A DNA stretch of 58,679 nucleotides, counting the filler, from Actinomycetota bacterium (GTDB taxonomy: Bacteria > Actinomycetota > Actinomycetes > JAKEEW01), in the NCBI GenBank assembly GCA_046725875.1. It is 3 parts of 3 records of this genome, joined end to end, with 100 filler letters (N's around TTAATTAATTAA, not from the genome) between each part and the next. Parts side by side here need not be neighbours in the genome. Positions count along the whole stretch, not along the records: positions 18,372 to 44,632 come from JBKOZJ010000162.1; 2 more parts are not named here. The stretch is one strand, 5' to 3'. The translations under genes were made by a program, and so were the position numbers. Below are positions 1-58,679 of the stretch, in pieces; the first letter of the stretch is position 1, and the number at the start of each line of letters is the position of its first letter. The notes under the pieces are model-generated. The model made no database searches. It saw only the letters and a list, made by a program, of their open reading frames with translations, and was not told where the DNA came from.

Positions 1-46
1 TCAGCTTGTGAGCGACCAGCGGATGGTCGAGGACAAGAAGCCGCAT
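1..46 (-). CDS. upp: Uracil phosphoribosyltransferase, 5' end only (runs off the window)
   Basis: Reverse strand from ATG at 46 reads MRLLVLDHPLVAHKL, the typical actinobacterial Upp N-terminus; upp lies next to tadA/tRNA-Ser in actinomycetes. Confidence 0.85.
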   Translation of the reverse strand, partial: MRLLVLDHPLVAHKL

Positions 47-185
47 GAGCGGCAACGGTAGCGCCACGATCGTCCCCATGGTGGGCCGGTGGCCTGCTTC
101 TGCACACTAGTCTCCTGCGCTGGAGTGAGAGACATACTGCCCAGCAGGTGCCGGGCCGGAGACACTTGTCCCGACGGGAGCGTTC

Positions 186-671
186 ATGAACCAGGGCGGC
201 ACTGACTTCGCCGTCGTCGCGTACCGCGAGGACGGCGGGTGGCAATGTGTCCGGCTCCCCACCAGGGTGACCGAGGGCCTCGAGCCGTTGCTCGCAGCGA
301 TGCGTGCACAGCCTAGCGAGGGCGAGACAATCGGGTTGGTGTCGATCGACGACGACTATTTCGTGGCGATCCGCCTCACCGGCGATCATGTGAAGGCGCT
401 CCTGTCGGACGTCACGGCCGCCGAGGAATCGGGCCTCGCCCGCGAGGTGCTGGACGTGCTCGATCTCACGGTCCAGGATCCGGACGACTTCGATGAGGTG
501 CAGCCGGCCGGGGAGCTTGGCATCTTCGCCGATCTTGGCATGGACGCCATGGAGATGGGGACGCTGTGCGACGACCTCGATCTCTATCCAGACGAGATGC
601 TGGCCAGCATCTCGTCCAGGCTTGGATTCGGTGAGCGGTTCCAGCGCGCGGTGGACCCGGGGGCTGGCTAA
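186..671 (+). CDS. tRNA adenosine deaminase-associated protein (TIGR03941-like), copy 1
   Basis: Acidic 161 aa: DFAVVAYREDGGW...DDDYFVAIR...LLSD...PAGELGIFADLG...DLYPDEML; upstream of tadA. Confidence 0.85.
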   Translation: MNQGGTDFAVVAYREDGGWQCVRLPTRVTEGLEPLLAAMRAQPSEGETIGLVSIDDDYFVAIRLTGDHVKALLSDVTAAEESGLAREVLDVLDLTVQDPDDFDEVQPAGELGIFADLGMDAMEMGTLCDDLDLYPDEMLASISSRLGFGERFQRAVDPGAG

Positions 672-693
672 TGATCAGGAAGTGAGTGGACTA

Positions 694-1218
694 GTGGCGT
701 ATTTCGCCGCGCTGCTCGCGCGTTCCGACGAGGGATGGGATGCCAGCGATGTCGACCTCGACGACGTCGCGGATATCGACGGATTGGCCGACCTCATGCG
801 TGAATCGGCCTACGACGACCAGCCGGTTTTGCTCTTCCTCGAGCAGGAGGACATGTGGTTCGGGATCGTTCGGGTGGACGGCGAGGAGGACCCGCGCGTC
901 TTCGTTTCCGACGCCGCGGCGGTCGCCCGCTCGGCCTACGGTGATGTCCTTCTCGCCAGGCTGACCGAGGATCTGGACGACCCCGCCAGCTTCGACGGCA
1001 GCGGCGGCTACGACGGCGCTGAGACGGACGTCGACGAGGACGGCGGGGTCGAGCTTGCCAGCGCGCCGCTCGGTGACGCGGATCTGCTGTCCGACCTGGA
1101 CGTCTCCGCGTCGGTGCTGTACGAGCTCTGCGCGGGGAACGGGATGCTCCCCACCGACGCGCTGAGCGAGATCGCCGACCGCGCCGGCTTCGCGGATGCA
1201 CTGGAGTCCATGCGTTAA
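694..1218 (+). CDS. tRNA adenosine deaminase-associated protein (TIGR03941-like), copy 2
   Basis: GTG start at 694 inside ORF 493..1218: VAYFAALLARSDEGW...FLEQEDMWFGIVRVDGEEDPRVFVSD...PLGDADLLSDL; Streptomyces-type version of the family. Confidence 0.8.
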   Translation: MAYFAALLARSDEGWDASDVDLDDVADIDGLADLMRESAYDDQPVLLFLEQEDMWFGIVRVDGEEDPRVFVSDAAAVARSAYGDVLLARLTEDLDDPASFDGSGGYDGAETDVDEDGGVELASAPLGDADLLSDLDVSASVLYELCAGNGMLPTDALSEIADRAGFADALESMR

Positions 1219-1293
1219 GGCACGTTGGTCGCCCGTAGCCCGATCGATCGGTGCGGCGCGGTTGGGCGATCTGACAGGAGGAGTCCGACCGAG

Positions 1294-1764
1294 ATGTTGG
1301 TCGACCCACGGTATGTCCATGCCATGCGGCTCGCGCTGGCCGAGGCGGCCCTCGCGCCGGCAACTCGGGACGTGCCGGTCGGCGCCGTCGTCCTGGATCC
1401 CGTTGGCGAGGTCATCGGTCGCGGCCACAACGAGCGCGAGGCGCGGGCCGATCCGACCGCTCACGCCGAACTGATCGCGTTGCGAGCAGCCGCGGAAGTG
1501 GAGAGCGAGTGGCGGCTGAGCGGATGCACACTTGTCGTGACCCTCGAGCCGTGCACGATGTGTGCCGGTGCGCTGGTTCAGGCCCGGGTCGACCGGTTGG
1601 TCTTCGGGGCCATCGACGAGAAGGCCGGAGCGGTCGGCTCGTTGTGGGATGTCGTACGAGACCGGAGGCTCAACCACCGCCCGGAGGTGATCGGTGGCGT
1701 CCTCGCTGACGAATGCGCGGAGCTGTTGATCAATTTTTTCCGGGATCAGCGTCCGGTCGGATAG
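1294..1764 (+). CDS. tadA: tRNA-specific adenosine deaminase
   Basis: DPTAHAE and TLEPCTMCAGA zinc-deaminase motifs; AGGAGG upstream of ATG 1294. Confidence 0.95.
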   Translation: MLVDPRYVHAMRLALAEAALAPATRDVPVGAVVLDPVGEVIGRGHNEREARADPTAHAELIALRAAAEVESEWRLSGCTLVVTLEPCTMCAGALVQARVDRLVFGAIDEKAGAVGSLWDVVRDRRLNHRPEVIGGVLADECAELLINFFRDQRPVG

Positions 1765-1774
1765 TCTGTCCGGC

Positions 1775-1861
1775 GGTGGCGTGTCCGAGCGGCCTAAGGA
1801 GCACGCCTCGAAAGCGTGTGAGGGGGCAACTCCTCCGTGGGTTCAAATCCCACCGCCACCG
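1775..1861 (+). tRNA. tRNA-Ser (anticodon CGA)
   Basis: Acceptor stem GGTGGCG/CGCCACC, anticodon arm CACGC-CTCGAAA-GCGTG, long variable arm, T arm GGTTCAAATCC; CCA not encoded. Confidence 0.96.
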
Positions 1862-1902
1862 CGTCGTCCCGACGAAACCTTCGCTCGGTCCGTGGCTCAT
1901 GA

Positions 1903-2229
1903 TCAACTGGGGCTCGACTGGCGGTCCGGGCCGTCGAAATCGAGATCGAGGACGCGGGCGTGCAGCGTCGGGCGCTGCTGCAGTGCCGCCCGCACGGCAC
2001 GATGCAGCCCGTCCTCCAGATAGAGTTCGCCCTGCCACTGCACAACGTGGGCGAAAAGGTCGCCGTAGTAGGTCGAGTCCGTCGCCAGCAGACTGTCGAG
2101 ATCGAGCTGGCGCTTCGTGGTCACGAGGTCCTCAAGGCGTACCTGCCGCGGTGGAATCTGCGCCCAGTCGGACTGGCCCTGGCCGTGCTCGGGATAGGGC
2201 CGGCTGCCGCCAATGCGCTTGAAGATCAC
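1903..2229 (-). CDS. Conserved actinobacterial small protein with ParB/Srx-like DGLHR motif (often labelled VapB-family antitoxin)
   Basis: MIFKRIG...PYPEHG...VRLEDLVTTK...YGDLFAHVVQWQGELYLEDGLHRAVRAALQQR. Confidence 0.85.
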   Translation of the reverse strand: MIFKRIGGSRPYPEHGQGQSDWAQIPPRQVRLEDLVTTKRQLDLDSLLATDSTYYGDLFAHVVQWQGELYLEDGLHRAVRAALQQRPTLHARVLDLDFDGPDRQSSPS

Positions 2230-2629
2230 GACGGCCCAGTTTATTCGCTCGACGCGGTGCCTACCGGCGAACGGCCGCGCGGCCCGACAAGATCATCTAT
2301 CTGGGGCAATCACAATGACAGGTCCACACCGGATTCGCCACAGCAGATCGGCCATTAGGTTGATCTACCTGCTCCAGCAGGCGACGAGGCCGGCTCCGCC
2401 GATGACGATGAGGAAGCGTCAGAGCTGGGAATGTGTGACACCGGTGGCGACCGGACGACTTCGACCCGGAATCGCATTCAAACGCGCTCGATACGACCGA
2501 ATCGGTCAAGTTGGGGGGAAGTACGTGTTGCCGATGGTGACGCGGGGTAGTCACTATCGGCGGCCTCGGCCATCTTTGAGGGGGGAACTGAGACGGCCGG
2601 GGCCGCCTTGCGGCCGGCGGCGTTTCGCA

Positions 2630-2813
2630 CCGGGCTCGGCTTCGAGGAATTCGGCGACGAGGGCGGCGAGTTCTGCGGCCGCTCCGGCAGGAACAGGTGG
2701 CCGCCCTTCACGATCAAGAACCGTGCCTCGGGAATGCATCGCGCGAGGATGCGGCCGTTCAGCAGCGGCACGATCGGGTCGTAACGTCGTGGTGCGGCAA
2801 GAGCGAGGAGCAC
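2630..2813 (-). pseudogene. C-terminal remnant of an alpha/beta hydrolase (PHA depolymerase PhaZ-like)
   Basis: DPIVPLLNGRILARCIPEARFLIVKGGHLFL in one frame continues as AAELAALVAEFL in another; no N-terminal part. Confidence 0.65.
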
Positions 2814-3113
2814 GCGAGTCCGGGATCCCTTGAGGGCGGCAGCGAGCGGACTGTTCCTGCCGGGTCTGAATCGATCAGAGCACGGTCACCCGACCGGAGC
2901 ATCAGTTCCTGCCGGTTGTCGAAGTCCTGATCTGAACGGGTGGCGGCGGCAGCAGGGCCTTTTACCCCATGCCCGAGACCGCAAGAATCACCCTCGGTGC
3001 GGTCAGCGCGGTCGGCTGAGCGGACGGCTCGCCGGGACTGCCGTACGGTAGAAGGGAGGCGATGACGCCGTCCTGTTGTGGCCGCTCCGGCCAGACTCAC
3101 TGGAGGTAGCAGC

Positions 3114-4772
3114 GTGGGCCGTGCCGCCATGCTCACCGTCGATGACGATCCGGCCGTCTCGCGTGCCGTGGCCCGGGATCTGCGCCGCCGCTACGGGCAG
3201 AACTATCAGATAGTTAGGGCCTCTTCGGGCGCCGACGGGCTGGACGCGCTCCGTGAGCTCAAGCTCCGGGGCGGCCGGGTGGCGGTCCTTCTTGCCGACT
3301 ATCGGATGCCCCAGATGAACGGCGTCGAATTCCTCGAACAGGCGATGGACCTGTTCCCGAACGCACGCCGGGCGCTGATGACGGCCTACGCCGACACGGA
3401 AGCTGCGATCCAGGCCATCAACGTCGTCGATGTGGACCACTATCTGCTGAAGCCTTGGGATCCACCGGAGGAGAAGTTCTATCCAGTGGTGGATGCGCTG
3501 CTGGAAGCCTGGAAGGCCGCCGGCGACCGTGAGGTGGAGGAAGTCAAGGTCGTCGGCCACCGCTGGAACTCAGCGTCCTACCGGATCCGCGACTTCCTGG
3601 CTCGGAACCTTGTTCCGTACCGGTGGTTCAGCGCCGACGAGCCGGAGGGTCGGCGGTTGCTCGATGCCGCCGGGGCCGGTCTGGAGGCGGTCCCCCTGGT
3701 GGTTACGGCGGACGGGCGGCCGCTCCCCGCACCCTCGGCGGCCGAGGTGGCCGCCGCCGTCGGCTTGTCAACGGAACCGGTACGGGACTTCTACGACCTG
3801 ATCATCGTTGGCGGAGGTCCGGCCGGCCTGGGTGCGGCGGTCTACGGTGCATCGGAGGGCCTGCACACGGTTCTCGTCGAACGGAAGGCGATCGGGGGCC
3901 AGGCCGGTCAAAGCTCCAGAATCGAGAACTACCTCGGCTTTCCCGACGGCGTGTCCGGCGCACAGCTCACCGAGCGGGCCCGCCGCCAGGCGGCGAAGTT
4001 CGACGCGGAGGTGCTCACCGCCAGAGATGTGGGGAGCTTGTCGGCGCGTGGTGGGGCGCGCGTGGTCAGTTTTGGCGACGGCACCGAAATCTCAGCACAC
4101 GCCGTGATCATCGCCACTGGAGTCTCGTATCGACCATTGCTTGCGCCGGGAGTGGCCAAGCTGACAGGTCGCGGCGTCTACTACGGCTCGGCGCCGACCG
4201 AAGCTACCGAGTGCCAGGGCACCGACGTCTTCATCGTGGGCGGCGCTAACTCCGCTGGTCAGTCGGCGCTCTTCTTCTGTCGTTACGCACGCAAGGTGAC
4301 GCTTCTGGTCCGCGGTGACTCGCTTGAACGGTCGATGTCCTATTACCTGATCCAGCAGCTCGCCTCGATCGACAACATCGAGGTCCGGACCGGCACCGAG
4401 GTGACGGAGGTGCACGGCGAGGACCACCTGGAGGCGGTCACGTTTTTCGACAGCAAGCGGGCGACGACCATCACGCTGCCCGCCGAGCATCTGTTCGTGC
4501 TCATCGGAGCCGAGCCGCACACCGAGTGGCTAGACGGCGCGGTTTCGCGTGACTCGCGCGGCTTCATCTACACGGGGCCGGACCTGATGACCGGCGGGAC
4601 CCGCCCGACTGGATGGGATCGCGACCGCGACCCGTATTACCTCGAGTGCAGCGCCCCGGGCATCTTCGCCGCCGGCGACGTGCGGGCCAACTCGGTCAAA
4701 CGGATTGCGTCGGCCATCGGCGAGGGCGCGATGGCGGTGACGCTGGTGCACACGTACCTGGAGACCCAATGA
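3114..4772 (+). CDS. Response-regulator receiver domain fused to thioredoxin reductase-like FAD oxidoreductase
   Basis: REC motifs VDDD, ADYRMP, LLKPW; GGGPAG, GGQAGQSSRIENYLGFP, GGANSAGQ, GIFAAGDVR; GGAGGT before GTG 3114. Confidence 0.92.
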   Translation: MGRAAMLTVDDDPAVSRAVARDLRRRYGQNYQIVRASSGADGLDALRELKLRGGRVAVLLADYRMPQMNGVEFLEQAMDLFPNARRALMTAYADTEAAIQAINVVDVDHYLLKPWDPPEEKFYPVVDALLEAWKAAGDREVEEVKVVGHRWNSASYRIRDFLARNLVPYRWFSADEPEGRRLLDAAGAGLEAVPLVVTADGRPLPAPSAAEVAAAVGLSTEPVRDFYDLIIVGGGPAGLGAAVYGASEGLHTVLVERKAIGGQAGQSSRIENYLGFPDGVSGAQLTERARRQAAKFDAEVLTARDVGSLSARGGARVVSFGDGTEISAHAVIIATGVSYRPLLAPGVAKLTGRGVYYGSAPTEATECQGTDVFIVGGANSAGQSALFFCRYARKVTLLVRGDSLERSMSYYLIQQLASIDNIEVRTGTEVTEVHGEDHLEAVTFFDSKRATTITLPAEHLFVLIGAEPHTEWLDGAVSRDSRGFIYTGPDLMTGGTRPTGWDRDRDPYYLECSAPGIFAAGDVRANSVKRIASAIGEGAMAVTLVHTYLETQ

Positions 4773-6199
4773 CCAGGAAGGCCACCACGGAGGAGCTGAG
4801 GACGCTCTTCCTCTTCGAGGCACTAACCGATGATCAGCTTGCCTGGCTGGCCGAGCGGGGCACGGTAAGGGACTACCCGGCGGGCAGCACGGTGATTGCC
4901 GAGGGCGACCCGGCCGAATCCTTCTTCGTCCTGCTTTCGGGCACGCTGGCGCTGTCCCGCCGGGTGCAGCAGGACGACATCGAGACCGTGCGCACGGACC
5001 AACGCGGGGTCTACATGGGTGCGACGCAGGCTTACCTGCGTGACGACCCGGCGGTGGCGCGCACCTACCTTGCCTCGATGCGCGCGATCAGCGACTGCGA
5101 GTTCTTCATCATGTCCGCCGCGGACTTCGCGACGATGGTCCGTGAGTGGTTTCCGATGGCGACACACCTGCTCGAAGGGCTCTTCTTCGCCATGCGGAAC
5201 AGCCAGGCGCTGGTGAGCGAGCGCCAGCGGCTCGCGGCGCTCGGCTCGCTCACCTCTGGCTTGATGCACGAGCTGAACAACCCCGCGGCCGCTACCGTCC
5301 GGGCCGCGTCGGCGCTGCGGGAGCGGGTCGCCGGGATGCGCCACAAGCTTGCCATGCTCGCCGACGGCCGGATCCCGGCCGAGCAGCTACGGGCATTGAT
5401 ACAGGTGCTGGAGCCGATCATCGAGCGGGCTGCCAAAGCGCCAGATCTGACGCCCGTACAGGCCAGCGATCGGGAGGACGAGCTTGGCGATTGGTTGGAT
5501 AGGCATGCGGTCACCGCCGGCTGGGATCTCGCCCCCGTGTTCGCTGCCGCCGGCCTCGACGTCGATGCTCTGGAAGAGGTCGAGGACGCGGTGGCACCGG
5601 AGTTGCTCAACCGCGCTTTGAGCTGGATGGGCTATGTGCTCGAGACCGAGCAGCTGATAACCGACATCGAGGACGCCGGAAACCGGATCTCGACCCTGGT
5701 CGCCGCCGCGAAGCAGTACTCGCAACTGGACCGGGCCCCGCACCAGTGGGTCGACGTGCACGACGGGCTGAAAAGCACCATCATCATGCTCTCCCACAAG
5801 CTCGGCGACGGCGTCAAGGTGGTCAAAGAGTTCGACAGGACGCTGCCGAAGATTCCCTCCTATCCAGCGGAGCTCAATCAGGTCTGGACTAACCTCGTTG
5901 ACAACGCGGTCCATGCTATGAACGGCGCCGGCACTCTCACGATTCGTACGGCACGGGACGGCGACCGGGTGCTCGTCGACATCGGCGACACCGGACCGGG
6001 CATTCCGCCTAAGCTGCGACAGCGCGTCTTCGAGCCGTTCTTCACCACAAAACCCGTGGGGGAAGGTACCGGGTTGGGACTGGACATCGCATACCGCATT
6101 GTCGTAAACCGGCACGGCGGCGACATCAGCGTTACGTCCCAGCCGGGCGACACCCACTTCCAGGTCCGCCTCCCGATCGCGGAGCCCGCATCGGTCTGA
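4769..6199 (+). CDS. Cyclic-nucleotide-binding-domain sensor histidine kinase
   Basis: N-terminal cNMP domain (VIAEGDPAESFFVLLSG), H-box MHELNNP, N-box ELNQVWTNLVDNA, G-boxes DTGPGI/GTGLGL; ATGA overlap with upstream gene. Confidence 0.93.
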   Translation: MTRKATTEELRTLFLFEALTDDQLAWLAERGTVRDYPAGSTVIAEGDPAESFFVLLSGTLALSRRVQQDDIETVRTDQRGVYMGATQAYLRDDPAVARTYLASMRAISDCEFFIMSAADFATMVREWFPMATHLLEGLFFAMRNSQALVSERQRLAALGSLTSGLMHELNNPAAATVRAASALRERVAGMRHKLAMLADGRIPAEQLRALIQVLEPIIERAAKAPDLTPVQASDREDELGDWLDRHAVTAGWDLAPVFAAAGLDVDALEEVEDAVAPELLNRALSWMGYVLETEQLITDIEDAGNRISTLVAAAKQYSQLDRAPHQWVDVHDGLKSTIIMLSHKLGDGVKVVKEFDRTLPKIPSYPAELNQVWTNLVDNAVHAMNGAGTLTIRTARDGDRVLVDIGDTGPGIPPKLRQRVFEPFFTTKPVGEGTGLGLDIAYRIVVNRHGGDISVTSQPGDTHFQVRLPIAEPASV

Positions 6200-6425
6200 C
6201 AGCTTCGGCTCGGCGCGCGGATCACCTGCCTGCCCTCGCGTTGCTGGTTGACGATGCGGCGCGGCTCGGGCTGTGGCTCGCCATGTCGGCGATCGCTCCC
6301 CCGAACCGGTCGGGCCCCTGGACCATGGCCGGCTGGCCGGCCATGGTCGTCCCGGTTGGCGATCACGCGACCTCCTTGCCGGGGTCGTACCCACCGAATC
6401 GCCCGGTCTCCGCTTCGTTGATCGC

Positions 6426-6632
6426 CGAGTTGTCAGCGTAATCTGCAAGATCGCCAAGCTGTCAGAGCCTCGCGTCGCTATAGCGACCGGAGCATCTGAC
6501 AGATTCGCCGCCCAGCCCGGCCGGGAGGTATTTGTCAGAACATCTGCCGCGTGAAAACGACCTGCGCGTCTGACACCTGCCAAGTCACCAGCGGACAAGT
6601 TCCACGATCTTGCTCGAACCGCTGACAACTCG
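6426..6632. mobile_element. MITE-like non-coding element with ~28-bp terminal inverted repeats
   Basis: CGAGTTGTCAGCG-N6-GCAAGATCG (6426-6453) is mirrored by CGATCTTGC-N6-CGCTGACAACTCG (6605-6632); two internal TGTCAGA...TCTGACA units. Confidence 0.55.
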
Positions 6633-6676
6633 CTGGGACGCGGTGCCCAGTACCTCGGGAGTACGCTCGCGATTCG

Positions 6677-7435
6677 ATGGCTGGATCGGTGCTGCGGATC
6701 GGGGTGTTGACACCGCATGTGGCGCCAGGCCCCGAGACCGAGTTCCCCGCGATGGCGCCCGGTCTGATCACGACACGGGTCGCCCGTGTTGCGACCGAGG
6801 CCGCGGGCGTCCGGATCGGAACGAGCCCACCTGCACCGGCCGACGCCCGAGCGCTGACCGAGCCAGCCTTTCTGGACGATGCGGCCGAGACGTTCGCCGC
6901 GGGGCCGATCGATGTGATCGGCTACGCGTCCACCAGCTCGGCCTATGCCCTCGGCTTCGACGACGAGGCCCGCATGGTCGCGCGGCTGGCGGAGCGGACC
7001 GGCGTACCTGTCGCGTCGACGTGCGCAGCGGCGGTGCTGGCCTTGCGAGTCCTCGGGGCCGGACGGATCGCGCTGGTCGAACCGCCGTGGTTCGACGACC
7101 AACTGAACGCGCTGGGTGCGGCCTACTTTCGAAGCCAGGGATTTGCTGTCGTCTCGTCGGGGTCTGCCGGCCTGCCGCTGGATCCACGACGGATCGAGCC
7201 GACCGCTGTGTACGAGTGGACATCGCAGCATGTAGCAGGCGACGCGGAAGCGGTATTCATCGGCGGGAACGGGTTTCGAGCCGCGGCAGCAATCGAAGCG
7301 CTGGAGGCGAGCCTCGAGCGACCGGTCTTGACGTCGAATCAGGTGCTGTTGTGGCATCTCCTCGGACTCGGGGACGCCACCTTCGCGGTCAAGGGCTACG
7401 GACGGCTGTTCACCCACAAACCGCTCGCTGGGTGA
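6677..7435 (+). CDS. Maleate cis-trans isomerase / arylmalonate decarboxylase family protein
   Basis: RIGVLTP, DVIGYASTS, LGAGRIALVEP, AVFIGGNG, PVLTSNQVLLW. Confidence 0.88.
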   Translation: MAGSVLRIGVLTPHVAPGPETEFPAMAPGLITTRVARVATEAAGVRIGTSPPAPADARALTEPAFLDDAAETFAAGPIDVIGYASTSSAYALGFDDEARMVARLAERTGVPVASTCAAAVLALRVLGAGRIALVEPPWFDDQLNALGAAYFRSQGFAVVSSGSAGLPLDPRRIEPTAVYEWTSQHVAGDAEAVFIGGNGFRAAAAIEALEASLERPVLTSNQVLLWHLLGLGDATFAVKGYGRLFTHKPLAG

Positions 7436-7457
7436 CCGTCTCGTCGCTGCCTCAGTC

Positions 7458-7698
7458 AGTCAGCGGGGCCGGCTCGGCCGTGGCCGCGCAGATGCTGAGC
7501 ACCGGCGGGCTCTCCCGGATCGCCCGGATCGCACAGCCGGCGGCGGTGAACGGGGCCGCAGGCATCGTGGTGGCGCCGGCGGGACGGCTGTGAGCCGTGA
7601 TCGGTTTCACCGCCAGGCGCAGCAAGATCGTCGAAATCGACATCCTGGCCGACCCAGCACACCTGCGCCATGTCGACTTGGCCGTCCTAACCGGCTAA
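7458..7698 (+). pseudogene. Remnant of the C-terminal SnoaL-like domain of an ECF41/SigJ-type sigma factor
   Basis: GSAVAAQ...PAAVNGAAGIVVAPAGRL*AVIGFTARRSKIVEIDILADPAHLRHVDL with in-frame TGA at 7591; no sigma regions 2/4. Confidence 0.7.
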
Positions 7699-7792
7699 AC
7701 CGGACCGCCGGGCGGCGCCTCGTAAATGGCCCGGAAAAGCAGGCCGCAATTGGCCCGTGCGCGCAGGCCACTCTGGCCCTCAGGATCGTGGC

Positions 7793-8470
7793 ATGAGCAC
7801 TCCGCTGCAGTCGACACCCCGGACCACCTTGCGCCGTTCCAAGGAGCGCGGCGGCCACGACCGCCACGCCCTGTACGACGTGCTGCGCGAGGGCATGTTC
7901 TGCCACGCCGGCGTGGTCGTGGACGGTTTGCCGGTCGTACTGCCCATGGCGTACGGGTACGACCTCACCGAGCCGGACGGGACGCTCTATCTGCACGGGT
8001 CGATCGCCGGGCGGCTGCTGACCGCCGCGCTGGAGCAGACCCTCTGCGTCACGGTTACGCACGCCGACGGGCTGGTGCTGGCGCGGTCCGCGTTCCACCA
8101 CTCGGTGAATTACCGCTCCGCGGTGATCTTCGGCCGGCCCCGGCTCATCACCGGCACCCAGGACAAGGTCGCCGCGTTGAACCTAATCCTGGACCACCTG
8201 GTGCCTGGCCGGTCCGAGGTTACCCGGCCCCCGAACCGCAAGGAACTGGCCAAGACCGCGGTTCTGGCGCTTCCGATGACCGAGGCCTCGGTGAAGATGC
8301 GCACCGGCGAGGCGATTGACGAACCCGAAGACCTGCACCACCCGGTCTGGGCCGGTGTCATCCCGCTGCGTGTCGTGGCTTCCGATCCGATCACCAACTC
8401 GGACTCCACGGTCGGGGTTCCGCGCCACGTGGCCGCCCGGGTCACTGCCCTCTCGGCGTACGCTTCCTGA
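7793..8470 (+). CDS. Pyridoxamine 5'-phosphate oxidase-like flavin-binding protein (NimC/NimA family)
   Basis: TPRTTLRRSKERG, LYLHGS, DGLVLARSAFHHSVNYRSAVIFG, WAGVIP. Confidence 0.92.
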   Translation: MSTPLQSTPRTTLRRSKERGGHDRHALYDVLREGMFCHAGVVVDGLPVVLPMAYGYDLTEPDGTLYLHGSIAGRLLTAALEQTLCVTVTHADGLVLARSAFHHSVNYRSAVIFGRPRLITGTQDKVAALNLILDHLVPGRSEVTRPPNRKELAKTAVLALPMTEASVKMRTGEAIDEPEDLHHPVWAGVIPLRVVASDPITNSDSTVGVPRHVAARVTALSAYAS

Positions 8471-8511
8471 CCTTGCCCGCTGAGCCGTATACATCGCTCC
8501 CGAACCGTGGG

Positions 8512-9324
8512 TCAGGGTGCCAGCAGGGTGCGGACCTGCCCGGGCGTTCGACCGAGCTCGCGCCGGACAGTGCGGGTCAGGTGCGCTTGGTCGGCAAACC
8601 CGGTCTCCGCGGCCAGCTCGGCGAGATCCCGCTGACCGTCTGCGAGTCGCTCCAGTGCACGGCGTACCTTGAGCCGGTTGCGCAGCTCGCTGATGGTAAC
8701 TCCGCTGCCTCGGCGGAAGAGCCGGCTCACATGGTACGGCGACAGTCGGGTGACTCGGGCCAGGTCGGCGAGCCGAAGATCGGGATCCGCGGCCATCGCC
8801 TGCCGGACCTGATCCACCACGCGTCCGGCCCGCCGCTGCGTGGGGAATCCCGAGGCAACCGCGCCCGGCAAGATGTCACTCAGGACGGTTCCGATCAGCA
8901 ATTGGGAACGCTCGGCCAGTTCTTCGGTATCGGCGCCCGCCTGCGCCCGGGCGAGCAGCGCACGATGCCCTAGGTCCACCGAGGGGCTCGTGAAGATCGG
9001 CCGATCGGCTCGGTCCCGGGGCAGCGCGGCGCCGCAAGTGATCGCGGCGACGGTTGCGGCTTCGATTACGAAGCTGGTGCAAACGTCGCCGCCGGCCGGA
9101 TGGGCGATCCGCTGTTCACTGCCCGCGCGTACGAGATAGCCCGAGCACGCGTCGACCACCGTTTCGGTCCCCTCGACCTGGCGCCGGAACACGCCAGACC
9201 GAACCAGGACCAGGCCGAAGTGGTCGATCGGCTCGGGGACCGACCACGCTGGTCGATCGCCACTGCAGGACACCACTTCCACGGTCATGTCTGCCGTGGC
9301 GAGCACCCGTCGCGACCTGAGCAC
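8512..9324 (-). CDS. AraC family transcriptional regulator
   Basis: LADLAR...SPYHVSRLFRR...LAELAAETGFADQAHLTR...GRTPGQ. Confidence 0.92.
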   Translation of the reverse strand: MLRSRRVLATADMTVEVVSCSGDRPAWSVPEPIDHFGLVLVRSGVFRRQVEGTETVVDACSGYLVRAGSEQRIAHPAGGDVCTSFVIEAATVAAITCGAALPRDRADRPIFTSPSVDLGHRALLARAQAGADTEELAERSQLLIGTVLSDILPGAVASGFPTQRRAGRVVDQVRQAMAADPDLRLADLARVTRLSPYHVSRLFRRGSGVTISELRNRLKVRRALERLADGQRDLAELAAETGFADQAHLTRTVRRELGRTPGQVRTLLAP

Positions 9325-9330
9325 AGCGGC

Positions 9331-9352
9331 ACGCTAACGCCGGGCACCGACA
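9331..9352 (-). promoter_or_regulatory. RecA-NDp / PafBC-type DNA-damage promoter upstream of the AraC gene (probably leaderless)
   Basis: Minus strand TGTCGG-TGCCCGGCGT-TA-GCG-T = TGTCGG-N10-TA-N3-T, ending 6 nt before the GTG start at 9324. Confidence 0.6.
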
Positions 9353-9413
9353 ACGGTGCCCGGCGCAGATTTGTCCAAGGCCGTTGTCCGGCGGCGGCCG
9401 TTCAGCGCGGAGC

Positions 9414-9653
9414 TCAGCTGGCCGCCGCGCCTAACCCGGCGGGGCTACCTGTAGACGCGTGGGCGGTGATTCGCAGCTTGTCACCCTCGATCCAGGCGGG
9501 TGCCAGTCCCACGAGCCTGACGGCACCGCGCCGCCGCGAGATCTCGAGCAGCTCGTTTGCGGCGCGCCTGTGTACCGCCGGCCACGACTCGTTCGTTCGA
9601 CGGGTCGCAGTGACACCGATCTGTCCCCGGACTGGAATCGTCGAGGAGATCAT
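9414..9653 (-). CDS. Small hypothetical protein (79 aa)
   Basis: MISSTIPVRGQ...; strong RBS AGGAGGGAG just upstream and a DosR/OsdR-like box further upstream. Confidence 0.45.
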   Translation of the reverse strand: MISSTIPVRGQIGVTATRRTNESWPAVHRRAANELLEISRRRGAVRLVGLAPAWIEGDKLRITAHASTGSPAGLGAAAS

Positions 9654-9753
9654 CAGGTCTCTCCCTCCTGTCGTCATCGCTGACAGCCCCGTGTCGACGC
9701 CCGCGACCACCTGGTTCGTCTACCAGCCTCGCGGGAGAAGGAGAAATCCCGCT

Positions 9754-9769
9754 AAGGCCGAAGGTCCAT
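9754..9769. promoter_or_regulatory. DosR/DevR/OsdR-like binding site
   Basis: AAGGCCGAAGGTCCAT resembles the actinobacterial OsdR/DosR palindrome (AGGGCCGATCGGCCCT type). Confidence 0.4.
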
Positions 9770-9866
9770 GCTGTGCCGTGCCGACAGTCCCGACATCGCG
9801 GCCGACCGGCGCCCGCGGCGACTGACGGCGGCCGTGATCTCCGTGCTCTTGCGCAGCACAAAGTAG

Positions 9867-9900
9867 GCCGCACCCACCCGGGATGGCGGATGGGTGCGGC
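9867..9900. terminator. Intrinsic terminator hairpin downstream of L,D-transpeptidase
   Basis: GCCGCACCCA...TGGGTGCGGC stem with A/T-rich flanks on both sides. Confidence 0.7.
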
Positions 9901-9914
9901 TTGTTTGTACGCGA

Positions 9915-10574
9915 TCAGTAGTAGCTGCCGTAGACGACGACCTTTGTCCCGTACGACGTCTCCTGGAAGATGTAGTGAATCGCCGGTCGCCACACCCGAA
10001 CGCACCCGTGGCTTGCGGGGTACGGCTTGACCAGGTCATTGGAAATCGAGCCGTGCAGGGCGATGCCTGGCCGGTTGCGGAGGAAGTAGATCGAGTCGTA
10101 CATCTGCGCTCCGCTGTAGATGCTGCTTGTGTGCCAACCGGCCCACTTCTTCCAGACATAGCCGGTGCCACTCGGCGTCGAGTAACCCGGCTTGCCGGTG
10201 GAGACCCGGACGATCCGGCGGTACTTGTGGTCTACCACCTGATAGAGGATCTGGCAGGTCTTGTTGACGTAGATGCCGTTCGAGCGCGAGGTGGACGGGC
10301 GTGACGTCGCCGCGAGCACCGAGGAGGCGTCTCGGCTGGTCAGTGTGTACCGTCCGATCGGCAGTCCGTGGGTCTCCCGCCACGCGCAGAGCGCCTGTCG
10401 CGTACGTACAGTGATCACTCCGTCAACGGTGCCGGGGTGGTAGCCCAGCGCGCTCAACCGATCTTCTACGCGGTATGCCGTGGAGGCCGCCTCCGCGGAT
10501 TTCGGCACGGCGACGAGCACCCCAACGCAGGTGAGCACCGTGACCAAGAGCATGATCATGAAGCTCCGAAACAT
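9915..10574 (-). CDS. Secreted L,D-transpeptidase family protein with peptidoglycan-binding domain
   Basis: Signal peptide MFRSFMIMLLV...AEA; LSALGYHPGTVDGV; VSTGKPGYSTPSG; GIALHG and PASHGCVR catalytic motifs. Confidence 0.9.
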   Translation of the reverse strand: MFRSFMIMLLVTVLTCVGVLVAVPKSAEAASTAYRVEDRLSALGYHPGTVDGVITVRTRQALCAWRETHGLPIGRYTLTSRDASSVLAATSRPSTSRSNGIYVNKTCQILYQVVDHKYRRIVRVSTGKPGYSTPSGTGYVWKKWAGWHTSSIYSGAQMYDSIYFLRNRPGIALHGSISNDLVKPYPASHGCVRVWRPAIHYIFQETSYGTKVVVYGSYY

Positions 10575-10719
10575 TACGAACCGGCGGCCATTAGGCCGGT
10601 CTCGAGCGGTAAGCACTTTTATCCCCTTCAAGCGGTCCTGTCCTAGCTTGTTGACGCTTCGAAAGCCGTCCTTCGTTGCGCAACTCGCCCCTGCTGTGCG
10701 GGTAAGCGATGATGTCGTT

Positions 10720-11121
10720 GTGAAGCGTCCGGCGGTGCCACTCGCGAGGCATCTGCTCCGAGTACGCGACCTGATCGACCGGGCGTATGCCGAGCAGCTC
10801 GACATTGCTGCGCTCGCGCGCAGCGCGTCCGTGTCGTCTGCGTACTTCAGCCGAAGCTTCAAGGCTGCCTTCGGTGAGACTCCGCACCAATACCTCATGA
10901 GCCGGCGAATGGAGCGTGCCAAAGCTCTGTTGCGCTCGAGCGGGCTGTCCGTTACGGATGTTTGCCTCGCTGTCGGCTTCACCAGCCTGGGCTCGTTCAG
11001 CACCCAGTTCCGGCGGCTCGTTGGGGATAGCCCCACCGCGTACCGCGAACGTGACGGACACGACAGGCTGGCCCGGCTACCGCACTGCTACGTGCGCATG
11101 TGGACTCGGCCGCGCGGCTGA
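10720..11121 (+). CDS. Small AraC family regulator (HTH only)
   Basis: HLLRVRDLIDRAYA...YFSRSFKAAFGETPHQYL...VCLAVGFTSLGSFSTQF; start approximate. Confidence 0.9.
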   Translation: MKRPAVPLARHLLRVRDLIDRAYAEQLDIAALARSASVSSAYFSRSFKAAFGETPHQYLMSRRMERAKALLRSSGLSVTDVCLAVGFTSLGSFSTQFRRLVGDSPTAYRERDGHDRLARLPHCYVRMWTRPRG

Positions 11122-11256
11122 GGCGAGCCCACGCCTGCGCCAGGGCGGGCAGCTCAACAGGGCAGTTTTCGAGAAGCCCGGTGCCGCGGCGCATTCCTAG
11201 CATCGCGGTGAGGTCCGCAGACGGGCTGCGGAGCTGACATCTATGGGAGACCCGAC

Positions 11257-12030
11257 ATGCAGATCGAGTCCACGGACGGCACGGTGATCGCGTTCGACCA
11301 GATCGGCGAGGGTCCGCCGATCATCCTGGTCGCCGGCGCCTCATCTGATCGAGCCGTCGACGCCCCGATAGCCGAGGCGCTGGCGCGAGACTTCACGGTA
11401 CTCAACTACGACCGGCGGGGTCGCGGCGACAGCGCCGACACACCGCCGTATTCCGTCGCGCGGGAGGTCGAGGACATCCAGGCGCTTCTAGACGCGGCCG
11501 GTGGGTCGGCGAGCGTTCTCGGGCTCTCGTCCGGTGCTGCATTGGCCGCCGAGGCAGCGGCGAGCGGGCTGTTCATCGACAGCCTGATCTTGTGGGAGCC
11601 TCCGTTCAGCATCGACCCGGACGGTCCAGGGCGGGCCGCCGCATACTCCCAGCGTCTGGCCGAGCTGCTTGCCGCCAACCGGCGGGATGACGCGCTCGTG
11701 CACTTTATGAAGCAGGTCGGCATTCCGGACGACGTGATCGCCGGAATCCGCCAGACACCGTACTGGCAGGTCGGCCTGAGCCTCGCGCCCACACTTGCTT
11801 ATGACGCTGCGATCATGGGCGACACCACGATCCCAGCCGAGCGGTACGCCCGGATCGGTGCCCGCACGCTCGTGCTGGCCGGCTCGCAGAGCCCCGACTT
11901 TCTACGGCAAGCGGCTGTGCAGACGGCAGCGGCCATCCCAGGGGCGCGGGTCGAAGTCTTGGAAGGCCAGGACCACAACGTCGCCGGGGAGGCGATGGCA
12001 CCGGTCGTCGCCGCCTTCGCGGACCACTGA
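11257..12030 (+). CDS. Alpha/beta hydrolase
   Basis: YDRRGRGDS, GLSSG nucleophile elbow, LEGQDH. Confidence 0.92.
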   Translation: MQIESTDGTVIAFDQIGEGPPIILVAGASSDRAVDAPIAEALARDFTVLNYDRRGRGDSADTPPYSVAREVEDIQALLDAAGGSASVLGLSSGAALAAEAAASGLFIDSLILWEPPFSIDPDGPGRAAAYSQRLAELLAANRRDDALVHFMKQVGIPDDVIAGIRQTPYWQVGLSLAPTLAYDAAIMGDTTIPAERYARIGARTLVLAGSQSPDFLRQAAVQTAAAIPGARVEVLEGQDHNVAGEAMAPVVAAFADH

Positions 12031-12102
12031 GCCAAGCCGGGCAAGAGGAGCTAACCGATGTGCCACGGTGTCGCAACAAGTCTCTTGAGGAGGAGAGCAT
12101 CC

Positions 12103-12525
12103 GTGATCACCGGCATGGGGCTGGTCTGCGTCAACGTACTGGATATGGATCAGGCCCGCGATTTCTACGTCGACACGCTCGGATTCGAGATCGACGTCGA
12201 CATGGTCCAAGAGGGCTTCCACTGGTTCGTCGTCCATGCGCCGCGACAACCGGAGGTTCCACTGATGCTGGTCGTGCCGGGTCCGCCGGTTGTCGAGGGC
12301 GAGGTGGCTCAGCAGATCCGGTCGCTGGTTGCCACGGGGTATCTCGGTCCCGGCGCATTCGCAACCGACGACTGTTGGGCCACCTACCACGAGTTGAAGG
12401 CGAAGGGCGTCGAGTTCATCGAGGAACCTGCGGAGCGGTTCTACGGCATCGACGCCGCGTTCCGCGATCCCTTCGGGAACCACTGGCGGCTCACCCAACG
12501 GAAGGAGATCGAGCTGTCTAGCTAG
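12103..12525 (+). CDS. VOC (glyoxalase/bleomycin resistance) family protein
   Basis: DMDQARDFYVDTLGFE...LKAKGVEFIEEP...FRDPFGN; GAGGAG before GTG 12103. Confidence 0.92.
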   Translation: MITGMGLVCVNVLDMDQARDFYVDTLGFEIDVDMVQEGFHWFVVHAPRQPEVPLMLVVPGPPVVEGEVAQQIRSLVATGYLGPGAFATDDCWATYHELKAKGVEFIEEPAERFYGIDAAFRDPFGNHWRLTQRKEIELSS

Positions 12526-12546
12526 CATCACTCGGCGCTGGATGAC

Positions 12547-12596
12547 GAGAGTGACCATCTTCTCCCTTGTCCATGGAGAAGATGGTCACGACTCTC
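12547..12596. terminator. Long hairpin between convergent VOC and galM genes (bidirectional terminator or REP-like)
   Basis: GAGAGTGACCATCTTCTCC...GGAGAAGATGGTCACGACTCTC. Confidence 0.7.
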
Positions 12597-12611
12597 GGAG
12601 CGGGTACTTCC

Positions 12612-13835
12612 TCAGCGCGCAGGCCTGCGCATTGTCGAGAACTGGTAGATGGTCGTTGTGTTGTACTCACCACCCGGCCTGAGCACGGTCGAGGGGAAGT
12701 TGGGGTGGTTCGGCGAGTCCGGGAAGTGCTGTGTCTCGAGCGCCAGTCCGTCGCCCTGCCGATACATCCGTCCGCTCGTACCGATCAGTGTCCCGTCCAG
12801 GAAGTTGCCCGAGTAGAACTGGATGCCCGGTTCAGTGCTGAAGACCGACAGCACGCGGCCACTGCTGGGATCTGTCAGCCTGGCGGCGAGCTCCAGACCG
12901 GAGCCTTGCCGATCTAGCACGTAGTTGTGGTCGTAGCCCCGTCCGATGACCAGTTGGGGGTGGCTGTCGCGGATGCGGGCACCGATCTCCGTGGGTGTAC
13001 GGAAGTCCAGCGGAGTGCCGGCAAGCGGTGCGAGCACCCCGGTCGGGATGAGCGTTTCGTCGACCGGCGTGTAGCGGCTGGCTTTGATCTGCAGCTTGTG
13101 GCCGAGGATGCCGCCGTTGCCCTCGCCCGCCAGGTTCCAGTAGGCGTGGTTGGTCAGGTTGACGATGGTCGGCGCGTTGGTCGTCGCGCGGTAGTTCATC
13201 CGGATCTCATTCTTGTTCGTCAGCGTGTAGACGACCGTCGTCTTGAGCGTCCCCGGATAGTTCTCCTCGCCGGCTGGACTGGTGTAGGAGAGCGCGAGCC
13301 CGACGCTATCCCGATTCTGGAATTCGTCGGTGATCGTCCAGACTCGCTTGTCGAACCCGACGTTTCCACCGTGCAGGTGGTTCGGCGGATTATTTATGGC
13401 GAGCTGGTACGTAACGCCGTCGAGGGTGAACCTTCCCTTTGCGATGCGGTTGGCATAGCGACCGGTGATGCAGCCGAAATACGGGTTGCGCTCGATGTAG
13501 TCCGTGAGGTTGTTGAATCCGAGCGTGACGTTCGCCAGCTTGCCGCGCCGGTCGGGCACCTCGATGGACTGCAGGATCCCGCCATAGGTGAGGATCTTGA
13601 CTTTCATGCCACGGGAATTCCGTAGCGTGTAGATGTCAATCTTGGTGCCGTCCGGCATCGTGCCGAACACGGCTTTCGTGATGCTCGGAGGGGCATGACG
13701 CCCCCGGTTGGCGACCGAACCTGCCGCCGGTGAGGAGGATGCCGCGGCCAGGCCGATGGCGAGGGTTGTCAGGGCGGCTGCGCCTACGCGGGCAACGACC
13801 CTGACCCGCTGGGTCAGTGGAGACGTCTTTGACAT
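12612..13835 (-). CDS. galM: Aldose 1-epimerase (galactose mutarotase) with N-terminal signal peptide
   Basis: [40 protein letters not shown]. Confidence 0.93.
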
Positions 13836-14092
13836 TCCGCACCCTTTCGATTGAGGCGGTCATCACGTTCACTCGTCCATGCGCTTGGCTATCGACCACC
13901 TCTCGTCTGCTCTGCGAGGGGCTAGCCAGCAGCGATTGCCGCCGAGGTATGGAGACGGCGGGGATCGTCGGACCGCGCTGGTACTGGAGCAAGAAGGTCG
14001 GTCGACCCTTGAGGCCGGCAGTGCTCAAGGACCGCTTGAGTGACGGGCCCGGCCGATCACGCCGGGCGATCAGCCGGGCGCCTTCGGTCACG

Positions 14093-14121
14093 TGACTATC
14101 GAGAATAGTGAAAGGTGTCAA
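14093..14121 (-). promoter_or_regulatory. Sigma-70/HrdB-type promoter facing galM with a palindromic operator in the spacer
   Basis: Minus strand TTGACA-17 bp-TAGTCA; ACTAT-N5-ATAGT palindrome overlaps spacer and -10. Confidence 0.6.
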
Positions 14122-14335
14122 GGCGAGGTTGGCACGATGCCAGGCGTCAGTTGGGCATCAGTCGGCAAGTCCGGCAGATCGTGGAATACCGGCTGCGGTA
14201 CACCCTTCGGTACGTCCGACACATCGCGCTGTGCTTGCCGCGGTCTTCGACGGCTGACCGGCGTTCGCTCGCGCCTCGCGGCCGGTGCGAGCCCCCGGCG
14301 CGAGGTCACGCGAATGGAGAGCTAAGGTCCGTGAC

Positions 14336-17300
14336 GTGGCTGTAAAGTCGCTGACGATCGACGCCACGGTTTCCGGTCCGGTCCTCGAGCGATTCCATCC
14401 GGCGGTACGGGTCTGGTTCGAGCGGCGGTTTCCCGATGGACCGACCGAGGCCCAGGCGAAGGGCTGGCCGGCGATTGTCGCCGGTGAGCACGCGCTCATA
14501 TGCGCCCCTACCGGTTCGGGCAAGACCCTGGCCGGATTCCTCGCCGCCATCGACGCCCTTTACCGCGCGCACCAGGCCGGCCAAACCATCGAGGGCGCCA
14601 CGCAGGTGTTGTACCTGAGTCCGCTGAAGGCCCTGGCCGTCGATGTCCACACCAACCTCGAAGAACCCCTCGCCGAGATCGCAGAGGTGGCTCGGGACCT
14701 TGGCCACGACCCGGCGCCCATCACCGTCGCCGTAAGGACCGGTGACTCCACTTCGTACGAGCGGCAGGTGATGACGCGCCAGCCACCCAACCTCCTTGTA
14801 ACGACGCCGGAATCGCTCTATCTGTACCTGACCGCCGAACGGTCGCGCGCCACCCTCGCCACCGTGGAGACGGTCATCGTCGACGAGATCCATGCGCTGG
14901 CCCGTGACAAGCGCGGCTCGCACCTCACCCTCTCGCTCGAGCGGCTCCAGACGGTGACCGAACGACCACCGGTACGCGTCGGCCTCTCGGCGACGGTCAG
15001 GCCGGTTGAGACGGCTGCCCGCCTGCTGGTGGGCGCGGGTGAACCGATGCCCGCCGTCGTCGACAGCGGGCACCGGCGACAGCTCGACCTGTCGCTGGAG
15101 CTTCCCGACGGCGAGCTCGAGGCGGCCCTTTCCGGCGATCAGTTCAACGAGATCCTCGACCGCATCGGCGCCCACGTTGCCGCCCAGCGAACGACCTTGG
15201 TCTTCGTCAACACCAGGAAGCTGTCCGAGCGGGTGGCTCATGAGCTGGGCGAACGGCTGGGGCAGGACCAGGTCGCCGCCCATCACGGATCCCTATCGCG
15301 GGAGCGACGCCAGCGGGTCGAGCATCGCTTGAGGGCGGGCGGCCTGCGCGCGCTCGTCGCCACGGCCTCGCTGGAACTCGGCATCGATGTCGGGCCGGTC
15401 GAGCTCGTGTGTCAGATCGGCTCGCCCCACAACATCGCCACCTTCCTCCAGCGGGTAGGACGGGCCAACCACCACCGCACCGGTGTCCCCCGGGGGATCA
15501 TCTACCCGACCACCCGAGACGAGCTGGTCGAGTGCGCGGCGTTGCTGGCCGCGGTCGAGCGGGGAAATCTCGATGCCCTGCACCCGCCCGACCAGCCCCT
15601 CGACGTCCTCGCTCAGCAGATCGTGGCCGAGGCGGCGGGCAGGGGCGACGACGGTGTGGCCGAGAACGAGCTGTTCGAGCTCGTCACCCGGGCCTGGCCA
15701 TATCGGCGGCTCCCCCGTCCGGAGTTCGAGGAGGTCATCGATCTGGTCTCGGCGGGCATCGAGACCGGGCGCGGACGGCGGATGGCGTACCTCCATCGCG
15801 ACCGGGTCAACGGGCGGCTCCGCGGCCGTCGGGGCGCCCGGTTGGCCGCCCTCACCTCAGGGGGCGCGATCCCCGAAACCGGCGACTACCGAGTGCTAAT
15901 GGAGCCAGGCGACGTCTTCATCGGCAATGTGAACGAGGATTTCGCAATCGAGTCCTTTCAGGGCGACGTCTTCCTCCTCGGTAGCCATCCGTGGCAAGTC
16001 GTGCAGGTGACCAACGGCGTCATGCGGGTGCGCGACGCCACCGGCAAGCACCCCACGATCCCGTTCTGGCTGGGCGAGGCGCCGGGCCGCACCGAAGAGC
16101 TGTCCGAGGAGGTCTCCCGGCTGCGGAGCGCGGTGGCGGAACGGCTCGACGCCGGCGGGCGAGAGACCGCCGTCGCCCTCCTGCGGGAGGCCTCCGGTGT
16201 CGACGAGGTCGCGGCCGCCCTCATCGTCGACTATTTGCGGGCCGGCCGGGCCGGGCTGGGCGGCGTGCTCCCCACCCTCGACGACATCGTGTTCGAGCGT
16301 TTCTTCGACCAGAGCGGCGGCATGCAGCTCATCGTCCACGCCCCGTTGGGCGCCAGGATCAACCGAGCGCTCGGTCTCGGACTGCGCAAGAAGTTCTGCG
16401 TCACGTTCGATTTCGAGCTTCAGGCGGCGGCCAGCAACGACGCCGTACTGCTGTCGCTTGGCCCCCAGCACTCGTTCCCGCTGGAGGACGTGCCCGCCTT
16501 CCTTCGCTCCTACAACGTGCAGGATGCCGTCTCCCAGGCGCTGCTTCGCAGCCCGATGTTCACGGCTCGCTGGCGGTGGAACCTCAACCGTTCGCTGGCG
16601 GTGCTGCGCCGCAAGGGCGGTCGCCTCAACCCGTTCAATATCCAGCGCATGGAGGCGGCCGACCTCATGGCGGCCGTGTTCCCGTCCCTCGCCGCCTGCC
16701 AGGACAACGCCCCTGCCGGTCCCATTGAGATCCCCGATCACCCGCTCGTTCGGGAGACGGTGGGCGACTGCCTCACCGAAGCCATGGACATCGACGGTCT
16801 CCAAGCGCTGGTGCGCCGGTTCGAGCAAGGGAGCGTTCGCCTCCACTTCGTCGACTCCGTCGAGCCGAGCGTGCTCGCCCACGAGATCCTCAACGGCGCC
16901 CCCTTCACGTACCTCGACGAGGAGACCGAGATCGGCGAGCGCCGCTCGCGCGCGGTTCCGCTGCGCCGGGGGCTGCCGGTGGAGCCTCGGGAGCTGGGCC
17001 GGCTCGACCCAGACGCCATCGAGCGGGTGCGGGCGGAGGCATTCCCGGACGTGCGCGACGCCGACGAGCTCCACGACGTGCTGCTGTCCCTCGTCGCCGC
17101 TCGGCCGCGGCGCGAGTGGGCCGAGCAGTTCAAAGCCCTGGCGAACGCCGGCCGGTCCTTCGAGGTTTACCCGCCTGGCCCAACCGGCATCCTCTGGGCG
17201 GCGACCGAACGCCGGACGGAGGTCGAGCACCTCTTCCAGGATGCCCGGTTCGTACCCGATCACCCCGTTCCGCCTGGCCTGGCCACCGGTCCGGACGCGG

Positions 17301-18271
17301 TGACCGCCGACGAGGCTGCCGTGAGCCTCATTCGAGGCCACCTCGACGTCTCCGGTCCGGTCACCGTGGATGATCTCGCGGCCGCCACCGGCGTCTCGCC
17401 GGGCTCGGTCACTATCGCCCTCGAGGGCCTTCGGGCCAATGGGTTCGCGGTGAGCGGGCGCTTCGAGCCCGAGCGGGGCGAGCAGTGGTGCGGCCGTCGG
17501 CTGCTGGCCCGCATCCATGGCTACACCCGGGAGCGGCGGCGGGCTCAGGTGCGTCCCATCAGCCAGGAGGAGTGGCAGGGTTTCCTCCGGTCCTGGTGGC
17601 ACGCCACTCCCGGGACCCAACGCCAGGGCAGGGCCGGACTGGCAGAGGTAATCGAACAGCTCCAGGGCTCGGAGTGGCCGGCCGGGGAGTGGGAGCGGCT
17701 CTTCGCCGAGCGGGTGGAGGCGTACCGCCCCGAGTGGCTCGACGACCTGTGCCTGTCCGGCGAGGTGGTCTGGGGTCGGCTGTCCCTCGTCGAGCCGGCC
17801 GCCGACAGTTACGATCCCGCCGCCGGGGAGCCTCGCCGCTCCGGGAAGACGCCCTCCCACCGGACGCCTATCACCTTCATGCTGCGGCAGGACCTGCCGT
17901 GGCTCCTCCCGGCCCACCGCGGGGCCGCCGTGCCCGCCGAACCCAATGCCGGCTCCGGGCGGGAGGTGCTCGACGCCCTGCGCGAACACGGCGCCCTCTT
18001 CCACTTCGACCTCCAGGCCATCACCCGTCGCCTCCCCACCGAGGTCGAGGAAGGCCTTTGGGACGGCGTCGCCCGCGGACTCATCACAGCCGACGGATTT
18101 AACGCGGTTCGGTCTCTTCTACACGCCCGCACCCGGCTCGCCCGCCGTCAGCGACCCTTCCCCCGCACCGGTTCCCGCGGCCGTCGGGGCACGTGGCGGC
18201 AGGGCGTCGAGGGCCGCTGGACGCCGCTGCCCGCCGCTGAGCCGATCGACGACATCGAGGAGCTGGCCGAA
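14336..18271 (+). CDS. lhr: Lhr-family ATP-dependent DEAH helicase, 3' end lost at the contig break
   Basis: APTGSGKT, SPLKAL, TTPES, DEIH, LSAT, HHGS, TASLELGIDVG, QRVGRANH; start approximate. Confidence 0.93.
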
Positions 18272-18371
18272 NNNNNNNNNNNNNNNNNNNNNNNNNNNNN
18301 NNNNNNNNNNNNNNNTTAATTAATTAANNNNNNNNNNNNNNNNNNNNNNNNNNNNNNNNNNNNNNNNNNNN
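18272..18371. other. Artificial contig linker (N runs around TTAATTAATTAA)
   Basis: N44-TTAATTAATTAA-N44 six-frame-stop spacer. Confidence 0.97.
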
Positions 18372-18420
18372 GCCTTCGACTTCGCCACCCGCCCACCATA
18401 AATCGCCGGGCGCCAAAGCT

Positions 18421-18655
18421 TGATCGCCACACCCCAAACCCCTGATCGCCGCGCGCCACCACCTGATCGCCGCGCCAGCCCCGATCGCCGCGCCAGCCCC
18501 GATCGCCGCGCGCCACCCCCTGATCGCCCGCGAGCCCCTGATCGCCGCGCGCCACCTCCTGATCGCCGCGCCAGCCCCCGACAGCCGCGCGCCACCCCCT
18601 CATCGCCGCGCCAGCCCCCTGAGCGCCGCGCGCCACCCCCTGATCGCCGCGCCTA
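18421..18655 (+). repeat. Degenerate C-rich tandem array, 12 units of ~18-22 bp, consensus TGATCGCCGCG(CG)CCA(G/C)CCCC
   Basis: Counted directly from the sequence; most units start YGATCGCC, three are degenerate. Confidence 0.9.
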
Positions 18656-18691
18656 GAACGCAGCCCGCTGGCCGCCTCAACCCCAACAACC

Positions 18692-18757
18692 ATGATCGCG
18701 GAAATCTGGATCAAACTGTCCGGAAGTGGCCAGTACGATCCACGTTTCGGCGATCAA
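18692..18757. repeat. 66-bp palindromic REP-like element, copy A (upstream of DUF559 gene)
   Basis: ATGATCGCGGAAATCTGGATCAAACTGTCCGGAAGTGGCCAGTACGATCCACGTTTCGGCGATCAA. Confidence 0.85.
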
Positions 18758-18784
18758 GCACCAGATGCGGGATGATCCCCGACC

Positions 18785-19664
18785 GTGGAACTCGCGCAGC
18801 TCGCAGAAGCACAGGGCGGAGTCTTCACCCGCGCGCAGGCGCGCCGCTGCGGCTATTCCTGGAAACAGATCCGCGGGAAGCTTGACTGCACTCACGGGCA
18901 AAGCGCTGACGGTAGCCGGTACACCGATTACGACACCAGCACGTGAATGGGCGGCCTTGCTAACCGCCGGGCGATGGGCCGTTTTCAGCGGACCGTCCGC
19001 AGCGGCCCGGCACGGCTGGGACATGGGCGGACCCCGACCGTGCATCACGGTCCCGCCGAGTCAGCGGCTCACCATGCCGGGTGTCGTCATTTTGCGTTTC
19101 GATCTCCCCGATAGCGACGTCGACGTCCAGGAGTGCGTCCCGGTCACGAGCGGCATCCGGACGATCCTGGACTGCCTGCGGTTATTGCCGTTTGACGACG
19201 CCGCGAGGGTTCTCGATCGCGCGCTACAGAAGCAACTCGTCGACTTCGACGGCTTGTGCAGCCGGGTCATCGGTCTGGCCGGTCAGCGTGGCACACCCAA
19301 GCTGATCAAACTCCTCAAGCAAGCCGGTCTGGGTACGAGATCGGAAGCCGAGCGGTGGTTGTACCGCCTCTTGCGTGCAGCCAACATCGGCGGCTGGTAC
19401 GCCAACTTCCGGGTATCGGACGTCACCGGCTGGATCGGCGAGATTGACGTCGCCTTCCCCGACGTGAAGCTCGCGATCGAGGTCGACGGTCGGGCATGGC
19501 ACTCGGCCTGGGATCGTTTCGAGTGGGATCGAACCAAGCAGAACCGTCTCGAGCTCGCCGGCTGGAAGGTGCTCCGGTTCACCTGGGAGGCGATAACCGG
19601 CCGCCCGGCGAAGGTCCTGGCCGATATTCAGCAGATGCTCGCCGTGCTGCGCGCCCGCCCATAG
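18785..19664 (+). CDS. AbiEi-like N-terminus + DUF559 (Vsr-like) endonuclease; apparent frameshift near 18880
   Basis: Frame from GTG 18785: VELAQLAEAQGGVFTRAQARRCGYS; other frame: PVTSGIRTILD...SEAER...EIDVAFPDVKLAIEVDGRAWH...DRTKQNRLELAGWKVLRFTW. Confidence 0.85.
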
Positions 19665-19731
19665 TGCCGCCCGTCGCCGATATTCAGCAGATGCTCACCG
19701 TTCTGCGCGCCCTCCCCTCGTGCCGCTCCTC
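19620..19731 (+). repeat. 56-bp tandem duplication of the DUF559 3' end
   Basis: GCCGATATTCAGCAGATGCTC(G/A)CCGT(G/T)CTGCGCGCCC... occurs at 19620 and 19676. Confidence 0.85.
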
Positions 19732-19749
19732 GCCGCCACCCATCGATGC

Positions 19750-19815
19750 TTGATCGCCAAAACGTGGATCATACTGTTCGGCAGCGGACACTCTGATCCA
19801 CCTTTCCGCGATCAA
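19750..19815. repeat. 66-bp palindromic REP-like element, copy B (inverted relative to copy A)
   Basis: TTGATCGCCAAAACGTGGATCATACTGTTCGGCAGCGGACACTCTGATCCACCTTTCCGCGATCAA; reverse complement matches copy A at 52/66 without gaps. Confidence 0.85.
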
Positions 19816-19873
19816 CGGATGGGAGCTGAGCCTGGGTCCGCCGCGATGGCGCGGGGCCGACCCACGGGGCATC

Positions 19874-20878
19874 TCAGGCACCCACGGCGGCTCGGATGGT
19901 CTCCTTCAGCGAGCCCATGGTGGCGATGACGGCGGTCGGTTCATAGCCGCAGTGGGCCATGCAGTTGTAGCAGCGCTCGTCCTTGCCCCGCCCGTAGGCG
20001 TCCCAGTCGGTCGTCTCGATGAGCTGCTTGTACGTCTTCGTGTAACCGTCGGCGAGCAGATAGCAGGGTCGCTGCCAGCCGAGGAGCGAGTACGACGGGA
20101 TGCCCCACGCGGTACACGCGAAGTCGATCTTTCCCTCGAGGAAGTCGAGGAACAGCGGCGAGTGGTTGAGCCGCCACCTCTTGCGCCGTCCATCAGCGAA
20201 CGCTTTGGAGAACAGCCCCCGGGTCTGCTCGACGGCGAGCCAATGGTCCTGGTCGGGTGCTTTCTCGTACGCGTACCCGGGTGAGATCTGCATGTTGTCC
20301 ACGCGGAGCTCGTCGTTCAGGTAGTCGAGAACGTCGATGACGTCCTGCGGGGAGTCGAGGTCGAAGAAGGTGGTGTTGGTCATCACCCGGAAACCGGCCG
20401 CCTGAGCCTGCTTGACGGCCGCCACCGCCTGGTCGAATACGCCGTCCTTGCACACCGACGCGTCGTGCCGCTCGCGCAGGCCGTCGATGTGCACCATCCA
20501 GGCGAAGTTGCGGTGCGGCTTGAATTTGTGCAGGTGCTTGGGCATCAAGACGGCGTTCGAACAGAGGAACACAATCTTCTTGCGCTTCAGGAGCTGCCGG
20601 ACGATTTCGTCGATTTGCGGGTGCATCAATGGCTCTCCGCCGGCGATGGAGACCATCGGCGCGCCGCTCTCCTCGATCGCGCCAATTGCCTGCTCGACGG
20701 GCATCCGCTGCTTCAGGATGGTGTGCGGCTGCTGGATCTTGCCGCAGCCGGCACACTTCAGGTTGCAGGCGAACAGCGGCTCGAGCTCGACCAGCAACGG
20801 GAACTTCTCGCGGCGCAGCATTTTCTGCTTGAGCAGATAGTTGCCGAGCCGGATGCTCTGACGCAGTGGCATCGCCAC
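19874..20878 (-). CDS. hpnH: Adenosyl-hopene transferase (radical SAM)
   Basis: MAMPLRQSIR, LEPLFACNLKCAGCGKI (CxxxCxxC), CYNCMAHCGYEPTAV. Confidence 0.96.
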   Translation of the reverse strand: MAMPLRQSIRLGNYLLKQKMLRREKFPLLVELEPLFACNLKCAGCGKIQQPHTILKQRMPVEQAIGAIEESGAPMVSIAGGEPLMHPQIDEIVRQLLKRKKIVFLCSNAVLMPKHLHKFKPHRNFAWMVHIDGLRERHDASVCKDGVFDQAVAAVKQAQAAGFRVMTNTTFFDLDSPQDVIDVLDYLNDELRVDNMQISPGYAYEKAPDQDHWLAVEQTRGLFSKAFADGRRKRWRLNHSPLFLDFLEGKIDFACTAWGIPSYSLLGWQRPCYLLADGYTKTYKQLIETTDWDAYGRGKDERCYNCMAHCGYEPTAVIATMGSLKETIRAAVGA

Positions 20879-20880
20879 GG

Positions 20881-22473
20881 TCAGCTCACCTCCTTGGGCA
20901 GGGTGAAATGCACGTCCTCCTCGACAACCTGCGTTTCGCGCACGACCACGGACCCGAGGCCCGACAGCGCGTAGATGAGGTCGTCGACAAGCCTTGGTGG
21001 TGCGGAAGCGCCGGCGGTAATGCCGACCCGGCCCGCACCGGCAAGCCAGCGCAGGTCGACCTCCCCGGCGTCGTCGATGAGGTACGCCGGCGTGCCTTCG
21101 CGCTCGGCCACCTCTACCAGGCGCTTCGAGTTGGATGAATTGGTCGAACCGACGACCAGGACGAGGTCGGAGTCGCGGGCCACGGCGCGCACGGCGCTCT
21201 GCCGATTCGTCGTCGCGTAGCAGATGTCGTCCTTGCGCGGTGCCGACAACGACGGGAACCGGTCGCCGAGCACGGCTGCGATCTCCTCCGCCTCGTCCAC
21301 GGCGAGGGTCGTCTGCATCGCGTAGGCAACGGCGTTGGGGTCTGCCGGCACGGCTCGCGCGGCCTCGTCCCTGGTCTCGATCACGATGACGTTGGAGGGT
21401 GCCTCGCCTGAGGTTCCCTCGACCTCCTCGTGGTCGCGGTGGCCGATGAGGAAAACGGTGTCCCCGCGGCTCGCGTAACGGCGTACCTCCGCGTGCACTT
21501 TCGTCACGAGTGGGCAGGTCGCGTCGATGACCGACAGGTTGCGGACTGCCGCGTCCGCCCGCACAGCCGGCGAAACCCCATGTGCGGCGAGGACAACCAT
21601 GCTGCCCTCCGGTACCTCCTCCACCTCGGTCACGAAGACCGCGCCGCGGTCCTGCAGCTGGCGTACGACGTGGGCGTTGTGCACGATCTGGCGGCGGACA
21701 TAGACGGGCGGTCCGTAGCGGTCGAGCGCCCGCTCCACTATGTCGATGGCCCGCTCTACACCGGCGCAGAACGACCGGGGGCTTGCGAGCAGGACCTCGC
21801 GCGCGCCGATGGCGGCCGCCCACTGCTCGAATGCAGGCACCGCGCGGCCCAACGCGCGCAGGGCGGACCGGCCGCGCACCAGGGTTCCCGGGCGCAGCAA
21901 CGGCTGGTCCGGGGTGTCCACGATCGCGCGCACGGTTGCAAAGGGACCGTCTCCGGCGGCCGGTGCGAGGTAGGCCGATTCCATGTCTACGGCGAGCGCC
22001 CGCCCCTCCGACGGCCCCAGCTTCGGCAAGCCCTGCGCGAGCTTGGGCACGGAAATGATCGGCCCGAGGTGCACGTCCAAACCCAGCCGGCGCAGCGCGC
22101 CCGCGAGCAGTGGCGCTGACGGGCTTGGCACCATGCCGGAGGCCGATCCGACTGGTGGCCTACGGCCACCTGGCACTAGGGCGGGGTCCCCGTGAAATCT
22201 TCCAGCGAGCGGAAGCGAGCGAAGATTCGGTGGGGTGCCTTCGGCGCTCGCCCATACCTCGGTGGCGACGACCAGGTCGCCAGGCTTCACCCGGTCTGCG
22301 AGGCCGCCGGCGACGCCGGCCACCAGCACGGGGAGTGGGGCTGGAGAGCCAAGCCGCGCCGCCGCGGATTTCGAGCGTCGCACTCCCATCCCGGTGCGGA
22401 CTACCGGCACTGCCGCACCTCGGACGGCAGCCTGCTCCACGGCCAGGGGGGTGCAGATCACGGCTGGTCTCAC
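20881..22473 (-). CDS. ispH: Fusion: HpnG-like nucleoside phosphorylase domain + HMBPP reductase IspH/LytB
   Basis: N-half RTGMG, AGVAGGL...PGDLVVATEV, AVDMES, VRAIVDTP; C-half SFCAGV, QIVHN, AHGV, DATCPLV, DDICYATTNRQ, SSNS; GTG start overlaps shc stop. Confidence 0.9.
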   Translation of the reverse strand: MRPAVICTPLAVEQAAVRGAAVPVVRTGMGVRRSKSAAARLGSPAPLPVLVAGVAGGLADRVKPGDLVVATEVWASAEGTPPNLRSLPLAGRFHGDPALVPGGRRPPVGSASGMVPSPSAPLLAGALRRLGLDVHLGPIISVPKLAQGLPKLGPSEGRALAVDMESAYLAPAAGDGPFATVRAIVDTPDQPLLRPGTLVRGRSALRALGRAVPAFEQWAAAIGAREVLLASPRSFCAGVERAIDIVERALDRYGPPVYVRRQIVHNAHVVRQLQDRGAVFVTEVEEVPEGSMVVLAAHGVSPAVRADAAVRNLSVIDATCPLVTKVHAEVRRYASRGDTVFLIGHRDHEEVEGTSGEAPSNVIVIETRDEAARAVPADPNAVAYAMQTTLAVDEAEEIAAVLGDRFPSLSAPRKDDICYATTNRQSAVRAVARDSDLVLVVGSTNSSNSKRLVEVAEREGTPAYLIDDAGEVDLRWLAGAGRVGITAGASAPPRLVDDLIYALSGLGSVVVRETQVVEEDVHFTLPKEVS

Positions 22474-24659
22474 GAGCGCGCTCCCGACTCCTCGAGTGGG
22501 CGGCCCGGATCTTCGCGGTGGATCCGCGCGGTTGTCCCGGGTCCCTCCGCGCGGGGGTTCCGGAGGTTTGTCCCCCGTTGACTCTCCGGCGCCCGAGACG
22601 TTGCGGTCACGTAGCGGCCAAGTGCCGATACCGGGAAGACGAGCCGGTAAAGGTGGTAGTTGATGTAGAAGTCGCCGGGGAAGCCGGTTCCGGTGAACTC
22701 CGGCTCGTCCCAGGTGCCGTCTGATCGCTGGGTGTCGCAGAGCCACTCCACGCCGCGCCGGGCCGACTCCGAGCCGGCTTCGCCGACGGCCAGCAGCGCG
22801 AGCAGCGCCCACGCGGTCTGAGACGCGGTGGACGTTCCCCGGCCTGCCCAGGAACGATCCCGGTAGGACCGAAGGTCCTCACCCCACCCACCGTCCGGGT
22901 TCTGATGCTCTTCGAGCCAGCGGACCGCCCGGCGAATCGGCGCGGCGGACGGCGACGTGCCGGCCGCGACAAGCGCTGGGACAACTGCTCCGGTCCCATA
23001 TACGTAGTTCGCACCCCACCGGCCGAACCACGATCCGTCCGGCTCCTGCCGGTCGAGCAGCCACCGGATGCCGCGCTTGGCCGGCCGCTGATTCACCAGT
23101 CCCTCGGCGGCGAGCATCTCGACGATATGCGCGGTGACGTCCGCCGACGGCGGGTCGATGACCGCGCCGAAGTCGCAGAACGGCAGTTGGATCGCGAGCG
23201 TTTTCGTGTTGTCGGCGTCGAATGCGCCCCAGCCGCCGTCGGAGGACTGCATCCCGACCGTCCACGACACACCACGGTCGATGGCAGCACGCAGCGCCGC
23301 AGGCTCGGCTTGATTCGAGCCTTGGGCCGGGCTCGACGCGCCCAGTCCGGTGGCTACCCGCCGCAATCCGAGCACGACCTCGGCGGTGTCGTCGGTGTCG
23401 GGATAGCAGTCGTTGGCGAATTCGAACGCCCAGCCGCCAGGGGCGAGCCGCGGCCGGCGAACCGCCCAGTCGCCGCGGACCCGGATCTCCTCGTCGAGCA
23501 GCCACCCGGCCGCGCGGATGACCGATGGATCGGCCGCGGGGACGCCGGCATCGAGCAGGGCGGTAACGGCCAGCGCCGTATCCCAAACCGGGGACTGACA
23601 TGCCTCCAGCCGGCGCACCCGGCCGTGCCGATTTTGCTCGCGGATCAGGAACCCTTCGAGACCGTCCAGGCCGCGCCTGACCGCCGGATGGTCGAGCGGA
23701 TAACCGGAAAGGTGCAAAGCCAGCAGCGAGTAGACCCACGGTGGTTGGATGCCGCCCCAGCCACCGTCCGCCTCCTGCCGGGCCAGGATCCACTCCAGGC
23801 TGCGGCGGATCGCCCGGCGGCGAAGCGGGCCGATGGGGTGGCGGGAGTACGCGTGCAGCAGCCGGTCCAGTCCCTTGAAGAGGCCCTCCCACGTCCACAG
23901 CCAGGCCCGCCGGTTGGCCATCCCGCCGGCGCGGATCTCGTCGATACCGATGGGCTGTGCTTGCCCGTCGGAACGGCCCCCATGGACCCGTTGGAGCGGC
24001 CGGACCGGCCGCAGCGCATTCACGATCGTCAGCGGAACCACGGTCTGCCGCGCCCAACACCCCCAGTTGTAGATATTGAGCGGGAACCACTTAGGCAGGA
24101 AGATCATCTCCGGCGGCATGATGGGCAGGTCGTCCCACGACCACAACCCGAACAAGGCGAGCCAAATCCTGGTGAAGACCCTGGTGCTCTCCACGCCACC
24201 GTTGGCCAGGATGAACTCGGTGGCCTTCGCCATGTGTGGCGCATCGGGAGGATCCCCGGCGAGCCGCAGCGCGACCCAGGCCTCGCCGGTTGTCGACAGC
24301 TCGCCGGGTCCGCCGTAGAACGTCGCCCAGCTCCCGTCGGCGCGCTGCTGCGAGCGGATCCAGCGGGCCGACTCCTCCAGCTGGTCGGGCCGGAGTATTC
24401 CGAGGAACTGGCGCAGCAGTAGATCCTCGGCATCCATCGTCACGTTCGTCTCGAGCTCGCCCTTCCACCAGCCGTGCTCGTCTTGCAGGCAGCGCAGGTG
24501 CTCGACCGCCGCCGACAGCGCAGCTGCCGCCTTGGCATACAGCGCGTCAGCTTCGCCGGGAGCCTCAGCCGCTACTGTTCCCGGGACGAGATCTGGCGCG
24601 GTGGGGCCAAGTCCCTCAGGGGGACGACCCCGCCAGACCCGCCCGACGTCAGGCATCAC
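22470..24659 (-). CDS. shc: Squalene-hopene cyclase
   Basis: WKGELETNVTMDAE, QSPVWDT, DTDDTA catalytic motif, several QxxDGxW repeats, GTGFPGDFYINYHLY. Confidence 0.97.
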   Translation of the reverse strand: MMPDVGRVWRGRPPEGLGPTAPDLVPGTVAAEAPGEADALYAKAAAALSAAVEHLRCLQDEHGWWKGELETNVTMDAEDLLLRQFLGILRPDQLEESARWIRSQQRADGSWATFYGGPGELSTTGEAWVALRLAGDPPDAPHMAKATEFILANGGVESTRVFTRIWLALFGLWSWDDLPIMPPEMIFLPKWFPLNIYNWGCWARQTVVPLTIVNALRPVRPLQRVHGGRSDGQAQPIGIDEIRAGGMANRRAWLWTWEGLFKGLDRLLHAYSRHPIGPLRRRAIRRSLEWILARQEADGGWGGIQPPWVYSLLALHLSGYPLDHPAVRRGLDGLEGFLIREQNRHGRVRRLEACQSPVWDTALAVTALLDAGVPAADPSVIRAAGWLLDEEIRVRGDWAVRRPRLAPGGWAFEFANDCYPDTDDTAEVVLGLRRVATGLGASSPAQGSNQAEPAALRAAIDRGVSWTVGMQSSDGGWGAFDADNTKTLAIQLPFCDFGAVIDPPSADVTAHIVEMLAAEGLVNQRPAKRGIRWLLDRQEPDGSWFGRWGANYVYGTGAVVPALVAAGTSPSAAPIRRAVRWLEEHQNPDGGWGEDLRSYRDRSWAGRGTSTASQTAWALLALLAVGEAGSESARRGVEWLCDTQRSDGTWDEPEFTGTGFPGDFYINYHLYRLVFPVSALGRYVTATSRAPESQRGTNLRNPRAEGPGTTARIHREDPGRPLEESGARS

Positions 24660-25744
24660 GCCTCCCTCGACACGATGAAGCGGCCGAGCGCCACCAGGTC
24701 GTCCCGCGGCCGGGCCGGGATGGCGACCTCGTCCAAGGCGAGCCCGCCGAGGTCGAGGCGTCGCTGCGCCTCGGCGAGTGTCCAGTCCCGTCCGCCATGA
24801 ACCGCAATGAGGTCGGCGATATGGCGCAGCTCGGCATCGAGAGACTCGCGGCCGGGCAGCTCCGTCGACCCGCCACTGTCCGCTTTCGGGGAACCACTTC
24901 CGCAGGCCGGCGTTCCGGTCTGGACCCGCGTCGACAGCCAGCCGGCCAGCTCGTCGGCGGCCGGGCCTCCCTGCGCAAGCACATAGGTCACGGGCAGCGA
25001 CTTCTTGCGCGAGCGGAGGTCGGAGAAGACCGGCTTACCGGTTACCGCCGGATCGCCCCAGATGCCGAGCACATCGTCGACGAGCTGGAAGGCGAGCCCG
25101 AGGTGGGCCCCGAATGCCGCCAGCGCGCCAACGACCTCGTCGGATGCGCCCGCGAGCACCGCGCCAATCGCCGCGCTCGCCGACAGCAGGGAACCGGTCT
25201 TGCCGGCGGCCATATCGAGGCACTCGTCGAGGCTCACGTCAGCTCGGTGCTCGAACGCCAGGTCCTGGACCTGTCCGCGGATGAGGTCGCGAGTCGCGGT
25301 GGCGAGCAGCCGCCCGGCCGCCGTGGCGTAGGGCGACCCGCTCTCGAGCAGAGCTTCCTGGGCCACGGCGAGCAGCGCGTCACCGGTCAGGATCGCGCTC
25401 GACGGACCCCACAACGCCCACACCGTCCGCCGGTGCCGCCGCTCAACGTCGCCGTCCATGAGGTCGTCGTGCAGCAGGGAGAAGTTGTGTACGAGCTCCA
25501 CGGCGACGGCGCCCGGCAAGCCCACCTCGGGTGGCGCGCCGGCCGCCTCGGCGGACAGTAGCGCGAGCGCCGGACGTACCGCCTTGCCGCCGCCACCCTG
25601 CGCTGGCCGGCCGTCCGCATCGGTCCAGCCGAGGTGGTAAGTCGCCTGTGCACGGCAGGTGTCATCTAGCCGGTCGATCGCGGCGCGCAACGCCGGCGCG
25701 ATCGCCCCGCGGCTGCGCTCCAGCGAGGTAAGCAGCGTCGTCAT
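24656..25744 (-). CDS. Polyprenyl (farnesyl/geranylgeranyl) diphosphate synthase
   Basis: GKAVRP, HNFSLLHDDLMDGD, GKTG, AFQLVDDVLG, KKSLP. Confidence 0.93.
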   Translation of the reverse strand: MTTLLTSLERSRGAIAPALRAAIDRLDDTCRAQATYHLGWTDADGRPAQGGGGKAVRPALALLSAEAAGAPPEVGLPGAVAVELVHNFSLLHDDLMDGDVERRHRRTVWALWGPSSAILTGDALLAVAQEALLESGSPYATAAGRLLATATRDLIRGQVQDLAFEHRADVSLDECLDMAAGKTGSLLSASAAIGAVLAGASDEVVGALAAFGAHLGLAFQLVDDVLGIWGDPAVTGKPVFSDLRSRKKSLPVTYVLAQGGPAADELAGWLSTRVQTGTPACGSGSPKADSGGSTELPGRESLDAELRHIADLIAVHGGRDWTLAEAQRRLDLGGLALDEVAIPARPRDDLVALGRFIVSREA

Positions 25745-27090
25745 GCCACAATCCCCTCGGCGACGGCCTGGTCGAGGAGGGCGGTGGCGGCGGCGGCGCC
25801 GCTGCGCACCGCGCCCTCCATGGTCGCGGGCCACCCGGTGGCGGTCCATGCGCCGGCAAGGAACAAGCCCGGGTGGGCGGTAACGGGCCCGGGACGTAGC
25901 CGGCCGGTGCCGGGCAGCGCCCGGAACGTCGCCTCCCGCTCACGGGTGACGAAGAAGTCCAGAACATGTGCGTACCGCGCCGCCGGCAACAGCGCCTCGA
26001 CCGCAGCAAGGATCTGCCGGCGGATCTCCGCGACCGGTAGGTCCACCGAGTTGTCTGCCGCCGACAGGGAGACGGCTAGATACTGCCCGCTCGCCAGGCC
26101 CGCCGGTTCGCTGCGGTCGAACACCCACTGGATCGGTGTGCCGACGCCCGCCACGAACGGCTCTTCGAGCACTTGCCGGTCGTAGACCACATGCACGTTG
26201 ACGATCGGCGACGCGCCCAGCTGGGCCGACCATCCCGGCGGAAGCCGCAGGCTTCCGTCCGGCAGCAGCCGCTCGGCGGCGACGGGAGGAGTCGCCACAA
26301 CGAGCTGGTCCGCCGCGGATTCCTCCCCCCGCGTCCGGATCAGCCAGCCCTGCGAGCGGCCGACCGCGACCGACTCCACCCGGGTGTTCGTATGGACCGT
26401 GACCCCGGCCTCGGTCAGTGCGGGCAGTGCGGCATCTCCATGCAGCCGGCCGAGCGGCACCCTGGACCAGCCGATATCGGCCGCACCCGAGTCGGTGAGC
26501 AGCCCAACCTGGAAGACCATCGCGGCCAGGGCCAGCGACGCCTGGTCGGCCGAGACGTTGAGGGTTGCCCGTCCGACGAGGTCCCAGAGCGCCTCGACCG
26601 CCCGCGGGCTCTGTCGATGCGCGGCCAGCCAGCCTGCGAAGCTCTCCCGATCGGTCGCCGGGTCGTCGACATCGATCCGTCGCATCGCGAGAGCCGCACG
26701 AATCAAGCGCACCCGTTCTGCGCGTCGCAATGGCCCGTAGGTGAGAAGCGACCGGCTTAGGTGGAACGGCGCGGGCAGGTTGTTGCGCCGCAGCCGGCTC
26801 GGCTGCCGGCGTCCGGGCGTCCGGACCGGGATGTCCAGTCGCTCCTGCAGCGCGGCCAGCTCAGTCACCCCGAGGCGGTCGAGCAGCGCGCGGTAGGCAG
26901 TACAACAGCGCAAGAACACGTGCTGACCGTTGTCCACGTGAAGAGATCCGCGACGGAAGGAGTATGTGAGCCCGCCCAGGCGCGGTTTGGCCTCGAACAG
27001 CTCGACGGAGTGCCCCGCGTCCGCGCAGCGTAGTGCGGCGGTGATGCCTGCCAGCCCACCGCCGACCACGGTCACCCGCCGCCCGCTCAT
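25741..27090 (-). CDS. hpnE: Hydroxysqualene dehydroxylase
   Basis: VVGGGLAG, VDNGQHVFLRCC, WPATMEGAVRSG; operon position. Confidence 0.94.
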   Translation of the reverse strand: MSGRRVTVVGGGLAGITAALRCADAGHSVELFEAKPRLGGLTYSFRRGSLHVDNGQHVFLRCCTAYRALLDRLGVTELAALQERLDIPVRTPGRRQPSRLRRNNLPAPFHLSRSLLTYGPLRRAERVRLIRAALAMRRIDVDDPATDRESFAGWLAAHRQSPRAVEALWDLVGRATLNVSADQASLALAAMVFQVGLLTDSGAADIGWSRVPLGRLHGDAALPALTEAGVTVHTNTRVESVAVGRSQGWLIRTRGEESAADQLVVATPPVAAERLLPDGSLRLPPGWSAQLGASPIVNVHVVYDRQVLEEPFVAGVGTPIQWVFDRSEPAGLASGQYLAVSLSAADNSVDLPVAEIRRQILAAVEALLPAARYAHVLDFFVTREREATFRALPGTGRLRPGPVTAHPGLFLAGAWTATGWPATMEGAVRSGAAAATALLDQAVAEGIVA

Positions 27091-27950
27091 GCTGCCCGTC
27101 CCCTGACCAGGGCACCGGCTGCCACGCCGAGCTTCTGCCATCCGGACAGGGACAGCCGCCGATCGAAGACGGCGGCCGGCTCCGCGGCGATCTGATGCAG
27201 CAGGCGGCGGTAGATGCCCGCCATCGCGGTGCAGCACGCACGGCTGCGGCGGTCGAGCAGCGGGACTAGATTCAGGCCTTCCGCGTACCAGCCTTCCGCC
27301 CGCCGCGCGCTGAACTGGATCAGGGCCCGCAGCCCGCCGTCTCGATCCACAAGTGCGTCACGCTCGTCGAGCCCGAGCTGGACGCCGAACCTGTCCAGAT
27401 CCTCCTTGGGCAGGTAGATCCGGCCGTTCGTCAGGTCCTCCCTAATGTCCCTAAGGATGTTCGTCTGCTGGAGTGCAATGCCCAACGAGTCCGCGTAGCG
27501 CGCTGCGGCGGGATGCGGTCGACTGCCGAAGACGCCGAGGCAGAGCCGACCGATCGAGCCGGCGACACACCGGCAGTAGTCGACGAGTTCCTCGAAGGTC
27601 CCGTACGTCCGGCCGACGACGTCCATCTCGACCCCGTCGACGAGTTCGGCGAACCCCCCGAGCGGGATGGGATAGCGGCGAGCGGCGTCGGCCACAGCTA
27701 GGAGGACCGCGTCCGAACCGGCCCCTATCGTCTGCAGAGATTGGCGCAGCTCGGCAAGAACCGCGGCCTTTTCGTCGACCGGCATGTCGCCGTCGCCGAT
27801 GTCGTCTACTCGGCGAGCGAGAGCGTAGACGGCGCAGAGCGCGTCTCGCTTGCCAGGCGGGAGCAGGCGGATGCCGTAGTAGAAGTTACGGGCCTGCTCC
27901 TTGGTGATCGTGCGGCACCTAGCGTAGGCGTCGGCTAGTTGCGAGGTCAC
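27087..27950 (-). CDS. hpnD: Presqualene diphosphate synthase
   Basis: QARNFYYGIRLLP, ARRVDDIGD, TNILRDIRED, GRIYLP; GTG start overlaps hpnC stop. Confidence 0.93.
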   Translation of the reverse strand: MTSQLADAYARCRTITKEQARNFYYGIRLLPPGKRDALCAVYALARRVDDIGDGDMPVDEKAAVLAELRQSLQTIGAGSDAVLLAVADAARRYPIPLGGFAELVDGVEMDVVGRTYGTFEELVDYCRCVAGSIGRLCLGVFGSRPHPAAARYADSLGIALQQTNILRDIREDLTNGRIYLPKEDLDRFGVQLGLDERDALVDRDGGLRALIQFSARRAEGWYAEGLNLVPLLDRRSRACCTAMAGIYRRLLHQIAAEPAAVFDRRLSLSGWQKLGVAAGALVRGRAA

Positions 27951-28921
27951 CGTGTCCCCCCATGCGGTGGTCGCCGCGTTTGCCGAGGGGACGAACCTCC
28001 TGGCACTCGCCATCGCCTTGTGCCGGCCAGCAGGCGGAGCAACTCGGCGAGGACATCCCGGCGGCGCGGCCGGGGCGGGCCTTGGAGTACGTCGTAGCCG
28101 GCCCGCCTGATCGCGGCGATGGCGGCCCGGCCGCCGGCGACGTAACCCGCGACCGCGATTCGGGCCCAGCCGTTCAGCGACCCGACCAGCGGTGTGCCCG
28201 AGTCGAGCAGCTTCGCCGCCCGGCCGATCTCGAACCCGATCAGCTGCCGCAGCGCAGGCGTCGCGGCCGGGCGGTCGAGATCCTTCTCGGCCACGCCATA
28301 AGCCGCCATATCCCGCATCGGCAAGTAGATTCGGCCGGCTCGCCGATCCTCGGCGATGTCCTGCCAGTGCTCGACCAGCTGCAGCGCGGTGCAGACCCGG
28401 TCGGACAGCTCCACCCGCCGTGCTGTGCTCGCGCCGAAGATCTCCAGAACGACCCGACCCACCGGGTCTGCCGACAGAGTGCAGTAGCGGCGGAGGTCGT
28501 CGTAGGTCTCGTAGCGGTTGACTGCTTGGTCCTGCAGGTTCGCGGCGACCAGCCGGTCGAAGGGCTCGGCGTCCAGATCGCAGACCCGGACGGTGCGGGC
28601 CAGTCGCTGCAAAACTGGTGCCGACGGCCGGCGACCCTGCCAGATAAGAGCGAGATCGGCCCGAAGCTCGCGGAGCTGCTCGGTCCGATCTCCCGCGGCC
28701 GCGTCACCCAGGTCGTCGATCACCCGGGCCACGTCGTAGAGCGCGCGCAGATGGACGCCATAACGACGGGGGAGCACCGTCAGCACAACCGGGAAGTTCT
28801 CCGCCCGCTCCTTCTGGCGCAGCGTTGCCGAATCGACGCCCGGTTCGCCGCTCACGACGGGCGCGTCGTTCTTCGCTCTCCCTCGAGCGCCCGGGCCGGG
28901 AGGCGTCAAGTGCTGCACCAC
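27947..28921 (-). CDS. hpnC: Hydroxysqualene synthase
   Basis: AENFPV, IDDLGD, YCTLSADPVGR, EHWQDIAED, GYVAGG. Confidence 0.93.
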   Translation of the reverse strand: MVQHLTPPGPGARGRAKNDAPVVSGEPGVDSATLRQKERAENFPVVLTVLPRRYGVHLRALYDVARVIDDLGDAAAGDRTEQLRELRADLALIWQGRRPSAPVLQRLARTVRVCDLDAEPFDRLVAANLQDQAVNRYETYDDLRRYCTLSADPVGRVVLEIFGASTARRVELSDRVCTALQLVEHWQDIAEDRRAGRIYLPMRDMAAYGVAEKDLDRPAATPALRQLIGFEIGRAAKLLDSGTPLVGSLNGWARIAVAGYVAGGRAAIAAIRRAGYDVLQGPPRPRRRDVLAELLRLLAGTRRWRVPGGSSPRQTRRPPHGGTR

Positions 28922-28989
28922 TTAGTCGATGTTGCAGCCCGACGGCGGTATGACTCTGCGCCGGATGGAGTAATTCGCAGCCCGCCGTG

Positions 28990-29006
28990 TTGTCACCTCC
29001 GTACAA
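28990..29006. promoter_or_regulatory. Putative PucR/CdaR-family operator
   Basis: TTGT-CACCTCCGT-ACAA (TTGT-N9-ACAA) between hpnC and the divergent PucR gene. Confidence 0.55.
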
Positions 29007-29056
29007 ATCCGGACGGCGGCAACCCGCCGGACGCATCTATGGGGTAAACCACAGGG

Positions 29057-30265
29057 ATGTCCAGCGAACGGGATGGCCAGGGCGCGCGGCTGGAGCAGCT
29101 GGTGCCCGCGGTGGTGGAGCGCCTACCGATCATCCTCGAGGAGGTCGCTAAGCGATTCACCGACGAGTGGCCCGATTACGCGGCCTTCCTCGCCGAGGAG
29201 CAGGGGGAGGTCTCGGCGGCAGCCGAGGCCTTCCTGCGTTGGCTGGTGAGCACGGCCGAGCAGGGACTCTCGCACTCGCTCGACGACGGCGTACCCCAAC
29301 CGGAAGCGCACGTCGCACTCTTCGAGGAGATCGGGCGCATCCAGTGGCGAGAGGGCCGGGATCTGTCGACGCTCCTGTCGGCATACCAAGTCGGGGCCAG
29401 GGTGACCTGGCATCATGTGTCCACCGTGGCGGTCGACAGTGGTGTGCCACCGCAGGCGCTTGCCGCCCTCGCCGAGGCGGTCTTCGCCTTCGTCGACCAG
29501 CTTTCGTCCTCGTCAGCGCGTGGGTTCGTACGGGAACAGTCCGCGGCCGCGGTTACCCGCGAGCGGCTCCGGGACGAGCTGGTCGAGCTGCTGTTGTCCG
29601 ACCGGTCGAGCAGTGCGGCCGTTCGGGCCGCAGCGGGGCGGGCGGGTTGGCCGCTCCCCCGCGCGGCAGCGGTGATCCTCGCCGACCCGAACAGCCAGGT
29701 AGCCCAGACGGCGCTGTCCCGATTGGACAGCTCGTGCCTCCCGATCCGTCGGCTCGATCTGCTCGGTGCGATCGTCCCTGACCCCCAGGGACCTGGCCGG
29801 CGACAGCGGCTGGCCGCCACGCTCGGCGGAGCACGTGCGGTCGTGGGCCATGTCGTGCCGCTCGAGCAGCTGCCGGCGAGTACGCACATCGCAGAAATCG
29901 CCGCCCGCCTGCGAAGGGAAGGGGCGCTGACCGATGATCCGGTGTTCGCCGACGAACATCTCGACGCCATCATCGTTCATGGAGACTCGCGGCTACTCGC
30001 CGCTTTCCAGCGCCAGTGCCTGGCCCCGCTGGACGGACTGGCTCCCGCCGTCCGAGAACGGCTGTCCGAGACGCTGGCCTCCTGGCTGCGGCACCTCGGC
30101 GACCGGCAGGCAGTAGCGGCGGAGCTTCACATCCACCCGCAGACCGTGCGCTATCGCCTTGCTCAGCTGCACGAACTCTTCGGACCCGACCTCGACGCGC
30201 CGGCGAGCCGTGCCCGCCTCACCCTCGCTCTTGCGTGGGGGCCGGCCGTCATGTCGGAGACTTGA
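29057..30265 (+). CDS. PucR/CdaR family transcriptional regulator
   Basis: LLSAYQVGARV N-domain; C-terminal HTH LSETLASWL...VAAELHIHPQTVRYRLAQL. Confidence 0.93.
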   Translation: MSSERDGQGARLEQLVPAVVERLPIILEEVAKRFTDEWPDYAAFLAEEQGEVSAAAEAFLRWLVSTAEQGLSHSLDDGVPQPEAHVALFEEIGRIQWREGRDLSTLLSAYQVGARVTWHHVSTVAVDSGVPPQALAALAEAVFAFVDQLSSSSARGFVREQSAAAVTRERLRDELVELLLSDRSSSAAVRAAAGRAGWPLPRAAAVILADPNSQVAQTALSRLDSSCLPIRRLDLLGAIVPDPQGPGRRQRLAATLGGARAVVGHVVPLEQLPASTHIAEIAARLRREGALTDDPVFADEHLDAIIVHGDSRLLAAFQRQCLAPLDGLAPAVRERLSETLASWLRHLGDRQAVAAELHIHPQTVRYRLAQLHELFGPDLDAPASRARLTLALAWGPAVMSET

Positions 30266-30289
30266 CGGTCGCTTCGCCGGTCGGCGCGA

Positions 30290-30967
30290 TCACTCCAGCG
30301 GACGGGCGGGCCGCCACCGCAGGGTGATCCCCGGGATACGACCGAGGCAGCGTCCGCCCCAATAAGCACAGGCGAGGATCGTCACCGCGGTGAGCACGCC
30401 GCTGAACACTCCACGGGAAAGCAAGCCCGCGTCGATTCCCCAGCGCAGGAACACGAAGCTCATCCCGGCGTCGAGCAGGCGAGAGCCGCCCCAAACCAGA
30501 GAAACCTGAGCGAACATCCGGCGTACGCCGTGGCGGTGGAAGAGCTGCGCCGGCAGCTCGATGAAGTCGCGAGCGAGCCGGGCGGTTACCGGCCGGCCGA
30601 CGGCCGCGCTGCACAGGAACAGCAGCGCCATGAAGATCGATCCAACGACCGGCTGGAGGAGATAAACCATTGCACTGGACAGCAGCAGGGCGACGCCGGC
30701 CCGACCGCACAGCACGCCGGCGCAGACCAGCAGAGTCCCGGGGAGGCCCTGGCCAAGAGCCCACCGCACCACCACCACAAGCACGGCCCAGCCGATCACA
30801 CCGACCAGCGCAGCCCCGAGGCCGACGGTATGCAGCAGCACATAGAACAGGCCCGTCGGGATTAGCACTGTCTCCACGAACAGCCGTCCGGCCCGCGCGA
30901 GCAGCGGACGGACGTCGCCGATCTCGATCACGATGTCCGATTCCGACTTGGCGGCCGGTGCCTTCAC
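30290..30967 (-). CDS. Integral membrane protein (VC0807/septation protein A-like)
   Basis: About six hydrophobic segments, VYLLQPV, GRPVTARLARDF; GTG start overlaps the DMT stop. Confidence 0.75.
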   Translation of the reverse strand: MKAPAAKSESDIVIEIGDVRPLLARAGRLFVETVLIPTGLFYVLLHTVGLGAALVGVIGWAVLVVVVRWALGQGLPGTLLVCAGVLCGRAGVALLLSSAMVYLLQPVVGSIFMALLFLCSAAVGRPVTARLARDFIELPAQLFHRHGVRRMFAQVSLVWGGSRLLDAGMSFVFLRWGIDAGLLSRGVFSGVLTAVTILACAYWGGRCLGRIPGITLRWRPARPLE

Positions 30968-31860
30968 CCTGGTCGCTCCCGATGTTGGTGGGCCGGTGCC
31001 AGCCCTATTACCCCCAAACAAACCAGCGCACCCGCCCCAGCGATCCCCGCGAGCGCCCCTGGGCTGGTGGGGAGCGCCACGTGGAACGCGAGGACGCCTA
31101 CTGTATAGCTTGCGAGCGTGTTTGTGATTGTCATCGCCGCAACGGCGGTAGGCAATGATCCGGCTGCGAAGGCGCCTTGCTCCAGCACGAGGCCGGTGGC
31201 TGTGGACGCGGCGAGCGCGTAGCCCGGCCAGTCCAGGGCGGTCGCGACCACACCTCGCTCGACGAGATCAGTCGCAGTGAGCTTGATGAATACGGCGCTC
31301 ATCGCGAAGCACAGACCGGCCGCGGTGGCGATCAGCATCGTCTGCTCGAACGGTGGCCGGCCGGCTGATCTTGCCACGAGCAGGCACACGAGCCCGCCCG
31401 CCGACATCGCGGCGAGGAATATGCGCCACCGAATGGGCTCCGCGTCGAGCGGCGCGATACCGCGGACGGCGAGAAAGATCGCCAGGCCGCCGCAGACGGC
31501 GATCGCCGAGAGGGTGTCCCGCTGGCTTATCGGGCGCCGGCTCATCCGGGCGGCCAGCGGAACGGCGAAGAGCAGCTGCGTGACGAGCAGCGGCTGCACG
31601 AGGGCGACCGACCCGAGGTGAATTGCTACTGCCTGAGCCATAAATCCGACCAGGTTGATGGCCCACCCGGCAAGCCACAGCGGCGAGCGAAGCAGCCGAC
31701 GGGCGAGCTGCAGCAACGGCACCATCACCTTGGCCAGGCGGGTGCTGCCCGCCGGCGCGGCGTACCGCCTGCTGTTCTCCCGGGCCGCCCGCTGCTCGAT
31801 AGCCGCCGACAGCGCGAAGAGGAACGCTGCGAGCAGGCCAAAGAAGACGACGAAGAACAT
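30964..31860 (-). CDS. DMT family transporter (NIPA-like)
   Basis: AAFLFALSAAIEQRAA, PLWLAG, GSVALVQPLLVTQLLFA, LEQGAFAAGSL. Confidence 0.88.
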   Translation of the reverse strand: MFFVVFFGLLAAFLFALSAAIEQRAARENSRRYAAPAGSTRLAKVMVPLLQLARRLLRSPLWLAGWAINLVGFMAQAVAIHLGSVALVQPLLVTQLLFAVPLAARMSRRPISQRDTLSAIAVCGGLAIFLAVRGIAPLDAEPIRWRIFLAAMSAGGLVCLLVARSAGRPPFEQTMLIATAAGLCFAMSAVFIKLTATDLVERGVVATALDWPGYALAASTATGLVLEQGAFAAGSLPTAVAAMTITNTLASYTVGVLAFHVALPTSPGALAGIAGAGALVCLGVIGLAPAHQHRERPG

Positions 31861-31865
31861 GGGCC

Positions 31866-32675
31866 CTAACCGTCCTCGGGCCCTTCCTGGGAGATCGTCT
31901 CCCCAAGCCGCCCTGCTTTCGGCCGGCCGAAGCGGGTCGCGAGCCGGCGGTAAGCGCCCGGTGCGGTCGCGCGGACTGCCACCGGAAGCCGCAGCCAGCG
32001 GGGCGCGTACCGCTCGGCGCGGTCCGCGGCAATCATCTTCACCAGAGCATCGGCGACCTGCTCGACCGGCCGCGGTCGCGGATGGCTGCGCTGATAGGGC
32101 ACCCCGCGGCGCGCGAAGAAGGGTGTGTCAACCACACCAGGCACGAAGACGCCGACCCGCACGCCCGTTCCGGAGAGTTCGATGGCAATGCTTTCCGCGA
32201 AGGCGTCGAGACCTGCCTTCGTTGCGGCATAAACCGCCTCACCAGCGACGGCCGTCCGGCCGGCGATAGAGGTCACGAAGACAACATGCCCGCGCCGGGC
32301 GGCCCGCATTGACGGCAGGATCGCTTTTGTCAGGCGGATCGGGGCGACAAGGTTGACTGCGATCAGTTGCGCGGTGGCGCTCTGCGGCATGATGTCGAAG
32401 CGGCCGGCCCACCCGATTCCCGCGTTGTGTACGAGGATGTCGACTCGGCCGGCCAACTCCAGCGCAGTTTCAGCGAGCCGGTCGACGGCCGCACCGTCGG
32501 CGAGGTCGGCGACCAGGAAATCCGTGTCGAGCCGGCCGGCCAGCCTGGCGAGGCGCGCTTCGTCCCGGCCGTGGACGATCACGCGGGCACCACGTCGCGC
32601 AAGCCGCTCGGCGGCGGCAGCGCCGATGCCCGAGGAGGCTCCGGTGATAAGCGCAACCGAGCCCGTGATCCGCAT
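31866..32675 (-). CDS. SDR family oxidoreductase
   Basis: TGASSGIG, HNAG, YAATK, PGVVDT. Confidence 0.93.
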   Translation of the reverse strand: MRITGSVALITGASSGIGAAAAERLARRGARVIVHGRDEARLARLAGRLDTDFLVADLADGAAVDRLAETALELAGRVDILVHNAGIGWAGRFDIMPQSATAQLIAVNLVAPIRLTKAILPSMRAARRGHVVFVTSIAGRTAVAGEAVYAATKAGLDAFAESIAIELSGTGVRVGVFVPGVVDTPFFARRGVPYQRSHPRPRPVEQVADALVKMIAADRAERYAPRWLRLPVAVRATAPGAYRRLATRFGRPKAGRLGETISQEGPEDG

Positions 32676-33011
32676 CTGGCCTATTCTCCCCGCCACCCGC
32701 CGGGATGCGCTGGGAGGCTGCTGGACAACCTCGCTCGAGGTGAGGGGCGGTTCCGGGCGTTCACCTCGCGACGGGCGGGGACAGTGACTCAACAAACTGA
32801 GCCCGCGCGTGCTCGGATCTAGGTCATATTCCAGCCACCGCGGCGATCACCGCAACGATGGCAGTGATCGTCTTGGCACGCCTGCCGACGCGCCTCTACT
32901 TATGGATGATCTCTCCCTTCGATGTGGCGTAGCCCCCCATGGGCACGCCTATATCCCGAGCCGGGTCCCGAAAGTGCATCCGGTCCATTAGCTCGGTGCC
33001 GTTCTGCTCGC

Positions 33012-33305
33012 TCATGACCGCCTCGCCGCGCTCTGCCGGATTAGGGCCACCAGCGCGGAAGGGAGCGCGGTGAGGACGAAACCGTTCTCGGTGCTCTCCT
33101 CGGCCACCTTGGCCAGGCAAGCCGCAGTTTCGACCACGAGCGAGCGGTAGTGGTCGCACTCTTGGTGGGTCTTCTCCCGGACCAGGTTGGCCAGGACCTC
33201 CAGCTCGTCGTCGCTGAGCCAACGGGCAAGGACAGCGAGCACGCCGATCTCACGCTCGGTGCCCGGTGTGCCGAGTACGGCACCCGACTTCAAATTAGTG
33301 CGCAA
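33012..33305 (-). CDS. Hypothetical protein (possibly phage-like or remnant)
   Basis: 97-aa helical ORF whose stop overlaps the ATG of a 39-aa ORF (32896-33015); family not recognised. Confidence 0.35.
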   Translation of the reverse strand: MRTNLKSGAVLGTPGTEREIGVLAVLARWLSDDELEVLANLVREKTHQECDHYRSLVVETAACLAKVAEESTENGFVLTALPSALVALIRQSAARRS

Positions 33306-33563
33306 GGGCTCCGGTCAGTTGATCTTCGCGAGGGCGTCTCGTAGCGAACGAATGTGCGGGCGTGACGAGCTCGTCCTGGATGCTCGGCAGTGCGATATTC
33401 ACGGACCAGTCGTCCAGCGCCTGCGGGTAGCCGGGCTGTCGCGATCACCAGCTTCGGGATCGTCTCCCTGTAGCTCGCTTCCGTGATACCGCGGATTCCG
33501 TGTATCACGGGCGCATGGAAAACGCATATGCCCGCGATACAGTCTTCCGTCTTCAATGCAATC

Positions 33564-34263
33564 ATGGACCGCAGCGCATCAATGTCAGCCCCAGCTCGTC
33601 GTGCGCGCAGGATCGTGATCGTCAGTCTGGCGGTCCTCGGTGTAGCGATCGCTGCGTTCGGCGCGATCGCACGCGGTGCGTAGGGTCGTGTCCATGCCGA
33701 TGCGCACGTCGGGGTGGCACGTCTGGGTCGGCACGTTCACTGGCGTGGCACTCATCACGGTGGCCGCACTGCCGTTGGCCGCGCTAGCGGTGTGGGCTCT
33801 GGCCCGCCGTCGGAGTGCGACCGGCGTCACGTCGGCGGGGCGGATGTCGATGGCCGAGGTCGGCATCGTCTACGGGACAGTGCCGTGGGTATGGATGATC
33901 ATGTTGCCGGGCGGCGAGGCCGGCGCCGTCGTGAGCCCGGTACCGCTACGCGACCTGCTCACGATGGATGCGGGCCAGGTCGTCGGCAACCTGCTGGTGT
34001 TCGCGGCGCTGGGGTTCTTCGCCCCGCTGCGGTTCGCGGCGCTGGCGTCGGTACCGCGGATCCTGGCGCTCGCGGCTGGCTGCTCGGTCCTGGTGGAGGC
34101 CGCGCAGTACGTCCTGCGGCTGGACCGGGTGTCCTCTGTGGACGATGTACTGCTCAACGCCGCCGGCGCCGGGCTGGCCGCGCTGGCGTCGCGCCGCTGG
34201 TGGCGCGTTTCGGCCAGTGGGTCGTCAGACCGACCTCGATCGGCCCCGGTACCGGGCCGCTGA
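33564..34263 (+). pseudogene. VanZ family membrane protein, frameshifted near 33670
   Basis: MDRSASMSAPARRARRIVIVSLAVLG in one frame; GNLLVFAALGF...VEAAQYVLRLDRVSSVDDVLLNAAG in another. Confidence 0.7.
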
Positions 34264-34282
34264 GCCGCACCGAGAGCCAGCA

Positions 34283-34579
34283 GTGAGCGGGCTGATCTCA
34301 AGGCTTGAGGCCGAGTACGACCTGGAGGACGGTTTCCTGGGGCTGTTGCGCGGCGGACACTTTGACACCCGGGCTCGGGATCGATTCTTGCGACTGCTGG
34401 AGTCGATCGATCTCGGTACGTCCGATGCCATCGATCGGCGACTAGTGGCCTTGCTTTGGTACATGCCGCTTCTCATGCAATGGCAGGCGGAACGTCTCGA
34501 CGAGAAGGAGCAGGCGGACTTGCACGAAGCGCTTAACCGGGCTACGAATCAGCTTGAGCGGATCCTGGGTGTTCCTTGA
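34283..34579 (+). CDS. Hypothetical 98-aa protein resembling polymorphic-toxin immunity proteins
   Basis: EDGFLGLLRGGHFD...IDRRLVALLWYMPLLMQWQAER...LERILGVP. Confidence 0.65.
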   Translation: MSGLISRLEAEYDLEDGFLGLLRGGHFDTRARDRFLRLLESIDLGTSDAIDRRLVALLWYMPLLMQWQAERLDEKEQADLHEALNRATNQLERILGVP

Positions 34580-34858
34580 GCTGGACCGGTCGAAGCGCCG
34601 CCGAGGGAGGGCTGGTACCTTCCTCGACCACCGAGCTGCGGGGCACGGACCTCATGGCATCGCTACCGCGATCGCTCAGCAGTGGTGGGTACGCAACCGC
34701 GAGTCGATCAGGCGCTACCCCGCTGACCTAGCTCCGTAAATCGCTGTAACGAGACCCGCTCAGAGCAGGGGATTTCACCGGTTACGGTCCCGCCTGAGCT
34801 CGATTTCTCTTCGATAGCACGAGGGAATGTTCCGCCAGTCTCGTAGATACTTCCCACC

Positions 34859-35317
34859 GTGGACCGGCCCGCCGAGCACTACTTCGAACTGGGCACCGAC
34901 GGACCCAAGGTCATCGTCGCGGGCGTTGACGGCACAGAGACGTCACTGCGCGCCGGCGCGTATGCGGCCGGACTCGCCCGGCGGGAAGGAGCACGGCTCG
35001 TCGTTGTGTTCGTTGTGGCTCCGAGCCGCCTGGCGAGCATGTCCGCGGCCAGCCTCGCCCTGCTTTATCAGACCAGCGAGGAGATGGCTGCCGAGCTGCG
35101 CACTACGGCCGAGACCCGCGCGCGCGAGCTCGGGATCGACCTGACCTTCCTTACGAGGCGCGGCGATCCCTTCACCGAAATCTGCCGGGTGGCGACCGAA
35201 ACCCGGGCCGACGCAGTGATCGTTGGCGCGTCGATGTCCGCCGGCCACCGGTTCGCCGGGTCGCTTGCGGTCCGGCTGGTGAAGGCCGGCCGCTGGCCCG
35301 TGACCGTGGTCCCCTGA
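34859..35317 (+). CDS. Universal stress protein
   Basis: IVAGVDGTETS, GDPFTEI, ADAVIVGAS, GSLAVRLV...PVTVVP. Confidence 0.93.
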   Translation: MDRPAEHYFELGTDGPKVIVAGVDGTETSLRAGAYAAGLARREGARLVVVFVVAPSRLASMSAASLALLYQTSEEMAAELRTTAETRARELGIDLTFLTRRGDPFTEICRVATETRADAVIVGASMSAGHRFAGSLAVRLVKAGRWPVTVVP

Positions 35318-35492
35318 TCGGACCAGCCGAGTCAGATAGCCGGTCCGCCAGTCACCGATCCCCGCCGCCGTGCATCGGCCTCATAGCGAGCCCTGGAGGC
35401 TAGGCCAGTTTGCGTCAGCGTCGCGCGGAGCCGAGTGAGACGCGGCATACTGCGCCGGATACGGCATTGTCTTCCGCGGAAGGGACTCGACG

Positions 35493-36440
35493 ATGACCCG
35501 CAGAAGCCGCCATCTCGCCATCGCACTCCTCGCGGTTGCCGCAACGGTTGTCGCCTCGTCCTCAGCAGCGACAGCTACGCAGAGTGCGGCGCGGGCCGCA
35601 TTCCCTGCGACGATCCAGCTGCCGGATGGCTTCCAGCCGGAGGGCATCGCGATAGGTCGGGGGCACATCGCATACTTCGGCTCGCTCGCCGACGGCTCGA
35701 TCTACCGGGTGGACCTGCGGACCGGCAATGGCTCGATCATCAGCTCCGGGCCCGGCACCCCCTCCGTTGGCCTCAAGATCGACAACCGTGATCACCTCTT
35801 CGTGGCCGGCGGCCCGGCGGGGACGGCGCGGGTGGTTGACGTCTCCACCGGAGATATCTTGGCCAGCTACCAGCTCGCCACCGGCGCGAGCTTCATCAAC
35901 GACGTCGTGCTCACCAAGGACGCGGCCTACTTCACCGACTCGGTCAACCCATTCCTCTATAAGCTCCCGCTGGCCGGAAGCGGATCGCTGCCCGCGGCCG
36001 ACGAGGTCCAGGCGATCCCATTCTCCGGGGATTTGGTGTTCATGCCGGGGTTCAACGTGAACGGGATCGCATCGACGCCCGACGGGAAGGCTCTGCTCGT
36101 CATCCAGTCGAATACCGGACTCCTCTTCCGGGTCAACCCCCAGACCGGCTCGACACAGACGGTGGACGTCGGGGGCGAGTCGCTGGTCAATGGCGACGGC
36201 CTGCTGCAGGCGGGCCATCTCCTCTACGTCGTCCAGAACGTCGCCAATACGGTCGCCGTCATTCGGCTGAACACCCGCGGAACCAGCGGGACCGTTGTCG
36301 ATCGGGTGACCGACCGGAGATTCGACGTTCCGACGACCGTCGCCGCCTTCGGAAGCCGCCTCTATCTGCCCAACGCGCGCTTCACGACTCCGCCCACCGC
36401 AACCACTCCCTATACCGCGAACGCAATCCGGCGGCACTGA
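35493..36440 (+). CDS. Secreted SMP-30/gluconolactonase/LRE-like beta-propeller protein
   Basis: Signal peptide; FQPEGIA, FINDVV, AYFTDS, NVNGIA, NGDGL, FDVPTT, PNARF. Confidence 0.88.
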   Translation: MTRRSRHLAIALLAVAATVVASSSAATATQSAARAAFPATIQLPDGFQPEGIAIGRGHIAYFGSLADGSIYRVDLRTGNGSIISSGPGTPSVGLKIDNRDHLFVAGGPAGTARVVDVSTGDILASYQLATGASFINDVVLTKDAAYFTDSVNPFLYKLPLAGSGSLPAADEVQAIPFSGDLVFMPGFNVNGIASTPDGKALLVIQSNTGLLFRVNPQTGSTQTVDVGGESLVNGDGLLQAGHLLYVVQNVANTVAVIRLNTRGTSGTVVDRVTDRRFDVPTTVAAFGSRLYLPNARFTTPPTATTPYTANAIRRH

Positions 36441-36543
36441 GAGCCGCAACTCCCGATGGAAGGGCCGCCTGTTCCAATCTTGTTGGAGCCCTTCTACCGT
36501 ATGACCTCGTCCCGGCCGCCTGACCGCCGAATACGCTGGCCCG

Positions 36544-37170
36544 ATGAGGCTGATCAAGTACACCCATGCGTGCGTTCGGCTGGAGCGCGACGGTGCGGTG
36601 CTCGTCATCGACCCGGGCATCTGGACCGAGCCGGAGGCACTAGAGGGCGCCCAGGCCGTCCTTGTTACCCATGAACACTTCGATCACATAGACGCCGACC
36701 GGCTCCGCACGGCCCATCGGTCCAACCCGGACTTGCGGATATGGACCAACTCGGAGCTTGCCGGCCAGCTCGCCGACTTCGACCGCGCCGTGACGGGGGT
36801 GAACACGGGGGACACGTTCGAAGCGGCCGGCTTCACCGTCCGCGCATGTGGCGAACGCCACGCCTTCACCTTCCAGAAGCTGCCGGATGTCGCGAATCTC
36901 GGCTTTGTCGTCGACGGCGTCTACCACCCAGGGGACTCGTTTTCGCTCCCGGACAGCGCCGTGGATACCCTCCTCGTGCCGACGAGCGGACCCTGGATGA
37001 AGATCGGCGAGGCGATCGAATTCGCCCGGTCCGTCGCGCCGCGGCGCGCGTACTCGATCCATGACGCGCTCCTCAACGAGGCCGGCCAGGAGGTCACCGA
37101 TCGATGGCTGGCCGAGAACGGCAACACGGACTACTACCGGCTGGTACCCGGTACAGCGGCCGACCTCTAG
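36544..37170 (+). CDS. MBL-fold metallo-hydrolase
   Basis: HACVRLE, IDPG, THEHFDH, YHPGDS, IHD. Confidence 0.93.
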   Translation: MRLIKYTHACVRLERDGAVLVIDPGIWTEPEALEGAQAVLVTHEHFDHIDADRLRTAHRSNPDLRIWTNSELAGQLADFDRAVTGVNTGDTFEAAGFTVRACGERHAFTFQKLPDVANLGFVVDGVYHPGDSFSLPDSAVDTLLVPTSGPWMKIGEAIEFARSVAPRRAYSIHDALLNEAGQEVTDRWLAENGNTDYYRLVPGTAADL

Positions 37171-37269
37171 GAGGCCGCCCCACTGAACCCCGTGCCTCGA
37201 CGAGAGCGGCAATGGGCATGCCATGCCGGGCAGGCACCTCGGCGAGCGGGGCTAGCTGAACCAGTACAT

Positions 37270-37299
37270 GAGGTGGGACCGCAAAGCGGGTCCCACCTC
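37270..37299. terminator. Hairpin between convergent genes
   Basis: GAGGTGGGACC-GCAAAGCG-GGTCCCACCTC. Confidence 0.7.
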
Positions 37300-37334
37300 G
37301 GTGTTATCGCCACACTCTCCGATCAGACGCCGGT

Positions 37335-37628
37335 TTAGAGGACGCCGGAGCGGCGCCCCCTCCAACCGGTGCGCGAACCCCAGCTGGAGACCAGGGCGAT
37401 CCCGATCACCGCGAGGCCAACCTGGAAGATGATCTCGATCCAGTCCACTCCTGAGGTCGTCTCGACCCCGACTTGCTGTGCCAGCCAGGTGCCGAGCAGG
37501 GCAGCCAGAATGCCGATGACGACAGTCATCAGGGGCGAGATTTGCTGCCGCCCCGGCAGGACCAGTCGGGCAATGATGCCGACGACGGCCCCGATGAGTA
37601 TTGCTGTGATGACGCCTGATGCGGTCAT
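37335..37628 (-). CDS. GlsB/YeaQ/YmgE family stress response membrane protein
   Basis: AILIGAVVGIIARLVLPGRQ...GVDWIEIIFQV; AGGAGGAG RBS. Confidence 0.9.
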   Translation of the reverse strand: MTASGVITAILIGAVVGIIARLVLPGRQQISPLMTVVIGILAALLGTWLAQQVGVETTSGVDWIEIIFQVGLAVIGIALVSSWGSRTGWRGRRSGVL

Positions 37629-37837
37629 CGCTCTCCTCCTTCGCGAGGACGTAGCGCCCTGCATGTATCGCAAGATCGGTGCTGCAAACCAAACCCTGTG
37701 TGCGAACGCGGAAGCGCGAAGATCCTTGAGGAGTACAACCAGCGGCGCAAGGTCGGCTGCCCACTACGACGACAGGAGTAGCTACTGACCCGCCGGCCGG
37801 CCGATGCCGCGCCAGCAGCGCTGATCTACCGTGATCG

Positions 37838-39178
37838 ATGGTGAGTACGTCGAACAGCAAACGACCAGCCGGTCGGCCGGGGTTCTTGGCCAGGCTCGGC
37901 AACCCTGGCGCTCCTTGGCGCCAAGCGCGGCCCGCCCTCTGGTTGGACCTCGGCCTCGCAGTGAAGGTCGCGATCCCGCAGGTCATTGGGTCGATCTTCG
38001 CGGCACACAACCAGCCCGAGCGGAAGGGCTTGGACGCACTTGGATTCCTGCTGCTGCTGGCCGGGCCGGCGCTGCTTGCGTTCCGTCGGCGAGGCCAGGT
38101 CGCCGTTCTGGTCGGCGTCATGGCGGTCACCTGTCTGTACTTCGCCCTGGATTACCCGCCGGGCCCCGTCTTCCTTGCGCTGGTCGTCGCGCTGTTCACC
38201 ACGGTTACGGCTGGTCACCGCCGGGCTGCCCTGATTGTGGCCGGGATCGGTTACGCATTCTTCGTCATCGCAGATCTCTACCTCGACCGTCAACCCGATC
38301 AGCGTTCGCTGGCTAGCTATGTCGGCGCCGCGGCCTGGATATCGGTCGTACTTGCGATCGCGGAGACCGTCCGAGCCCGTCGGGACCGGGCCCGAGAGGT
38401 GGCGCACGCCCACGAGGAGCAGGAGCGGCGGCGGACGAGCGAGGAGCGGATGCGCATCGCACACGACCTGCACGACGTGGTTGCGCACAACATCTCGCTG
38501 ATCAATGTGCAGGCGGGCGTCGCGCTGCACCTCATGGACGAAAATCCGGAACAGGCTCGGACCGCTCTAGCCGCAATCAAAGACGCGAGCCGGGAGGCCC
38601 TTCGTGAGTTGCGCTCCACGCTCGACATCCTGCGCAGCGCCGACCGTGGTGCGCCTCGCTCGCCGACCCCGGGCATCTCCGATCTGCCTGGCCTGATCGA
38701 GAGCGCAAGAGCCGGCGGCCTGGATGTCCACCTCGAGATCGACGGCAGCGCACATGCGCTTCCCGCGGGAGTCGAGCTCGCGGCATACCGCGCGGTCCAG
38801 GAGGCGTTGACGAATGTACGCAAGCATGCGCGCGCAACTGTTGCGACGGTACGGATTGGCTATGGCCGAGACCACCTGTCGGTGCAGGTCGACGACGACG
38901 GCAAGGGCGTCCCGCCGAGCTCGTCGACTCGGGGCACCCGAACCGACGGCCGGCCGCCGGCTGCGCAGCAGGAAGGCTTCGGGATTCGTGGCATGCGGGA
39001 GCGGGTCACCAAGCTCGGCGGTGAGCTGACTGCCGGGCCGCGGCCGGGCGGCGGCTTCCGGGTCAGCGCCCGGATTCCCGCCGCCCACCTGGGCCAGACC
39101 GTCGAATCCGCCGGCGCCGCTACCGATGGAACAGCGCGGGATCCGAATCGCGCAGCACGGGAAGGTGACAGATCATGA
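37838..39178 (+). CDS. Membrane sensor histidine kinase (HisKA_3)
   Basis: ERMRIAHDLHDVVAH, QEALTNVRKHA, DDDGKG, GFGIRGMRER; start uncertain. Confidence 0.93.
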   Translation: MVSTSNSKRPAGRPGFLARLGNPGAPWRQARPALWLDLGLAVKVAIPQVIGSIFAAHNQPERKGLDALGFLLLLAGPALLAFRRRGQVAVLVGVMAVTCLYFALDYPPGPVFLALVVALFTTVTAGHRRAALIVAGIGYAFFVIADLYLDRQPDQRSLASYVGAAAWISVVLAIAETVRARRDRAREVAHAHEEQERRRTSEERMRIAHDLHDVVAHNISLINVQAGVALHLMDENPEQARTALAAIKDASREALRELRSTLDILRSADRGAPRSPTPGISDLPGLIESARAGGLDVHLEIDGSAHALPAGVELAAYRAVQEALTNVRKHARATVATVRIGYGRDHLSVQVDDDGKGVPPSSSTRGTRTDGRPPAAQQEGFGIRGMRERVTKLGGELTAGPRPGGGFRVSARIPAAHLGQTVESAGAATDGTARDPNRAAREGDRS

Positions 39179-39849
39179 TCGGGGTCCTGCTCGTCGACGA
39201 CCAGGCACTTGTCCGGGGCGGTTTCCGTGCGCTCCTTGACGCTCAGGACGACATCGAGGTCGTCGGCGAAGCGGCCGACGGCGATCAAGCGGTCGCGCTG
39301 ACCCGAGAGCTGCGACCCGATGTCGTCCTAATGGACATCCGCATGCCCGGCAGCGATGGCCTCACCGCCACCAAGCAGATCGCGGCCCGCCCGGAACTTT
39401 CTGGCGTACGCATCATCATCCTCACCACCTTCGACCTGGACGAGTACGTCTTCGAGGCGTTGCGCTTCGGCGCCAGCGGCTTCCTGGTGAAGGACACCGA
39501 ACCTGTCGAGCTGATCCAGGCAGTTCGCGCCGTGGCCCGTGGCGACGCGCTGCTGTCGCCAGGCATCACCCGCAAGCTGATCGCCGAATTCGCCGCGCAG
39601 CGACGCGAGCCGGTCGACACCCCGGCGCTCGATGTCCTGACCGATCGGGAGCGTGAGGTCATGCAACTGGTCGCGGGGGGGCTGACCAACGAGGAGATCG
39701 CCGAGCGCCTGTTCGTCAGCCCGGCGACCGCGAAGACTCATGTCAGCCGCGCCATGGTCAAGCTTGGTGCCCGCGACCGGGCCCAGCTCGTCGTCTTCGC
39801 GTACGAGTCGGGCCTAGTCCGCCCGACAAAGTCTCCCTTCGACCATTGA
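39175..39849 (+). CDS. NarL/LuxR family response regulator
   Basis: VDDQALVR, MDIRMP, LTDREREV...KTHVSRAMVKL. Confidence 0.96.
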   Translation: MIGVLLVDDQALVRGGFRALLDAQDDIEVVGEAADGDQAVALTRELRPDVVLMDIRMPGSDGLTATKQIAARPELSGVRIIILTTFDLDEYVFEALRFGASGFLVKDTEPVELIQAVRAVARGDALLSPGITRKLIAEFAAQRREPVDTPALDVLTDREREVMQLVAGGLTNEEIAERLFVSPATAKTHVSRAMVKLGARDRAQLVVFAYESGLVRPTKSPFDH

Positions 39850-39994
39850 GTGGCAGCCGGTCGTACCTGGTCGCCTCGGTGATACCGCCGCCGACGTAGC
39901 CGGATTGTCCTCTGCCGTACGACGCGGTGGCCGTGGTCGCTCGGACACGATCGATCACGTTCGGCGCAACAAACCGACGTGGAGGTCGATCCGA

Positions 39995-40264
39995 ATGCTT
40001 TATGCAGATCACTGGGACGGTGGCGGTGCCTGGTGGGGACTGTGGCTGGCCTGGATGGTGCTCTTCTGGGGCGCCGTACTCTTCCTGATCTTCCGGGTGG
40101 CCCGCCGGCGTGGCCCGTGGGGACCGTGGCAGCAGGAGCGGACCGGGCAAAGCGTGTTGGCCGAGCGCTACGCGCGCGGTGAGATCAGCGAGGAGGAATA
40201 CCGCCAGCGGCTCGCCGTACTCGACGCCGCGGCAAGGCGGCCCGATGATCGGGGGTCGCGATGA
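39995..40264 (+). CDS. SHOCT domain membrane protein
   Basis: One Trp-rich TM helix then VLAERYARGEISEEEYRQRLAVL. Confidence 0.9.
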   Translation: MLYADHWDGGGAWWGLWLAWMVLFWGAVLFLIFRVARRRGPWGPWQQERTGQSVLAERYARGEISEEEYRQRLAVLDAAARRPDDRGSR

Positions 40265-40290
40265 CTTCACCGCAGGCCGAGGCTCCCGCA

Positions 40291-40337
40291 TAGAAGGGGA
40301 CCCTTGCTCCAAACTCGTTGGAGCAAGGGCCCTTCTA
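40291..40337. terminator. Hairpin between convergent genes (terminator or REP-like)
   Basis: TAGAAGGGGACCCTTGCTCCAA-ACTCG-TTGGAGCAAGGGCCCTTCTA. Confidence 0.65.
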
Positions 40338-40361
40338 CCGAACCGTGGCGGGCCGCTCGGT

Positions 40362-41792
40362 CTATGGGGCGGGGGTGGTAGTCGAGTCGAGCCAGCCGTT
40401 GATGAGAGGCGTGAAGTCCTGCCCGGTGAAGTCGTTGACGAACTTGGTAAACGACGTCCGGTCCTGCGTCGTGTTCCGGTGCTTCTGGACCCACTCCCTT
40501 GCCATTGCGAAGAACCGGTCGTCGCCGACTCGCTGCCTGATCGCATGCAGCATCAGGGCCGGTGGGTAGTAGACGTTAGCCGAGCCGAAGTGGCCGGCGT
40601 TGTAGCGACCGGGCGGCCCATGGTCGGCCCGTAGCTGTCCGTCTTCCTGGCGGAAGTGACCGAGCCGATCGTCGACATGGACGCCGAGCTTGTCGGTCTC
40701 GTACAAGACCTGCGCATACATCGCCCAGCCCTCGTTGAGCCACATCCCGCGCCAGTCTCGAGGTGTCACGGAGTTGCCAAACCACTGGTGAGCAAGCTCG
40801 TGCAGCAGCACCTCCGGAGGGGCATCCATGGGCAGCGTGATCATCGTCTGGGTCTCCATCCCGGTCGACTCGTCGATGTGCATCGCACCGGCCGAGGCGA
40901 AGGGGTATAGGCCGAAGCGCTCCTCCAGCCAGCTGATCATCTCCGGTATCCTCGTGAACACGCCGAGGTCGTCGCGGTCCTCCGGCACCCAGTACGACAC
41001 CGGCAGACCGTGCGGTCCGCTGTCGGTCACCTCCCGATAGCGGTCGATGCCGAGCGCGATCAGATAGGTCGCCACCGGCTCAGCGGCCCGCCAGTTGTAG
41101 GTGATCATGCCGGCGTCCATTCGGTTGGCACTGGTGAGGGTGCCGCTTGACACGCCCACCCAGCCGGCGGGGACCGTGACGGAGATGTCGAGCAGCGCCT
41201 CGTCGGACGGCTGGTCGCTGCTGGGGAACCAGGTGAACGCGCCGTAGGGCTCCTGCAGCGCGAAGACCGAGCCGTCGGGCCGGGTGTGCCAGCCGACCGT
41301 GGTCAGGTCCTGCCGGACCACGGGACCGGGCGCACCCTGCGGCGAACCGTGGTAGCGGACCTCGAGCTGCACCTCACCGTCTGCGGGGATCCGGCGCCGG
41401 GTCGGCACGACGAGATCGTCGCCGTCGCGTGAACCCTGGATCGCCTGGCCATCGAGGCGGGTCTCGTCCACGACAAGGTTGTCGTCGAAATCGAGCCGCA
41501 GCTCTGCGGCAGGCTTTACGGCCCGGATCGTCAGCGTGGCGGCTCCGCTCAGCTGTCGATCTTCCGGGCGCCAGGCAAGAGCGAGGTCATAGTGGAGTAC
41601 GTCGATTGCTGGATTGCCGTAGTCCGGGTAGACGGGATCCGCCGCGGGATCCGACCGGCCGGCCGATAGATCACGAGGCGCTCCGGCCGGGGCGCTTGGT
41701 GCAGGTGGCTCGGTTGGCTGCGTTCCGCTATCACCGGTGCACCCGGCCGTCACCACCCCCACGGCGACAAGCAGCGCAACCCGGCGCATCAT
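40362..41792 (-). CDS. M1 family metallopeptidase, lipoprotein
   Basis: Lipobox VTAGC; GMETQ; HELAHQWFGN and WLNEG zinc motifs. Confidence 0.93.
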   Translation of the reverse strand: MMRRVALLVAVGVVTAGCTGDSGTQPTEPPAPSAPAGAPRDLSAGRSDPAADPVYPDYGNPAIDVLHYDLALAWRPEDRQLSGAATLTIRAVKPAAELRLDFDDNLVVDETRLDGQAIQGSRDGDDLVVPTRRRIPADGEVQLEVRYHGSPQGAPGPVVRQDLTTVGWHTRPDGSVFALQEPYGAFTWFPSSDQPSDEALLDISVTVPAGWVGVSSGTLTSANRMDAGMITYNWRAAEPVATYLIALGIDRYREVTDSGPHGLPVSYWVPEDRDDLGVFTRIPEMISWLEERFGLYPFASAGAMHIDESTGMETQTMITLPMDAPPEVLLHELAHQWFGNSVTPRDWRGMWLNEGWAMYAQVLYETDKLGVHVDDRLGHFRQEDGQLRADHGPPGRYNAGHFGSANVYYPPALMLHAIRQRVGDDRFFAMAREWVQKHRNTTQDRTSFTKFVNDFTGQDFTPLINGWLDSTTTPAP

Positions 41793-41931
41793 GACCGCAC
41801 ACTACGAGATCAAGCGGACCGTGCGGGAATACGAGGTCCCAGATCTGGTTTCGTTGAATGCTAAACTAAGTGCCGCACGGGTACAGGAAGCGCCCCGCCG
41901 GGGTTCCGAGCGGCCGAGCCGAGGAGATGCG

Positions 41932-42918
41932 ATGCCTGCCATCACCGCCGATACGCTCACGCTGCCCCGCGTAGCCGAACCAGCCTCCGATGTTCCGCAG
42001 CGTGCCGTCGTCTCGGTCACGACGGCGCCGTCTGGATTCGAGGGCGAGGGCTTCCCGGTACGGCGCGCGTTCGCCGGCGTGGACCTTGCCGACTTGGACC
42101 CCTTCGTCCATATGGACCAGATGGGTGAGGTTGACTACGGTGCCGGCGAGCCCAAGGGAACTCCCTGGCACCCGCACCGCGGCTTCGAAACCGTCACCTA
42201 CATGATCGACGGCATCCTGCGCCATCAGGACTCCAACGGCGGCGGTGGACTGATCACCGACGGCGACACTCAGTGGATGACGGCCGGCGGCGGGATATTG
42301 CATATCGAGGCGCCGCCCGAGGAGGTCGTGGCGCGCGGCGGGCTTTTCCACGGCTTCCAACTCTGGGTGAACCTGCCGGCCCGTCTCAAGCTGACACCGC
42401 CGCGCTACCAGGACATTCGCGGCAACTCGGTCGCACTGCTCAGCTCGGCCGACGGCGGTGCCCTCCTGAGAGTCATCGCCGGCGAGATCGGCGGCCACCA
42501 CGGCCCGGGGGTCACGTACACCCCGATTACGTTGCTGCACGCAACCCTCGCCCCGGGTGCCCAGGTCCGGCTGCCGTGGCGAGCGGATTTCAATGCCTTG
42601 GCGTACGTGCTTGCCGGGTCCGGCACGGTCGGTTCGCAGCGGCGACCGGTACGCCTTGGCCAGCTTGCAGTTTTCGGCCCCGGCTCGGTGATCAACGTGG
42701 CGGCCAGCGCGGGCCAGGAGAGCCGCAGCCCGCAGCTGGACGTGCTGATCCTCGGCGGGCTGCCGATCCGGGAGCCGGTCGCGGCTTACGGACCATTCGT
42801 CATGAACACGCGGGCCGAGCTGGTCCAGGCGTTCGAGGATTACCAGGCCGGCCGGCTCGGCACGATTCCCGCTGTGCCGGCCGAGCCGCGGCCCGGCCAC
42901 GTAGGCATTGATCGCTAA
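41932..42918 (+). CDS. Pirin family protein
   Basis: DPFVHMD, HPHRGFETVTY, WMTAGGGILHIE, QLWVNLP, YGPFVMN. Confidence 0.95.
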   Translation: MPAITADTLTLPRVAEPASDVPQRAVVSVTTAPSGFEGEGFPVRRAFAGVDLADLDPFVHMDQMGEVDYGAGEPKGTPWHPHRGFETVTYMIDGILRHQDSNGGGGLITDGDTQWMTAGGGILHIEAPPEEVVARGGLFHGFQLWVNLPARLKLTPPRYQDIRGNSVALLSSADGGALLRVIAGEIGGHHGPGVTYTPITLLHATLAPGAQVRLPWRADFNALAYVLAGSGTVGSQRRPVRLGQLAVFGPGSVINVAASAGQESRSPQLDVLILGGLPIREPVAAYGPFVMNTRAELVQAFEDYQAGRLGTIPAVPAEPRPGHVGIDR

Positions 42919-42973
42919 AAGGTGGATCGTACTGTCCGATGAGGGACAGTACGATCCACCTTTCGACGATCAT
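42908..42973. repeat. 66-bp palindromic REP-like element, copy C (free-standing)
   Basis: TTGATCGCTAAAAGGTGGATCGTACTGTCC-GATGAG-GGACAGTACGATCCACCTTTCGACGATCAT; 50-51/66 identical to copies A and B; 20-bp perfect stem. Confidence 0.85.
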
Positions 42974-42978
42974 GTGGC

Positions 42979-44632
42979 TCAGATGAACGGCACCCACGCC
43001 TGCCGGGCCAGGTCGTGGACGTCGCTGGCCATGGCACCCGCCGACGAGACTGTCCACAGCGTGTCGCCGATGACCAATGAGCGCCGGATTGTCGCATCCG
43101 CCCGTTGGGGCTGGTTTGCGGAGACCTGGTGAGACAGGTATCCCAGCCGCCTGAGCTCGTCGCCGTCTAGCCGGAGCACCAAGGCGCCACCGAACTGCGC
43201 ATGCTCGACGAACCCGGCAGAGCTGTCGGCGCTCGGCGCCCAGGCCGGCACCACGATGAGAGCATCATCGGGCCAGTAGAGAAAGGCGTGCGGGTCAGCC
43301 TCCGCCTCCGACCAGCCGCCTGCTAGCGCATACGTGTCGAGCCGCCGTGGCTCGGCCGGCTCTGCGACGTCGAACAGCGAGAGTTGGGTGCCCTGCGCCT
43401 GCCCGCGCGAGGTCGCGTCCTGCCCGATGCCCAGCAGCCTCCCGCCGTCGACCGGGTGGAGGTACGACGAGAAACCGGTGATCTTCAACTGGCCGACGAC
43501 GCGCGGCCGGACGGGGTCGGACAGGTCCAGCGTGTAGAGCGGATCGGTCTGCCGGAACGTCACGACATAGCCGACCGGGCCGATAAAACGCACCGAATAG
43601 ATCTGCTCGCCCTTGCCGAGCCCGTCGGCACGGCCGACTGCTACCAACCGGTCGCCGCGCTCGGCGAGGACGGTCACCGAACTCTCAGTGTGCGAGCCCG
43701 CCGGCTGCGGCGTTTCGACCGGCCCTCCGTCGCGCAGGATCGGGTTCTGCTCGGTGGTGGCGATCCGGAGGTAGTCGTCGAATTCGGACAGCGAGTACTG
43801 GTTGAGCAGCCAGCCGTCCACCGCCCCGGAGGCGACATAACGCGGCTTGCCGGGCTGGGAGACGTCGAACTTGTGGACCGTGGTCTGCGGCTTGTCGACC
43901 TCCGCTGTCCCGACGTCAGGAGCCGGCATCGGCAGGCCGAGTCCCCGTTGATCGTCGGCCACGTAGAGGCTCGAGCCGGTTCCGTAGACTGTCTCCCCGT
44001 CAGCGGCGATCGCCACCGAGTCCTTCGTCTGCAAAGATCCGGCGAGGTCGACCGACAGCACGGTCAGCATCGACGTCCCGGTGTAGGAGCGCGGATGGCG
44101 TACGTCCTCGCAGGCGACGATCGGCTGAGGGTTGCCGCCGCTGCGGCTGAAGCGAGGCAGCCAGTCGAGGGCCGTCGATCGGGCGAGGACGCGCCGGTTC
44201 TCGGCCAAGGCCGCGGCCTCAGAGCGGCCCTGGTCCGGATGGACGAACCTCAGGTGCGGCATGGATCGAACCACGAGACGGGCCTGCGAACCGACCTGGC
44301 GGGCGTCGACGTAGTAGCCGTCGAGATCGACGGTCTCAACCACCTTCGGTGCGGTCGACAGGTCGATGAACATCAACCGGGTTCCTTCCGGCGGATAGAT
44401 CATCCGCGTCGCCGTATCCGCTCCGACACCGCCGTCGGGGCCGCCCGGGCGATCCGGTTCCGGCATCGCGAAGAACGCCGTGCCGATCGCAAGCGCCCGG
44501 TCGCCGAAGATCAGGAGCTGGTTGGCATCCCACCGCCCTCCCTTCTGGTCGGAGAGCGGAAGCGTTCCCGTCACCCGCTTGGTTACTGGGTCCACCACGC
44601 GCAGCGTGCCGTCCATCAGAGTCACGATCCGC
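42979..44632 (-). CDS. Beta-propeller domain protein (Beta_propel family), 5' end lost at contig break
   Basis: GWLLNQYSLSE...LRIATT, GEQIYSVRF, VVTFRQTDPLY, LKITGFSSYLHP, DPHAFLY. Confidence 0.9.
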
Positions 44633-44732
44633 NNNNNNNNNNNNNNNNNNNNNNNNNNNNNNNNNNNNNNNNNNNNTTAATTAATTAANNNNNNNNNNNN
44701 NNNNNNNNNNNNNNNNNNNNNNNNNNNNNNNN
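44633..44732. other. Artificial contig linker
   Basis: N runs around TTAATTAATTAA. Confidence 0.97.
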
Positions 44733-44920
44733 CTCAACGAACTGCGGTTGCGCGTCATCGGCTCGTCGCTGCTGCCGCCGTCTTCGTCGCCCTCGACCGC
44801 TGGCAGCAGGACCCGGGCAAGAACGATCTGCTCGCCCTCCTCGACCAAGCAACCGACGCCTTGGCCGAAGGCATGCGCGAACTCCGGCCAAGTCCGCCGG
44901 CACGCGCGGAGACCACGTAA
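44733..44920 (+). CDS. C-terminal fragment of a probable TetR-family regulator (frameshifted, contig edge)
   Basis: LNELRLRVIGSS then, in another frame, AAVFVALDRWQQDPGKNDLLALLDQATDALAEG...TAA. Confidence 0.45.
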
Positions 44921-44965
44921 TGGACTGCCCTTGAAGTAGCAAGGCCACGCTCGGCTGGCCGGGCT

Positions 44966-47900
44966 TCAGGAGCTTGCCGCACTGGCCTCTGGCAGCAGCG
45001 CCTCGGCGTCCGCCGCCAGGCCGTGGGCTCCAAGCGAGAGGAACACCTGCCGTGCTTCCCGCGCAGGCTCGGACGCCTCGGCTGACCGCTGCAGGGCCGC
45101 CAGGCACCGCGCCTCCCCGAGCAGAGCCAGCCCGCGATGGAAGACGTGGTCCAGGGTGGTCCAGGACGACTTAGCGTGTTCGAACCCGGCGAGGGCATCC
45201 TCGTAGTGGCCGCGCTCCTCGGCCGCCTCGGCCTGGCTGGCCGCGATCAGCGCCTTTCCGACCGGGGAGCCGGGGACGAACGGTTCCTCGACCCTAGCGA
45301 TGCGTTCGGTGCGGTCCACGTCCCCCAGCGCCCGGGCCACCAGCACCCCGTCGAGGATGCCGTAGGTGCGGCCGTAGCCGGCGCCCGAAAGATCCTCCAG
45401 CAGCTCGTCGAGTAGTTCGGCGGCTCGATGCCGCCGGCCGGTCTCGAGAGCGATCAGGGCCGCCGTCGTGAGCGCCGGTCGGTACGCCTGGATGTCGCCG
45501 CCCTGCCTGGCCGCCGGAAGCAGCTCCTCCATCAGCTCCACGGCACGAGCGAGCTCGCCGCGATAGGCCCGCACCCGGGCCTCCTGGGTCCCGGCCATCA
45601 CGACCTGCATCCAATGGTGCTGGCCGCCGAACCATCGCCGGATCTCCTCGGCCGCTTCGAGTATCTCGTCCCATCGGCCGAGGTCGAACAGCCGCCACGT
45701 GGTCTCGGCCCGCTGCCACATCCGAGCGCCGCCGATGCCACGGCGCTCGGCGAACGCCATGCCCTCCTCGTAGAGGGCGAGCCCCGCGCGTGGCCCATCG
45801 ATGTTGGAGACCGAGTCTGCCAGGTTGTTGAAGGCGATGACGGTTTCCCTGCCCAGCCCCAAGTGCAAGCCGATGCGGAGTGCCTCATCGAGGTCGGTCC
45901 GACCATCCAGATCCCCGGCCATGGTGCGATAGCTCCCGCGATACTCGAGGGCGCGCATCCGGTAGTCGTCGAGGCCAAGGCGCTCGGCAAGTTCCAGCGT
46001 GGTGTCGGTCCAGGTTCGCCACTCCCAGTACCGCCCGGCGAGCATGTGGCCAGAGGCCCGGAGGGCATAGGCTGCGACCAGTTCGCGGCTCGGGCCGGCG
46101 GGCTCGAGCAGCTCGACGGCCTCATCGTTGATCCGCTCAGCCTGTTCGGTGGAGCCGGCCGCCTTCAGGTTGTCTGCGTACTCACGGAGCATGTCCCCCG
46201 CCCTTACGATGTCGCCATGCGCCCGTAGATGGGCGATGGCCGCCTCGTATGCGGCGGCCAGCTCCGTCCAGGCTGCCTCTCCCAGGTCGCCGGCGGCAGC
46301 CAGAGTCCGCACGTGAAGCACGGGGAACGAAGGATCCTCCGGTCGGAGGAGGGCCTCGGCCCGTCGATAGAAGTCCAGCGCCTTGCCGACGTCGAGTCGC
46401 TCAGCCCGGTCGCCGGCCATCTCAAGGACTTCCGCGGCCTTCCTTCGAAGCTCCTCGCCGGCGTCGCGGCCAGCGGCCGCAGAGAGCTCCAGGGCTCGCT
46501 CATAGTGGTGGGCGAGCAATTCAGCCTGGTCGGTCATTCGCTCGCCGACCGCGGATTCGATCCACTCCGCGACGGCCAGGTGCTTCGCCGCTCGTTCGGC
46601 CCGGGGGATCTGCCCGTAGGCCACGTCCCGAACCAGCGCATGCCAGAACGAGTACTCGGCCTGGTCCCGGACGGAGGTAACCCGCATCGTTCGCACGAGC
46701 TCTTTGCGGGAGAGGTCGTGGAGGCTGGTCCGGACGTTCTGCTCGTTGACGCCGGCCAGCGCGGCGACCGCGCCGGACCAGAACACCTTTCCAACCACCG
46801 CGGCGTTCTGCAGCAGGTCCTTCCGCGCTGCGCTCAGCGTGTCGAGCCGGGCGCCGATCAGCGCCTGCACGGTCTCGGGCATGGGGACGCTTCCCTTCCC
46901 GGCCATGATCCGAAGGGCCGGACCATGACGCTGCAGGATGTCCCGGTCGATGAGCATTCGGACGAACTCCTCCGCGTAGAGGGGGTTGCCTCCGGCCCGC
47001 TCGAGGAGCTCTGCCTGAATGTCGGCGGGCAGCACCGCTTGCTCAAGGAGCGCCGAGAGGAGCCTGGCAATGTCCGGCCCGGAGAGCGGCGACAGCGAGA
47101 TGGTCGTGGAGTTTCGCTGACCGCCGCCCCAGCCTGGATGCCGCTCGTAAAGCTCCGGGCGGGCCGAGCACACCACGAACATGGGAACCCCGGCGGACCA
47201 CTCGACGAGATGCTCGACGAACTCCACCAGAGGGCCGTCCGCCCAGTGGAGGTCCTCGAACACCAGGACCAGCGGCTGCCGAGCGGCGATCGATTCCAGG
47301 AACCGAACCCACGCAGCGAACGCTTCCTCGCGAGTGTCGCGCTCCGATTCGGACCCGCCCGCACCCACCAGTGGGGCCAGCCGCCCCCGCAGCCAATCGC
47401 GCTCGGCCGCGTCCTCGGTTACCACGCAGAGCGCCGTCTGTAGCTTCGACAGGACGACGTCGGCCGGGTCCGATTCGAGCACGCCGGCCTGCGCCTTGAC
47501 CATCTCGCCCAGCGCCCAGTAGGTCACTCCCTGCCCGTACGGGAGGCACCGGCCCTGCCGCCAGTAGATGCGCTCGGATCGGTCGTCCAGGTGGCGGCGG
47601 AACTCCCACAAGAGCCGCGTCTTCCCCACCCCCGGCTCGCCGGTGATGGTGAAGAGCTGGACCGAGCGCTCGTCCACCGCACGGGCGAACGCCTGGACAA
47701 GGAGGGCGAACTCGTTGTCTCGGCCAACGAACGGCGTTCTGGCGCGCTGCTCAACGTCGATGCCGAACCGGCTCCGGGCCTGCACCGCCCGCCAGATCGG
47801 GATGGGCCTCGCTTTGCCCTTGACCGTGACCGGGTCGAGGGCCTCGTACTGGATCAGGTCCTTCGTGGCCCGGTAGGTGACTTCCCCCACGACGACGCAG

Positions 47901-48424
47901 TCGACGGGTGCCACGGTCTGAAGCCGGGCGGCGGTGTTGACCACGTCGCCGGTGACCAGGCCCTCGCCCTTCTCCTGGTGCGCGCCCAGCACGACAACCG
48001 CCTCACCGGTGTTGATCCCGATCCGGACGGCAAGGCGTTCGTCCGCCCGCGCCGCATTGAGCTCTCCCATCGAATCGATAATGCGGAGTGCGGCCCGAAC
48101 GGCCCGTTCGGCGTCGTCCTCGTGAGCGACCGGGGCCCCGAACACCGCCATTACAGCGTCACCGATGAACTTCTCCGCGGTGCCGCCGTACCGTTCGATT
48201 TCGCTTCGGAGACGTGCATGGTAGGGGCCGAGGGTGGCCCGGACGTCCTCGGGATCCGCCTCATCGGAGCGGGCCGTGAAGCCGACCAGGTCGCAGAACA
48301 GCACGGAGACGAGCTTCCGCTCCTCCTTGCCACCGGCCTGCTCGGGAACCAGCGCGGAGCCGCAGGCGAGGCAGAATCGGGCCCGGGTCGGGTTGTCTTC
48401 ACCGCACTCGGGGCAAACGACCAC
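44966..48424 (-). CDS. Zinc-ribbon + class III adenylate/guanylate cyclase + AAA/STAND ATPase + TPR-like protein
   Basis: CPECG...FCLACG; VLFCDLVGFT, KFIGDAVMAVFG, GDVVNTAARL; GEPGVGKT; FEDLHWAD; GGNPLY. Confidence 0.94.
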   Translation of the reverse strand: MVVCPECGEDNPTRARFCLACGSALVPEQAGGKEERKLVSVLFCDLVGFTARSDEADPEDVRATLGPYHARLRSEIERYGGTAEKFIGDAVMAVFGAPVAHEDDAERAVRAALRIIDSMGELNAARADERLAVRIGINTGEAVVVLGAHQEKGEGLVTGDVVNTAARLQTVAPVDCVVVGEVTYRATKDLIQYEALDPVTVKGKARPIPIWRAVQARSRFGIDVEQRARTPFVGRDNEFALLVQAFARAVDERSVQLFTITGEPGVGKTRLLWEFRRHLDDRSERIYWRQGRCLPYGQGVTYWALGEMVKAQAGVLESDPADVVLSKLQTALCVVTEDAAERDWLRGRLAPLVGAGGSESERDTREEAFAAWVRFLESIAARQPLVLVFEDLHWADGPLVEFVEHLVEWSAGVPMFVVCSARPELYERHPGWGGGQRNSTTISLSPLSGPDIARLLSALLEQAVLPADIQAELLERAGGNPLYAEEFVRMLIDRDILQRHGPALRIMAGKGSVPMPETVQALIGARLDTLSAARKDLLQNAAVVGKVFWSGAVAALAGVNEQNVRTSLHDLSRKELVRTMRVTSVRDQAEYSFWHALVRDVAYGQIPRAERAAKHLAVAEWIESAVGERMTDQAELLAHHYERALELSAAAGRDAGEELRRKAAEVLEMAGDRAERLDVGKALDFYRRAEALLRPEDPSFPVLHVRTLAAAGDLGEAAWTELAAAYEAAIAHLRAHGDIVRAGDMLREYADNLKAAGSTEQAERINDEAVELLEPAGPSRELVAAYALRASGHMLAGRYWEWRTWTDTTLELAERLGLDDYRMRALEYRGSYRTMAGDLDGRTDLDEALRIGLHLGLGRETVIAFNNLADSVSNIDGPRAGLALYEEGMAFAERRGIGGARMWQRAETTWRLFDLGRWDEILEAAEEIRRWFGGQHHWMQVVMAGTQEARVRAYRGELARAVELMEELLPAARQGGDIQAYRPALTTAALIALETGRRHRAAELLDELLEDLSGAGYGRTYGILDGVLVARALGDVDRTERIARVEEPFVPGSPVGKALIAASQAEAAEERGHYEDALAGFEHAKSSWTTLDHVFHRGLALLGEARCLAALQRSAEASEPAREARQVFLSLGAHGLAADAEALLPEASAASS

Positions 48425-48521
48425 GCGAGAAGTCTAGAAGGCAGCTTCCGTACGGGCTGTGATCCGTGGCTCTCGCCCGCCGGCACGCCGCACGCGAATG
48501 GGTGGGTCGTAAGGTCGATGC

Positions 48522-49421
48522 GTGATCGACCGCGCCGGCGGGCCGGCCGGCGATGTGCGGCTCCTCGGCGCGGCGGACGTGCGAGAGCTTGCCGACCGCG
48601 TCGGCCTGCAGCCAAACAAGCAGCGCGGCCAGAACTTCGTCGTCGACCCGAACACCATCCGGCGGATCGTCCGGAGCGCGCAGCTCGAGCCGGCCGAGCA
48701 CGTTCTCGAAATCGGCTCGGGCCTCGGGTCACTCACGCTCGGCCTGCTGGCCGCGGGTTATCCGGTTATGGCCGTGGAGGTCGACCCGGTCCTGGCCGCC
48801 GCGCTGCCCGACACCGTCGAGCAGTTCGCTCCGGGTCATGCATCCGATCTCACCGTGATAACAGCCGATGCGCTGACCCTGACCCCGCCTGCCCAGCCCA
48901 CCGAGCCCACCGCGCTCGTCGCGAACCTCCCGTACAACGTCGCCGTTCCGATCCTGCTGCATCTGCTCGAGGTGGCACCCGCGCTCACCCGGGTCCTGGT
49001 GATGGTTCAGGCGGAGGTCGCGGAGCGGCTCGCCGCCCGGCCCGGATCGAGGGTGTACGGCGTTCCGTCGGTGAAGGCCAGCTGGTACGGCGAGGTGAGC
49101 CGGGTCGCCACGATCAGCCGAACCGTCTTCTGGCCGATGCCCAACGTTGATTCCGCCCTCGTCCGGCTGGTCCGGACCGAACCGCCGGCAACCGCGGCCA
49201 CTCGTGCGCAGGTCTTCGCCGTGGTGGATGCGGCGTTCGCGCAGCGGAGGAAGACGCTGCGCGGCGCGCTGGCGACCTGGGCGGGCTCGGCGGGTCGAGC
49301 TGAAGCAATCTTGCGTGCGGCGGGCATCGAACCGCGAAGTCGCGGCGAATCGCTGACGATCGCCGACTTCGCCCGCCTCGCCGAACACCGGCTCCGCCCG
49401 CCGATCCGTTCTGACACGTAG
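48522..49421 (+). CDS. rsmA: 16S rRNA m6,2A dimethyltransferase
   Basis: [40 protein letters not shown]. Confidence 0.96.
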
Positions 49422-49512
49422 CATCGAGAATCGACGCGGGGCCCTGGTCCAGCCGGGGTACTCAGGATGCCAAGAGTTGGCGCGAGCGCGACGCCAAGGA
49501 GGAGCCCAGACT

Positions 49513-50499
49513 GTGCCGTCGGTGACCGTACGCGTGCCTGCCAAGGTGAACTTGCAGCTCGCTGTCGGCCCGCGCCACGCGGACGGCTACCACGAGCTGG
49601 TCAACGTGTTTCACGCCGTGTCGATCTATGACGAGGTGACCGCGACTCCGGCGGCCCGGCTGCGAATCACAGTCGAGGGCGAAGCGGCGCCTGCCGTTCC
49701 AACCAGTACACAGAACCTCGCGGCCAAGGCAGCCCAGGCGCTCGCCGATGCCACGAGGCCAGGCCGCTCGGGCGGGAAGCCAGGCCGAAGTACTGCCAGT
49801 CCCCGGATCCAGCTGCACATCAAGAAGGGCATCCCGGTCGCCGGTGGCATGGCGGGCGGAAGCGCGGATGCCGCGGCGGCCCTGGTCGCCTGCGATGCCG
49901 TATGGGGAACCGGCCTGACGCAGACCAGCGAGGGGCGGGAGACCCTCCGGGAGATCGCAGCGGGCATTGGCGCCGATGTGCCGTTCGCGCTGCTCGGCGG
50001 CACGGCCATCGGCGTTGGCAAGGGCGACCAGCTCAGCGTCGCGCTGGCGCGCGGGTCTTACCACTGGGTCTTTGCCCTCGCCGACGGCGGCCTGCCCACG
50101 CCGGCCGTCTATGCCGAGCTCGACCGGCTGCGGAGCGATCCGGCCGATGCGCCTCGGCCGATTGCGTCGCCGGCGTTGATGGCCGCTCTGGCGACCGGGG
50201 ATCCGGTTGCCCTCGGCGCCGCACTCTCCAACGACCTGGAGCCGGCCGCCATCCGGCTGCGCCCCCAGCTCCGCCGCACCTTGGACGCGGGGCGCGAGCA
50301 CGGCGCTTTGGGTGCGATCGTGTCCGGATCGGGTCCGACGTGCGCTTTCCTCGCGGCCGATGTCGAGCACATGTACGACATCGCGGTCGCGCTGTCCGCA
50401 ATGGGCGTCTGCCGGGCGGTACGGACGGCGAGTGGCCCCGCGCCCGGCGCTCGCATCGTTCCCGGCGCCTCCCTCGCCGGGTCGACGGAGAGGTCCTAG
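49513..50499 (+). CDS. ispE: 4-diphosphocytidyl-2-C-methyl-D-erythritol kinase
   Basis: PAKVNL, DGYHEL, IPVAGGMAGGSADAAA, GADVPF, NDL, VSGSGPT. Confidence 0.96.
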   Translation: MPSVTVRVPAKVNLQLAVGPRHADGYHELVNVFHAVSIYDEVTATPAARLRITVEGEAAPAVPTSTQNLAAKAAQALADATRPGRSGGKPGRSTASPRIQLHIKKGIPVAGGMAGGSADAAAALVACDAVWGTGLTQTSEGRETLREIAAGIGADVPFALLGGTAIGVGKGDQLSVALARGSYHWVFALADGGLPTPAVYAELDRLRSDPADAPRPIASPALMAALATGDPVALGAALSNDLEPAAIRLRPQLRRTLDAGREHGALGAIVSGSGPTCAFLAADVEHMYDIAVALSAMGVCRAVRTASGPAPGARIVPGASLAGSTERS

Positions 50500-50529
50500 A
50501 GCTTGTGGCCCTCTCCGGCTTGCGAAAGG

Positions 50530-51075
50530 TCAGACGTCCGGCTCGGGGTTGTCGAACGGTCGCACGAGGCGGCGGAGCAGGTCCGCCAGGAGCTTCTGGT
50601 CCGCCGGCGGAAGCGCGGCGAGCAGCTCGCGCTCTCGGTCGAGTAGATCGGCGAACGCCTCGTCCACCCGGGACCGTCCCGCCGCGCTGAGCCGTACGAG
50701 AACCCCGCGCCGGTCCTTGGGGTCCGGCAGTCGAGTAACCAGGCCCCGGCCCTCCAGCCGGTCAATCCGGTTGGTCATGGTGCCCGACGTCACGAGGGTC
50801 TGGGTGAGCAGCTGCCCGGGGGAGAGCTGGTAGGGATGGCCGGCCCGGCGCAGTGCGGCGAGCACATCGAACTCCCAGACCTCGAGGCCGTGTTTGGCGA
50901 ACGCGATACGGCGGGCCCGATCGAGGTGCCGGGCGAGTCGAGTGACCCGGCTGAGTACGTGCAGCGGCGATGCCTCGAGGTCCGGCCGCTCGTGCTGCCA
51001 CGCCTCGACCAGCCGGTCGACCTCGTCGGCACCATGCGCCGGCCCTGACTCCTTGTCGCTACGCGCCCCGCTCAC
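50530..51075 (-). CDS. tamR: MarR family regulator TamR
   Basis: DEVDRLVEAWQHERPDL, EFDVLAALRRAG, TSGTMTNRIDRL; divergent from tam. Confidence 0.88.
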   Translation of the reverse strand: MSGARSDKESGPAHGADEVDRLVEAWQHERPDLEASPLHVLSRVTRLARHLDRARRIAFAKHGLEVWEFDVLAALRRAGHPYQLSPGQLLTQTLVTSGTMTNRIDRLEGRGLVTRLPDPKDRRGVLVRLSAAGRSRVDEAFADLLDRERELLAALPPADQKLLADLLRRLVRPFDNPEPDV

Positions 51076-51095
51076 GCCGGCAGCCTACCGCTCGA

Positions 51096-51128
51096 TACCT
51101 CGATACCGAGTATCTTGATATCGAGACA
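51096..51128. promoter_or_regulatory. TamR operator(s)
   Basis: TATCTTGATATCGAGACA palindrome (51111-51128) with an overlapping degenerate copy TACCTCGATACCGAGTA in the tamR-tam intergenic region. Confidence 0.75.
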
Positions 51129-51192
51129 CTCTTCCGCACCGGGGTACGGCCGGTTACTTCGACCTAAGGGCGCTACAGGAAGGAAGCGGGGC

Positions 51193-52164
51193 ATGTGGGA
51201 CCCGGGCCAGTACTTGAAATACGCCGATGAGCGGGGACGGCCGTTTGCTGAGCTGATCGCCAGAATCCCCGTTCAAGACCCCGGATACGTGGTCGACCTC
51301 GGCTGCGGGCCGGGGAGCCTGACCGCGAGACTGCTCGAACGTTGGCCGGACGCCGTCGTGGAGGGTGTCGACAGCTCGCCAGAGATGATCGAGAAGGCCC
51401 GAGCTACCGGCGTGGCAAGCAGGCTGGACTTTCACCTCGCCGACATGCGGCACTGGCAACCGCACCGACCGGTCGACGTACTCATCTCCAATGCGGCGCT
51501 TCAATGGGTGCCCGGGCACCTGGGGCTGTTGCCGAAGCTTGTCGGCACACTGGCGCCCGGGGGCTGGTTCGCGTTTCAGGTGCCGGGGAACTTCGAGCAG
51601 GCCAGCCACCGCATACTCCGCGACCTCGCGGCCGACCGGCGCTGGGGTCTGGACGAGATCGAATTCCCCTCGTCGAGCGAGCCGATCGACTACGCGGATG
51701 CGCTTGCCGCAGTGGGCTGCCGTGTCGATGTCTGGGAGACCACGTACCTGCACGTGCTACCCGGTCCAGACCCCGTGTTCGAGTGGATCAGCGGCACCGG
51801 CGCGCGTCCCGTACTCACCGCCCTTGGGGCACAAGTCCGGGCCGACTTCTTGGCCGTCTTCAAGGCTCGGTTGCGAGCGGCCTATCCACGGCGGGACTAC
51901 GGCACGGTGCTGCCATTCCGGCGGATCTTCGCCGTCGCACACCTTCCACACGTGTGGCGCCGGCACAGGGGACCGCGACCAGCCCGTTTGATGTCGCCGA
52001 CCAGGGGTAATCCGCCGCGACCCGAGCTCACCTTTCGGATGGCGAGTACCGATGCGGATAGTTGTTGTTGGCGGGACCGGGAACGTTGGCACCAGCCTCA
52101 TTCAGAGACTGAGCGGCGAGCCGCGAGTCAGCTCGATACTCGGGATCGCCAGGCGGCTTCCTGA
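51193..52164 (+). CDS. tam: Trans-aconitate 2-methyltransferase (atypical C-terminal read-through)
   Basis: MWDPGQYLKYADERGRPF, DLGCGPG, SNAALQW, PFRRIFAVA; recognisable sequence ends ~51940. Confidence 0.9.
   Translation: MWDPGQYLKYADERGRPFAELIARIPVQDPGYVVDLGCGPGSLTARLLERWPDAVVEGVDSSPEMIEKARATGVASRLDFHLADMRHWQPHRPVDVLISNAALQWVPGHLGLLPKLVGTLAPGGWFAFQVPGNFEQASHRILRDLAADRRWGLDEIEFPSSSEPIDYADALAAVGCRVDVWETTYLHVLPGPDPVFEWISGTGARPVLTALGAQVRADFLAVFKARLRAAYPRRDYGTVLPFRRIFAVAHLPHVWRRHRGPRPARLMSPTRGNPPRPELTFRMASTDADSCCWRDRERWHQPHSETERRAASQLDTRDRQAAS
51986..52010 (+). promoter_or_regulatory. SigB/SigF-type stress promoter upstream of the epimerase gene
   Basis: GTTT-N15-GGGTAA, 41 nt before ATG 52052. 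Confidence 0.55.
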
Positions 52165-53065
52165 TTGGCAGGCCCAAAAGACGGCCTGGATTGCGGCCGA
52201 TATGGCAAAAGATCAGCTGATTGGCCACTTCCAAAACGCAGACGCGGTGGTTCACCTGGGGTGGCTCTTCCAGCCAACCCATGATCCGATCAGGACGTGG
52301 AACAACAACGTCCAGGGCGGCATTCGGGTCTTTCAAGCGGTCGCTGAGGCGGGCGTGCCTGCTCTGGTATACGCCTCGTCGGTCGGTGCGTACTCGCCCC
52401 GACGGGACGAGGAACCAGTCACTGAGACCTGGCCCACAGATGGCTGGCCGGTGGCGGCATATGGCCGCGAGAAGGCCTATCTGGAACGCGTGCTCGACGC
52501 GTTTGAGCTGCGCCACCCGAACATCCGAGTGGTCCGCATGCGTCCAGCGTTCAGCTTCAAGCGCGAATCCGCTCCGCAGCAGCGCCGCCTCTTCGCTGGA
52601 CCGCTACTCGGGGTCGTCAGCCCGTTGATTCGACCGGGGCTGGTGCCGCTCATGGCCGGGCCACGCGGGCTGCTCCTCCAAGCGCTGCACTCGGCGGATG
52701 CCGCCGAGGCATACCGGCTGGCCGTCATGCAGTCGGTGCGCGGCGCGTTCAATCTAGCTGCGGAGCCAACGCTGACCGCCGACTCACTCGGGGAGCTGGT
52801 GAGCGCGCCGACGGTCAAGCTGCCGCCCCGGCTGGTTCGCATGGCGATCAGCGCCGGCTGGCAGCTTCGCATCCTCCCGTCCTCGCCCGACCTGTTCGAC
52901 CTGGCGATCCGCCTTCCCGTTATGGACACCGGACGCGCGCGCAGCGAGCTGGGCTGGTCGCCCATGACCAGCGCGTTGGATGCCGTACGCGAGGCGATGG
53001 AGGCGCTGCGGGAGGACAGCGGTATGCCTACCCCGCCCTTGGCGTCCGCCCGAGCGGGTCGATGA
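52052..53065 (+). CDS. NAD-dependent epimerase/dehydratase family protein
   Basis: VVGGTGNVG, VVHLGW, YASSVGAY, YGREK. Confidence 0.92.
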   Translation: MRIVVVGGTGNVGTSLIQRLSGEPRVSSILGIARRLPDWQAQKTAWIAADMAKDQLIGHFQNADAVVHLGWLFQPTHDPIRTWNNNVQGGIRVFQAVAEAGVPALVYASSVGAYSPRRDEEPVTETWPTDGWPVAAYGREKAYLERVLDAFELRHPNIRVVRMRPAFSFKRESAPQQRRLFAGPLLGVVSPLIRPGLVPLMAGPRGLLLQALHSADAAEAYRLAVMQSVRGAFNLAAEPTLTADSLGELVSAPTVKLPPRLVRMAISAGWQLRILPSSPDLFDLAIRLPVMDTGRARSELGWSPMTSALDAVREAMEALREDSGMPTPPLASARAGR

Positions 53066-53090
53066 AAGCGGGTCCGGCAACCTAGGTGCG

Positions 53091-53232
53091 CTAATGCCCC
53101 GGGTCGGCGCCCGCGCCGCCGACGAGCAACCGAACGCTGCCCAGGCGGTCGATCTGAGCGACCACTTCGTCGCCGGTCCGGATGGGAACCTGTGCGACGT
53201 TCCCGGTGATGATCCGATCGCCCGCGCCAGCC
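53091..53232 (-). pseudogene. C-terminal remnant of a fumarylacetoacetate hydrolase / 2-keto-4-pentenoate hydratase family gene
   Basis: AGDRIITGNVAQVPIRTGDEVVAQIDRLGSVRL matches the family C-terminal pattern; upstream part missing. Confidence 0.55.
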
Positions 53233-53419
53233 GAGGGTGAATCCCGTCCAGGTAGCTCACGTCGGCCAGCTACCCATTGATACTCGTTTCCTTCATCCTC
53301 ATCGGGTCTGCCGGGCTGGCCGTCGGCGATCCTCGGTTTGCGCGCCTCGGCGCGACATTGGCGGCGCGGCGGGGCGTGCTCGGCCCGCGGTGGCATACCG
53401 TGTGGGCGTGGTGCGGGCG

Positions 53420-54466
53420 ATGGAGCCGGAAGCGGTGGCGGGTGCTGACCGCCGCCGCCTGCGCCGCGCCATCCGCATTGGATTCATCGTCGCTGTGGTC
53501 ACCCTCGGAGCGGTCGCGGTCTGGAAGCAGTGGCCGGAGGTAAAGGACAGTGTCGATCGGCTCAGCCTGGTCACACTCGTTCTGGCCTTGGTTGCGGTCA
53601 CCGCCGGGCTTACCGCGGCAATGTGCGTCTGGCGGGCGATACTCGCAGATCTCGGTTCGCCGCTCCGGTTCTCCACAGCGGCGCGGATCTTCTTCGTCGG
53701 GCAGCTCGGGAAATACATCCCCGGATCGGTGTGGCCGATCCTCGCGCACATGGAAATGGCCCGAGACCAGGGCGTGCCGCGCCGGCGCTCCGGCGTCAGC
53801 TACGCGATCACCATCCTGGTCAACTTCGTCGTCGGGCTCGCCCTCGCGGCGGCAACGCTGCCCTTCGTCGCCGCCGATGCCGCCGGCCACTACATGTGGC
53901 TCTTCCTGCTCGCGCCGCTCATCGCGGCCGGTCTCCATCCGCGCATCCTCAACCCGGGACTCGCCCTGGTCTTCCGGCTGATCCGGCGCGATCCCCCGGA
54001 GCGGCCGCTCACCTGGCGCGGCTTGCGCACGGCCGGCGCTTACGCGCTCGCTTGCTGGTTGTTCTTCGGCCTCCATGTCACGCTGATCGCCGCCGACCTG
54101 GGGGTGGGCTTCGGGCAGGCGTTTGCTCTTTCGGTCGGTGGCTTCGCCCTTGCTTGGATCGCCGGCTTCCTGCTGGTGGTGGCGCCGGCCGGAGCCGGGG
54201 CGCGCGAAGTCGCCCTCGTGGCGGTGCTCGCGCCCGTCCTGGACCGTGGTGCCGCGATCGTCGTCGCGCTGGTCTCTCGCTTGGTCATGACCGTGGGCGA
54301 CCTGATCGCCGCCGCTGGCACGGTCTTGATGCAAGCTTGGCGCCGCCGCAGCCAGTCGGCCGGAAGCCGAGCCGGACGCCGGCAAGCTGGTGCGGCGACA
54401 GCGCCCGGTCGAGTGGACGGCGTAGGCTTGCCCTTCGTCAAGAGCGGAGGGGACAACCCACAGTAG
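53420..54466 (+). CDS. Lysylphosphatidylglycerol synthase TM-domain (UPF0104 flippase-like) protein
   Basis: IFFVGQLGKYIPGSVW, APAGAGAREVAL, multiple TM helices. Confidence 0.88.
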   Translation: MEPEAVAGADRRRLRRAIRIGFIVAVVTLGAVAVWKQWPEVKDSVDRLSLVTLVLALVAVTAGLTAAMCVWRAILADLGSPLRFSTAARIFFVGQLGKYIPGSVWPILAHMEMARDQGVPRRRSGVSYAITILVNFVVGLALAAATLPFVAADAAGHYMWLFLLAPLIAAGLHPRILNPGLALVFRLIRRDPPERPLTWRGLRTAGAYALACWLFFGLHVTLIAADLGVGFGQAFALSVGGFALAWIAGFLLVVAPAGAGAREVALVAVLAPVLDRGAAIVVALVSRLVMTVGDLIAAAGTVLMQAWRRRSQSAGSRAGRRQAGAATAPGRVDGVGLPFVKSGGDNPQ

Positions 54467-54624
54467 GAGCGCAGTAGGACGACCGGGTGGGACCGCGATG
54501 ATTTAGTCGCCTTGTACGGAGCAGGGCGAGTAATTCACAGGCGTCCGGACCGCTCATTGGCAGTTCATCGTTGTACGGTCGAGGAGCATGCTCCGCGACC
54601 TCGGACCCGAGGAGCCGTTCGCCC

Positions 54625-55755
54625 GTGGCGCCCCGCGTGCTCGTCGACGCGACCGCTGTCCACGCCGACCTCGGCGGAGTAAGGCGGTATGTCGACGGCC
54701 TTCTTGCCGCACTGTCTTCGGCAAGTGCCGACCTTGTGATCGTCAGCCAGCGATCGGACGCGGAGCGTTATGGTCGGCTGGCGCCACGGGCGTTGGTCGT
54801 TCCCGGGCCCGCCGCGATCTCCCATCGGCCGGCACGCTTGGCGTGGGAACAGGCATCTCTGCCGCTGCTTGCTCAGCAAGTCGGCGCGGACGTGATTCAT
54901 GCGCCTTACTACTCGGTACCGCTGCGACCCGGCCGCCCGGTGGTGGTGACGATCCACGACGTCTCGGTCTTCTCGATGCCGCAGATCCACAGCCCGGTCA
55001 GGGCGGGTTTCTACCGTTCCGCCACGAAGACTGCCATCCACCGAGCCAACCGGGTCATTGTGCCGTCCAAAGCGACCAGGGACGAGCTCGTGCTGCTGCT
55101 CGACGCGGATCCGTCGATCATCGACGTCGCATACCACGGCGTTGACACTGAACAGTTCCATGTACCGACCGAGCAGGAGCGGCGCCGGGTAAGCGACCGG
55201 CTGGGCCTGCATGGCCTGCCATACGTCGCCTTCCTCGGCGAGATCGCGCCGCGCAAGAACGTCCCCGAGCTCGTACATGGATGGGCAGCCGCGGTCGCCG
55301 ACATGGATCAGCCGCCCGCCCTCGTCCTCGCCGGCTCAACGGGATGGGACGGCGACGTGGACCGGTCGGTTGGCGAGGTGCCTTCCCACCTGCGCGTGGT
55401 CCGCCCTGGCTATCTGCGCGCGAGCGATCTGCCCGGCTATCTGGGCGGTGCCCTCGTGGTCGCCTATCCGAGCCAGGCGGAGGGTTTTGGCCTGCCGGTG
55501 CTGGAGGCGATGGCGTGCGGTGCGCCGGTCCTTACCGCACGGCGGCTTTCGCTCCCCGAGGTCGGCGGTGACGCGGTCGCCTACACCGAGCCGGACGCTG
55601 GGAGCATCGCCGACGGGCTCCGCCGGCTGCTCGCCGACGACGATGCCCGACGGGCCCTCGGTGCCGCCGGTCACACCCGGGCCAGAGAGTTCACGTGGGC
55701 CGCGTCCGCCGAGGCACATCTGGCTTCGTACGCCCGCGCGGCAGGTCAGGCCTGA
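54625..55755 (+). CDS. Glycosyltransferase family 4
   Basis: GGVRRY, TIHD, PRKN, EGFGLPVLEAMACG, FTW. Confidence 0.94.
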   Translation: MAPRVLVDATAVHADLGGVRRYVDGLLAALSSASADLVIVSQRSDAERYGRLAPRALVVPGPAAISHRPARLAWEQASLPLLAQQVGADVIHAPYYSVPLRPGRPVVVTIHDVSVFSMPQIHSPVRAGFYRSATKTAIHRANRVIVPSKATRDELVLLLDADPSIIDVAYHGVDTEQFHVPTEQERRRVSDRLGLHGLPYVAFLGEIAPRKNVPELVHGWAAAVADMDQPPALVLAGSTGWDGDVDRSVGEVPSHLRVVRPGYLRASDLPGYLGGALVVAYPSQAEGFGLPVLEAMACGAPVLTARRLSLPEVGGDAVAYTEPDAGSIADGLRRLLADDDARRALGAAGHTRAREFTWAASAEAHLASYARAAGQA

Positions 55756-56837
55756 TGACCGAAGCGATCATCCTGGTCGGCGGCAAGGGGACCAGGCTTC
55801 GGCCGCTCACAGTGCACACTCCAAAGCCGATGCTGCCGTGCGCGGGCTTGCCGTTCCTCAGCCATCAGCTCTCCCGGCTGCGCGACGCCGGCGTCGACCA
55901 CGTTGTATTGGCGATGTCCTACCGTCCCGAGATGTTCCGCGCCTACTACGGCGACGGCGGTGAGCTTGGCCTGCGCATCGACTACGCGACCGAGGAGGTG
56001 CCGCTCGGAACGGGCGGTGGCATCCGCAATGTCGTGGACCGGCTGACCTCGGCTTCGGACGCGCCCGTGCTCGTGCTCAACAGCGACATCTTGTCCGAGC
56101 ATTCGATCGCGGAGCAGCTGGCACTGCACGACCGGTCAGCCGCCGACGTGACGCTATACCTCACCAGGGTCAGCGACCCGCGGTCCTACGGCTGCGTGCC
56201 CACCGGGCCGGACGGACGCGTTACCGCATTTCTCGAGAAGATGCCGGAGCCGGTTACTGACCAGGTCAATGCCGGCTGCTATGTGTTCCGCCGGTCAGTG
56301 ATCGAGGACGCGATCCCGCCCGGCGCAGTGGTGTCGGTCGAGCGACAGACCTTCCCGGACCTTCTTGCGGCTGGCCGGCCGGTGGTCGGCTACCTCGACG
56401 ACTCGTACTGGCTGGACGTCGGCACCCCGGCAGCATTCGTGAAGGCCAGCGCCGACCTGGTCCTCGGCCGGGTGCACTCGCCAGCGGTCGGCGAGGTCGA
56501 CCACGGCGCCCTGCTGCTTCCCGGCGCCGCGGTCGAGCCCGGCGCCAAGGTCTCCGCCGGCACCAGTCTCGGCCGCGGCTCGTCGGTCGCGGCAGACGCC
56601 ACGGTGGAGGGCTCGGTCCTGCTCGACGGTGTCGTGGTCGAGTCAGGGGCGGTCGTGCGCGACTCGGCAATCGGCGCCGGCGCGCGGATCGGCGCGGGTA
56701 CTGTCGTCGACTCCTCGGTCGTTGGAGACGGCGCGCGGGTGGGCGCCGGCAACGAGCTGCGCGCCGGCGTTCGGGTTTGGGCGGGCATCGTGCTGCCGGA
56801 CTGCGCGGTCCGCTTCTCCAGCGACGTCCCCAGCTAG
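55755..56837 (+). CDS. Mannose-1-phosphate guanylyltransferase (NDP-sugar synthase)
   Basis: LVGGKGTRLRPLT...PKP, PLGTGG, FLEK, WLDVGTP, C-terminal hexapeptide repeats. Confidence 0.92.
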   Translation: MTEAIILVGGKGTRLRPLTVHTPKPMLPCAGLPFLSHQLSRLRDAGVDHVVLAMSYRPEMFRAYYGDGGELGLRIDYATEEVPLGTGGGIRNVVDRLTSASDAPVLVLNSDILSEHSIAEQLALHDRSAADVTLYLTRVSDPRSYGCVPTGPDGRVTAFLEKMPEPVTDQVNAGCYVFRRSVIEDAIPPGAVVSVERQTFPDLLAAGRPVVGYLDDSYWLDVGTPAAFVKASADLVLGRVHSPAVGEVDHGALLLPGAAVEPGAKVSAGTSLGRGSSVAADATVEGSVLLDGVVVESGAVVRDSAIGAGARIGAGTVVDSSVVGDGARVGAGNELRAGVRVWAGIVLPDCAVRFSSDVPS

Positions 56838-56871
56838 CAACGGAGCGGTCCGAGCAGGGACCGCCTTGCTA
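56835..56871. terminator. Hairpin between convergent genes
   Basis: TAGCAA..GCGGTCC-GAGCAG-GGACCGC.TTGCTA. Confidence 0.55.
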
Positions 56872-57615
56872 TGCGGCGTTGGGCTCCGGCGCGTCAGAGA
56901 ACGGGAACTGCTTCATGAACTGGTCGATGATCTCACCGCTCACCTGGCCGCAGAGCTGGCGGTGGCCCAGTCCGCTCGGGCCTGCACCACTGCCTGACCT
57001 ACTCCAGTGCGCGAGCGCAATGTGTTTGCCCTGCGGGAAAGCGCCGTAGCTTTGATCCCACGCGGCGACGATGAACTTCCGCCGGTCCGAGTCCTTCGGT
57101 ACCCGCCTGCTCAGATCCTCGAGGGTCTTCAGCTGATCGCCGGTGACGGTGGTGTCGTACCAGACCACGGTGTAACCGTGCTCGAGATTGTGGACCAGGT
57201 TCTCGACCGGCGGTCGGTCCTCGGCCGTGTAGAAATGGCGGGTGCCAGGCGCAGGCGTGATGAAGTGGTCTCCGCCCACCGGAGGCACAGTCGAATAGCT
57301 GACCCGGGTGACCGACTCATCACCACCACTGCCCGGTCCCACGTGGTTCGCACTCTGGACTGGGTCGTTGGTCACCGCGGCACACTGCGCGGCCGCAGCC
57401 TCAACCCCGTAGTCGGTCAGCGGCTTGTTCGTCCGCCTGTTCTCGTTGATGATCGGGATCACGGCGGCGGCGATGATGCCGAGGCCGACGACCGCGGCCA
57501 CCACGATGAAGGTCATGTTCCGTCGCCGCTCGGCCGCCTTCTCGGCCCGGCGCATTTCCTCGAGCTTTGCCCGGCGGTCCCTGGTCTCGGACCTCTTCTT
57601 CGTCTTGTTGGCCAC
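56869..57615 (-). CDS. DUF3105 domain membrane-anchored protein
   Basis: Basic N-terminus, one TM helix, PPVGGDH, LVHNLEHGYTVVWY. Confidence 0.88.
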   Translation of the reverse strand: MANKTKKRSETRDRRAKLEEMRRAEKAAERRRNMTFIVVAAVVGLGIIAAAVIPIINENRRTNKPLTDYGVEAAAAQCAAVTNDPVQSANHVGPGSGGDESVTRVSYSTVPPVGGDHFITPAPGTRHFYTAEDRPPVENLVHNLEHGYTVVWYDTTVTGDQLKTLEDLSRRVPKDSDRRKFIVAAWDQSYGAFPQGKHIALAHWSRSGSGAGPSGLGHRQLCGQVSGEIIDQFMKQFPFSDAPEPNAA

Positions 57616-57783
57616 GTTGTTCTCTCTGCATCCGCGATCGCCGCCGGCTGCGGCCAGACGATCGGCTCGTCGTCATACGTTTGGGCGAGTCTACGGACTC
57701 GCCCGCACTTTACGTACTCGAAGCCACGGTCCCCGCTGCGCATTGGGCACCTGCTGGCTCCACCGCGGTGCAGACTCTTACTC

Positions 57784-58679
57784 GTGCCAGAACTCACTCG
57801 GGTCTGGCGGCCGGCCCGGCCGGTCGACCTCCATGCGACGCTGGGCTCACTGCGCCGCGGCCGCGGGGATCCGGCCTATCGGCGCGACGCCGATGGTGCG
57901 GTGTGGCGGGCGAGCCGCACCCCCGATGGGGCGGCCACCGTCCGGCTCGCTGTTGATGCAGCAGGCGCAGTGACAGCCGTGGCATGGGGGAGTGGCGCGA
58001 GTTGGATGATCGAGTGTGTACCGCTTCTGCTGGGGGAAGACGATGACCCGGCCGGTTTCGTTCCCCGCCACGCGGTTGTCCGGGAGTCGACGCAGCGGTA
58101 TCCCGGCTGGCGGGTACCGCGAACGGGCTTGGTGATGGAGTCGCTGGTTCCTGCGATCCTGGAGCAGAAGGTAACTGGCGCCGAGGCGTGGCGGTCCTGG
58201 CGTGAACTCCTTTGGCGGTTCGGTGAGGCGGCACCTGGACCGGCCGGCATGCCACGGGGAACGCGGGTCATCCCCTCGCCTCGAGACTGGCGCGAGATCC
58301 CGTCCTGGGGGTGGCATCGGGCCGGGGTCGACGACGGCCGCGTGCGCGCCATCCGGGCCGCAGCCGCCGCGGCCGGGCGACTGGAGGAGACGATCGAGCT
58401 CGGGCTCGTCGAGGCCGAGCGCCGACTGCGTGCCATCCCGGGTGTTGGCTGCTGGACTGCGGCGGAGGTACGCCAGCGGGCCCATGGTGATCCGGACGCG
58501 GTGTCGGTCGGCGACTACCACCTGGCCGGGATGGTGGGTCGGGCGCTCCTTGGCCGGGCGGTCGACGACGCCGGAATGCTCGAGCTGCTGGCGCCATACG
58601 CCGGTCACCGCTACCGGGCCGTACGAATGATCGAACTCGCCGGGTTCGCGCCCGCTCGGCGCGGTCCCCGTGTCGCCGC
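57784..58679 (+). CDS. DNA-3-methyladenine glycosylase II (AlkA/HhH-GPD family), runs off window end
   Basis: Manual translation from GTG 57784: LRRGRGDP...AILEQKVTG...IPGVGCWTAAEV...GDPDAVSVGDYH; absent from the ORF track because it has no stop in the window. Confidence 0.9.
   Translation, partial: MPELTRVWRPARPVDLHATLGSLRRGRGDPAYRRDADGAVWRASRTPDGAATVRLAVDAAGAVTAVAWGSGASWMIECVPLLLGEDDDPAGFVPRHAVVRESTQRYPGWRVPRTGLVMESLVPAILEQKVTGAEAWRSWRELLWRFGEAAPGPAGMPRGTRVIPSPRDWREIPSWGWHRAGVDDGRVRAIRAAAAAAGRLEETIELGLVEAERRLRAIPGVGCWTAAEVRQRAHGDPDAVSVGDYHLAGMVGRALLGRAVDDAGMLELLAPYAGHRYRAVRMIELAGFAPARRGPRVA

Follow-up and report, generated by a model that had tools for sequence, protein, structure and literature searches.

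A palindrome-flanked AbiEi-like/DUF559 nuclease gene in an actinobacterial genome: probably a decayed copy of a candidate selfish unit

A gene for an AbiEi-like/DUF559 protein in the 3.76-Mb draft genome of an Actinomycetota bacterium is bracketed by two 66-nt palindromes whose relatives are dispersed in the same genome, and paralogues and homologues of the gene are likewise paired with palindrome families of their own. The reading that we favour, and hold to be somewhat better than even, is that the locus holds a compact palindrome-gene-palindrome unit (~1.1 kb) of selfish nature, in a copy that probably no longer works, and that the palindrome is the cognate DNA partner of the encoded protein. 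The window analysed here (58,679 nt) is a chain of contigs, and the unit is located 320 nt into one of them, C162.

Many bacterial genomes contain short palindromic repeats. To our knowledge, a cognate enzyme is known for the REP/REPIN elements alone, namely the RAYTs, mainly of Proteobacteria; DUF559, on the other side, is a domain that is very common and has no assigned function. We give even odds to a broader proposal: AbiEi-like/DUF559 genes with flanking palindromes would be selfish elements of a kind that is widespread among bacteria and has yet to be described. In these, families of long palindromes, the high-GC Gram-positive counterpart of REP/REPIN, would be generated, maintained and used as a vehicle by a hydrolytic Vsr-type nuclease in place of a transposase or recombinase, and several such systems could coexist in one genome, each enzyme with a repeat of its own. 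If this is true, a nuclease of quite different fold has a one-to-one repeat partnership like that of RAYTs, a concrete job can be given to DUF559, and thousands of genes labelled "AbiEi antitoxin domain protein" are mislabelled. The origin of dispersed palindromes would become testable in a large and well-studied bacterial class; a homing-type nuclease would be seen to shape genome architecture without a strand-transfer enzyme; and nature would have supplied, with each family, a long symmetric DNA site (50-80 bp) together with a protein that specifically binds and cuts it. A search of the literature found no description of such a nuclease-palindrome system.

Palindromes flanking the gene

Palindrome A (18692-18757, no strand assigned, as for the other palindromes) precedes the gene, ending 27 nt before its GTG start, and palindrome B (19750-19815) is 58 nt from the stop (19874) of the convergent hpnH gene. 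A solo palindrome of the same family, which we call family 1, is found at 42908-42973, on the same contig and 23,158 nt from B, between convergent genes for a pirin and a beta-propeller protein (Pfam). The GATC-rich 66-nt palindromes that bracket the gene, and likewise this third copy, are where an earlier note on this DNA had put them. Each copy has four GATC tetramers, in columns 3-6, 18-21, 46-49 and 61-64, and these are invariant in the three-copy alignment, in agreement with the same note. The arms of A and of B have 7 mismatches in 31 positions each; predicted DNA folding energies are -17.9 kcal/mol for A (z -5.1), about -17 (-16.9 to -17.1) kcal/mol for B (z -5.5) and -28.1 kcal/mol for the solo copy at 42908-42973 (z -10.4), and none of 200 shuffles folds as well as any of the three.

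A and B had been described as inverted copies of each other. Indeed, A matches the reverse complement of B at 52 of 66 positions, with the mismatches clustered at the centre as the note held (7 of 14 are within columns 32-39), and a repeat search aligns 18693-18760 with 19747-19814 as 68-nt arms that are 81% complementary. Direct comparison of A and B, however, gives 77% identity, and the two orientations are indistinguishable, because each copy is itself palindromic. The inward extension of the match, also claimed, does exist as GCA/TGC, but comprises just three bases; the whole of family 1 reaches one base further outward (CTTGATC...GATCAAG).

No ORF besides the nuclease gene is found between A and B. 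The left neighbour of the unit, reached through a contig overlap, is a LigD Prim-Pol gene, and the right neighbour is a radical-SAM/DUF3463 gene of hpnH type; the AbiEii partner noted earlier as missing is thus absent from both adjoining positions. Rfam searches of 18372-20100 gave no family at threshold, with two matches far below the gathering scores, and a promoter/terminator scan of the palindromes, weak for this kind of genome, gave no site. We also looked for a Dam-type methylase to account for the GATC sites, and did not find one.

Structure and state of the nuclease gene

The gene is encoded on the plus strand. Its N-terminal part (18785-18898), in the frame set by the GTG at 18785, specifies the AbiEi_4 winged-helix region. 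At 18896-18899, four bases, GGGC, take the place of one codon, producing a +1 frameshift, and the remainder (18900-19664, stop at 19662-19664) continues in a second frame with an AbiEi-like second domain and a C-terminal DUF559/Vsr-type nuclease. We placed the frameshift by reading the two frames against the consensus G-x-W-x5-G-V-x3-A-x2-P-x-T of a homologue alignment (A3). Either a true mutation or a mistake in the assembly could account for it; soil-metagenome contigs from one run match 18608-18811, 18943-19114 and 19164-19374 at 90-99% likeness, with 18896-18899 outside their coverage. The last 14 codons and the stop are included in a 56-nt tandem duplication (19620-19731, plus strand, 88% identity, repeat families D3/D4), as a result of which palindrome B has been pushed to 85 nt past the stop. 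The gene at this locus is probably broken, and the frameshift, the duplication and the approximately 78% likeness among the copies of family 1 make the unit look old.

Similarity to AbiEi is detectable in the 53-aa N-terminal fragment by Pfam AbiEi_4 (E 2.2e-5, 24.9 bits, cut-off 25) and by PADLOC AbiEi models (E 3e-7), and the latter match the N-terminal two thirds of the protein with E-values from 1e-12 to 3e-22. The window protein scores 36.5-37.2 bits with Pfam DUF559 (PF04480; cut-off 20.6), and 21 bits with the NCBIfam DUF559 equivalog, far below the cut-off of 218. Among 27 aligned homologues, 26 match DUF559 and 22 match AbiEi_4. Sequence profiles further match 3hrl (2.8e-11) and, at 6.8e-6, 3r3p, which is the homing endonuclease I-Bth0305I. 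A structure model of the window protein (pLDDT 92.2), compared by Foldseek, resembles 3r3p (TMt 0.78-0.79), 3hrl (0.78) and Vsr (1cw0/1vsr, 0.43), with weak E-values (2e-3 and worse) because 100 of the 252 residues alone align; AbiEi (6y8q_A) and Rv2827c are among its fold matches too.

E192, G195, H199 and D208 are invariant in the 27-sequence alignment, and D181 and D194 are conserved in at least 90% of sequences. Despite the frameshift, the window protein retains every invariant column and conserved nuclease residue. By analogy, these residues may be the counterparts of the Vsr catalytic residues discussed in PMC3239194. On the predictions from the DUF559 profile, the conserved residues and the modelled fold, the protein is a DNA-binding module of AbiEi antitoxin type fused to a Vsr/EDxHD-type nuclease.

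Family 1 in this genome

A genome-wide count of the palindrome gives 11 copies, two beside this gene and nine solo. Eight of the nine solo copies are located 5-57 nt past stop codons, and the genes beside all nine are housekeeping genes. The 11 copies tend to be preceded by C and followed by G; shared duplicated bases next to them are not visible by eye. All 21 arm matches fall inside these copies, with no half-palindromes at contig ends, and base-pair covariation among the copies does not rise above that of shuffles (132 of 500 reach it). A and B are not mutual closest relatives (78%), and both are outside a younger subfamily of four solo copies that are 84-90% alike. Greater decay of A and B relative to the solo copies was considered and rejected, as the latter have 5-9 arm mismatches in comparison with 7/31 and three of them fold worse; the exceptional 17/31 in the C102 solo copy is the consequence of a 1-nt deletion.

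A covariance model of the 11 copies (R1) had no matches in any of 40 relatives, and the four-GATC spacing pattern, sought in public collections, was seen in two genome-contig stretches and one metagenome-contig stretch, none of them palindromic. In the collections searched, therefore, family 1 is confined to this genome and offers no cross-species comparison of the repeat. The gene itself was not found in relatives of this genome, the best protein identity being 47%. The local gene is frameshifted, yet nine solo copies persist, an observation that counts against the selfish-unit reading.

Paralogues and homologues with their own repeats

The same genome encodes an intact paralogue with AbiEi_4 and DUF559 domains (contig C95), flanked by an 82-nt repeat family of 17 members, and a full-length homologue (C50; hhalign 99.4%), flanked by a repeat family with 35 loci. 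Together with the window locus, these make three gene-repeat pairs in one genome, with three different repeat families; a fourth paralogue (C149) has no flanking repeat. Flank-to-flank matches of at least 40 bits were seen for four of the 2654 ORFs tested in this genome, nuclease gene included, and five ordinary genes of this genome have repeats on both sides too. The idea that a broken gene goes with fewer and older copies was tried on these families and discarded: the 11 copies of family 1 have an identity of 0.78, compared to 0.90 for the 27-35 copies of family 3, but with three families alone, and family 2 at 0.62, the comparison of copy number and age is no evidence.

We found DUF559 in 242 genomes out of 401 in the class. 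We examined 29 homologue loci from other genomes of the class, and 13 of them are bracketed by palindromes of their own at a score of 43, a value that no gene in a random sample of 300 from this genome reaches. The pairing of gene and palindrome is not chance. A palindrome no commoner beside DUF559 genes than elsewhere would have told against the earlier note, and this was not the outcome. The other 16 loci have no flank-to-flank match within 350 nt. Palindromes of the homologues are 40-65 nt long, begin 0-25 nt after the stop, and precede the start by 3-70 nt (219 nt in one locus); they are dispersed in all four genomes tested, in about 20, 20, 11 and 17 places. Some loci have direct flanking pairs and others inverted ones, a mixture at odds with a simple terminal-inverted-repeat element and equally with a simple target duplication. 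The predicted co-variation of repeat with protein clade is seen as well: mean palindrome similarity is 19.5 when protein identity is at least 55%, and 8.1 when it is below 45%.

Presence and absence in one sampled genus

A related cassette was followed in 41 genomes of one well-sampled genus, with genome G126 as the query. The gene has relatives in 15 of the 41 genomes, with up to 2-3 matches per genome. At one site, the cassette is present in five genomes (G126 and four others), a solo palindrome stands alone in four, and in three genomes that were read the site is empty, with a spacer of 12-26 nt; in orthologous position this genus thus has empty sites, which the note had suggested looking for, as well as solo-palindrome sites. 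Genomes with split matches put the edges of the cassette at query positions 1437-1439 and 2445-2451, and in two genomes the flanking pairs are direct copies, 98% identical. Of the 15 genomes that have the gene, 12 contain at least five cognate palindromes, compared with 1 of the 26 that lack it, as expected if copy number goes with the gene, though these genomes are related and not independent. Eighteen of the 26 gene-less genomes have no palindrome at all, and one genome has nine palindromes and no gene.

These related cassettes look as though they were gained and lost as blocks, unlike RAYTs, and for this reason a mobile cassette fits at least as well as an immobile caretaker gene. On the reading that we favour, the unit is probably mobile, and is decaying at the window locus. 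For that locus, three sister-genus genomes (hpnH 92-93% identical) gave no clean empty site: synteny ends at the hpnH stop, beyond which lies a different convergent gene, sortase-like by eye, and the sister-genus site is therefore not comparable. Clean empty sites for two of the solo copies were not found in the sister genus either, where intergenic DNA is too diverged.

Comparison with known systems

As in the REP/RAYT systems (REPtrons), an enzyme gene is flanked by short palindromes that are also dispersed extragenically, and the 66-nt hairpin, with its two inverted 30-nt arms, is comparable to a REPIN doublet. The one gene-one repeat family relationship of three paralogues with three families also has a parallel there, since in P. 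fluorescens SBW25 each of three RAYTs goes with a separate REPIN family (PMC3337134). The enzyme here, however, is a predicted AbiEi-like/Vsr-type hydrolytic nuclease instead of an HUH-Y1 transposase, and copy numbers are in the tens, not hundreds. RAYTs are described as single-copy and unable to transpose (PMC3337134), whereas the related cassettes are patchy in the genus (15/41 genomes) and present or absent as blocks. The proposal of a nuclease and cognate repeat unit analogous to RAYT/REPIN stands as far as pairing, lineage-specific recurrence and co-variation are concerned; spreading or maintenance of the repeat is what such an enzyme might do.

I-Bth0305I, an EDxHD/Vsr-like homing endonuclease, has a related catalytic domain (E 6.8e-6; TMt 0.78-0.79). 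PMC3239194 describes it as a multidomain homodimer with a ~60 bp footprint and a preference for a pseudopalindrome, which agrees with the 66-nt palindrome in both length and symmetry. Homing elements, too, are present or absent at a fixed site, as the related cassettes are. Unlike homing endonuclease genes, the gene is free-standing between genes and not in an intron or intein, and its putative target is intact on both sides, not split, and repeated genome-wide; the DNA-binding part, moreover, is AbiEi-like, unlike that of EDxHD homing endonucleases. AbiE type IV toxin-antitoxin systems share the N-terminal winged helix and second domain of AbiEi, but here there is no adjoining AbiEii/DUF1814 gene, a nuclease domain is fused instead, and repeats are on both gene sides as well as dispersed. 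Stand-alone DUF559 proteins (3HRL; E. coli YcjD-type) are of the same nuclease family but are single domains of ~100 residues, to which the protein here adds an AbiEi-like module of ~190 residues in front. Transposons and MITEs with terminal inverted repeats differ in that no transposase and no visible target-site duplication are found here.

Proposed explanation and its alternatives

In the selfish unit as we imagine it, the winged-helix module would bind the symmetric palindrome arms, and the nuclease would nick or cut at or near the conserved GATC-bearing ends. Repair of the break, templated by other family members, could copy or homogenise palindromes, and the same repair might carry the gene among palindrome-bearing sites just past genes. 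If the two flanking copies recombined, the gene would be deleted and a solo palindrome left. Binding, cutting, copying or moving of the palindrome by this enzyme is what we would expect of it. We know of no means by which a hydrolytic nuclease inserts DNA by itself. Also weighing against the unit are the homologue loci and the paralogue that lack flanking repeats, the ordinary genes that have them, the mixed orientation of flanking pairs, the fact that A and B are not closest relatives, the failure to find clean empty sites for this locus and two solo copies, and base-pair covariation no better than in shuffles. A search for Y1_Tnp/RAYT/IS200 transposases (PF01797) returned 0 matches in this 89%-complete genome, control genomes do match, there is no transposase beside the nine solo copies, and the nuclease gene contains no transposase domain. 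Hence no rival transposase linked to the repeat, the discovery of which would have spoken against the earlier note, has come to light.

The same palindromes could instead be independent, terminator-like host REPs, at or beside which a homing-type nuclease gene prefers to insert, so that they are landing pads and not products. Some insertion sequences target REPs, and a place just 3' of stop codons is the usual one for a REP, which is where eight of the nine solo copies are (5-57 nt after the stop); gene-less solo palindromes at the genus site, the genome with nine palindromes and no gene, and the kinship of the nuclease domain to a proven homing endonuclease all point in the same direction. 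We nevertheless regard this as unlikely, since each paralogue has its own repeat family, the families shift with protein clade, and the Y1_Tnp search gave no other candidate enzyme; the 18 of 26 gene-less genomes without any palindrome make an origin as an independent host feature hard to explain. A regulatory role, with the upstream palindrome as operator of the AbiEi domain, the downstream one as terminator or insulator, and solo copies as leftovers or a small regulon of a fused defence or toxin-antitoxin-like protein, seems to us less probable still. It draws on the AbiEi models and AbiEi structure matches over the N-terminal two thirds, on the mere 27 nt between the upstream palindrome and the start codon, and on the binding of inverted repeats by AbiEi proteins, which autoregulate through them (PMC7319586). 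Yet LigD Prim-Pol and HpnH genes adjoin where AbiEii is expected, the same palindrome recurs past the stop and in ~10-35 other places beside unrelated housekeeping genes, solo copies follow genes and do not precede them, the unit is either wholly there or wholly missing from between neighbours that are themselves conserved, and the palindromes lack promoter- or terminator-like sites in a scan that is weak for such genomes.

We give very little credence to an invertible or deletable switch, in which the palindromes are recombination sites for inversion or loss of the gene (phase variation) and the dispersed copies are incidental. "DUF559 domain-containing protein" is listed in PMC9881135 as 14.3-fold enriched among gene families at predicted programmed inversions, and the flanking copies are inverted in some loci, but many flanking pairs are direct, no recombinase is nearby, metagenome contigs, which cover only fragments of the locus, have no joints, and families of 11-35 dispersed copies are left unexplained.

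A tandem array beside the unit

Immediately to the left of palindrome A, a tandem array (18420-18660, no strand assigned; repeat families D1/D2) consists of alternating 20/21-nt units containing GATCGCCGCGC, and TGATCGCCG is common to the array and the end of the palindrome; the array may be part of the palindrome-gene unit. A reversed copy of the array (86% over 208 nt) is found at the start of contig C191, indicating that the assembly broke inside the array, between C191 and C162.

Nuclease gene and flanking palindromes

Two palindromes of 66 nt, A (18692-18757) and B (19750-19815), enclose a single gene, and a third copy, C (42908-42973), lies on the same contig (C162, positions 18372-44632). 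All three fold into long hairpins, with 0 shuffles as good (z from -5 to -10). A repeat search pairs A and B as 68-nt arms with 81% complementarity; by manual count, A matches the reverse complement of B at 52 of 66 positions, and the central eight columns hold half of the mismatches. The same coordinates and count had been reported in the earlier note, and its four fixed GATC tetramers, found at identical positions in A, B and C, also hold. Whether A and B are inverted or direct copies cannot be told apart: the direct orientation gives 77%, as good as the inverted one. Since every copy is itself palindromic and A and B match equally both ways, "inverted" is no meaningful label for the pair.

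The gene begins with a GTG at 18785, 27 nt past A, and ends at 19664; an AbiEi_4 winged-helix region comes first and a DUF559 domain last (36.5 bits, cut-off 20.6). The two parts are in different frames. Manual reading of the frames and alignment finds GGGC at 18896-18899 in place of the single codon of homologues, i.e., a single +1 frameshift. The shift is either genuine or due to faulty assembly, as these positions lie outside all matching public contigs. The nuclease-motif residues that are invariant or nearly so in a 27-sequence alignment (D181, E192, D194, G195, H199, D208) are all kept. The predicted model of the 252-residue second part is confident (pLDDT 92.2). Its front half resembles AbiEi antitoxin (6y8q) and Rv2827c (1zel), and its last 100 residues resemble the I-Bth0305I homing endonuclease (3r3p, TMt 0.78-0.79), the DUF559 protein 3hrl (0.78) and, more weakly, Vsr. 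Sequence profiles concur (3hrl, 2.8e-11; 3r3p, 6.8e-6; PADLOC AbiEi models, 1e-12). On this agreement, the protein joins a complete DNA-binding module of AbiEi type to a Vsr-like nuclease. The final 14 codons and stop of the gene are duplicated in tandem (56 nt, 19620-19731, 88% identity), the duplication lying between the stop and B; the distance from stop to downstream palindrome is 85 nt here, versus 0-25 nt in homologues.

Family 1 across the genome

The draft genome (3.76 Mb in 197 contigs, 67.6% G+C, 89% complete) contains 11 copies of this palindrome, family 1, according to a profile built from A, B and C (E <=6e-13; the next match has E 3.4). The full unit is CTTGATCG...CGATCAAG, and no half copies were found in the genome. 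Likeness between copies is about 78%; A and B are not mutual nearest relatives, and four solo copies, i.e., copies lacking a nuclease gene, form a younger group (84-90%). Paired bases covary no more in the 11 copies than in shuffles, and Rfam has no match. By crude in-house gene calls, eight of the nine solo copies follow an ORF, 5-57 nt from its stop codon; three of them are flanked by convergent ORFs and five by tandem ones. The adjoining genes are housekeeping ones (pirin, LD-carboxypeptidase, NUDIX, ThiS, nucleoside phosphorylase, shikimate dehydrogenase). Linkage of the repeat to a different transposase, which the earlier note had named as evidence against its proposal, was not seen: there is no transposase among the neighbours of solo copies, and no RAYT was found in the genome.

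Family 1 was found neither in 40 relatives nor in two whole public collections. At the site of solo copy C, between pirin and beta-propeller genes, a sister-genus genome (L082, G006:C312) has a different spacer, 163 nt long, that forms a hairpin (dG -36.5), and another sister genome has a 711-nt insert. GATC occurs genome-wide at 8.07 per kb, against about 3 per kb expected by arithmetic from base composition; no Dam-type methylase (PF02086) was found in the genome.

Three enzyme-repeat pairs in one genome

Three further paralogues of the nuclease gene, with 26-29% identity, are encoded in this genome. One (C95:13080-14430, L074) has intact AbiEi_4 and DUF559 parts and is flanked by another family, whose 17 elements measure 82-83 nt and have the conserved 13-nt ends TGATCCGCCAAGC. 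A second (C50:8229-9564, L075) proved homologous over its full length when profiles were compared (99.4%); its flanking family, the third, is built from 47-nt hairpins with arms CAACGGCACATTCAT and is the most numerous and uniform, comprising 27 core palindromes, 90% identical, over 35 loci. This paralogue (L075:310-1329, minus strand) reads E-Y-N-S-V-E-F-H, versus E-x-D-G-x3-H in 90% of relatives; with E-Y-N-S replacing E-x-D-G, its nuclease may be altered or inactive. The last paralogue, on C149, has no repeat within 400 nt. As the window, C95 and C50 genes are each bracketed by their own family, there are three enzyme-repeat pairs in one genome, a parallel to Pseudomonas fluorescens SBW25, for which three RAYTs and three REPIN families are reported (PMC3337134).

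Flank-to-flank matches of at least 40 bits occur at only 4 of 2654 ORFs tested in this genome, the nuclease gene among them; the remaining three, judging from their translations, are ordinary genes, e.g., GAPDH. A gene read as GAPDH at C193:19208-20531 has third-family hairpins on either side, so repeats at both flanks are not exclusive to nuclease genes.

Homologues and their palindromes

Relatives of the window protein are present in 242 of 401 genomes of the class, a tally that includes six unpublished genomes, with best identity of only 45-47%. For the best 29 homologue loci, we aligned the 350 nt before the gene locally with the 350 nt after it. In 13 loci the score was at least 43, shuffles peaking near 30; by the same score none of 300 random genes of our genome reached 43 (maximum 38), which is in line with the expectation of palindromes on both sides of homologues. 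The other 16, including L047 from an unpublished genome, gave no detectable match within 350 nt. The matches are palindromes of 40-65 nt, different in every lineage; the upstream one is 3-70 nt from the start (in one locus 219 nt), the downstream one 0-25 nt from the stop. Ends like CTTGATCGC of family 1 recur in several loci, as CAAGATCGC in two and GATCGC in one. Each of the four genomes tested has its flanking palindrome dispersed as a family, at about 20, 20, 11 and 17 places. The anticipated covariation of repeat with protein clade is seen, the mean palindrome similarity score being 19.5 for protein pairs of at least 55% identity and 8.1 for pairs below 45%; this shows co-inheritance, not co-evolution, because relatives have both features in common.

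We searched 41 genomes of another genus with the palindrome-gene-palindrome cassette of one of its genomes, G126. Four others match the 3.7-kb locus over its full length or almost so; in most of the remaining ones the flanks align apart, and the alignments break off at query positions 1437-1439 and 2445-2451. Empty sites, which the earlier note had proposed to seek in relatives, exist for this related cassette: among the genomes read there, the site is empty in three (spacers of 12, 19 and 26 nt), holds a solo palindrome in four and a degenerate one in another, and in three has other inserts of about 2 kb, with the gene absent. All palindromes at this site keep GATTT...AAATC ends, and the inner arms vary from species to species, both arms changing together. 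The solo palindromes L061, L062, L064 and L065 (G432, G420, G433 and G104), at one orthologous site, keep a length of 49 nt; some genomes of the genus have two or more palindrome sub-families. Flanking copies are direct repeats in two genomes with 98% and in one with 86% identity, and a short inverted match in another.

Repeats are more numerous where the gene is present, as had been predicted: a pattern search found at least five cognate-type palindromes in 12 of 15 genomes with the gene clade versus 1 of 26 without it (Fisher 7e-7, the 41 genomes being kin). Zero were found in 18 of the 26, and the reversed control pattern gave 0 in all 41 genomes.

Possible mode of action

The gene and its cognate palindrome make up a co-inherited unit, which appears and disappears as a block. 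This unit is no toxin-antitoxin pair of the AbiE kind: as the earlier note had observed, no AbiEii partner adjoins the window gene, whose neighbours are a radical-SAM/DUF3463 gene and, probably, a LigD Prim-Pol gene. AbiEi proteins are reported to bind inverted repeats (PMC7319586), and I-Bth0305I is described as a homodimer with a footprint of about 60 bp around a pseudopalindrome, which it cuts in a staggered way (PMC3239194). By analogy, the unit may work by binding and cutting its palindrome. A dimer would sit on the two arms and cut at or near the conserved ends, and repair would then be templated by other copies; this could account for the homogenisation of flanking pairs, for copies dispersed around the genome, for insertion as a block and for solo remnants. 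Such a simple cut-and-repair model would fit; however, the orientation of flanking pairs is mixed, palindromes beside the gene remain intact, detectable flanks are missing in 16 of 29 homologues, and the enzyme lacks strand-transfer chemistry. At the window locus the unit looks old or dead.

The earlier note knew of no such system, and in the literature searched, with subscription journals and preprint supplements outside its scope, there was likewise no description of a DUF559/AbiEi gene with flanking palindromes; the RAYT/REPIN literature searched made no mention of Actinobacteria. The sole hint is a table row in PMC9881135, where DUF559 proteins are 14-fold enriched at predicted programmed inversions.

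Surroundings of the locus

To the right of the nuclease gene lies the convergent radical-SAM/DUF3463 gene, which we take to be hpnH. To the left, a repeat search found a tandem array of alternating 20/21-nt units, CTGATCGCCGCGCGCCACCCC / CTGATCGCCGCGCCAGCCCC, at 18420-18660; its edge is 32 nt from A, and TGATCGCCG is common to the array and the end of A. The contig ends less than 50 nt from the left edge of the array. Contig C191 starts (L073:1-190) with the array in reverse orientation, 86% over 208 nt, and runs on into the LigD Prim-Pol gene, which is therefore the probable left neighbour. The assembly break falls inside the array, with unequal unit numbers at the two contig ends. An Lhr-type helicase ORF ending at 18319 sits on another contig and is ruled out as a true neighbour; the joins at 18272-18371 and 44633-44732 are N runs with a TTAATTAATTAA linker. 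A soil-metagenome contig (run X1) matches 18608-18811 with 10 base differences, a 1-nt deletion and a 4-nt insertion, so that another sample holds a close strain variant of this stretch, from the end of the array through palindrome A to the start of the gene.
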